Shown here one piece after another: positions 1-21,023 of a stretch of DNA of 21,023 bases. The notes beneath the pieces were generated by a model. That model saw only the letters and a list, made by a program, of their open reading frames with translations. It had not been told where the DNA came from and searched no databases. The position numbers were made by a program, and so were the translations under genes. The stretch comes from Chlamydiia bacterium (lineage in GTDB: Bacteria > Chlamydiota > Chlamydiia > Chlamydiales > Parachlamydiaceae), in contig JBBSJT010000032.1 in assembly GCA_038257035.1 (NCBI GenBank), positions 1 through 21,023 on the forward strand, written 5' to 3'. Every line of letters begins with the position of its first letter. Position 1 is the first letter of the stretch.

Positions 1-1814
1 ACAAGGGATGGATCCGGGTAATTTTTTAACCGTTTCGACATTTTCGAGCCATCTTCTGCCAAAACAATTCCATTAACGATTACATTTTTAAAGGCCGGCT
101 TATCAAAAAGCGCTGCGCTTAAAATAGTCAATGTATAAAACCAGCCCCTTGTTTGATCCAACCCTTCGGCGATGAAATCTGCCGGAAAGTTTTCCTCAAA
201 AATTTGCTTATTTTCAAACGGATAATGGTTTTGCGCATAAGGCATGGATCCTGATTCAAACCAGCAATCAAAGACTTCTGAAACGCGTTTAAATGTTTTT
301 CCATTTTTGACAAAAGTTAAGTCATCAATTAAATGACGATGTAAATCGGTAACTTCTTGCCCTGTTAGATCCTCAAGTTCTTTAATGCTTCCCATTGCAA
401 AAATTTCCCCATCGTCTGAGCGATAGAGAGGGATTGGCGTGCCCCAGTAGCGGTTACGGCTGATAGCCCAATCTCTTGCACCCTCTAACCACTTTCCAAA
501 ACGGCCATGTTTTATGTGTTCCGGAGTCCAGTGGATCTGATCATTTGTTTTAAGAATGTTTGTTTTTATTTTTTCAACTGAAACAAACCAAGTCTTGACG
601 GCTTTATAAATCAATGGTGTGTCAGAGCGCCAGCAGAATGGATAGCGGTGATTAATTGTAGCGTGATGGAACACCTTGCTCATCTTTTTCAACTGCTTGA
701 TAATATCTTTATCGGCATCTTTTACAAAAAGACCTTTGTATTCAGGAACTTCATCTGTAAAAAGACCATTATTATTTACAGGACAAACAATAGCAATTCC
801 CTCTCTTTTGCAAGCATAAAAATCAACCTCACCAAATGCAGGAGCTGCATGAACAACGCCCGTTCCATCATCAAGTGAAACAGTTGGCTCTAAGATAACT
901 CTAAAAGCACCTTTTTCCTTTTGATCAGCAAAATTAGGAAAAAGCGGGCTATATGTAAGTCCGTTTAATTTTTCACCTTTGAATTCATCTACAATTTCAT
1001 AATCTGTTTCTTCCTTGAAAACGCTACTTAAACGGCTCTTTGCCAGTATATAGTTGTGATTAAGTTTTACATCTTTAACTTTTACATAATCGATTTCAGG
1101 CCCAACCATCAAGGCAAGATTTGAAATTAGCGTCCAGGGAGTTGTTGTCCAAGCAAGAATTGATGTCGTGGGATCAGAATCCAACTGAAAAGATACTGTT
1201 AAAGCAGGATCATCAACATCACGGTAATTTTCGCCTGCCTCAAAATTAGAAAGTGGTGTTCCAAGTTTTGCTGAAAAAGGCATAACTTTATACCCTTCAT
1301 AAACCAACCCTTTTTCAAAAAGCTGCTTAAAGACCCACCAAACGGATTCCATGAAAGTCAAATCCATCGTGCGATAAGTTTGATCAAAATCAACCCATCT
1401 TCCCATGCGATTGACTGTACCCTTCCACTCTTCGGTATACCGAAGGACAATTTTTCTGCATTCTTCATTGAAATTATCGATACCAAAAGCTTCGATGGCA
1501 GGAGCGCCAGACAAGTTAAACGCTTTTTCAATTTCCTGCTCAATTGGCAATCCGTGGCAATCCCAGCCAAAACGACGTGGAACATAAAATCCCTTCATTG
1601 TTTTGTAACGTGGAATCACATCCTTAATTGTCCCTGCCAAAAGGTGACCATAGTGAGGTAAGCCCGTTGCAAAAGGAGGCCCATCATAGAAGGAAAAAAT
1701 TGGTCGATCTGTTCGATCGTTTACCGATTGTTGAAATATGCGATGCTTTTCCCAAAATTTTAAGACGTGCTTTTCTCGGTTGTCAAACGTTTCGTTAATA
1801 ATTTCTTCAAACAT
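1..1814 (-). CDS. ileS: Isoleucyl-tRNA synthetase, type 2 (eukaryote/archaea-like); partial, 3' end beyond the left edge
   Basis: Manual translation from ATG at 1814 (AGGAG RBS at 1821-1825): MFEEIINETF...FYDGPPFATGLPHYGHLLAGTIKD...GWDCHGLP. Near the left edge, in the same frame: FDCWFESGSMPYAQNHYPFEN, DFIAEGLDQTRGWFYTL and EDGSKMSKRLKNYPDP. These give the HYGH and KMSKR class I motifs. Missing from the ORF track because it has no stop in the window. Confidence 0.97.
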   Translation of the reverse strand, partial: MFEEIINETFDNREKHVLKFWEKHRIFQQSVNDRTDRPIFSFYDGPPFATGLPHYGHLLAGTIKDVIPRYKTMKGFYVPRRFGWDCHGLPIEQEIEKAFNLSGAPAIEAFGIDNFNEECRKIVLRYTEEWKGTVNRMGRWVDFDQTYRTMDLTFMESVWWVFKQLFEKGLVYEGYKVMPFSAKLGTPLSNFEAGENYRDVDDPALTVSFQLDSDPTTSILAWTTTPWTLISNLALMVGPEIDYVKVKDVKLNHNYILAKSRLSSVFKEETDYEIVDEFKGEKLNGLTYSPLFPNFADQKEKGAFRVILEPTVSLDDGTGVVHAAPAFGEVDFYACKREGIAIVCPVNNNGLFTDEVPEYKGLFVKDADKDIIKQLKKMSKVFHHATINHRYPFCWRSDTPLIYKAVKTWFVSVEKIKTNILKTNDQIHWTPEHIKHGRFGKWLEGARDWAISRNRYWGTPIPLYRSDDGEIFAMGSIKELEDLTGQEVTDLHRHLIDDLTFVKNGKTFKRVSEVFDCWFESGSMPYAQNHYPFENKQIFEENFPADFIAEGLDQTRGWFYTLTILSAALFDKPAFKNVIVNGIVLAEDGSKMSKRLKNYPDPSL

Positions 1815-1846
1815 GGAGGACTCCTAAATCTTGCAAATGAATAAGA

Positions 1847-1876
1847 ATTATACTATAAGTGGATAAAAAAAGTCTA
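1847..1876 (-). promoter_or_regulatory. Putative sigma70/sigma66 promoter of ileS
   Basis: Minus strand reads TAGACT (1876-1871), 18-nt spacer, TATAAT (1852-1847), about 33 nt upstream of the ATG. Confidence 0.55.
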
Positions 1877-1905
1877 CGCGGAATCTTCACTGTAATTATT
1901 ACCAT

Positions 1906-1934
1906 TTGCAGAGGAAATGCTAATTTGCTATAAT
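1906..1934 (+). promoter_or_regulatory. Putative sigma70/sigma66 promoter of ssrA
   Basis: TTGCAG (1906-1911), 17-nt spacer, TATAAT (1929-1934) with an extended -10 TG, 14 nt before the tmRNA 5' end. Confidence 0.7.
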
Positions 1935-1948
1935 GAAGGTGTATCTAT

Positions 1949-2359
1949 GGGGGTGTCAAGGTTTCGACTGGGGAACGAACCATTAGTTGCATGCAGAGGA
2001 TTTCGGTTGGCCTCTTTAATCATCCGATAAAAAAACAAATGCTAACAAAAATAGCAAACTTGTTGCCGTTAACTTTGCTCCTGCAGCAATGGCTAACGCA
2101 GCATAAGTGACTTTGGGACCTAACGGTCCCGGTTGCGTGGCAGCCTGTAAGTGGACCTAGGCTTTTCAGGATCTGCCATAATCGACTAGGTATGGTTTGG
2201 TACCCGAGCTTCTAGGGAATCAAGTCAAGATTAAATGAAGACCGTTAACTTCAGTGACCGTGTTCTGCATAGGGGTTAATTAAACAAAATAGAACACTAA
2301 GCATGTAGTGGCTAGTATGTAGTTTGCTTAGGACGAGAGTTCGATTCTCTCCACCTCCA
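1949..2359 (+). ncRNA. ssrA: tmRNA (one-piece); tag peptide ANKNSKLVAVNFAPAAMANAA encoded at 2041-2106
   Basis: 5' end GGGGGTGTCAAGGTTTCGAC; T-arm GAGAGTTCGATTCTCTC; acceptor strand CACCTCC plus discriminator A, giving the G3-U alanine determinant. The tag ORF resumes at GCT and ends in AA-stop. CCA is not encoded. Confidence 0.96.
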
Positions 2360-2513
2360 AATTTTACTGTTATATAACGCAAAAGGCCCATATAGGGTCC
2401 AGATTTTAGTCATCGTGACGAAGGTAAACCTCATGGTTTATCAAGGAGCGATGATCTAAAAGATGGGCCTTATATGGGCCTTTTGCGTCTATAAAAGTAA
2501 GATTTGGAGGTGG
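2351..2513 (+). repeat. Long imperfect palindromic repeat, copy A (163 bp), overlapping the last 9 nt of tmRNA
   Basis: Left arm CCACCTCCAAATTTTACTGTTATATAACGCAAAAGGCCCATATAGGGTCCAGATTTTAGTCATCG pairs with right arm CGATGATCTAAAAGATGGGCCTTATATGGGCCTTTTGCGTCTATAAAAGTAAGATTTGGAGGTGG. Apical hairpin TAAACC-TCAT-GGTTTA. Confidence 0.93.
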
Positions 2514-2514
2514 G

Positions 2515-2686
2515 ACCTCCAAACGTTAGTTTTATATAACGCAAAAGGCTTAGTATTTTGCTCGAGATTTGTCAGCACGACGAAGATAAACCTTATGGTT
2601 TGTCGAGGAGAGATGATCTAAAAGATGGGTAGAATACGGGTTTTTTGCGTCTATAAAAGTAACTTTTGGAGGTGGGAACCTCCAAA
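2515..2686 (+). repeat. Long imperfect palindromic repeat, copy B, plus the first ~9 nt of a third copy
   Basis: ACCTCCAAA recurs at 2353, 2515 and 2678 (periods 162 and 163). The arms and apical hairpin match copy A, with a diverged mid-stem. Confidence 0.9.
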
Positions 2687-2688
2687 AA

Positions 2689-2729
2689 AAACAAAAAGCT
2701 TCGTTTTAGGGCTGAAGCTTTTTTTGTTT
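2689..2729 (+). terminator. Intrinsic terminator-like hairpin closing the ssrA-plus-repeat unit
   Basis: AAAAAGCTTC (2693-2702) pairs with GAAGCTTTTT (2714-2723) and is followed by a T-rich tail. The A-tract on the other side makes it possibly bidirectional. Confidence 0.7.
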
Positions 2730-2949
2730 AGTGACTTATACACCATAAATCTTAAAAGCTCTAGTTTGGAAAGCTAATTTAAGAACTAGACTGGATGAAA
2801 CTACAGTAAAACTCTCTTTGTTTTTGAGATTTTTATGCTATACTATCGTGATGGAATCAATTTGAAAATGAATTTATAAAATGGATTAGAGAGTTGCATG
2901 GACTCTAGGACCTGGAACGTCAATCCTGTAACGTCAATAAGGATAATAA

Positions 2950-3705
2950 ATGAAATTAGCAGGAAAAAAAGTAATTGTGACTGGAGCTAATCGAAGCATT
3001 GGTAAGGCAATTGCTTTATTGTTTGCTAAAGAAGGAGCCGAATTAGTCATTAGCTATCGATCTGATAAGAAGGGAGCTGAAGAAGTCGTAGATTGCATTC
3101 AAGAAGTAGGTGGAAAGGCCAGGGCATTTTACGCAGACTTTTCCACCTGTGATGGTGTAAAACAATTTTACAGCGAATGCATTGGTATTTTAGGACATGT
3201 AGACATCTTGATCAACAATGCAGGAGGTTATAACACGCTAGGCTTTTTTGAATTAACACCTCATGATTTTGAACAATTGTTACAAGTGACCTTAATGACG
3301 CCATTTTTCTTATCACAGCTTGTTGCAAAGGGCATGGTAGAAAAGCATACCAAGGGAAACATTATTAATATTTCCTCTATTTCTGGTACTCGCCCATCGA
3401 TGAATCGAGTCGCACATGCCTCTGGTAAAGCTGCATTGAATATGCTAACCCAAACTATGGCCTTGGAACTAGCACAGCACGGGATCAGAGTAAATGCTAT
3501 TGCGCCAGGGATTACTCCTTATGAAGAAAGCTCCGAATTCGATTCTGCTATTAAAGATATTCCTCTCGGACGTGCAGGACTTCCAAACGATCAGGCATCT
3601 ACAGCACTTTTTCTTGCGACTGATGATTCATCTTGGTTGACTGGACAAATACTCACTGTAGATGGCGGACATTCGATAGCTCTTTCTTCAGAGAAAGAAA
3701 CTTAA
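2950..3705 (+). CDS. Short-chain dehydrogenase/reductase (FabG/glucose-1-dehydrogenase-like fold)
   Basis: TGANRSIG glycine-rich motif, LINNAG, NISS, GIRVNAIAPG and TGQILTVDGG. AAGGA RBS upstream. The catalytic YxxxK motif reads HASGK. Confidence 0.92.
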   Translation: MKLAGKKVIVTGANRSIGKAIALLFAKEGAELVISYRSDKKGAEEVVDCIQEVGGKARAFYADFSTCDGVKQFYSECIGILGHVDILINNAGGYNTLGFFELTPHDFEQLLQVTLMTPFFLSQLVAKGMVEKHTKGNIINISSISGTRPSMNRVAHASGKAALNMLTQTMALELAQHGIRVNAIAPGITPYEESSEFDSAIKDIPLGRAGLPNDQASTALFLATDDSSWLTGQILTVDGGHSIALSSEKET

Positions 3706-3919
3706 GAATTCATGGTTTCAATAAAGTTTTCTTCAATACAAACCATAATGCTTTTCCTATTATGCGTAAAATTTGCGTAAATCTTGCGCATTAATTTGAA
3801 AATACAGCGAACAATTTTAAACGGCGGAAAAGAAAGGCCCTAGTTTTTTATCATCTTAAGAAGGGTTAATCTAAGCATTTGTCGGTAAGGGTTGATCTCA
3901 AATCTATTGCCATCATAAT

Positions 3920-5641
3920 TTAAGTCCATTCATGCTTGCTTAATAATGTAAGAATCTTTTCTTTTTCTTCATCATTCAATAAAAGGGTATGAATGCCATG
4001 AACAGCTAATGCACCTGGCAAATGACCTTGCTTATTTCTAATATTTCTGTCTGCACCTAGTTTAAGTAAAAGTTCTATAAGTTCAATATTACCGGCGCCT
4101 ACAGCTGTATGTAATGCAGTGTTGCCCTCTTCATCTTGAATATTAAGATTAGCTCCATATTTTATTAATGCCAATGCAGCATTTTTACTTTTTTCTAAAC
4201 CTTCCGCCACATAATGCAAGGGTGTTTTTCCATCAATATCTTGCATATTTACGGATGCTCCGCCCTCAAGGAGCGCTATAATGATTTCATTCATTTGGTT
4301 GTCATTTTCTGTAGCAACTTTCTCTGCTGCATAGTGTAATGCTGTTTTGCTGGAAAGATCAAGGATATCAATGATGCAATTTGCTTCAATGAGCTTCTTT
4401 ACAATCATTAAAGAAGATTTTTTTCCTCTTTCAATTGCAGTATGCAGAGCTGTCTGCCCTTTTTTATCCTGAATATTTACTCCAATTTTTTCCGTTACAA
4501 GTAGATCAATTCTTTGTAAATCTTGGGTATTATTTGCATACTGAACCGCAGAGTGTAATAAAGTTTTTCCATCAAAATTGCGAAAATTTATATTTTCTGC
4601 TTTTTTCAAGAGTAATTTTAATGACTCCATTGATATCTTTTGCGACTCAAATGCCTTATGTAGAATCGAATTTTCCTTTTTTTCTTCAATAATATTGGGG
4701 TTAGCTCCGACTTCAACCAAACCTTCTATAGCCTCATTAGCTCCTCGAAGACAAGCCCAATAAAGAATTGGATGGTGCCAATAATTGGAATTGGGATCAG
4801 CTCCATACTCAACTAAGAGTCTGATTGATTCTTTTGAATTTGTGATAACCGAAATCATAAGAAGAAGAGGACTGATGTTATCAAGTTTTGGCAATATATT
4901 TTTAACAAAAGCTATTTGTTCGATACTTAAAGCTACCTTAAGCATTTCTTCAATTCTTTTCTGCTCTTTTATTTTACTCTCATCATCAAAAACAGGCTCT
5001 AGTTGATGACCTTGAAGCATGGCCTCAAGAAGTTCAATTTTATATTTTTTTACCTCTAAATGAAGGGCTGCTTGCTGATCAACTCTTGAATAAGCATTAA
5101 GCGAGATGGCATTGGAAGCAATCATACTCACTTTTTCAAATAAAGATTTATTATCCCAAGAGAGTTCATATTGCCCTAATTCATCAAGTTTTGCTTCGAT
5201 TTTACTTTGTATGAAATTTATTTTTTTTATAGTTTTATCTTTCCAGACTGCGGTTGTGTAATGTGAATGATTTATTGAAACCATTAAGGAATTTTTACTA
5301 GTTATTCTAAATTTATCTTCATCTGTGAAATCTTTGGATAAATTTTGCTTAACTAACTCCTTGATCGAATCTACTGAAAGAAATTTGGAATCAATGTTTA
5401 AATTTTCTTCCTCGGTATTTATTACTGTCGCATACAATTTTTTTAGTGTAATCGGTGTATTCAAATCAAGTTGACTTAATCTAATTTTAGCATCCTGAAT
5501 ACTGGATGAATCTGCCATATAACCTTCTACAGATAACTTAAAATTTTTTCCATCTATAATAAAATTGCCCCCCTCTTTTGTTTCCAAAAGCCGAACTTCA
5601 TACCAACATTGATCACCTTTTAAAGTAATATCAAAATTCAT
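3920..5641 (-). CDS. Ankyrin-repeat protein with an uncharacterised N-terminal half; putative host-directed effector
   Basis: Multiple ankyrin motifs in the C-terminal half (GKTLLHSA, GQTALHTA, SKTALHYA, GKTPLHYV, GNTALHTA; GA(D/N)xN turns). GAGG RBS. The effector role is inference. Confidence 0.9.
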   Translation of the reverse strand: MNFDITLKGDQCWYEVRLLETKEGGNFIIDGKNFKLSVEGYMADSSSIQDAKIRLSQLDLNTPITLKKLYATVINTEEENLNIDSKFLSVDSIKELVKQNLSKDFTDEDKFRITSKNSLMVSINHSHYTTAVWKDKTIKKINFIQSKIEAKLDELGQYELSWDNKSLFEKVSMIASNAISLNAYSRVDQQAALHLEVKKYKIELLEAMLQGHQLEPVFDDESKIKEQKRIEEMLKVALSIEQIAFVKNILPKLDNISPLLLMISVITNSKESIRLLVEYGADPNSNYWHHPILYWACLRGANEAIEGLVEVGANPNIIEEKKENSILHKAFESQKISMESLKLLLKKAENINFRNFDGKTLLHSAVQYANNTQDLQRIDLLVTEKIGVNIQDKKGQTALHTAIERGKKSSLMIVKKLIEANCIIDILDLSSKTALHYAAEKVATENDNQMNEIIIALLEGGASVNMQDIDGKTPLHYVAEGLEKSKNAALALIKYGANLNIQDEEGNTALHTAVGAGNIELIELLLKLGADRNIRNKQGHLPGALAVHGIHTLLLNDEEKEKILTLLSKHEWT

Positions 5642-5764
5642 ATAAACCTCACAATTAAATAGACTATATTTGTATTATACAACTAATTACCGTAATATAG
5701 AAACTATTAATTACAAAACCAAACCTAAATTACAAATCCCAAGTTACTTCATAGGAAGCTATCG

Positions 5765-5828
5765 CCAAACCGGGCATTACCAACACACGGTTTTAGTCTA
5801 AACCGTGCATTGACAATACACGGTTTGG
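5765..5828. repeat. Doublet of ~31-bp palindromes (REP-like)
   Basis: CCAAACCGGGCATTACCAACACACGGTTTTAG (5765-5796) and CTAAACCGTGCATTGACAATACACGGTTTGG (5798-5828). Each is self-complementary and they resemble each other. Confidence 0.7.
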
Positions 5829-6100
5829 TATGGCAGAGAAATAAAGAGATTTTCCCGGTGAAGTGTTTTCTTTGAATATTTGGGCATCACTACTGATAAT
5901 TTTCAGACTCAGTAAGGTTTATAATTTTTTTCGGCTTCGCCGGTTTATATGGATGAATCTATTATGCTTGCATACACATGTCTTTTTCTCATTTAACATC
6001 TAAACTTTAACCGGAAGGATGCCTCTCTCCTCGCTAAAGTTTTTGATTTTTAAAAAGAACAAAGAACAAAATCCAAAGGCCCTTTCCAAGGGTCAAAGGT

Positions 6101-7051
6101 TCAAGTGCAGATGGACTTCCTAGCGCAAGAAGCGCCAAGCGAGCTAAAATTGAACATGTAGTCGAAGTCGTCGGAGTCGTAGACTACGAGACCGAGGGCA
6201 GAAAAGCTGCCAACTGCTATTGGATAACCCCCGCTATTTTGCTCCTGAACGTGCGTATACGTCCTCTGGTGACCATTTGATCCGTCAGAGTAAACAAAGT
6301 CACCTGTTTGCAAATTGCGCAGCAAAATGCTTACTACTGCATCTATCAGGTTGGGGATTTCAAATCCGGCTTCCTTAACGAGTTTTTCTTGAATCGAAAA
6401 ATTCTTATTTCTCGTTCCATTTACAAGATCGGCACAACCCAACACATCTTTAGATAACATAACCCAATGGGATTTAAAGGGCTTTACCGTTTTATCATTG
6501 ATATCATAATCACTTAGCAGATATCGATAATTGCTTCTGAATGCATCTTTACCGTTTTTATAGTCACTGACAAATCGGTCAAAACTGCTTAATGTAAGCT
6601 CCTCTCCATTGATCGTTTCCGGAATGAACGTAAGCATCCACTTAGAAGAGTCAAAGTCTTGGATCATTTTTAATGGAAGATAGGGTTCAGCTCCGGGATT
6701 TCCACCATAAGATATCCACTCTGCCTTACCAAAACAACCTTCCGGCCGGTAACTTTTAGCATAATCATTAGTCAACTTATTAAGCGATTGACTTAGCACA
6801 GATAAGGCTACTAAATCCGGTTTGCTGTGCTTTAAAACTTCATTCCATACATCTTGAGGAAAAAACGGTATCTCATGAATTGGTTTATTGTCTGTATTGT
6901 CGGGTTTAACCGAATTAACGGGATAATCCATCGAGTGAAGGGCGTTGTCGCCATCCACAATTGTACCTCCGCTTTGTGGCCATAGCGAGTTTATAGCATT
7001 ATTAAAATCTACAACACTATTATAAATACAATCATAAACATTCATATTCAC
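6101..7051 (-). CDS. Hypothetical protein with an F-box-like segment (aa ~61-93) and a C-terminus resembling a DGR target variable region
   Basis: FPQDVWNEVLKHSKPDLVALSVLSQSLNKL fits the F-box pattern. It is followed by FGKAEWISYGGNPGAEPYLP, and the C-terminus is VGSFSALGLVVYDSDDFDYMFNFSSLGASCARKS. Domain calls are by eye. Confidence 0.75.
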   Translation of the reverse strand: MNMNVYDCIYNSVVDFNNAINSLWPQSGGTIVDGDNALHSMDYPVNSVKPDNTDNKPIHEIPFFPQDVWNEVLKHSKPDLVALSVLSQSLNKLTNDYAKSYRPEGCFGKAEWISYGGNPGAEPYLPLKMIQDFDSSKWMLTFIPETINGEELTLSSFDRFVSDYKNGKDAFRSNYRYLLSDYDINDKTVKPFKSHWVMLSKDVLGCADLVNGTRNKNFSIQEKLVKEAGFEIPNLIDAVVSILLRNLQTGDFVYSDGSNGHQRTYTHVQEQNSGGYPIAVGSFSALGLVVYDSDDFDYMFNFSSLGASCARKSICT

Positions 7052-7075
7052 CTAGAATTTATTAATTTAGTTCAG

Positions 7076-7105
7076 AGTATACTTTAATAAAAAAATAAAA
7101 GTCAA
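7076..7105 (-). promoter_or_regulatory. Putative sigma70-type promoter of the 6101-7051 gene
   Basis: Minus strand TTGACT (7105-7100), 18-nt A/T-rich spacer, TATACT (7081-7076). Confidence 0.55.
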
Positions 7106-7151
7106 CAACAGTTTATAACAACAGTTTAGAAAACTGTAGATAACAGTTTAG
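7104..7151. repeat. Short 12-13-bp repeats with an AACAGTTTA core
   Basis: AACAACAGTTTAT, AACAACAGTTTAG, an inverted AAACTGT, then AACAGTTTAG, directly upstream of the -35 element. Confidence 0.6.
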
Positions 7152-7199
7152 ACTTTTTGTGCCGCCAAAATAGAAATTTCCGCTTTTAGAGCAAAATAA

Positions 7200-7340
7200 A
7201 GTGATGCAAGTGCTTATGCAGCGCGCGATAGATTGGTCGTAAACTGTACAATCACTATCCCTGAATTTGAAGACTTCTCAGCAAGCAGTGATTATTCCGA
7301 CTGGAATGATTTGGTGCGGGAACAGGGCACCAGGCAGTCC
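7200..7340 (+). pseudogene. Relic of the C-terminal end of a TOPRIM domain (mobile-element primase/TraC-TraA type)
   Basis: Frame after the stop at 7197 reads SDASAYAARDRLVVNCTITIPEFEDFSASSDYSDWNDLVREQG, matching the P-x-F...DWNDL...G ending of plasmid/ICE TOPRIM domains. No start codon with an RBS; locally more GC-rich. Confidence 0.5.
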
Positions 7341-7376
7341 GAACCAAAAGAAGGCAGGAATAAAAAATGTAACGAT

Positions 7377-7531
7377 CAGATTTTTTTCATCGTTAAGAAG
7401 GTAAACCTAATGGTTTATTGAGGAGCGATGATCTAAAAGATGGACCTTATATGGGCCTTTTGCGTCTATAAAAGTAAGATTTGGAGGTGGGACCTCCAAG
7501 CATTAATTTTATATAACGCGCAAGACCGTAT
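7377..7531 (+). repeat. Dispersed copy of the tmRNA-linked palindromic repeat (5'-truncated A-type unit plus the left arm of the next unit)
   Basis: GGAGCGATGATCTAAAAGATGGACCTTATATGGGCCTTTTGCGTCTATAAAAGTAAGATTTGGAGGTGGGACCTCCAA has one mismatch to 2445-2522. Confidence 0.93.
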
Positions 7532-7625
7532 CCCCAAAAATCGTAAAAGCCTATCACTTTGGATAAGCTTTTTGATTTGATAGGGGTTATTCTCTTTCAA
7601 AGCTTACTTTAGAAATGGATGCTTT

Positions 7626-8966
7626 TTAAACCAAGCTAAATTCTTCCTTGAAAATATACTCAAGGGGTACACCTGCTTCTAAAAGCTGCTTTTGCAGCGC
7701 ATCCATCATCGGCTTAGGTCCGCACATTAAAAATACTTTATTTGAAAGATCTCCCCCCACCGCTTCCTTGATTATATCTGCAGTAATATAGCCCTCCTTT
7801 TCTGCGCAATGTAAAATACTATGAAAATGATCGTTACCTGCATCAAGCTGCTTAATTTCATTCCGATAATAATCTTCACCTTCCTTGTTATAACTGTAAA
7901 AAAGGTAAACCTCGTTTCTTTCTTTTGATCGGAAAAGAGTGTCATTTATTATGCTTAAAAAAGGAGTAATTCCGATCCCGCCTCCAATTAGCACAGCCTC
8001 TTTGTCAGCATGTTCAAAATAACGATTGCTAAATTTTCCGTAAGGGCCCCAAATATATGCATGATCACCCTTTTGCAATTGATTTATTTTTTTTGTCCAA
8101 TCCCCCAATTGCTTGATTGAAATCCTTAAGTATTCCGATCGAGGTTCTGAAGAGATGCTAAATGGATGGGGTTCTGAACTTAATTCGGGAGAATCAAAAT
8201 AAATATAAATAAACTGACCTGGTAGATGAATCAGGCTGCGATAGGGCAGGTGAGGCTGCAAATAAATTTCTGTAATATCACCTAATTGCTCAACATGGTG
8301 TACAACATAGTCATGAAGTGGACCAAACCAGCGATACAGCACTCGAATATATAAAAAACTAAAAAGTCCCATGCCCACCCAAAACCCAAACCAACCTAAA
8401 AGAAAAGGATAGGTCATGATCTCACCTTGTGCTGCAATCGCATGGAAGACCACCAATAGCAGTAGTAATCCGAAAAAGTTGTGCGTCTGTTTCCAGCGGT
8501 GATAGCGCATCGGGATCCAAAGCGAAAAAGCTACCAACAATATAAACATTAAAAGCGCTGCAATCCCGCTCATTCGTGCAATATAATAATGCAGCTCTTC
8601 TTTGGGCAGATAATCTATCCAAAAGAAACTAAAAAAATTAAACTTAGGATCTAAGGCTAAAAAGATCGGATGAAGAAAAATAAGAAAAAAAGCTGATTCA
8701 CCAACCCATCGATGCGCTTTGTAAACCTTGTCCAAACCTCCAAATAAATTCTCAATAAAATGAAACCTTGTTGCAAGCAAAAAAGCCCAGCACATGAGCA
8801 TCGTTGAAGTCAGGCTTCCTATCTTAGCCCAATATTTCAACTTATATTCATACCAAGTATCATAGTACCACATTGATCCGAAGTAAATTGCCAAAGTTGC
8901 AATCAGGCTAAGAAAAATGACAAAATAACCCCAATAATATTGTTTTTTAAAAATGGAAGCCATCAT
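7626..8966 (-). CDS. Ferric-reductase-like membrane flavocytochrome (bacterial NADPH oxidase, SpNox-like architecture)
   Basis: Transmembrane N-terminal part with two His pairs (YKAHRWVG...FLHP; WKQTHNFFG...VFH). FAD motif HPFSIS, GPYG, NAD(P)H motif GGGIGITPF, CGP and terminal EEF. AGGAG RBS. Confidence 0.9.
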   Translation of the reverse strand: MMASIFKKQYYWGYFVIFLSLIATLAIYFGSMWYYDTWYEYKLKYWAKIGSLTSTMLMCWAFLLATRFHFIENLFGGLDKVYKAHRWVGESAFFLIFLHPIFLALDPKFNFFSFFWIDYLPKEELHYYIARMSGIAALLMFILLVAFSLWIPMRYHRWKQTHNFFGLLLLLVVFHAIAAQGEIMTYPFLLGWFGFWVGMGLFSFLYIRVLYRWFGPLHDYVVHHVEQLGDITEIYLQPHLPYRSLIHLPGQFIYIYFDSPELSSEPHPFSISSEPRSEYLRISIKQLGDWTKKINQLQKGDHAYIWGPYGKFSNRYFEHADKEAVLIGGGIGITPFLSIINDTLFRSKERNEVYLFYSYNKEGEDYYRNEIKQLDAGNDHFHSILHCAEKEGYITADIIKEAVGGDLSNKVFLMCGPKPMMDALQKQLLEAGVPLEYIFKEEFSLV

Positions 8967-9231
8967 CTTTCTCCTAAAAAATTCGCAAGATTTAAAATAA
9001 CCGAACCATACTTGGCCTTAGCTTGAGCCTCTTATTGCTATTATAACTCTGGCATTTTTCGATTATTTATTCACCTTATTTATAGGTTCTACAGTCGCTT
9101 ATTTCACAAATCTCAAACGGTGTCTGCGAGGCAAAGAAATAAATCTCTGACCGAAATCTTCAAATATTAATTCTAAAGGTATTACAGGTGATAACATCTC
9201 TTGTAAAGGCCTGAAAAGAATCGATCGTTGG

Positions 9232-9439
9232 AGTTTTTTTTATAAAATATAAAAGGCCCGTATACTGTCCAGATTTTTGTCATCACGACGAAGATAAACC
9301 TTATGTTTGTCGAGGAGAGATGATCTAAAAGATGGGTAGAATACGGGTTTTTTGCATCTATAAAAGTAATTTTTTTTTTTGGGGGGGGGTGGGAACCTCC
9401 AAGCATTAGTTTTATGTAACGTAAAAAAGACCCGTATTT
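9232..9439 (+). repeat. Dispersed copy of the tmRNA-linked palindromic repeat (B-type unit plus the left arm of the next unit)
   Basis: CACGACGAAGATAAACCTTATG-TTTGTCGAGGAGAGATGATCTAAAAGATGGGTAGAATACGGGTTTTTTGCATCTATAAAAGTAA is nearly identical to 2576-2662. The junction is altered to T11-G9-TGGGAACCTCCAA. Confidence 0.92.
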
Positions 9440-9463
9440 GGCTGGTGATTTTCTCCTTAAATC

Positions 9464-9831
9464 TTAAATCATTTTTATTTGTGCATTCATAGAATTATGG
9501 AATTCTTTTTCACTTTCGATTTTAAAAATCTCGATTTGTAAGTTTTTTTTTAAAATTGCCTCTTTTTGGCAAATTTCTGTTTTTATTTTTAAAATTTCAA
9601 AAACAATTTCTATTGGAAAGGAATTAATAATTGAGTTTTTTGAAATTTTTTTACCTGAAAAAAATATCATAGATTTGCTCATTTCCAATTTTTCATTTTC
9701 AGCATAGGAACAATCTGATTTATTTCCCAAGCTTTCATTTTTTCATCAACTTTTGTATGAATCATTCGTCGCTCTATGCCTATTAAAAAGTCACTTTTTA
9801 CTCGAACATCATACATTTCTATTTTATTCAT
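9464..9831 (-). pseudogene. Probable frameshifted small gene (or two coupled mini-ORFs) with an F-box-like motif
   Basis: AGGAG RBS and ATG at 9831 give a 50-aa ORF (MNKIEMYDVR...KNWK, stop 9681-9679). It overlaps ATGA-style with a second frame (ATG 9682 to stop 9464) containing INSFPIEIVFEILK. Confidence 0.45.
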
Positions 9832-9950
9832 ACTTTTCTCCTATTTTTAGAAGATTTATATCATTTTTTTTGAACATTGTAAAAAGAATTAAAAAAAGTT
9901 CTAATTTTAACGGCCTTTTGGTACATAACTGACAGGCCACAAAAAAGGAA

Positions 9951-10664
9951 ATGACTTTGAAAAATAATCCACGAATTGGCACTGCGGGTTGGAATCTTCC
10001 TGCCGAAGCTCAAGATAATTTCCCTATAGGAAAAAGTCAGCTGGAAAGGTATTCACAAGTATTTAATGCTGTTGAAATTAATAGTTCATTTCATAAAGCT
10101 CACAAAAAAACAATTTATGAGCGTTGGTGCGATTCTACACCTGAGAATTTTCAATTTTCAGTAAAAATGTTTAAAGAAATTACTCATAACAAAAAATTAA
10201 TTGGTGTTGAAGATGATTTGGATAAATTCTTTCAGGAAATTGCAGGCCTAAAAAATAAACTTGGGATTCTTTTAATTCAATTGCCTCCAAGTCTAGTTTT
10301 CGAGCAAAACAGGATAGATATTTTTTTTGAACTTTTAAGAAAAATGTTTGATGGAAAAGTTGTTATAGAGCCAAGAAATAGTTCATGGGCTGAAAGTACT
10401 CCTCAGAACATACTAAAAAAATATGATGTTTCTTATGTAAAAGCCGATCCGATTAAGTTCACAATAAATGCTAAACAAACTTTAAAATATTATAGATTGC
10501 ATGGCTCGCCTTTAATCTATAAGTCATCATACGATGATCAATTTTTGAAAAAAATCGCAAAAGATTTAACCCCTTCATCTTGGGTCATTTTCGATAACAC
10601 ACAATTTGGAGCAGGTACACAAAATGCTTTAGATTTAAAACAATTGAAAAAAAATAGTGGATGA
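9951..10664 (+). CDS. DUF72 (YecE/YunF family) protein
   Basis: IGTAGW, YSQVFNAVEINSSFH, FSVKMFKEITH, LIQLPPS, IEPRNSSW, YYRLHG and VIFDN family motifs. Confidence 0.9.
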   Translation: MTLKNNPRIGTAGWNLPAEAQDNFPIGKSQLERYSQVFNAVEINSSFHKAHKKTIYERWCDSTPENFQFSVKMFKEITHNKKLIGVEDDLDKFFQEIAGLKNKLGILLIQLPPSLVFEQNRIDIFFELLRKMFDGKVVIEPRNSSWAESTPQNILKKYDVSYVKADPIKFTINAKQTLKYYRLHGSPLIYKSSYDDQFLKKIAKDLTPSSWVIFDNTQFGAGTQNALDLKQLKKNSG

Positions 10665-10724
10665 TAAGCATACCCTTAGACCCATTTAATTTTTTAACAG
10701 TATTGGTAGAAAAAACATATTCGC

Positions 10725-10769
10725 TTTCACACTATAAAGCAGGCCTTCAGCCTGCTTTATAGTGTGAAA
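10725..10769. terminator. Perfect 20-bp inverted repeat between convergent genes; likely bidirectional terminator
   Basis: TTTCACACTATAAAGCAGGC-CTTCA-GCCTGCTTTATAGTGTGAAA. Confidence 0.7.
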
Positions 10770-10891
10770 TTTCATAGTTTAGAAGTCCCACGGACCTTAA
10801 GAAAAAATGATGCCTCTTTTTCTATCCCTTTTAGGATAAAAGATATGAGATAAACTTCCAAAAGTACAGGTCGATAAATTTTGCAAAATAA

Positions 10892-11536
10892 TTATTCCTC
10901 GAGAAAGGAAATTCCCCAAACGCTAAAAACTTTTTGAAGGTTTAGAGTTTCAGGTTTTCCTTCAATTTTATCTACCAGGGTACAAAGAGAAGATATGAAA
11001 TGCTGTTGCGCTTTGTAAAAAGATTCGGTATTTTCCTCATGAATCTGACTAAGTATGTCATTATACAAACGATAATAATAAAGAAGCGCCCCTGCATCAT
11101 CCTCGAAGTAAAACTCCCCTCTTCCACCTGTTTCTATCGATTTTTCAGTTTGTTTAGGAGAAAATTTTACCAATTGACCAGAAGCTAAAATATTGACATC
11201 CCCTTCTTCTGAAACAACTTCGTTAAGGCATATAATATTAATCGCTGAAATCGTGATGTTTGTTTTTGATTTTATAGGAGCAAGAAGGATCAGGCTCCAA
11301 TCTTCACAATTAAGGTTAATAGGTCCCTGCGATTCTAAAGGAGCATGAACAATGGCGAACATGGAACCATTGATTGAAATTAATCGCAATTTTTGATCTT
11401 GATCGCTTTTCGGGAACGCAATTTCTAAGTGAGCATTTTTAGGGGGGGTTGATTCTTCCATCAGTCTATCCATTTCCATTGTTAAAAAGTGAATTTTACC
11501 AAGAAAAACTCTTTTAAAACAAGAATTTAAAATCAA
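10892..11536 (-). CDS. Hypothetical protein; start uncertain (alternative ATGs at 11479, 11473 and 11461)
   Basis: 214-aa ORF with protein-like composition, overlapping the ATPase stop (ATGA). No recognisable motif. Confidence 0.7.
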   Translation of the reverse strand: MILNSCFKRVFLGKIHFLTMEMDRLMEESTPPKNAHLEIAFPKSDQDQKLRLISINGSMFAIVHAPLESQGPINLNCEDWSLILLAPIKSKTNITISAINIICLNEVVSEEGDVNILASGQLVKFSPKQTEKSIETGGRGEFYFEDDAGALLYYYRLYNDILSQIHEENTESFYKAQQHFISSLCTLVDKIEGKPETLNLQKVFSVWGISFLEE

Positions 11537-12711
11537 AAATCGGGCATTGCTCGCATGATAAATTCATTAAAAAGAGGCACTGTAAAGGCGATATTGCCGT
11601 AAGTTGGGCTGTATATCATTCCTTTTTTAATCAAATGGGATCTTACTGGACTAAGACTTGATAAGCTAACATTTAGTTCATTAGCAATTAAGCTTAGTTT
11701 GTAAGGTTCTTCACCAAATTTTGCCATTGTACGTAAAAACACTTTTTCATTTGGCGTAAGACGATGAAAGCGCACTTTAAAGAAATTTTCATCAAGACGT
11801 TCGATCACTTTAGAAGTACATTCTTTAACATTTTTAATTGTAATTGGAGTTGATGCAACTGTATTCCAGATCAAATATCCCCATTCCTGAAGAAAGTAGG
11901 GATAACCTTGAGTTAAACGAACAATTTCATCTAATGCATCCTTATGAAAATCAACACCACCGGCTTTTGCAGGTTCTTGAATTGCTCGCATAGCATCTGT
12001 CTCTGATAATGCTCCAACCTTTGGAAAATTAAACAGTCTTTCTGCGTATGATTTGGAATCTCCGGCCAATCCTAATAAAACAGGAAGTCCTGCCCCCATA
12101 AGAAGCATAGGCAATCGTCGTTGCTGAACTTTATGCATTGCCATAATAAGAGCGCCTAATTCTTTTTTAGTTAGATATTGAATTTCATCAATGAAAATAG
12201 CAACGGCAGATTGTCGATCTTCAGCAGCCTCGCCAATAGCAACAAACAATTGAGGTAAATCTATTTCAATATCGCCACTATCGGCCGATCCTTTTTCAGG
12301 ATCAATATCTATTCCTATAGAGATATCTTTAAATGTAATTTTGAAGGCTCCTACAAAACTGCGAAGAACAGCTAAAGCCCTTTTTGCTTTAAACCCAAGT
12401 CCGGCTTTTCTATCTAGAGCATATAAAAGTTTACAAAGATAAGGAGCAAGAAGAGCACCAAGTGATTTGTCACTGTGCGCTTCAACAGAAACCGTGTGAT
12501 AGTCTAATTTCTCGGCACGTCTTTCTATTTCATTCAATAAAACTGTTTTTCCAACACCTCTAAGTCCAGTCAGCAGTATACTTTTTTCAGGTCTTCGAGC
12601 AAGGATTCGTCCAAGTAAAATATCAGCTTGTTGAAGAATTGGATCTCGACCTACAAGTTCTGCAGGCGGAGCACCGGCTCCCGGTGAATAAGGATTATTA
12701 ATTGGATTCAT
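11533..12711 (-). CDS. P-loop AAA ATPase (AAA_16/archaeal-ATPase-like) with a C-terminal winged helix-turn-helix
   Basis: NPYSPGAG N-terminus, Walker A GLRGVGKT, Walker B IFIDE, TQGYPYFLQ, and C-terminal LSLIANELNVSLSSLSPVRSHLIKKGMIY (wHTH-like). Confidence 0.88.
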   Translation of the reverse strand: MNPINNPYSPGAGAPPAELVGRDPILQQADILLGRILARRPEKSILLTGLRGVGKTVLLNEIERRAEKLDYHTVSVEAHSDKSLGALLAPYLCKLLYALDRKAGLGFKAKRALAVLRSFVGAFKITFKDISIGIDIDPEKGSADSGDIEIDLPQLFVAIGEAAEDRQSAVAIFIDEIQYLTKKELGALIMAMHKVQQRRLPMLLMGAGLPVLLGLAGDSKSYAERLFNFPKVGALSETDAMRAIQEPAKAGGVDFHKDALDEIVRLTQGYPYFLQEWGYLIWNTVASTPITIKNVKECTSKVIERLDENFFKVRFHRLTPNEKVFLRTMAKFGEEPYKLSLIANELNVSLSSLSPVRSHLIKKGMIYSPTYGNIAFTVPLFNEFIMRAMPDF

Positions 12712-12735
12712 CGTCGTTTTCCTGGCACATCTATG

Positions 12736-12945
12736 AAGTTATAGCAAGTTATAATGGGTTATAACCAGTTATAACAGAAAATCGATATAACTAGCTATAA
12801 CTTTGTATAAGTTCGAGAAAATTGGATTTATCCGAGAGAAGAAATTCAACAAAAAGAATGAAAACGAAAAAGTTATATATTTATAATAGGTTATAACCAG
12901 TTATAACGAAAACTTGATATAACCCATTATAACTTGCTATAACTT
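12736..12945. repeat. Phased GTTATAAC-type repeat array bounded by perfect 28-bp inverted repeats
   Basis: AAGTTATAGCAAGTTATAATGGGTTATA (12736-12763) is the exact reverse complement of 12918-12945. TATAA-type cores recur every 10 bp. Confidence 0.9.
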
Positions 12946-12948
12946 GAG

Positions 12949-13419
12949 CTAAACGCGAAGTTTTTTTCTAAAAAAAGGAATATCCAAATGATTTATTTTT
13001 TTGGTTTCTCCGGTAAGTACATAGCCCATTTTTTCATAAAGATGCATGTTGCCTTTTTCTTCTTTAATGGTTGCAAGTTCAAAATATTCAATCTTTGGAA
13101 ATAATGTCTCAAGTAGTGTTAAAGCTTTTTGAGCAATTTTTTGATTTTGAAAATCAGGATCTATAAAAATGGGACCAATAAATAAAATATTTGGAGCACT
13201 CTTTTTTATGGCAATCCCCCCTACCAATAAACCATCTTTTAAAATCTTATAAAATCCTTTTTTAGGATTATTAATTCTATTTAATGTTTTTTCTAAGAGC
13301 TCAACTGCAGGATTGGTCTCAACATCGTTATATTTTGCAAGTAACGGTAAAAACGATTTAATTTGAAGAGCATGGAGTTCTGGCGCATCTACTGAAGTTG
13401 CCTTTATAAGTATGATCAT
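12949..13419 (-). CDS. GNAT family N-acetyltransferase
   Basis: Start revised to ATG 13419 (MIILIKAT...), which overlaps the mutM stop as TAATG. Acetyl-CoA motif IFIDPDFQNQKIAQ and NMHLYEKMGY. Confidence 0.85.
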   Translation of the reverse strand: MIILIKATSVDAPELHALQIKSFLPLLAKYNDVETNPAVELLEKTLNRINNPKKGFYKILKDGLLVGGIAIKKSAPNILFIGPIFIDPDFQNQKIAQKALTLLETLFPKIEYFELATIKEEKGNMHLYEKMGYVLTGETKKINHLDIPFFRKKLRV

Positions 13420-14270
13420 TATATAATTTTTTCTTGGGCTTTGACATTTTGCTGACAATCTGGGCAAAAATGTGTGCCTCTTTGAGCCACAACAATTTTT
13501 TTGATAATGGTTTTACATCTAAAACATGGCGTGCCTTCTTGCCTAAAAACTTTTAATGTATCTTGATTAGTTCCACGACGTCCACTAACACTATAATAAT
13601 TGGCACGATTTGAGCCTAAAGTTGTTCCTGTATTTTCAATGCCTTTTTTTAATACCATAATGATTGCTTTATGCAATAATTTGATTTCTTGGGTTTTGAG
13701 TGTTTTAGCGAGCCTCAAAGGATGAATTTTAGCCTCCCATAGGGCTTCATCAACATAAATATTTCCAAGACCTGCGATTTTGTGCTGATCCAGTAAAAAA
13801 GGCTTTATTTGACGGTTGCTTTTCTCAAGAAGATTTTTAAAAGCACCTAAGGTAAAATTTTTCGATAATGGCTCAATACCAATTTTATCGAGCATTTCTT
13901 CAGGATCATCTAATAAATACCATTTTCCAAATTTGCGTTGATCTTCAAAACGCAAAATCTTCTTATTACTTAAAATCAAACGTACACGCTCATGAGAATT
14001 AACCGCTGCAGAAATTTCTTCAACAAAAAATTTTCCTGTCATGCGTAAATGCACAAGGAGGGTATCTTTCGATAATTTAAATACTAAAAACTTACCTCGT
14101 CTAGTAATCTCAAGAATCTTTTGATTAACTATACGTTCTGAAAAAGAAGCGCTTCCAAGTTTTGCGATGCTTCGATCCCAAAAAACTATTGCACGGTTTA
14201 TTTTAAGCCCAATTAAATGCGCTTCGTTTAATTCACGAACAATTGTTTCAACTTCAGGCAATTCCGGCAT
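13419..14270 (-). CDS. mutM: Formamidopyrimidine-DNA glycosylase (Fpg)
   Basis: N-terminal MPELPEVET, RRGKFL, HLRMTG, H2TH motif LLDQHKIAGLGNIYVDE, and zinc finger CFRC...RGTHFCPDCQ. Confidence 0.97.
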   Translation of the reverse strand: MPELPEVETIVRELNEAHLIGLKINRAIVFWDRSIAKLGSASFSERIVNQKILEITRRGKFLVFKLSKDTLLVHLRMTGKFFVEEISAAVNSHERVRLILSNKKILRFEDQRKFGKWYLLDDPEEMLDKIGIEPLSKNFTLGAFKNLLEKSNRQIKPFLLDQHKIAGLGNIYVDEALWEAKIHPLRLAKTLKTQEIKLLHKAIIMVLKKGIENTGTTLGSNRANYYSVSGRRGTNQDTLKVFRQEGTPCFRCKTIIKKIVVAQRGTHFCPDCQQNVKAQEKII

Positions 14271-14282
14271 ATTATTATTTAT

Positions 14283-15658
14283 TTATTTCCATGTTTTATG
14301 CCAAGTTTCATATTCAGATGGACGTAATTTATATCTAGCAATATTTCCTTCATGTAATCCTCTTAATTCCATCTCCACAGTTTCTAAGAATCTTTGTTGA
14401 TCATTTTCAGGAATATCTTTTGTTTTCTGTTTAATAAATGCAATCGCTTTTTTCTTATCTAATGGTTCTCTAACAATATTACTGACCATTTCAAAAATCA
14501 TAATTTTATATTTCATACGAAAAGGATCCGGCTCTCCAAGATTTTGAAGAGTTACTGAATAGAGAGCGCAAGAACGTTCATAAGCCCAAATAAAAACATC
14601 TCGTAATAAGCTTACATTATTTAATTCATAGATAGCTAATAAACCCTTTATATAAGTTTTCCGAGGAACATCCATAAAGGATAATGGACATAAATTTAAT
14701 AGAATTAAGGGGATGTTAGCAACTAGCCTAGAAACTCTTTTATTTACATCCTCAAAGGGTTGTAAGTATGGTAGATGCACCATTAAAAAAATGCCTGTTC
14801 GAAAGGATTCTTTATAGCTCTAGCTGTATCTAAAACTTGATTAAAACATTCATTTATTAAACTCGGTATTACCAAAGGGTGATAAACTGATTTTTTAATT
14901 CCTACTGATTTAGATCTAACTCTCCCACAAGCTCCTGTATCTTTGAGTAAATTATTTGATAGAAGAGCATGGACATTTAAAACAGTGTACCGATCAATAG
15001 CAATTTGATCTGCTGAATCTACAAGAAATTCTATTGCTTCCTTGTGGTTTATAATCATTTGGGTGTCTTTTAAATCTTTTCCTTCACCAACTTCATTCAA
15101 ATCTAATAAACGTTCAGTTTCTAGAATCGAATAGGTATTTCCTTCCAAACGACTTGAATTCCAAGACAATTCAATAAGTAAACGATTAAATATTTCTCTA
15201 GCATACGTACCGGCAGGCTGATCGCCATCTGTTTTTCCAAGCCTAAGAAGATTCTCTCTTTCTGATTCACTTAGATAAAAAGAAACATTTGGTCGGTATT
15301 CATCAAGAAATTTTCTATTGTAACCTACATGACTTCGAGATTGATCGGGTTTTTCAATAATTCTTAAAACTTTTTTTGATTCATCTGACAAAGGGATTAC
15401 TTGATCGATTGGATCTTCTTCAAATAAAGATGCTTCTCCTTCGTTATTCGAAGGTAACAAATATTTTTGTGCCCTACCTTTCCCAATTCTTCGCACCAAT
15501 CCAATTTTAACTAGAGAAGTCAGGCGCCTTTGAAGCGTATACTCGAAAAAAGGAATTTTAATAGATTGCTTAATTTCTTTTAATGAAACGCCCTCCTTAA
15601 ACAATTTTAAAGTTTCAAGAATTTCCACAAATTCGCTTTCAGGTATTTTTTTTGACAT
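14283..15658 (-). pseudogene. Fic-family protein with an N-terminal HTH, split by a 1-nt frameshift at a T7 run (14785-14791)
   Basis: Upstream part: HTH-like N-terminus (TLQRRLTSLVKIGLVRRIGKGRAQKY), inhibitory motif SSRLEGN, ending NPFEQAFF-stop. Downstream part starts MVHLPYLQPFEDVNKRVSR (Fic loop variant). One extra T gives the continuous ...EQAFFLMVHLPYLQPF... Confidence 0.88.
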
Positions 15659-15680
15659 TTGAGCCTATAAATTGAGGAAC

Positions 15681-15853
15681 TGTTGCGATTCGATAAATAA
15701 CAACACTTAACCTAATTTTAATGTGGCGATTAAATAATTGCAACACATAAACCTGATTTAATGTTGTGATTCTGTAAATTACAACAGTAAAAACTGTTTT
15801 AATGTTGTGATTCGTCCAATCGCAACAAATAAACCTGTTTTAATGTTGCGATT
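15681..15853. repeat. Tandem array of 4 full plus 1 partial ~41-bp units, each with a TGTTGCGATT-N4/5-AATYRCAACA palindrome
   Basis: Units start at 15681, 15722, 15762, 15803 and 15844 (periods 41, 40, 41, 41). The linker is approximately NNTAAACCTG(A/T)TTTAA. Confidence 0.92.
15715..15743 (-). promoter_or_regulatory. Putative sigma70-type promoter of the fic gene embedded in the repeat array
   Basis: Minus strand TTGCAA (15743-15738), 17-nt spacer, TAAAAT (15720-15715). Confidence 0.55.
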
Positions 15854-15965
15854 AATCGACCCAATTGATCCAATTGTTTCTTTGGAGTAGAGCAGTATAT
15901 AAAAATATTGAAAAATTAAACCGTTAAGGCTATCACTGATTTTTTACTACTATTTTATTGGATGT

Positions 15966-16808
15966 ATGAAAAGATTTATCATTCTGCTTATCATTTTGGG
16001 CCTAATAGGGGTGGCAATTAAATTTGCATATGATCATTTTAATCTACAAAAAAACCCAAATGAACTGATTCTTTATGGTAACGTAGAAGTTCGGCAAGTA
16101 GACATCAGTTTTCGCATTCCTGGACAAGTAGAAGAATTGCATTTTCAAGAAGGTGATGTTGTTGCCAAGGGAAGTTTAATGGCAACGCTTGATACATCAC
16201 CTTATCAATCGCAAGTCAATCAAGCATCCTTTACAACAAAGGCTTTAAAAACAAACCTTGACAACGCTAAAGTTATTTTTGAAAGACGAAAGGAAATCGG
16301 TCAACGAGGCAGCATTTCAAAAGAAGACTTAACTAATACTGAATCAAACTATAACCAATTGCTTGCACAATATGCGGCCTCAAAAGCTTCCTTGACTATT
16401 GCAGAAGACAATTTAAAACATACAAAAATATATGCGCCAACTGATGGGATCATTCTAACGCGTGTACGAGAGCCGGGATCCGTAGTTCGTGAAGCTGAAC
16501 CGGTTTTTACTCTTTCAATTTTAACCCCTGTTTGGATTCGTGCATTCGTAAATGAAATTCATTTAGGAGAAGTTGAAAATGGAATGGAGGTAGAAGTTAC
16601 AACAGACAATCCAAATGGCCATTCTTATATTGGAAGAATTGGTTTTATTTCACCAATTGCTGAATTTACCCCGAAAACTGTAGAAACTACAGATCTTCGC
16701 ACAAACCTTGTTTACCGTTTAAGAATATATGTGGATCAACCGGATGCGGGATTGCGTCAAGGTATGCCGGTTACTGCTAAAATAAAATTAAAGCATGCTG
16801 GATCATGA
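15966..16808 (+). CDS. ybhG: HlyD-family membrane fusion protein (YbhG-like)
   Basis: N-terminal membrane anchor, LYGNVEVRQVDISFRIPG, IYAPTDG and GFISPIAEFTPKTVETTDLRTNLVYRLRI; first gene of the ABC operon. Confidence 0.85.
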   Translation: MKRFIILLIILGLIGVAIKFAYDHFNLQKNPNELILYGNVEVRQVDISFRIPGQVEELHFQEGDVVAKGSLMATLDTSPYQSQVNQASFTTKALKTNLDNAKVIFERRKEIGQRGSISKEDLTNTESNYNQLLAQYAASKASLTIAEDNLKHTKIYAPTDGIILTRVREPGSVVREAEPVFTLSILTPVWIRAFVNEIHLGEVENGMEVEVTTDNPNGHSYIGRIGFISPIAEFTPKTVETTDLRTNLVYRLRIYVDQPDAGLRQGMPVTAKIKLKHAGS

Positions 16809-18523
16809 TCCAAGCTACAAACATACTAGTTTCCATTCAAAATATTTCAAAAGTTTTTGCTAAAGGTGAAAAACCGGCTGTTGAAAATATTACAGGCATT
16901 GTGCCAAAAGGTGAAATCGTCGGTCTCGTGGGACCTGATGGTGCCGGAAAAACAACATTGATTCGTCTAATAGCAGGATTATTAAAACCATCAACCGGTT
17001 CAATTTCCGTAGACGGTTTTGATACAATAAAAGAACCTGAAATTGTGCGTTACCTGATCGGATACATGCCTCAAAAATTTGGATTATACGAAGATCTTAC
17101 CGTCATGCAAAATTTAAATCTATTTGCAGATCTTCGTGGTGTTCCTGTGGATGAAAAACAAGCAACTTTTGACAAATTATTAAAATTTACAAATTTAAAA
17201 CCTTTTGTAGATCGTTTATCCGGAAATCTTTCGGGGGGCATGAAACAAAAATTAGGCTTGGCCTGTGCTCTTGTTAAAAAACCGACTCTTTTATTGCTCG
17301 ATGAACCAAGTGTGGGTGTGGATCCTATTTCAAGACGTGAACTGTGGAAAATGGTGACCGAGCTTACAAAAGAGGGTATATCTGTTGTTTGGAGTACTGC
17401 TTATTTGGATGAAGCTGAAAAATGTGACACCGTGCTGCTGATCAATGACGGAAAACTACTCTTTAATGGTAAGCCCAAAGATCTAACAAAAAGAGTTGAG
17501 GGCCAAGTTTTTAAAATCTCAAATTTAAAAGAAAATCGAAGGCTGCTTTTATCTGAACTTTTAAAACAAGATAATACTATTGACGGCATCATTCAAGGTA
17601 ATGATATTCGAATTGTTGTTAAAGATCCTAACTTAAAAGTTAAAACAAATGGTACTGTTACCCCTTGTGAACCAAGGTTTGAAGATGCCTTTATCGAAAT
17701 TTTAGGTGGTGCTCCAAAAAATGTTTCAGCATTAGCAACTTTGACCCCAATGATTAAAGAAACAGATGTGCCGATCATTGTAGCAGATAAATTAACAAAA
17801 AAATTTGGACATTTTATTGCTGCAGAAAACATTAATTTTTCTATTCCTCAAGGTCAAATTTTTGGCTTGTTAGGTCCAAATGGGGCCGGTAAGTCAACAA
17901 TATTTAAAATGCTTTGCGGATTATTAAAACCCACCAGCGGAAAAGCATCAGTTAAAGGTTATGATCTTGAAACAGCACCCGGTATTGCAAGATCACGCAT
18001 TGGGTATATGGCCCAAAAATTTTCACTTTATGGCTCACTTACTGTTTTGCAAAATTTAAATTTTTTTGCAGGGATCTATAATTTGTCAGGTCTTGAGCGT
18101 GATAAACAAGTAAAACAAATGGTAGAAATATTTAACTTACATGAGTATCAAAATACAAATTCAAGTGAGCTTCCCCTTGGCTTTAAGCAACGCCTTGCTC
18201 TTGCCTGTGCTAACATGCACCATCCTGATGTTTTATTTTTGGACGAGCCAACGTCAGGGGTCGATCCTTTGACAAGAAGAGAGTTTTGGAACCATATCAA
18301 TGGTCTTATTGAAAAAAGAGTGACAGTTATGGTAACTACTCATTTTTTGGATGAGGCTGAATATTGCGATCGCATTGCGTTTATTTATCGCGGTAAAATT
18401 ATTCAAATGGCAAGTCCTATGGAATTAAAGGAATCTGCAAAAACTGATCAAAATCCATCTCCAACCCTGGATGATGCTTTTGTAAAATTAATAGAGGAGT
18501 ATGATGCAGCAAACCCTCTCTAA
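16805..18523 (+). CDS. ybhF: ABC transporter ATP-binding protein with two NBDs (YbhF-like)
   Basis: Walker A GPDGAGKT and GPNGAGKS; signatures LSGGMKQK and LPLGFKQR; Walker B LLLDEP and LFLDEP. Confidence 0.9.
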   Translation: MIQATNILVSIQNISKVFAKGEKPAVENITGIVPKGEIVGLVGPDGAGKTTLIRLIAGLLKPSTGSISVDGFDTIKEPEIVRYLIGYMPQKFGLYEDLTVMQNLNLFADLRGVPVDEKQATFDKLLKFTNLKPFVDRLSGNLSGGMKQKLGLACALVKKPTLLLLDEPSVGVDPISRRELWKMVTELTKEGISVVWSTAYLDEAEKCDTVLLINDGKLLFNGKPKDLTKRVEGQVFKISNLKENRRLLLSELLKQDNTIDGIIQGNDIRIVVKDPNLKVKTNGTVTPCEPRFEDAFIEILGGAPKNVSALATLTPMIKETDVPIIVADKLTKKFGHFIAAENINFSIPQGQIFGLLGPNGAGKSTIFKMLCGLLKPTSGKASVKGYDLETAPGIARSRIGYMAQKFSLYGSLTVLQNLNFFAGIYNLSGLERDKQVKQMVEIFNLHEYQNTNSSELPLGFKQRLALACANMHHPDVLFLDEPTSGVDPLTRREFWNHINGLIEKRVTVMVTTHFLDEAEYCDRIAFIYRGKIIQMASPMELKESAKTDQNPSPTLDDAFVKLIEEYDAANPL

Positions 18524-19682
18524 TGAAAACCTCATCCAAAAAGAAAATAAAAAAATAAGATTGGCAAGCGCAAGGCGATTAACAGCCTTCATTCAAAAGG
18601 AATTTATTCAAATTTTTAAAGATCCAAGCACCCTATTAATTAGCGTGCTATTGCCTCTTTTGCTTTTATTTTTATATGGCTTTGGAGTTTCACTCGATTT
18701 AAATCATTTACGGCTAGGGCTTGTCTTAGAAGACACATCCGTTGAAGCCATGGACTTTGCCGAATCTTTAGTCAATTCCCCTTATTTTGACATTAAAATT
18801 GCAAGGGATAGACGGGAGTTAGATGAAGACCTTATCAGGGGGAATATTCGAGGAATGGTTGTTATTCCGGCCTACTTTTCTGCTTTTCGGTTAAATCAAA
18901 ACCGCATCGCTCCAATACAAGTAATTGCTGATGGAAGTGAGCCTAATACAGCAAGCTTTGTGCAATACTATGTGCAAGGAGCCTTCCAAAATTATTTGTC
19001 GCAAAAACAACTAAAAAGAGATGTAATAAGTGGTGCAGGCATCAATCTTATATCTCGATTTTGGTATAATGAAGAATTAGAAAGTCGCCATTTCCTTCTT
19101 TCGGGTTCACTTGCAATCATTATGACTCTTATTGGGACCCTTCTTACGGCACTTGTGGTTTCGAGGGAATGGGAAAGAGGGACAATGGAAACGCTCATGT
19201 CAACATCTTTAACAAAATATGAACTCATTGCAGGAAAGATTATTCCTTATTTTATTTTAGGCATGATTTCGATGATCATTTGTGTTGTGGTATCGGTTAT
19301 AGGATTTGGATTGCCTTTAAGGGGCTCCTGGTGGGTTTTAGTCATCGTTACGGCTCTTTTTTTATTTTCAGCTTTGGGTTTTGGGCTTCTTATTTCAACA
19401 ATTGCAAGAAGTCAGATGATTGCTTCACAAGTTGCAATTACAGCAGGTTTTTTACCGGCTTATATTCTTTCAGGATTCCTTTTTGAAATTTCCAGCATGC
19501 CTTACTGGATACAACTATTGACCTATGCCATTCCTGCAAAATATTTTGTCCAATGCCTTCAGACACTTTTTTTAGTGGGCAATGTTTGGAATTTGCTTTT
19601 GTATAATATGCTGTTTATGTTTATTGTCGGGTTAATATTATTCAACATCACTATCCACAAAACAGTAAAAAGACTAGATTGA
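18501..19682 (+). CDS. ybhS: ABC-2 type permease (YbhS-like)
   Basis: KEFIQIFKDP, DGSEPNTA, SREWERGTME and six hydrophobic segments; position in the operon. Confidence 0.85.
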   Translation: MMQQTLSNENLIQKENKKIRLASARRLTAFIQKEFIQIFKDPSTLLISVLLPLLLLFLYGFGVSLDLNHLRLGLVLEDTSVEAMDFAESLVNSPYFDIKIARDRRELDEDLIRGNIRGMVVIPAYFSAFRLNQNRIAPIQVIADGSEPNTASFVQYYVQGAFQNYLSQKQLKRDVISGAGINLISRFWYNEELESRHFLLSGSLAIIMTLIGTLLTALVVSREWERGTMETLMSTSLTKYELIAGKIIPYFILGMISMIICVVVSVIGFGLPLRGSWWVLVIVTALFLFSALGFGLLISTIARSQMIASQVAITAGFLPAYILSGFLFEISSMPYWIQLLTYAIPAKYFVQCLQTLFLVGNVWNLLLYNMLFMFIVGLILFNITIHKTVKRLD

Positions 19683-19712
19683 AGTGGAATAAGTGTATAA
19701 CAGTGAGTTTAT

Positions 19713-20822
19713 ATGTGGAATCGTGTTTTAGCTTTAATATGGAAGGAATTATTAGCTGTTTTAAAGGATAATAAAAGCCGTTATTCCATTATTATTCCAC
19801 CATTTATTCAATTATTTATTTTTACTTATGCTGCAACCCTTGATGTCAAAAATGTTCCGATCGGAATTTTAAATAAAGATTTTGGACAACAGTCTATTGA
19901 AATCATCGCAAGATTTCAAGGATCACCTATGTTTAATAATATTATTTATTTAGAGGCAGAGCAGCAAATTCCATCATTTGTTGACAATCAAAGGGGCCTT
20001 ATGGTTTTAACCATCCCGGAAAACTTTTCAAGACTTCTTAAAAGTAACAAAAGAGCAGACATCCAACTCATATTTGATGGAAGGCGGTCTAATTCAGCAC
20101 AGATTGTGGCAGGTTATGCAGGTAGTATTATAGAGCAGTTCAATCAAGATTTTTTTGCAAATAAGCAAGACAATGAAAATAATGTAAAACTTGTTCCAAG
20201 AAATTGGTTTAACCCAAATTTGCTTTATTATTGGTACAATATTCCCTCGCTCGTTGCAACCCTTTCTATGCTCACTTGTCTTGTTGTTACAACCCAGTCG
20301 GTTGCAAGAGAGCGAGAACTCGGAACATTTGATCAACTGCTTGTCTCGCCACTTGTTCCATTTGAAATTTTGATTGGTAAAATCATTCCGGGAATCATTG
20401 TAGGAATGCTGGAGGGTTGTTTATTAATTGCTGTCGGAGTTTTTATATTGAAAGTGCCATTTACAGGCTCTATCTTTCTATTGCTTTTGGCTTTATTTAC
20501 ATTTGTAACGGCGATCAGCGGTGTCGGATTATTTATATCTTCTATTTCCTCCACCCAGCAACAAGCAGTTTTAGGTACATTTGTTTTTATGATGCCTTCA
20601 ATATTATTATCAGGTTTTGCAACACCGATCGAAAACATGCCCGTGTGGCTGCAACCGGTTACGTATATTATCCCTCTCAAATACATGCTGATCATTTCCA
20701 AGGGTCTTTTTTTAAAAAGCATGCCTGCACATATCATCTTTGAAAATATCTGGCCAATTGCCGTTATTGGGATGTTTACGCTGCTAGGTGCTGCCACCTT
20801 CTTCAAAAAAAGAATCTCTTAA
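19713..20822 (+). CDS. ybhR: ABC-2 type permease (YbhR-like)
   Basis: DGRRSNSAQI, WFNPNL, SVARERELGTFDQLLVSP and LSGFATPIENMP. Confidence 0.87.
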   Translation: MWNRVLALIWKELLAVLKDNKSRYSIIIPPFIQLFIFTYAATLDVKNVPIGILNKDFGQQSIEIIARFQGSPMFNNIIYLEAEQQIPSFVDNQRGLMVLTIPENFSRLLKSNKRADIQLIFDGRRSNSAQIVAGYAGSIIEQFNQDFFANKQDNENNVKLVPRNWFNPNLLYYWYNIPSLVATLSMLTCLVVTTQSVARERELGTFDQLLVSPLVPFEILIGKIIPGIIVGMLEGCLLIAVGVFILKVPFTGSIFLLLLALFTFVTAISGVGLFISSISSTQQQAVLGTFVFMMPSILLSGFATPIENMPVWLQPVTYIIPLKYMLIISKGLFLKSMPAHIIFENIWPIAVIGMFTLLGAATFFKKRIS

Positions 20823-20939
20823 GCGGGAAAGAATAAGAGAAAAGAAGTGAAGTTAGAAAACGATCGAACTAATATTTATTTTGATTTATTTAAAGCTTTT
20901 ATTTATTATAATGCAATTAAAAAATAAGAAGAGAAAAAA

Positions 20940-21023
20940 ATGAATAATCTTGAAAATTCATGCCCTTGCGGAAGCCTTTTGAATTATGAAAATTGTTGCC
21001 ACCCCTTTCATGAAGGCTCAATA
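20940..21023 (+). CDS. SEC-C motif protein, YchJ-like; partial, runs off the right edge
   Basis: ATG at 20940 gives MNNLENSCPCGSLLNYENCCHPFHEGSI, with an N-terminal CPCGS..Y..CC.P.H motif. Confidence 0.75.
   Translation, partial: MNNLENSCPCGSLLNYENCCHPFHEGSI

Follow-up and report, generated by a model that had tools for sequence, protein, structure and literature searches.

What is the long hairpin that begins inside the tmRNA gene of a chlamydia-like bacterium and recurs between the accessory genes behind it? The stretch of DNA analysed here, called the window (21,023 nucleotides), belongs to contig C32 of a Chlamydiia bacterium (G000; assembly of 2.37 Mb, 95.8% complete). A sequence-only reading had proposed that its hairpin repeats may be a cassette-delimiting or non-autonomous mobile element that seeded or built an island at ssrA. 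We followed the repeats through G000 and through 150 genomes of the order, which were searched with a covariation model (E ≤ 0.001). The proposal is partly supported: the window holds members of a family of hairpins at the ssrA end, and in chlamydia-like bacteria this spot behind the tmRNA gene marks a repeated entry site for foreign DNA.

A tandem of hairpin units starts inside ssrA

Repeat search and folding confirmed the family, which consists of a tandem pair starting inside ssrA and two decayed copies further downstream. The features of the locus are:

1949-2359 (ARAGORN) or 1949-2360 (Rfam RF00023, 155.9 bits), + strand: tmRNA gene ssrA
2353-2512, + strand: unit U1, a complete hairpin module (model R1, 158.5 bits; repeats; fold -101.2 kcal/mol)
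2503-2523, + strand: junction 1, in which the tmRNA end is mirrored (TTTGGAGGTGG) and, after 1 nt, copied directly (ACCTCCAAA)
2515-2674, + strand: unit U2, second in tandem (81% identity to U1; weaker fold, -65.8 kcal/mol)
2665-2685, + strand: junction 2, closing with the final direct copy, ACCTCCAA, at 2678-2685, where the U1-U2 insertion has its right border
2686-2870, + strand: "terminator module", an intrinsic-terminator hairpin with a T-run, then a conserved non-coding block (matches G001 and G008)
2871-7376, mixed strands: cargo block A (SDR, ankyrin protein, 316-aa ORF)
2950-3705, + strand: SDR gene (Pfam)
3920-5641, - strand: ankyrin protein gene (Pfam)
6101-7051, - strand: 316-aa ORF (F-box match below threshold: E 0.035, score 14.5 bits, cut-off 20.5)
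7377-7527, + strand: copy 3, a U1-type unit of which the right two-thirds are present (81.7 bits)
7528-9239: cargo block B, with a ferric-reductase/Nox-like gene on the - strand at 7626-8966 (Pfam)
9225-9451, + strand: copy 4, a U2-type unit (88% to U2 up to 9391; left foot replaced; 113.3 bits)

The final 10 nt of ssrA, CCACCTCCAA (2351-2360), double as the 5′ foot of U1, which adjoins the gene and is by fold energy the best preserved copy. Its inverted arms pair 2351-2374 with 2490-2513 (24 nt, 92%) and 2377-2409 with 2456-2488 (33 nt, 88%). The repeat search returned a 148-nt family (2400-2547, 2562-2709 at 70% and 7377-7524 at 91%), a 70-nt family with four copies (2436, 2598, 7413 and 9305; 81-97%) and a 35-nt junction family, also with four copies (2350, 2512, 7489 and 9392). 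The region 2340-2720 folds to -184.2 kcal/mol against -91.95 kcal/mol for shuffled sequences (z = -16.8), and none of 100 shuffles was as good.

The junction is kept, as had been claimed, at three of the four loci: the motif GGAGGTGG-N(0-3)-ACCTCC occurs at 2506, 2668 and 7483, against 0.00 occurrences expected; at the fourth locus part of the junction (9369-9401) has given way to a T12 G9 run, leaving it degenerate. Junction 1 forms a small hairpin that scored terminator-like on both strands. Copy 3 has no left arm and starts at the core motif CAGATTTT (7377); its first part (7377-7489) is 93% identical to U1, its junction (7480-7500) is intact, and then comes a stub, 37 nt long, of another left arm (7491-7527). 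Copy 4 is likewise followed by a left-arm stub, of 57 nt (9394-9451). All four copies share the orientation of ssrA and are intergenic, as first described: they lie outside long ORFs and overlap only a 62-aa frame (7233-7421) and a 74-aa frame (9182-9406), neither with a Pfam match.

Units mirror the gene end and fold on one strand

We refer to the gene's own last bases, ACCTCCAA, as T and to the mirror of the gene end, TTGGAGGTGG, as T′. A unit of about 155-160 nt then reads T, a hairpin of about 140 nt, T′ pairing with T, a linker of 1-3 nt and a fresh T. Five features characterize the family, namely a start in the gene's last bases, the apical core, the mirror followed by 1-3 nt and the copy, the ssrA orientation, and the length of about 155-160 nt; U1 and U2 show all five, copies 3 and 4 only part of them. 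The apical core is conserved (CAGATTT, a stem, GACGAAG, a short stem-loop, AAGGAG, a stem, AAAGATGG), including a tandem G-A mismatch, and the feet ACCTCCAA ... TTGGAGGT(GG) are present in all 10 aligned units. The outer stems vary between genomes, except for the part copied from ssrA. Rfam yielded only sub-threshold microRNA-precursor matches (30.4 against 140, and 22.9 against 245) and no family at threshold; the ssrA-linked, mirror-and-copy family is apparently undescribed so far.

Across 29 units, pairing cells reach 93.7% against 74.1% in shuffles, 32 of 44 stem pairs show compensatory change, none of 500 shuffles reaches any of these measures and slid registers stay at 55% or less. These covariation controls are inflated, since the structure guided the model alignment and the genomes share ancestry. 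In each of 28 units examined the ssrA-sense strand is the more stable one, with a mean of -88.5 kcal/mol against -67.5 kcal/mol for the other, and it carries 175 G-U pairs against 40.

Such a fold could belong to an old, vertically inherited structured 3′ RNA of the tmRNA precursor, that serves in processing, in termination or as an insulator; transcribed together with tmRNA, it would have been lost many times and would duplicate only when integrating DNA displaces it. No terminator separates ssrA from U1, so U1 must be transcribed with the tmRNA. The strong covariation around the core with its tandem G-A, the consistently better folding of the sense strand and the good state of the ssrA-proximal copy in the window also point this way. 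However, the unit pairs with the acceptor 3′ strand and would sequester the acceptor, and no RNA function suggests itself for its direct T copy or its tandem arrays. We regard this explanation as distinctly unlikely; further points against it come from the distribution of the family, described below.

High-scoring units lie at the ssrA locus in G000 and across the order

BLASTN of the four units against G000 matched C32 alone, besides one 24-nt chance-level match, and the covariation model found matches on C32 alone; in this genome the family is a discrete ssrA-linked module and not a genome-wide REP or MITE family. Among the 36 tRNA and tmRNA genes of G000, a mirrored end lies downstream of ssrA only, and one further mirrored-end match is the 5′ end of the next tRNA.

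With the covariation model the family was detected in 37 of the 150 genomes. High-scoring units (83 bits or more) are all at the ssrA locus: they abut the tmRNA gene in 16 genomes and, in at least four more (G095, G113, G070 and G051), lie 3-4 kb downstream with their orientation kept, which indicates that the unit is not needed for tmRNA. Most relatives have no unit, and 13 of 37 carry the terminator module directly 3′ of ssrA, both of which count against an inherited RNA. The design recurs with other interiors and other targets. In G031 and the metagenome locus L306 a plain terminator hairpin stands between T and T′, and since the terminator precedes the mirror in short versions, the mirror there would stay untranscribed. 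In G071 and G067 the mirror and the copy are those of a tRNA-Tyr end, and the core is antisense to the gene; its orientation is thus not fixed relative to the mirror-copy end, a point against the insertion module proposed below as well as against a tmRNA trailer.

Hairpin-only tandems are common (G000, G002, G025, G029, G066, G085 and G087). Units are far more alike within a genome than between genomes: U1 and U1′ of G066 have the same score, and the copies in G168 are near-identical. Orthologous units are also near-identical in the congeneric G095 and G168, as an inherited RNA would have it. For G000 and G002, of the same genus, the units are 77% identical (75% in the model alignment) against 75% for ileS-ssrA, so that unit divergence is about that of the flanking genes and vertical inheritance of a functional trailer fits as well as mobility does.

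The apical core also occurs away from ssrA in other genomes. It lies in dispersed MITEs, inverted-repeat elements of about 160 nt with conserved termini (ACCCCTGATTGCGACC...) and A/T-rich flanks (G095, G085, G132, G162 and G084), and in hairpins inside both ends of an insertion sequence of about 1145 bp, whose G110 copy encodes a DDE_Tnp_1_3/DDE_Tnp_1 transposase; there it has the sense of inward-reading transcripts. The shared core, which also argues against an RNA specific to tmRNA, would be accounted for if the unit were an ordinary MITE that arose by deletion from an IS5/IS982-like insertion sequence, was moved by the DDE transposase of that sequence and landed at ssrA by chance. Against this, the ssrA units share no termini with these elements beyond ACC. 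Moreover, their outer stems are unconserved save for the ssrA-copied part, the duplication is 7-8 nt of fixed sequence and not a short A/T-rich target, and in G000 the units were never dispersed and tblastn (E ≤ 0.01) found no homolog of the G110 transposase. We therefore consider an ordinary MITE very unlikely and reject that class for the ssrA units, whose ends derive from ssrA; fixed termini shared with an autonomous insertion sequence, a short target duplication and dispersal do hold for the related elements of other genomes.

Insertion or deletion, and displacement, at the ssrA end

A congeneric genome shows the locus with no unit. In G001, CCACCTCCAA is followed directly by the terminator hairpin; in the window, CCACCTCCAA is followed by U1, U2, ACCTCCAA and then the terminator block orthologous to that of G001. 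U1 and U2, bounded by the 7-8-nt repeat ACCTCCA(A), are therefore a clean insertion or deletion. This is the behaviour of an insertion, as had been supposed; the difference could also be a deletion in G001.

In relatives the unit locus marks a repeated landing place of foreign DNA behind ssrA. Their cargo blocks are delimited by a different element of about 30 nt, which imitates the T-arm of ssrA together with its acceptor 3′ end and is the right-end scar of elements carrying a large serine recombinase next to ssrA; 16 such mimic gene ends occur in 12 of 48 regions, and in G005 a 508-aa serine recombinase gene adjoins ssrA. The TTGGTTGGAT left end of these elements abuts ssrA directly in G005, G012 and G037, whereas in G066 a block of seven units, with ACCTCCAA on both sides, lies between ssrA and that left end. 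A unit follows the displaced or mimic ssrA 3′ end behind cargo in G168, G066, G070, G148 and the metagenome loci L306 and L370. The idea of a cassette-delimiting hairpin thus survives in part: units do border cargo blocks that hold from one to a few genes (in G168, G066 and G016), but the blocks are delimited by the serine recombinase scar, which the units often simply follow as former ssrA flank displaced downstream. That the hairpin is the cassette recombination site, or that it built the island, is not borne out.

These elements suggest another origin for the unit, as the ssrA-proximal arm of integrative elements of the serine recombinase or another type. Such elements would have to restore the 3′ end of the tmRNA gene and protect themselves against strong transcription from ssrA. 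Only in their company would units come in and increase in number, and hairpin-only units would be remnants after cargo loss. Elements landing at ssrA always bring a hairpin right behind the rebuilt gene end, be it TTGGTTGGAT...CCAACCA, the terminator module, a TTTAGGGG...CCCCTAAA hairpin or the unit. Junction hairpins score terminator-like, the core lies just inside both ends of the DDE insertion sequence in the inward-transcript sense, and cargo in G016 and block B of the window are flanked by repeats made of the unit's right arm, the junction and a left-arm stub. Yet the intact recombinase-bearing elements (G005, L337 and L369) end in TTGGTTGGAT and have no unit there, units of one genome are most like each other, which is unexpected if each came with foreign cargo, and hairpin-only tandems are found in the seven genomes listed above. 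We judge this origin unlikely.

Comparison with known systems

Tandem ssrA-specific genomic islands with a serine integrase, DsiB, are known from Dehalococcoides, where a large serine recombinase gene stands on the reverse strand beside ssrA and blocks that have no integrase are interpreted as cis-mobilisable elements (McMurdie et al. 2011, PMC3146451). The layout resembles that of the window's relatives, with the serine recombinase beside ssrA in G005 and the mimic gene ends, but the repeat described there is a 20-bp copy of the gene end, whereas here it is a folded module of 160 nt with a mirror and a 7-8-nt direct repeat; the word "hairpin" is absent from the main text of that paper (PMC3146451). 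Also unlike those islands, the window carries no scar (the motif AAAGTTCTGA... is absent, its two 1-mismatch matches being at chance level) and G000, at 95.8% completeness, no serine recombinase, with no matches to PF00239 or PF07508 and a tblastn of the G005 enzyme that found only the antisense overlap at ssrA. At its distal border the window carries neither a repeat nor a mimic of 15 nt or more from the end of ssrA and repeats only ACCTCCA(A). We therefore reject the window as an ssrA island of the serine recombinase type.

The sequence-only reading had drawn analogies with integron attC sites and REPIN/RAYT elements. An attC site is an imperfect palindrome, 60-150 nt long, whose feet are conserved and carry the boxes R″ and R′ (RYYYAAC and GTTRRRY), while its stems and centre vary. 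In attC, as in the XerCD-dependent attP of CTX phage, one folded strand gives the recombinase a duplex site and integration takes one strand exchange; an integron cassette itself has no enzyme gene, and the units stand in one orientation next to a fixed entry site. The unit is similar in being an imperfect palindrome with conserved feet and variable stems, in having one folding strand and no enzyme gene of its own, and in standing in a same-orientation array next to a fixed entry site. It differs in that this site is a gene end and not attI or dif, the apical core is conserved, cargo never lies between mirror and copy, and cargo genes have both orientations. The attC boxes are absent from the feet of the 10 aligned units. 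No intI lies beside the entry site, where ssrA is preceded by a gene for a class I aminoacyl-tRNA synthetase, and in place of an array of promoterless single ORFs in one orientation, each closed by the site, the blocks of the window, like those of relatives, hold one to three genes in both orientations. An integron is thus rejected.

IS200/IS605 elements, PATEs and REP/RAYT systems use strand-specific hairpins and insert 3′ of a short target recognised by a base-pairing guide; the right end of the element itself repeats a cleavage sequence, hairpins are about 20 nt and guides 4-5 nt, and REPs are high-copy and dispersed. The unit shares the strand-specific hairpin and would likewise insert 3′ of a short target paired by an adjacent guide, with a right end that repeats the cleavage sequence. 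However, the core orientation flips at tRNA-Tyr, and the seven Y1_Tnp loci of G000 have no unit motifs in their 700-nt flanks, bar two isolated 7-mers. With units of about 160 nt confined to C32, a REP/REPIN family with RAYT is rejected as well. Correia elements of Neisseria and Rickettsia palindromic elements are bacterial MITEs or palindromic elements, and the unit is like them a non-coding foldback of about 100-160 nt whose carriers are host-restricted. A further likeness to MITEs is that other genomes of the order contain dispersed relatives of the unit and an insertion sequence resembling a parent element, but in G000 the copies sit at one locus, their ends are copied from the target gene and no transposase matches.

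A proposed insertion mechanism

Our preferred account, held tentatively and as somewhat less than probable, treats the unit as a non-autonomous module that inserts site-specifically at the tmRNA 3′ end and whose old copies were moved downstream by later integrations. The module would enter at T by a single site-specific exchange, with the enzyme supplied in trans. The order T, hairpin, T′, x, T is the layout expected from a small circle closed at x and opened within T, and the mirror arm would make the recombining T double-stranded once one strand folds; such a circle or folded strand is inferred as the intermediate, as are the trans enzyme and the order of events in the window. The anatomy, the family, the strand bias, the insertion/deletion polymorphism and the displacement in relatives are direct observations. 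Neither a free circle nor a read of an empty site turned up. Tandem units may come from repeated entry or from unequal exchange.

Pfam confirmed that the window holds no cognate enzyme gene. PF00589 tyrosine recombinases lie elsewhere in G000, on C7, C21, C51, C16 and C163 and none on C32 (four full-length genes); neither these nor, within 700 nt, the Y1 genes stand next to the copies, an adjacency that the earlier reading had proposed to look for. In one version of the insertion-module account, which we think unlikely, the unit would be an enzyme-less mobile mini-circle, a dumbbell-shaped single strand whose mirror arm would serve as a built-in guide rendering the target double-stranded and which a host recombinase, for example a resident tyrosine recombinase, would insert behind tmRNA or tRNA genes by a single strand exchange. 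If so, the logic of integron attC and CTX phage would be aimed at an RNA gene end and could be retargeted by changing the mirror, and the arrays would be landing pads and portable homology for cargo exchange between chlamydiae sharing an amoeba host.

Under the insertion-module account, a later integration at the ssrA end would push the resident unit and the old gene end downstream, so that old units would come to lie between blocks of cargo, where they decay. The displacing elements in relatives are chiefly those with a large serine recombinase, together with blocks that start with the terminator module. In the window U1-U2 would be the latest event, and the copies at 7377 and 9225 would be older and eroded; no displaced ssrA gene end is recognisable in the window in front of copies 3 and 4, and their history is therefore drawn from relatives only.

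Gene content between the units

The SDR, ankyrin and Nox-like genes named in the first description of the blocks are upheld by Pfam. Its F-box assignment stays below threshold, and the supposed TOPRIM relic in block A has no Pfam match and no significant match to the Toprim-like protein of a relative. Block A has no nucleotide match in two congeneric genomes. The Nox-like gene of block B has a 61%-identical ortholog in G061, located 3.2-4.6 kb downstream of ssrA.

Hairpin units in the window

The window is the entire contig C32 (21,023 bp), one of 210 contigs in the 2.37-Mb assembly (genome G000). A class I aminoacyl-tRNA synthetase gene lies upstream of ssrA on the opposite strand, and the ssrA region holds the following features.

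Features of the ssrA region (window coordinates)
1949-2359: ssrA (tmRNA gene)
2353-2512: U1, a long imperfect hairpin whose foot is the final ten bases of ssrA
2515-2674: U2, immediately after U1
7377-7527: partial copy 3
9225-9451: partial copy 4

The sequence-only reading had proposed a family of hairpin repeats at ssrA and downstream of it, and these are real: besides the coordinates, the stretch of 381 nt from position 2340 has a folding energy of -184 kcal/mol (z = -16.8), the window contains the junction motif three times where none is expected, and the four units searched against G000 match contig C32 only. The mirrored gene end is found in G000 at ssrA only. Among the accessory genes named in that reading, SDR, ankyrin and Nox-like were confirmed, the F-box gene is sub-threshold, and no confirmation was obtained for the TOPRIM relic.

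Read in ssrA sense, a unit starts with T (ACCTCCAA, the final gene bases), continues through a left arm, an apical core and a right arm whose end is T' (TTGGAGGTGG, mirroring CCACCTCCAA exactly), and is followed after a linker x of 1-3 bases by a fresh T. The small T'-x-T hairpin at this junction is scored terminator-like on either strand. Behind U2, the final T is continued by an intrinsic terminator and a non-coding block that is conserved (2686-2870), together called the terminator block here. Ahead of copies 3 and 4 we found no remnants of a unit or gene end, local alignment scores being under shuffled controls. At the copy 4 junction (9369-9389), 12 T and then 9 G stand in place of the mirror part, which is either an expanded homopolymer or an artefact of assembly. 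A full-length ortholog of the Nox-like ferric reductase gene (7626-8966), 61% identical, occurs in G061, a genome of another family (L119:7440-8777), where it is found 3.2-4.6 kb downstream of ssrA with its relative orientation unchanged.

Fold and strand bias of the unit

In an alignment of ten units from five genomes, the core and feet are conserved and the stems highly divergent, and RNAalifold assigns compensatory changes to 25 of the 44 pairs. Across 29 units scoring at least 83 bits, 93.7% of cells are paired versus 74.1% in shuffles, and a test on the same set gave both-sided changes at 32 of 44 pairs, with none of 500 shuffles reaching any measure and slid registers at 55% or less; since this alignment was made by fitting to the model, with units from related genomes, these controls overstate the fold somewhat. 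The more stable strand is the ssrA-sense one in all 28 distinct units, with 175 G-U pairs versus 40. The core also holds a conserved tandem G-A mismatch (CAGAT against AGATG) that makes sense in a folded single strand, be it RNA or DNA, and not in duplex DNA. A native trailer RNA of tmRNA would be such a strand; we consider this explanation quite improbable. RNA contigs assembled from relatives in two metatranscriptome runs carry tmRNA-like sequence only, to about position 2360, and none falls on the units.

Units at ssrA in related genomes

We located tmRNA in 41 relatives, of which 38 (including G000) are above the family cut-off, and extracted the remaining 37 loci for comparison. In 13 of these 37 relatives ssrA runs directly into the terminator block. 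One is the congener G001, whose block matches window 2695-2825 at 69%; because ssrA abuts the block there, the window differs from G001 by having exactly U1 and U2 and one additional ACCTCCAA, which makes the pair of units an insertion in the one genome or a deletion in the other. Similarly built units follow ssrA in G002, G016, G018, G025 and G029, and the contig of G002, from the same genus, terminates within its second unit.

A covariation model of the unit found matches in 37 of 150 genomes sampled from the order (E <= 0.001), in 21 of 150 genomes of a second sample (E <= 1e-6), and in none of 26 genomes from a family with genomes of ~1 Mb. All matches of at least 83 bits are located at the ssrA locus, where they overlap the tmRNA 3' end in 16 genomes and lie 3-4 kb downstream of it, in the same orientation, in G095, G113, G070 and G051; no tmRNA was found in the assembly of G148. 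The lower-scoring matches are dispersed ~160-nt foldback elements that combine the unit core with different conserved termini and A/T-rich flanks (G095, G085, G132, G162, G084), and core-bearing foldback elements occur with several additional terminus types. That the unit is an ordinary MITE seems to us very unlikely.

The units of G000 and G002 are 77% identical by BLAST and 75% by model alignment, and the flanking ileS-ssrA DNA is 75% identical, so that unit and flank have diverged to a similar degree. Over 136 genome pairs, leaving out G137, G168 and G095 (full tmRNA not found in the extracted stretch), unit identity and tmRNA identity gave rho 0.06, a value reached in 685 of 2000 permutations; deep pairs are saturated, and the two agree in congeneric pairs only. 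Units of one genome are much more alike than units from different genomes.

With the 23-nt ssrA end as a probe, 79 of 117 metagenome loci were searched, and three hold ssrA-locus units (abutting in L377, displaced in L306 and L370), none with an enzyme alongside; L338 contains one weak model match, upstream of ssrA. The junction pattern retrieved 51 loci from viral contigs, with 0 covariation-model matches, and from genome contigs the matches listed included Actinomycetes, Firmicutes and others, with none of 80 chlamydial by title.

Two assembly observations concern the tandem arrays. A relative's metagenome contig, from DNA run X2, runs from position 2677 straight back into position 2353, which points to a different number or order of tandem units in that relative. 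Contigs also end 2-562 nt past ssrA in several genomes (G002:C59, G007:C133, G017:C1, G018:C100, G030:C108, G039:C36), the breaks in G002 and G018 falling inside a unit; repeats behind ssrA may break assemblies and so explain these ends.

Larger elements at the same gene end

tmRNA genes are a favourite integration site of integrative elements. In G168, units occur at five places within 11 kb behind ssrA, separated by HTH, Fic, hydrolase, porin-like, peroxiredoxin and NUDIX genes. The end of most of these blocks is a ~30-nt motif (..CAAAAGTTCTGAAC..TCTCTCCACCTCCA), a mimic of the T-arm and acceptor end of ssrA, and a unit often comes next. In G005 (L016:3354-4880), a 508-aa large serine recombinase (Resolvase, Recombinase, Zn ribbon) is encoded on the reverse strand directly behind ssrA, after TTGGTTGGAT; the same enzyme is intact beside ssrA in two metagenome loci (L337, L369) and broken in G012, G037 and G004. 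The recombinase genes of G005, L337 and L369 overlap the 3' end of ssrA in antisense with their last ~20 codons, which is why tblastn with the recombinase matches every ssrA, including window 2300-2359.

The serine recombinase element of G037 ends 2.77 kb on, in a mimic motif. We found 16 such motifs in 12 of 48 ssrA-downstream regions, and the sequence after the motif is the previous ssrA flank, either a unit or the terminator block. The ssrA islands of Dehalococcoides, as described, share the layout of these chlamydial elements (PMC3146451); hairpins go unmentioned in the main text of that paper. The mimic motif, the scar of the serine recombinase type, was looked for in the window and not found, and G000 has no serine recombinase.

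The order of units and larger elements alternates between genomes. The window has the units next to ssrA and the terminator block beyond them. The opposite order holds in G095, G113, G070 and G051: ssrA is followed by the terminator block with 3-4 kb of cargo (including Toprim-like, AbiE, GNAT, NUDIX and TetR-monooxygenase genes), and the unit comes after these, preceded by a displaced gene end. G066 has an array of seven units behind ssrA, next an element of the serine recombinase type with a RhuM gene, and after the scar of this element an eighth unit, identical in score to the first. This alternation therefore argues that units enter independently at the gene end and are displaced by larger elements. 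That the unit is instead an end-module carried by the larger elements appears unlikely.

The terminator block itself (window 2686-2870; hairpin plus ~150-nt conserved non-coding block) recurs behind mimic gene ends in G011 and G040 and stands first in the block inserted in G095, G113, G070 and G051. Possibly it is itself an element's portable end, or else a small RNA or a promoter region.

Candidate enzymes and relatives of the design

None of the candidates checked could be identified as the enzyme of the units. The tyrosine recombinase genes of G000 are all on contigs other than C32. G000 has seven Y1_Tnp loci, all different and without unit motifs nearby, and a link to HUH/Y1 transposases was dropped on this ground. 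In Pfam searches of 24+14+17+28+8 ORFs from relatives' arrays, which were chosen longer ORFs, no recombinase or nuclease recurred beside the units.

G110 carries an insertion sequence of ~1145 bp (L072:1501-2645) whose terminal repeats are 20 nt long and whose DDE_Tnp_1_3 transposase is encoded in two frames, and which has a core-bearing hairpin just inside both ends; it occurs at five loci, four with full transposase frames and one partial. Its transposase has no homolog in G000 and was accordingly dropped as the mover there. The mirror-and-copy design also appears at tRNA-Tyr genes of G071 (L114:1456-1720) and G067 (L117, reverse strand), where a long hairpin behind the gene has a far arm mirroring the tRNA 3' end, followed by a copy of that end, with the core antisense to the tRNA. 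T and its mirror enclose a plain terminator hairpin in G031 and in metagenome locus L306.

A possible insertion mechanism and its significance

Given the T-hairpin-T'-x-T layout and its fit to the data, we tentatively favour, with confidence somewhat short of even, a non-autonomous site-specific insertion module on which an enzyme acts in trans. A small circle closed at x could fold with T and T' paired; if it were then cut within T and linked into the end of the gene, the order T, hairpin, T', x, T would result. Such a circle would accommodate a repeat that is short and fixed, a linker that varies, units in tandem, a bias to one strand, a mirror adapted to each target and a unit without an enzyme gene. 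Copies 3 and 4 of the window would then be older units that were displaced by later insertions and eroded.

No Rfam family corresponds to the unit, and the full-text literature outside subscription journals yielded nothing on it or on serine recombinase arrays at ssrA in Chlamydiae. In kind we place the family, apparently undescribed itself, with the known non-autonomous site-specific elements and att-site structures at tRNA and tmRNA genes. Environmental chlamydiae swap genes inside amoebae by routes that are poorly understood. On top of ordinary integrase-bearing islands, the ssrA locus reveals a second layer at this hotspot: a small folded module, conserved and specific to one strand, which carries a copy and a mirror of the gene end, multiplies in tandem and accompanies cargo borders. 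Should it prove a self-contained insertion substrate, the system would be compact, with its target written in a 10-nt mirror; target recognition in it could be tested by mutation, and it might be of use in inserting DNA at chosen sites. Should it prove an RNA trailer, a new structured and conserved RNA would be tied to tmRNA biogenesis. Either way, the covariation model is a marker for insertion history at ssrA in chlamydia-like genomes.

Other repeats in the window

Two further repeat arrays lie downstream. One, located between the AAA-ATPase and GNAT genes (12736-12955), consists of TTATAAC repeats with a 10-bp period in two blocks inverted to each other, and resembles iterons or operators. 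Upstream of an HlyD-ABC transporter operon (15666-15855), the palindrome TGTTGCGATT ... AATCGCAACA is present in 3-4 copies and probably forms an operator array.

Follow-up and report, generated by a model that had tools for sequence, protein, structure and literature searches.

The 3′ end of tmRNA (ssrA) genes is a site at which genomic islands integrate, and the 3′ trailers of tRNA and tmRNA genes (3′ external transcribed spacers) give rise to small RNAs. Foldback repeats of the MITE type are represented in bacteria by the Correia elements of Neisseria, the ERIC/IRU sequences of enterobacteria and the RPEs of Rickettsia, and in the attC sites of integrons the hairpin base holds the R″/R′ core boxes (RYYYAAC ... 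GTTRRRY) together with the L boxes. To our knowledge, the non-coding elements of environmental chlamydiae have been poorly charted. Here we describe a locus that shares features with each of the systems named above, in a window of 21,023 nucleotides (the whole stretch of DNA that was analysed) from a member of the Parachlamydiaceae. Long hairpin repeats follow its tmRNA gene, and we show that their + strand is the strand whose pairing is maintained.

Hairpin units behind the tmRNA gene

Two hairpin units, A and B, together make up a clean insertion of 324 nt, with the mature 3′ end of the tmRNA on one side and the conserved tmRNA terminator of chlamydiae on the other (Table 1). The tmRNA gene has no encoded CCA, and it ends in CCACCTCCA, which comprises the acceptor stem's 3′ strand and the discriminator. 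Each unit, 162 nt in length, is made of the 9-nt tmRNA end ACCTCCAAA and a body of about 150 nt, and TRF reports a tandem repeat over 2353-2686 with a period of 162 nt, 2.1 copies and 81% matches. Three copies of ACCTCCAAA, a sequence taken from the tmRNA end, enclose the two units. At its far end the body finishes with 11 nt, TTTGGAGGTGG, that are inverted and complementary to the tmRNA end, so that the outer stem includes the 9-11 terminal bases of the tmRNA gene and the hairpin closes on them; in unit A the tmRNA end CCACCTCCAAA pairs with TTTGGAGGTGG, and the corresponding stem base of B is TATATAACGC/GCGTCTATA. Between the units, 2503-2511 and 2515-2523 make a perfect 9-3-9 palindrome, TTTGGAGGT-GGG-ACCTCCAAA, and this small junction hairpin (2503-2523) scores terminator-like. 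The long hairpins themselves have no short G+C-rich stem with a U run behind it, as an intrinsic terminator would, and a separate terminator stands at 2687-2729. From the third ACCTCCAAA onward the DNA is colinear with that directly 3′ of the tmRNA end in other Chlamydiales, aligning with this flank in seven other Chlamydiales loci and with the end of an array in genome G066. A small ORF within the units was considered and rejected: the spacing of AGGAG to ATG is 12-16 nt, and the frames downstream are not conserved between copies.

Table 1. Positions of the tmRNA gene, the hairpin units and associated features in the window
Feature	Position	Strand	Evidence and remarks
Sigma-70-like promoter of the tmRNA gene	1905..1934	+	TTTGCA-18-TATAAT with TG; 15 nt 5′ of tmRNA start
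tmRNA gene	1949..2359	+	ARAGORN; Rfam RF00023, 155.9 bits
Hairpin unit A	2351..2513	+	Arm pairs, fold, CM R1 173.2 bits
Apical core of A, conserved	2388..2477	+	CM R2 89.5 bits
Hairpin unit B, weakened copy	2513..2675	+	Arm pairs, fold, CM R1 135.6 bits
Apical core of B	2550..2639	+	CM R2 58.8 bits
Direct repeat ACCTCCAAA, copy 1 (tmRNA gene's own end)	2353..2361	+	Sequence, repeat search
Direct repeat ACCTCCAAA, copy 2	2515..2523	+	Sequence, repeat search
Direct repeat ACCTCCAAA, copy 3	2678..2686	+	Sequence, repeat search
Conserved tmRNA terminator and tail	2687..2736	+	Stem 2687-2702/2714-2729, T run, conserved tail GTTTAGTGAC
Partial copy C	7365..7535	+	Core and 3′ arm of one unit, junction, first ~45 nt of next unit
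Copy D and 5′ arm of next unit	9222..9440	+	Outer 5′ arm degenerate; poly-T/poly-G run in 3′ end

When both strands were folded with RNA parameters, the + strand was the more stable for A (-106.4 kcal/mol, z -17.9, vs -84.2 on the - strand) as well as for B (-66.3 kcal/mol, z -9.0, vs -41.2), and DNA parameters gave the same order (+/- strand: A -56.4/-50.8; B -31.0/-24.6). The arms of A pair over 2351-2374/2490-2513 (92% complementary) and 2377-2409/2456-2488 (88%), those of B over 2515-2536/2652-2673 (91%), and the MFE folds contain five G-U pairs in A and nine in B, with no A-C 1x1 mismatch in either. The long + strand hairpins with G-U pairs that an earlier sequence-only reading had described are thus borne out, but the stems it quoted extend further out, down to the last bases of the tmRNA. 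B is a weakened copy, and its MFE fold leaves the inner part unformed. The asymmetric TA/C loop that it listed is found in A as a 2x1 loop, UA 2375-2376 facing C2489, and U2455 is bulged. The lower of two tandem GA/GA loops has G2402 A2403 facing G2462 A2463 and the upper has G2417 A2418 facing G2446 A2447; above them, the purine-rich loop noted under the apical hairpin is a GAA/AA loop beneath the 8-bp capped stem GGUAAACC/GGUUUAUC.

Conservation of the folded strand

The claim that selection acts on the folded + strand finds support in three kinds of evidence: covariation, an excess of G-U over A-C, and conserved tandem G.A loops. In a core alignment of 38 copies from many genomes, 87.8% of cells hold a pair, compared with 61.0% in shuffles and 40.6-52.6% with slid partners, and the covariation score of 0.722 (vs 0.223) was reached by 0/500 shuffles. 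Compensatory changes occur at 30/32 pairs of this alignment, and at 33/65 pairs in another pair count. In a set of 54 copies, for which the + strand was picked by the better model score (the tmRNA-linked copies alone have an independent orientation, given by the tmRNA), there are 307 G-U pairs vs 23 A-C 1x1 mismatches and the + strand is the more stable in 54/54. DNA parameters favour the + strand too (53/54 copies), so that a single-stranded DNA form fits as well. These results support the view, drawn from sequence comparison, that the module evolves as a single-stranded structure, with RNA and single-stranded DNA both compatible.

The conserved part is an apical module of about 60-90 nt. It combines two tandem G.A/A.G loops, spaced by roughly one turn of the helix, with a GAA/RA loop and an 8-bp stem that is capped; below the module, the long basal stem is free to vary while its pairing is kept. 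The lower GA/GA loop is intact in 33/38 copies and the upper in 27/38, and the G of column 38 is invariant. The GA/GA mismatches and the purine-purine loops therefore recur as had been proposed, but the bulged T listed with them varies freely: only 13/38 copies have an extra base at that position (C in nine, T in three, A in one). Likewise, the statement that the fold is selected rather than the sequence is only half right, since the sequence of the apical ~60 nt is itself conserved between two phyla. A kink-turn bound by L7Ae was considered for the G.A loops and rejected, both being symmetric 2x2 loops with no 3-nt bulge, and PF01248 being present in 1/151 genomes of the phylum and absent from the organism's own genome. 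With 38 diverse sequences and compensatory changes at nearly all pairs, the family constitutes a well-supported new structured motif.

Distribution of the family and its insertion sites

The samples comprised 151 genomes of the phylum, 150 of the order, 101 of the acidobacterial phylum and 101 of a third phylum. The core model (CM R2, the apical 90 bases) matched in 52/151 genomes of the phylum, 6/101 acidobacterial genomes and 0/101 of the third phylum, and in 39/121 genomes of a repeat sample of Chlamydiota that is not independent of the first; CM R1 matched in 29/150 genomes of the order. Core copies number at least 28 in G244, at least 25 in G077 and at least 23 in G058. The source organism's own genome holds only five core matches, four of them in the window, so that recent mobility there is not supported. 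Copies lie at contig ends in G002, G018, G008 and G058; the hairpin repeats break assemblies, and in the one public DNA run that contains the organism the contigs break at the repeats.

No Rfam 15 family matched the hairpins at or near its gathering score, only the tmRNA passing. In a scan of 2300-2800, the models overlapping the units at E <= 0.01 were exclusively of plant microRNA precursors, far below their cut-offs, and the weaker rows (E 0.2-6) were of various other small RNAs; the acidobacterial core loci gave nothing at E <= 0.1. We found no description of the repeats in Rfam 15, in a full-text literature search covering listings and abstracts, or in passages of one genome paper, where only repeats > 200 bp are counted (PMC2878342). 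Plasmid and phage collections held no match to the repeats (blastn, E <= 1e-3). Apparently, this is a large, mobile and undescribed repeat family.

The link to the tmRNA gene recurs. Among the 27 best-hit loci scanned, 13 have a tmRNA gene directly upstream on the same strand with a 9-nt overlap with the hairpin start, and the same arrangement is seen in the window and in G002; ACCTCCA follows 14 of 15 tmRNA-linked arrays. In G113, G070, G095 and G051 the tmRNA is followed by a terminator and the hairpin is not adjacent, lying 3.1-4.0 kb downstream on the same strand; in three of the four, 14-23 nt of the tmRNA end are repeated ahead of it. As the tmRNA works without an adjacent hairpin in these four genomes, no role in tmRNA maturation is needed. 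Most of the sampled Chlamydiales have no hairpins, a plain terminator comes straight after the tmRNA in at least 16/80 Chlamydiales loci, and eight other loci (L058, L064, L092, L094, L103, L131, L132 and L134) carry hairpins of 48-57 nt after the tmRNA that pair CCACCTCCAA with TTGGAGGTG. In public RNA runs we found only the tmRNAs of relatives, in contigs ending at 2350-2360.

The units have terminal inverted repeats, are shorter than ~300 bp and have no coding capacity, the ORFs over the copies being short and unconserved; they are also flanked by what looks like a target-site duplication, as in MITEs, although the A/B repeat would look alike as a duplicated att core of a site-specific recombinase. 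As in integrative elements, the insert lies at the tmRNA 3′ end, leaves the gene intact and repeats the gene end on its far side. The basal stems are unrelated between subfamilies and their ends come from different transposons, the subfamily described here carrying the tmRNA end; one subfamily has IS66-like ends with 8-bp target duplications, and TA or TTAA flanks others. In the GTACG subfamily, duplications flank 4/5 copies examined (exact 8 bp in two, imperfect ~7-8 bp in two), and near-matching ends, with <= 2 mismatches to a 20-nt pattern, enclose what remains of an IS66-family transposase (PF03050, 29.2 bits). An origin of the core from IS66-like subterminal ends was rejected, the IS copy having no core (best R2 score inside, 8 bits with filters off). 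The idea that the core was inserted into pre-existing short hairpins was also dropped: the two GTACG copies of 102-104 nt differ in their junctions, which points to independent deletions and not to empty sites; for the tmRNA type such an origin may still apply. A non-exhaustive search found no autonomous element with tmRNA-type ends.

Accounts of the units and comparison with known systems

On the best reading, A and B are units in tandem of a non-autonomous foldback (MITE-like) element whose insertion site is the tmRNA end; the sequence-only reading had not recognised them as insertions of a mobile family anchored there. We lean, with some reserve, towards the fuller account in which such MITE-like units carry a structured module, were inserted at the tmRNA end and are transcribed as the tmRNA 3′ trailer. 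The + strand of the locus would be made as RNA, the trailer of a tmRNA precursor running from the promoter at 1905-1934 to the terminator at 2687-2729. The module would work as folded RNA, a hairpin of great stability that is probably bound by a protein or an RNase, which would be cut off from the tmRNA and may end or insulate the transcript. The units would have been placed by recombination at the tmRNA end, with an integrase or transposase supplied in trans; gene islets that are small and carry no integrase may use the same site in relatives, and C and D would be the remains of earlier units split by later accessory-gene insertions. If units do integrate and excise singly, circles would join TTTGGAGGTGGG to ACCTCCAAA-TTTTACTG; should the fold work as RNA, it would be set free from the tmRNA precursor as a candidate binding element for a protein or an RNase.

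A broader proposal is speculative and, in our judgement, rather unlikely to hold in full: that the apex is a new, widespread folded single-strand module of Chlamydiota and Acidobacteriota, taken up repeatedly by unrelated mobile elements and bound by a protein of the host or the element, which in Chlamydiales marks the tmRNA end as a landing pad for integrase-less defence and accessory islets, a form of cassette accretion unlike that of integrons. The repeats at the tmRNA locus are a precise marker of the addition of accessory and defence islets behind an essential RNA gene.

Could the repeats be plain selfish palindromes with no function of the folded strand, their complementarity stemming from an inverted-repeat origin and the G-U excess from strand-biased deamination or from a few master copies? 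The MITE hallmarks fit this, as do copies that have decayed or lost internal sequence (B and D in the window, and in G085 two deletions of the apical 59 nt that arose independently) and the orientation of the copies, which show no preference relative to co-directional flanking ORFs (9 sense, 12 antisense and 23 uninformative among 44 loci, with crude ORF calls); the latter is also hard to fit with read-through RNA at the dispersed sites. We nevertheless think it unlikely, since known strand biases fall far short of a 13:1 ratio of G-U over A-C in at least 10 subfamilies and since inner stems differ among subfamilies with pairing kept. Moreover, the purine-purine loop is kept as GA on both strands in the same 33/38 copies, in two phyla; as GA and GA are not complements, a double-stranded site cannot account for the loops.

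Distinctly unlikely, in our view, is that the hairpins are single-stranded DNA recombination sites, of the type of integron attC or the folded attP of CTX phage, which stack cassettes behind the tmRNA, the folded + strand being the substrate of a recombinase encoded elsewhere. It is true that copies in the window (starting at 2351, 2513, 7365 and 9222) and in G168 (4861, 7050, 9126, 10709 and 15736) share one strand and alternate with accessory genes, a cassette-like cargo of Fic, HTH, RhuM, AbiE, YhcG nuclease, GNAT, NUDIX, ankyrin and SDR genes with no integrase within these stretches. Strand asymmetry, conserved unpaired purines, the advantage of the + strand with DNA parameters and the perfect palindrome between the units are of the kind such sites would have, and the organism's own genome encodes four intact tyrosine-recombinase-family ORFs (PF00589), all on other contigs. 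However, no integrase or transposase was found in the window (PF00589 matches in 0/17 ORFs scanned), in the 3-4-kb islets behind the tmRNA of relatives no integrase was found, and none lies beside any array examined. The likeness to attC suggested by the sequence-only reading is not supported: R″/R′ (RYYYAAC ... GTTRRRY) and L boxes are absent from the stem bases of A and B, and there is no IntI in the window. As for the one-strand fold, the strand asymmetry is present, and the conserved unpaired bases are tandem G.A loops instead of single flipped-out bases. The core is also found as scattered single copies that have transposon-type ends and target duplications, the copy strands along the G244 chromosome follow no replication-related pattern (small numbers), and the partial copies C and D have unlike breakpoints. 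Nor do Y1 HUH transposases track the hairpins (28 genomes with both, 24 with core only and 33 with Y1 only, of 150): PF01797 is present in 61/150 genomes, its overlap with core-positive genomes is 28 vs 21 expected, and the high-copy genome G058 has none, so that a Y1 partner was rejected. REP/RAYT elements of the IS200-type Y1 group were rejected as well, the units being ~160 nt and REP hairpins 20-40 nt. If the fold does act as single-stranded DNA, it points to an undescribed recombination system.

That the hairpins serve tmRNA biogenesis as a dedicated 3′ trailer, pairing with the acceptor 3′ strand for processing or ending transcription, is very improbable, for although the exact position on the tmRNA end recurs in at least 15 genomes of many families, the acceptor 3′ strand forms part of the outer stem and the shorter CCACCTCCAA/TTGGAGGTG hairpins follow other tmRNAs, most sampled Chlamydiales do without the hairpins, four genomes keep them 3-4 kb away behind a terminator, and the core is found far from any tmRNA and in Acidobacteriota.

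We return to the MITE-like foldback unit and to its place among described systems. With attC sites the repeats share a strand-specific fold, conserved unpaired bases, variable sequence with maintained pairing and same-orientation copies between accessory genes; they differ in being longer (~160 nt), in having the conserved part at the apex and not at the base, in the lack of R″/L″-L′/R′, IntI and attI, and in being also dispersed with transposon-type target duplications. Like Correia, ERIC and RPE elements, they are multi-copy, intergenic, non-coding imperfect palindromes of the 100-170-nt class with short flanking duplications, and those elements are often co-transcribed with their neighbours and moved in trans by IS transposases. 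Unlike those elements, however, they conserve the apex and not the termini, with one apex set on basal stems with unrelated ends, and they have two conserved tandem G.A loops, a one-strand G-U excess and a range of two phyla; a conserved apex with free termini in two phyla is an unusual layout for a mobile repeat. The insertion at the 3′ end of a gene left complete, the short copy of that end on the far side and the tandem accretion recall the islands at ssrA, whereas the units here are only 162 nt, code for nothing, have a repeat of 7-9 nt and no integrase at hand, and their far end inverts the target, so that the insert folds back onto the gene end. As in the 3′ trailers of stable RNAs, a structured RNA would lie between the mature 3′ end and the terminator, but the element described here, known from its sequence, is repeated and mobile and is also found away from tmRNA genes.

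Folding of units A and B at the tmRNA 3' end

We show that units A and B, the two 162-nt hairpins at the tmRNA 3' end, are real and strongly structured features. The plus strand is the more stable for both units under RNA and DNA parameters alike. Folded as RNA, unit A (2351-2513) forms one 70-pair hairpin at -106.4 kcal/mol (z -17.9) against -84.2 for its reverse complement, and unit B (2513-2675) at -66.3 against -41.2; DNA parameters give the same order for the plus and minus strands (A, -56.4/-50.8; B, -31.0/-24.6). There are 5 G-U pairs in A and 9 in B, with 0 A-C mismatches in either. The irregularities listed in the sequence-only reading (tandem G.A loops, a purine-rich loop, a 2x1 loop and a bulged U) all exist in the fold of A. 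The observation made in that reading is confirmed, and two points are added to it: the tmRNA end closes the hairpins, and unit B is a weakened copy.

Features of the tmRNA locus and of the fold of unit A
Feature	Position	Strand	Remark
tmRNA gene	1949-2359	+	ARAGORN; Rfam RF00023, 155.9 bits
Promoter-like site TTTGCA-18-TATAAT	1905-1934		upstream of tmRNA
Direct repeat ACCTCCAAA	2353-2361, 2515-2523, 2678-2686		
Symmetric tandem G.A loops in A	2402-2403/2462-2463 and 2417-2418/2446-2447		
GAA/AA loop in A			beneath apical stem
2x1 loop in A	2375-2376/2489		UA opposite C2489
Bulged U in A	2455		U2455

The hairpin region begins within the final bases of the tmRNA gene, and the tmRNA end itself serves as the outermost arm of unit A (92% pairing between 2351-2374 and 2490-2513). 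TRF reports a period of 162 nt in 2.1 copies at 2353-2686, and the repeat search returns each unit as a single long imperfect palindrome. The final 9 nt of the gene recur as a border to each unit. The unit's 3' end, TTTGGAGGTGG, corresponds to the target's inverted complement, so that the hairpin takes in the tmRNA end and the unit-unit junctions form the palindrome TTTGGAGGT-GGG-ACCTCCAAA. In at least 16 of 80 tmRNA-end loci, and likewise in genomes G095, G113, G070 and G051, no more than about 10 nt separate the tmRNA end from a conserved terminator hairpin with the tail TTTTGTTTTTAGTGACATAC; in the window this block comes after unit B, and the alignment is colinear from the third ACCTCCA on. 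Because the block follows B and ACCTCCAAA occurs three times, A and B make up 2 x 162 nt between the mature tmRNA end and its terminator, and they are an insertion at the tmRNA 3' end. ACCTCCA comes after 14 of the 15 tmRNA-linked arrays examined. Records matching the tmRNA end carry labels such as Chlamydiae, Parachlamydiales, Simkania and Rhabdochlamydiaceae.

Copies at tmRNA sites and the islets between them

BLAST of the window's own genome, a 2.37-Mb draft in 210 contigs, found two more same-strand partial copies in the window, C and D (7377-7519 and 9238-9374), and, at BLAST sensitivity, no further copies outside it. Copy D has a long T run and then a G run (9370-9396) within its 3' end, in place of the TTTGGAGGTGG of other copies; slippage or misassembly may be the cause. 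This genome has a fifth core copy on another contig (G000:C21:16727-16815, minus strand, locus L228), which scores 65.9 bits with R2, the covariance model of the apical core, and whose flank is similar to the TTAA-flanked subfamily of G095/G084. Elsewhere in the window, a 41-nt unit is repeated in tandem at 15681-15855 (4.3 copies, 73% matches) in the gap ahead of an HlyD/ABC transporter operon, and 10-nt repeat runs that look iteron-like lie between AAA ATPase and GNAT genes (12736-12776, AAGTTATAAC x4.1; 12928-12946, TATAACTTGC x1.9).

Seven full-length copies went into the covariance model R1, which had matches in 29 of the 150 genomes of the order that were searched. At 13 of 27 best-match loci, ARAGORN placed a same-strand tmRNA gene immediately upstream with a 9-nt overlap with the hairpin start, the arrangement found in the window and in genome G002. 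In G113, G070, G095 and G051, tmRNA and hairpin share a strand but are further apart, with the hairpin 3.1-4.0 kb downstream; in G095, G113 and G070 a repeat of 14-23 nt of the tmRNA end stands before this distant hairpin, the tmRNA itself being followed by the terminator. The stretches between tmRNA and hairpin in these four genomes code for AbiE toxin-antitoxin pairs, a YhcG-type nuclease, Toprim-like, NUDIX and GNAT proteins, and TetR with a flavin enzyme, and none encodes an integrase. In genome G066 a RhuM gene separates a seven-unit array from an exact duplicate of that array's first unit, which has 14 nt of the tmRNA end just before it. These islets and repeated tmRNA ends indicate that the tmRNA end is a site where varied things integrate, and the hairpin subfamily of A and B is tied to it. 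Units 2-6 of the G066 array (L053 2332-3571) are 179-nt hybrids of the unit 7 5' arm and the unit 1 3' arm, as unequal crossing-over between conserved apices would produce.

Other structures occur at the same site. At eight loci of other Chlamydiales (L058, L064, L092, L094, L103, L131, L132 and L134) a hairpin of 48-57 nt comes after the tmRNA; in it CCACCTCCAA pairs with TTGGAGGTG on either side of a terminator-like G+C stem, and one contig has three tmRNA-end copies 2.3-3.4 kb apart, two of them with such a hairpin. Recurrent island ends are also seen at the tmRNA site, in L093, L099, L106, L112 and L116, in L053 3575-3620, and in L031, L039 and L053 4730-4765; the left end reads CCACCTCCAATTGGTTGGAT...ATCCAATC and the right end AAAAGTTCTGA(N5-7)TCTCT, then CCACCTCCA.

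The conserved apical core and the folded strand

Away from tmRNA genes, R1 matches have wholly different basal stems and the same apical part; the family is much wider than the tmRNA type, and conservation within it lies in the apex. In the core alignment A2, 38 of the 54 collected copies are represented by their central 90 nt, near-duplicates and badly centred copies having been dropped. The compensatory changes claimed from sequence are borne out in it: RNAalifold gives 32 pairs, 30 of them with such changes, paired cells amount to 87.8%, whereas shuffles give 61.0% and slid partners 40.6-52.6%, and the covariation score of 0.722 (0.223 in shuffles) was reached by 0 of 500 shuffles. The GA/GA loops are intact in 33 (lower) and 27 (upper) of the 38 copies, and column G38 is invariant. 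The conserved bulge that had also been claimed did not hold up, an extra base at the 'bulged T' position being present in just 13 of 38 copies.

The plus strand, which for most copies was set by the better model score so that the comparison is partly circular, carries 307 G-U pairs against 23 A-C 1x1 mismatches over the 54 copies and is the more stable in 54 of 54 with RNA and 53 of 54 with DNA parameters; for tmRNA-linked copies, the direction of the tmRNA provides an independent orientation and the same strand result. Covariation, G-U excess and strand stability support selection on the folded plus strand, the central proposal of the earlier reading. One candidate is that this strand acts as RNA, as suits the position of A and B within the tmRNA transcription unit; however, simple read-through RNA agrees poorly with the dispersed sites, where the hairpin is sense to co-directional flanking ORFs at 9 loci, antisense at 12 and uninformative at 23 (44 loci). 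The other candidate is that it acts as single-stranded DNA; a replication-fork mechanism for this is opposed by copy strands without pattern along the G244 chromosome and by the lack of association between hairpins and Y1 HUH transposases. The purine loops read GA on both sides instead of being complementary, a pattern that a double-stranded DNA site for a protein does not account for. L7Ae-type K-turn binders are lacking, PF01248 having been found in just 1 of 151 genomes.

Spread, carrier elements and known systems

R2 has matches in 52 of 151 genomes of the window's phylum, in 0 of 27 of family f35 inside that sample (genomes of 1.0-1.2 Mb), in 6 of 101 of the phylum of an acidobacterial handle and in 0 of 101 of a third phylum. 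Some genomes of the window's phylum have at least 23-28 core copies, no more than 28 candidates per genome having been scored. In the three acidobacterial loci aligned, CAGAU, AGAUG and the stems are retained; GACGNAG and AGGAG are unchanged in two, and in the third each of these motifs differs by one substitution. Their contexts are unrelated, the core standing between RecA-like (ImuA-like) and ImuB-like genes in one case and between aminotransferase and cytochrome c genes in another. Acidobacterial hairpins bearing the core motifs are some 106 nt long and lie at L208 1501-1590, L209 1501-1591 (minus strand) and L210 1501-1591, and a degenerate second copy stands immediately upstream at the RecA-like/ImuB-like locus. 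Plasmid and phage collections held nothing similar to the hairpins. The records of L103 and L112, one of them genome G208, are labelled Verrucomicrobia/Verrucomicrobiae yet fall inside the sample of the window's phylum.

The GTACG subfamily, whose basal stem carries IS66-like ends, ends in GTACGTCCTTAAAAAGTTATGGC, and its flanks are duplicated in 4 of 5 copies examined, two with 8-bp duplications and two with imperfect ones of about 7-8 bp. Such ends are paired at least 12 times in genome G085, and in G157 near-matching ends (at most 2 mismatches to the 20-nt pattern) enclose a 1.2-kb element holding an IS66-family transposase remnant (PF03050, 29.2 bits). Two short GTACG copies lack the apical 59 nt at differing junctions and are thus independent deletions. 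Other subfamilies have TTAA or TA flanks, and genome G058 (L237-L246) has at least 23 copies of a repeated unit of about 200 nt with two small hairpins, the core hairpin third and then a terminator-like hairpin. From these varied ends and flanks it follows that the core rides on several kinds of non-autonomous element. The G058 unit adjoins a palindromic site, CTTGTAAAGC-G-GCTTTACAAG. On several contigs of the window's own genome there are nine Y1 (IS200-type) transposase and five tyrosine recombinase family matches, none of them in the window.

Full-text literature searches and selected passages from a genome paper contained no description of these repeats. Compared with known types, the hairpins proved not to be attC sites, REPs, K-turns or members of an Rfam family, and the attC analogy drawn in the sequence-only reading finds no support. 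The hairpin family behaves like a MITE or foldback repeat, and its tmRNA subfamily behaves like a miniature integrative element as well.

What the first reader, a model, noticed from the sequence alone, without database searches (positions are those of the whole stretch)
6080..6214. F-box-like gene ends in a DGR variable-region-like segment followed by a GGA-loop hairpin
Seen: in this AT-rich gene, 21 of the last 36 sense codons (6211-6104) end in C and only one ends in A. Nine consecutive codons are NNC (GTC TAC GAC TCC GAC GAC TTC GAC TAC, 6184-6158). The peptide is VGSFSALGLVV-YDSDDFDYMFNFSS-LGASCARKS. Eight nt after the stop is the hairpin CCCTT-GGA-AAGGG (6092-6080), followed by short repeats (TTTGTTC twice). 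Established: DGRs mutate adenines of AAC-rich template repeats, giving NNC-rich variable regions at the C-terminus of C-type-lectin-fold targets, and a short downstream hairpin, often with a GRA/GRNA loop, aids target recognition. From memory, the scaffold VGxFxxxGLxV...LGxxxxRK resembles CPR-type DGR targets. Inference: a DGR-diversified (or DGR-derived) substrate-binding domain fused to an F-box, i.e. a hypervariable adaptor for the host SCF ubiquitin ligase. No template repeat or reverse transcriptase was seen in this window, so this would be a remote target or a fossil.
Basis: partly seen in the sequence, partly recalled or inferred. Interest (0 to 1): 0.82.

Follow-up and report, generated by a model that had tools for sequence, protein, structure and literature searches.

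The report
Hypermutation relic in chlamydial F-box gene
The tail of this chlamydia-like bacterium's F-box gene carries the codon signature of a retroelement that rewrites protein tips; related bacteria keep that retroelement beside the same gene family, but none was found in this genome's assembly.

Summary
Gene 6101-7051 (-) encodes a divergent F-box followed by a C-type-lectin/FGE-like domain. Its last ~33 codons (6113-6211) look like a DGR variable region: 21 of the last 36 codons end in C, against 16% genome-wide. Only 1 of 12,977 genomic 36-codon windows reaches 21.

Relatives supply the missing parts. In Parachlamydiaceae genomes G004 and G005, members of the same family sit next to a reverse transcriptase, a curated-model Avd and a template repeat. 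G031 has a template repeat and a truncated RT. G002, of the window's own genus, has an RT cut by its contig end and no template repeat was found. Their variable regions differ from the template almost only at template adenines.

This genome (95.8% complete, 210 contigs) shows no RT, Avd or template. Its closest metagenomic relatives carry a frameshifted RT, a truncated Avd and no template. The window copy is therefore most likely a relic. A remote target of an unassembled element is not excluded, because remote targets exist in G004.

The GGA-loop hairpin is not conserved. A TTGR-repeat tract after the variable region is.

I found no paper linking DGRs to Parachlamydiaceae or to F-box targets.

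The parts
6101..7051 (-). Gene: 316 aa from GTG 7051 (314 aa from ATG 7045, the form held in the protein collection); stop TGA 6103-6101
   Evidence: ORF list and translation. P0002 is 314 aa, 100% identical. A promoter-like site lies upstream.
7076..7105 (-). Promoter-like site TTGACT-18-TATACT upstream of the gene
   Evidence: Consensus scan, 10 of 12 matches. This is a pattern match only.
6749..6883 (-). Divergent F-box (residues ~57-101)
   Evidence: Pfam F-box E 0.035, 14.5 bits, below the 20.5 cut-off. Family profile A4 hits 27 F-box proteins among 29 PDB sequences, best E 1e-3, including Legionella AnkB 5k35. The model matches a Skp1-bound F-box, 5ibk_E, Z 5.5, rmsd 2.0 over 45 residues. 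Family members in G031 and G002 pass the Pfam F-box cut-offs.
6104..6700 (-). C-terminal domain with FGE/C-type-lectin-like fold (residues ~118-316); no Pfam or NCBIfam model
   Evidence: AlphaFold2 model: mean pLDDT 80.3, pTM 0.75. VIA-align against 48,161 chains: EgtB Z 8.5, pFGE 7.2, TvpA 7.2, Mtd 6.7, TaqVP 5.0, then many C-type lectins. Foldseek gave no hit at E <= 0.001, but its weak list is mostly C-type lectins. No family hit.
6113..6211 (-). Variable-region-like segment (G281-S313, 33 codons), corresponding to the stretch that TR and VR share in relatives
   Evidence: NNC bias. In 14 subfamily genes the third base here is C 59% and A 3%, against 15% and 28% upstream. Differences per codon position are 0.41/0.37/0.30 here against 0.235/0.213/0.309 upstream. 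TR-VR homology limits come from G031, G004 and G005.
6137..6187 (-). Hypervariable loop (V289-L305), 17 codons against 12 in most close relatives; it holds the 9-codon NNC run 6158-6184
   Evidence: Protein and codon alignments. pLDDT is below 50 at residues 297-301.
6113..6121 (-). AGG AAG TCC: conserved 3' end of the variable region. All VRs of relatives have AAGTCC where their TRs have AAATCC, and homology to the TR stops here.
6052..6112 (-). TTGR-repeat tract (TTGAA, TTTGA, TTGGA, TTTGGA, then TTTGTTC twice) directly after the variable region. It is conserved across subfamilies and genera and is absent from the TRs.
   Evidence: 11 of 14 flanks have 4-9 TTGR in 90 nt, against a shuffle mean of 0.9-1.9 and at most 16 of 1000 shuffles as high. 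The window has 4 (14 of 1000). Alignments.
6080..6092 (-). It lies inside the TTGR tract and is not conserved as a structure.
5931..5943 (.). Hairpin CGGC-GAA-GCCG with flanking A and T runs, terminator-like. The same CCGGCGAAGCCGG hairpin lies between the convergent target and RT genes in relatives.
   Evidence: Terminator scan. Alignments and folds of relatives.
5642..5930 (.). Intergenic DNA where relatives carry the convergent RT gene. No RT or Avd remnant was detected. Next comes an ankyrin-repeat gene (3920-5641, minus).
   Evidence: tblastn of RT and Avd against 5600-6110 gave only noise, E >= 4. Ankyrin Pfam hits.

Best explanation
The last ~33 codons of this F-box gene are a variable region made by a diversity-generating retroelement (DGR).

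In such a system a reverse transcriptase copies a nearby template repeat into cDNA, misreading adenines. The cDNA then replaces the variable region. AAC-type template codons become NNC codons, which recode the ligand-binding face of a C-type-lectin-fold domain without making stop codons.

The protein joins that hypervariable domain to an F-box. By inference, it would be a secreted adaptor that brings variable host proteins to the host SCF ubiquitin ligase.

In this genome's assembly no RT, Avd or template repeat was found, so this copy is most likely a frozen relic.

- Shown: the codon signature, the fold, and the DGR parts and A-specific differences in relatives.
- Inferred: that this copy was written by such an element, that the element is lost rather than unassembled, and the SCF-adaptor role.
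For: **Signature**
- 21 of 36 codons are NNC against a background of 0.158. Only 1 of 12,977 genomic windows reaches 21.
- In 9 subfamily relatives whose loop my pattern could delimit (9 of 16 genes tried; 7 did not match it, the window's own among them), the loop has 7-10 NNC of 12-14 codons, against ~15% in the rest of the gene.
- Codon positions 1-2 vary more than position 3 in the VR, the reverse of the upstream region.

**DGR parts beside the same family**
- G004: RT 345 aa, Avd, a TR, and 9 VR-like copies, four of them remote. Mismatches at TR-A sites are 13/26 against 1/69 at other sites for the first VR and 13/26 against 2/69 for the second. Remote copies give 10/22 against 2/67 and 15/26 against 8/73.
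- G005: RT 348 aa (RVT_1, 84.7 bits), Avd (bAvd 67.5 bits; NCBIfam DivGenRetAVD 81.4 against a cut-off of 80), and a TR 83% identical to the VR.
- G031: two TR copies and 14 distinct VRs. There are 167/294 mismatches at TR-A sites against 54/910 elsewhere. The last two columns lie past the homology; by my reading of the rows, dropping them leaves 153/280 against 53/896.
- G002, the same genus as the window genome: an RT 74% identical to G005's lies convergent to a family gene at a contig end.
- The best PDB match of the RT is a 328-aa chain named only 'Reverse transcriptase' (8ub7, E 5e-37), against 4e-22 for group II intron RTs.

**Fold**
- FGE/C-type-lectin, including TvpA, Mtd and TaqVP.

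**Loss**
- No RT by Pfam, protein search or tblastn, no Avd, and no second copy of the VR other than paralogue C27.
- L027, L024 and L026, metagenome loci of the window's own subfamily, have an RT in three frames. L027 also has Avd cut at residue 85 and no TR in 6 kb. L034 and L035 keep only ~100 aa of RT.
- The 21 domain copies examined in this genome grade from 21, 17 and 17 NNC down to the background of 5-8, as decaying relics would.
Against: - No TR exists for this subfamily in any sequence I hold, so A-specific differences could not be tested for the window copy itself.
- The assembly has 210 contigs. In the same-genus genome G002 the RT sits at a contig end, so an unassembled cassette is possible. 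Remote targets exist in G004.
- The ~130 nt after the stop are about 93-95% identical (my estimate from the printed alignment) between paralogues C32 and C27, against 79% mean column identity over the whole alignment. This suggests recent constraint or gene conversion, which argues against an old loss.
- The loop is 5 codons longer than in most relatives, and it holds codons (ATG, TCG, GTA) that an AAC-type template would not give directly.
- Fold Z scores of 7-8.5 are in the range the tool calls middling.
- F-box function and secretion are untested.
Confidence: 0.62

Rival explanations
1. The variable region is still an active, remote target. The organism would have a working RT-Avd-TR cassette that failed to assemble or bin, rewriting C32, C27 and perhaps C5 in trans.
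For: - Remote VRs with A-biased differences lie on other contigs and 470 kb away from the single TR in G004.
- The RT of same-genus G002 lies at a contig end.
- This genome is in 210 contigs.
- The VR framework and the 3' flank of C32 and C27 are far better conserved than the coding sequence upstream.
- The window copy has the strongest NNC signal in the genome.
Against: - No RT or Avd fragment lies on any of the 210 contigs, contig ends included, at 95.8% completeness.
- The closest relatives with an adjacent cassette have it broken.
- No read-level data could be obtained.
Confidence: 0.27
2. It is not DGR-made. On this reading the NNC-rich, Asp/Tyr-rich loop arose by slippage of short GAC-containing units and by ordinary diversifying selection on a surface loop of a paralogous family.
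For: - The loop contains a near-repeat, GAC TCC GAC / GAC TTC GAC, and is 15 nt longer than in relatives.
- Loops rich in Y, D, S, G and N are common in binding sites (general knowledge).
Against: - The bias extends over the whole 33-codon segment, including the conserved scaffold, and recurs in every relative.
- Per-column third bases are fixed while positions 1-2 vary.
- A TR that explains exactly this pattern exists in three related genomes.
Confidence: 0.05
3. The C-rich tail would reflect an overlapping antisense gene (GNN codons on the plus strand), a structured RNA, or foreign DNA.
For: NNC on one strand is GNN on the other, a common coding pattern (reasoning only).
Against: - No plus-strand ORF of 60 aa or more lies between 5006 and 7233.
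- No Rfam family matches here.
- Whole-gene homologues share the tail.
- GC rises only modestly, to 0.41, in the 1-kb composition window over the gene (6001-7000), against 0.31-0.38 in neighbouring windows.
Confidence: 0.02

Closest known systems
Bordetella phage BPP-1 DGR (mtd-avd-TR-brt), the prototype
   Same: - In relatives there is an RT, Avd, and a TR whose adenines are the only sites that vary in the VR.
- The VR lies at the extreme C-terminus of a C-type-lectin-fold protein (Mtd Z 6.7).
- A fixed base distinguishes the VR end (AAGTCC) from the TR end (AAATCC), much like IMH and IMH*. The IMH concept is recalled from the DGR literature, not from a call.
   Different: - The host is an obligate intracellular chlamydia-like bacterium, not a phage.
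- The target carries an F-box instead of being a tail fibre.
- The gene order is target on one strand, RT convergent, avd divergent from RT, and TR beyond avd on the RT strand.
- There is no conserved GC hairpin next to the VR; a TTGR-repeat tract lies there instead.
- In the window genome all the machinery is missing.
Treponema denticola TvpA and Thermus aquaticus TaqVP (solved DGR variable proteins)
   Same: FGE-type C-type-lectin fold with the VR at the C-terminal end. TvpA 2y3c: Z 7.2, 148 residues aligned. TaqVP 5vf4: Z 5.0.
   Different: There is no detectable sequence similarity and no Pfam FGE-sulfatase hit. TvpA is described as a surface lipoprotein (recalled). This protein has an F-box, and I did not test it for a signal peptide.
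Chlamydial F-box superfamily (Domman et al. 2014, PMC4209131) and Legionella AnkB
   Same: These are eukaryote-like F-box proteins of amoeba-associated bacteria, expanded into large paralogous families in Parachlamydiaceae (passages read). AnkB 5k35 is among the profile hits.
   Different: The described families pair the F-box with LRR, TPR or ankyrin repeats. The paper's main text has no occurrence of 'reverse transcriptase', 'retroelement' or 'hypervariable'. Here the partner is a C-type-lectin-fold domain with a DGR variable tip.
DGR-coupled FGS (FGE-sulfatase) domains fused to diverse N-terminal domains in bacterial conflict systems (Kaur et al. 2020, PMC7159879)
   Same: The variable lectin-fold domain is always C-terminal, with many different domains N-terminal to it (passages read). 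This domain is likewise found behind U-box, RING+F-box, PARP, kinase, NACHT, trypsin and SidM_N-like domains.
   Different: Those systems are in free-living multicellular bacteria and are read as anti-invader sensors. The paper has no occurrence of 'Chlamydia' or 'F-box'. Here the partner domains are of the kind used against eukaryotic hosts.

Membership tests
DGR target (variable region) | A DGR-clade reverse transcriptase in the same genome | tested here: not met
   G000: PF00078 gave 0 matches, the G005 RT protein gave 0 candidates, and tblastn gave none at E <= 0.1. Completeness is 95.8% in 210 contigs, so absence is not proven. The feature is met in relatives G002, G004 and G005, with fragments in G012 and G031.
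DGR target (variable region) | A template repeat that differs from the VR almost only at its adenines | tested here: not met
   The only other copy of the tail in G000 is paralogue C27. The A-tolerant scan gave only poly-A noise. The feature is met in relatives: G031 167/294 against 54/910, and G004 13/26 against 1-2/69.
DGR target (variable region) | Accessory protein Avd | tested here: not met
   No Avd was found by tblastn in G000; the best hit has E 0.075. G005's Avd passes NCBIfam DivGenRetAVD (81.4 against 80) and Pfam bAvd.
DGR target (variable region) | NNC-type codons, with variation at codon positions 1-2 and fixed third positions | tested here: met
DGR target (variable region) | VR at the C-terminus of a C-type-lectin/FGE fold | tested here: met
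   VIA-align: the top rows are nearly all FGE or C-type-lectin folds, including TvpA, Mtd and TaqVP, with Z 5.0-8.5. The Z values are middling and the model is a prediction (pLDDT 80.3). Foldseek gave nothing at E <= 0.001.
DGR target (variable region) | Conserved hairpin or cruciform just downstream of the VR (as in BPP-1; recalled) | tested here: not met
   The GGA hairpin's middle pair forms in 1 of 9 sequences, with no covariation. The conserved hairpin lies 170-190 nt downstream in this subfamily and looks like a bidirectional terminator.
F-box protein | Match to the F-box model above the curated cut-off | tested here: inconclusive
   The window protein scores 14.5 bits against 20.5. Of 28 subfamily members, 3 match at E <= 0.01. 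Relatives in G031 and G002 pass (24.4-31.8 bits). Family profile against PDB: 27 of 29 hits are F-box proteins. Fold match to a Skp1-bound F-box: Z 5.5, rmsd 2.0.
F-box protein | Binds Skp1 and assembles into an SCF ligase | not testable with these tools
   No eukaryotic Skp1 reference is offered to the complex tool. No experiment was done.

The most novel reading that the evidence does not exclude
Parachlamydiaceae may use a chromosomal DGR to rewrite continually the substrate-recognition tip of host-directed effectors. These would include F-box adaptors, and perhaps the U-box, PARP, kinase and protease proteins that end in the same domain. That would give an obligate intracellular bacterium an antibody-like repertoire for picking host proteins to ubiquitinate or modify. 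The window gene would be one such adaptor, either frozen after loss of the element or still served in trans by an unassembled one. The TTGR-repeat tract after every variable region would be a new kind of target-recognition signal.
Probability: 0.4. Interest if true: 0.92.

Novelty: new variant of a known kind. Interest (0 to 1): 0.8.

Why it matters
DGR targets described so far are mostly phage receptor-binding proteins, bacterial surface proteins and sensors of intracellular conflict systems. This is according to the surveys and the paper I read in part.

Here the diversified domain is joined to an F-box. Elsewhere in Chlamydiae the same domain follows U-box, PARP, kinase and protease domains. 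These are the kinds of domains that intracellular bacteria use inside eukaryotic host cells.

If the link holds, three things follow:
- It would be targeted hypermutation of host-directed effectors.
- It would offer a mechanism for rapid host adaptation in amoeba symbionts.
- It would be a natural scaffold for programmable protein degradation.

It would also help explain the fast birth and death of chlamydial F-box families noted by Domman et al..

For this window alone the result is more modest: a well-preserved variable region with no writing machinery found in the assembly.

Tried and rejected
- **Reads.** Only Logan contigs were on offer. The run holding most words (0.47) has no contig over 5650-6286, and the loop bin 6140-6188 has almost no cover in any of the four runs. 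Nothing can be said about polymorphism.
- **A-tolerant ungapped scan (first attempt timed out).** The genome and all loci were scanned with 12 VR queries. It returned only A-rich noise and known paralogues.
- **TR search near relatives' RTs.** Nothing was found in the rest of L027 (6 kb) or in L049. G002's genome holds only the VR itself.
- **RT/Avd remnants downstream of the window gene and of C27.** Only noise.
- **Synteny with same-genus G002.** A block syntenic with G000 contig C46 ends ~1.6 kb before G002's target gene. This is not informative about how the cassette was lost.
- **Foldseek against PDB.** No hit at E <= 0.001.
- **phmmer of the protein against PDB.** Only chance-level hits.
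- **ESM Atlas.** The nearest clusters are unnamed CPR proteins at 0.96. This is a lead only.
- **Earlier findings.** Nothing on this genome or family. Two unrelated DGR notes did not change my reading.
- **Supplements of the 2021 DGR survey.** No 'Chlamydi' in 13 files; 2 files were not searched.
- **Antisense-ORF and RNA-family readings.** Rejected.
Full report
**1. Observation**

Gene 6101-7051 on the minus strand encodes 316 aa. Its last 36 sense codons have third bases C 21, T 10, G 4, A 1. The other 280 codons have C in 46. The nine-codon NNC run lies at 6184-6158. The hairpin CCCTT-GGA-AAGGG lies at 6092-6080, 8 nt after the TGA stop, and TTTGTTC occurs twice just beyond.

In all stop-free frames of at least 300 codons in the genome (976 frames), C3 is 0.158. 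Only 1 of 12,977 non-overlapping 36-codon windows has 21 or more NNC codons. The bias is real and extreme.

**2. The organism and the gene family**

The window is contig C32 of a 2.37-Mb assembly in 210 contigs, 95.8% complete. Relatives found in genome records carry the title of an uncultured Parachlamydiaceae MAG.

The protein has paralogues in its own genome. A profile of the C-terminal domain finds 25 matches there. Metagenomes hold 38 homologous clusters at E <= 0.001. P0001 finds a match in 11 of 31 related genomes, G000 included.

In alignments, a ~10-17-residue loop between VGGFSALGLxV and (I/L)GA(S/A)CARKS is hypervariable. It is rich in N, D, Y, S, G, H, C, F, V, A and R.

**3. The codon signature is shared by the family**

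- In 9 relatives whose loop my pattern could delimit (9 of 16 genes tried; 7 did not match it, the window's own among them), 7-10 of 12-14 loop codons are NNC, against about 15% in the rest of each gene.
- Over 14 genes of the subfamily, third bases in the VR columns are C 247, T 125, G 34 and A 12. Upstream they are C 357, T 873, G 451 and A 658.
- Pairwise differences per codon position are 0.41/0.37/0.30 in the VR and 0.235/0.213/0.309 upstream.
- So positions 1-2 vary more than position 3 in the VR. This is the reverse of ordinary coding sequence.

**4. The machinery exists in relatives**

Uncultured Parachlamydiaceae MAG (G031):
- Tandem arrays of family genes end in tails with column-fixed third bases.
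- An RT ORF lies inside one array: L041 8037-8861, RVT_1 67.5 bits.
- An A-tolerant scan found two copies of a template repeat on the opposite strand of L042.
- Fourteen distinct VRs differ from it at 167 of 294 TR-adenine cells against 54 of 910 other cells. Two columns past the homology end are included. Dropping them leaves about 153/280 against 53/896 by my reading of the rows.
- For the nine VRs on the TR's own contig the counts are 105 against 10.

tblastn with this RT then showed homologues immediately downstream of, and convergent to, family genes in several loci:
- G005: RT 348 aa, Avd, TR 9257->9161 in L048, and a VR 83% identical over 104 nt.
- G004: RT 345 aa, Avd 125 aa, one TR and nine VR-like copies. 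Local VRs show 13/26 A-site mismatches against 1/69 and 2/69 at other sites.
- G004 copies on other contigs or 470 kb away show 15/26 against 8/73, 10/22 against 2/67, 15/26 against 6/70 and 10/18 against 4/49.
- G002, labelled the same genus as the window genome: an RT 74% identical to G005's, cut by the contig end.

Supporting identifications:
- Avd of G005 passes the NCBIfam equivalog 'diversity-generating retroelement protein Avd' (81.4 against 80) and Pfam bAvd.
- The RT's best PDB match is a 328-aa chain deposited as 'Reverse transcriptase' (8ub7; E 5e-37). Group II intron RTs score 4e-22. I recall, without a call, that this chain is the Bordetella phage enzyme.
- I also read LGNVTSQ and YCDD in these RTs by eye. 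That the SQ motif marks DGR RTs is recalled.

The shared gene order is target, then convergent RT, then avd divergent from RT, then the TR beyond avd on the RT strand.

**5. This genome lacks the machinery**

- PF00078: 0 matches.
- G005 RT protein: 0 candidates.
- tblastn with two RTs and Avd: nothing at E <= 0.1 apart from an Avd hit at 0.075.
- No RT remnant in 5600-6110.
- blastn with word size 7, and the A-tolerant scan, find no copy of the tail other than paralogue C27.

In the window's own subfamily the cassette is decaying:
- L024, L026 and L027 have the RT in three frames. L027 also has Avd ending at residue 85, followed by unrelated DNA, and no TR in 6 kb.
- L034 and L035 keep ~100 aa of RT.
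- tblastn with the RT found no match in L022 or L030, which carry up to 10 kb of flank.

Within G000 the NNC count in the last 36 codons grades downward:
- C32 has 21; C27 and C5 have 17.
- C30 has 14; C69 has 13.
- Three copies have 12.
- The remaining 13 of the 21 copies examined have 2-10. About 5.7 is expected from the genome-wide C3 of 0.158 (my arithmetic, 0.158 x 36).

This fits variable regions frozen at different times and eroding under AT pressure.

Three points argue against an old loss:
- The ~130 nt after the stop are much better conserved between C32 and C27 than the coding sequence is.
- Remote targets exist in G004.
- The assembly is fragmented.

**6. Fold and domains**

The AlphaFold2 model, built on alignment A4 of 20 sequences, has mean pLDDT 80.3 and pTM 0.75. 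Low confidence is confined to residues 1-59 and the loop 297-301.

VIA-align against 48,161 chains gives, for residues ~118-316:
- EgtB: Z 8.5, 145 aligned, rmsd 3.5
- SenA: Z 7.7
- pFGE: Z 7.2
- TvpA: Z 7.2, 148 aligned
- Mtd: Z 6.7, 120 aligned
- TaqVP: Z 5.0
- then invasin, intimin and many C-type lectins

For residues 57-101 it gives a Skp1-bound F-box at Z 5.5, rmsd 2.0 over 45 residues.

These Z values are in the range the tool calls middling. The list is, however, almost uniformly one fold class. Foldseek gave no hit at E <= 0.001, though its weak list is also dominated by C-type lectins.

The family profile hits 27 F-box proteins among 29 PDB sequences. Pfam F-box is below cut-off for the window protein but above it in G031 and G002 members.

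**7. The domain is widespread and modular**

A profile of the C-terminal domain finds 3,263 representative clusters at E <= 0.001, and 669 at 1e-30.

I picked 30 of the best 150, favouring long proteins, and scanned them against Pfam. The regions in front of the domain include U-box or RING (5 proteins, one of them with an F-box as well), PARP (4), protein kinase (1), NACHT (1), ankyrin, TPR, trypsin-like peptidase, and SidM_N with DUF294_C (2). Eleven had no hit.

Most of those I printed end in the same YTRCQE...VVGGF..GL.V-loop-G.G.LRKF tail. I have no DNA for them, so whether they are diversified is unknown. The only named one is from Candidatus Neptunochlamydia vexilliferae.

**8. Flanking elements**

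- The GGA hairpin is not conserved.
- A tract of TTGR repeats follows directly after the VR end. It is absent from the TRs.
- The tract is present in 11 of 14 flanks examined across G000, G002, G004, G005, G031 and metagenome loci, with 4-9 TTGR per 90 nt against a shuffle mean of 0.9-1.9.
- Of the three exceptions, two are probably mis-anchored by my script and one has a different downstream sequence.
- A CCGGC-GAA-GCCGG hairpin with A and T runs lies between the convergent genes in relatives, and at 5931-5943 in the window. I read it as a bidirectional terminator.
- VRs in G004 carry in-frame extra codons relative to the TR: +3, +3, +6 and +12 nt. So the window's 5 extra codons are not in themselves evidence against a DGR origin.

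**9. Literature**

Searches and what they returned:
- 'diversity-generating retroelement' with 'Chlamydiae': 6 papers. The two I opened mention the phylum only as a taxonomic label.
- With 'F-box' and 'chlamydia': 1 paper, a general review seen only in the listing.
- With 'Parachlamydiaceae': 0 papers.
- With five chlamydial genus names: none of the 15 listed papers held the DGR term.

Papers read in part:
- Domman et al. 2014 (passages): describes the F-box expansions, with no occurrence of 'reverse transcriptase', 'retroelement' or 'hypervariable'.
- Wu et al. 2018 (term search of the main text): no 'Chlamydia' or 'F-box'.
- The 2021 survey: no 'Chlamydi' in 13 of 15 supplementary files; 2 were not searched.
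- Kaur et al. 2020 (passages): describes DGR-coupled FGS domains behind diverse N-terminal domains, without chlamydiae or F-boxes.

The library lacks most subscription journals, so prior description elsewhere cannot be excluded.

**10. Verdict**

The tail is very probably a DGR-written variable region (about 0.9). It sits on a lectin-fold domain fused to a divergent F-box.

In this genome it is most likely an orphan relic (0.62). The alternative is a remote target of an unassembled element (0.27).

The wider finding is a DGR family in Parachlamydiaceae whose targets are F-box proteins. I found no description of this in the papers searched.

Noticed in passing
window 6052-6112; also L042, L041, L040, L061, L048, L016 just after each variable region: A tract of 4-9 TTGR repeats (TTGAA, TTTGA, TTGGA and similar) follows the VR end in most family members across genera, but it is not part of the template repeat. 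It may be the cis signal that marks a target. No known DGR element of this form comes to mind (recalled).
   Followed up: partly
L048 (G005) 5846-9257; L061 (G004) 7988-10507; L042 (G031) 12259-12614: Unusual DGR gene order. The target and avd are on one strand. The RT is convergent to the target, and the TR lies beyond avd on the RT strand, so avd is antisense between TR and RT.
   Followed up: partly
L042 12259-12614 and 18151-18506 (G031): Each of the two TR copies sits next to only the last 15 codons of the RT and the last 57 residues of Avd. The only long RT ORF of this MAG (L041) lacks about 80 N-terminal residues. Even so, its VRs differ from the TR almost only at adenines.
   Followed up: partly
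L061 and L065-L070 (G004): VRs carry in-frame insertions of 3, 6 or 12 nt relative to the single TR. G005's only VR has 5 extra nt, which breaks the target's frame.
   Followed up: partly
proteins P0040-P0187: The same C-terminal domain ends proteins whose N-terminal parts are U-box/RING, RING+F-box, PARP, protein kinase, NACHT, trypsin-like peptidase, SidM_N/DUF294_C, ankyrin or TPR. Some proteins hold up to six copies of the domain.
   Followed up: partly
window 6944-7051 (residues 1-36); G000 contigs C152:468-572 and C127:695-808: The first ~36 residues (M..Y.Y.YN.VVD.NNAINS.WPQ) are 42-54% identical to the N-termini of two other proteins of this genome that have a different C-terminal part. 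This may be a shared leader or secretion signal.
   Followed up: no
window 1949-2360 (+): A tmRNA gene: Rfam RF00023, 155.9 bits.
   Followed up: no
window 3920-5641 (-): A 573-aa ankyrin-repeat protein lies directly downstream of the F-box gene, where relatives have the RT. It is another eukaryote-like gene.
   Followed up: no
window 7626-8966 (-): A 446-aa protein with a ferric-reductase transmembrane domain plus FAD and NAD binding domains (NOX-like architecture).
   Followed up: no
window 10892-12711 (-): A 392-aa AAA_16/STAND-like ATPase gene whose end overlaps the start of a 214-aa ORF with no family match.
   Followed up: no
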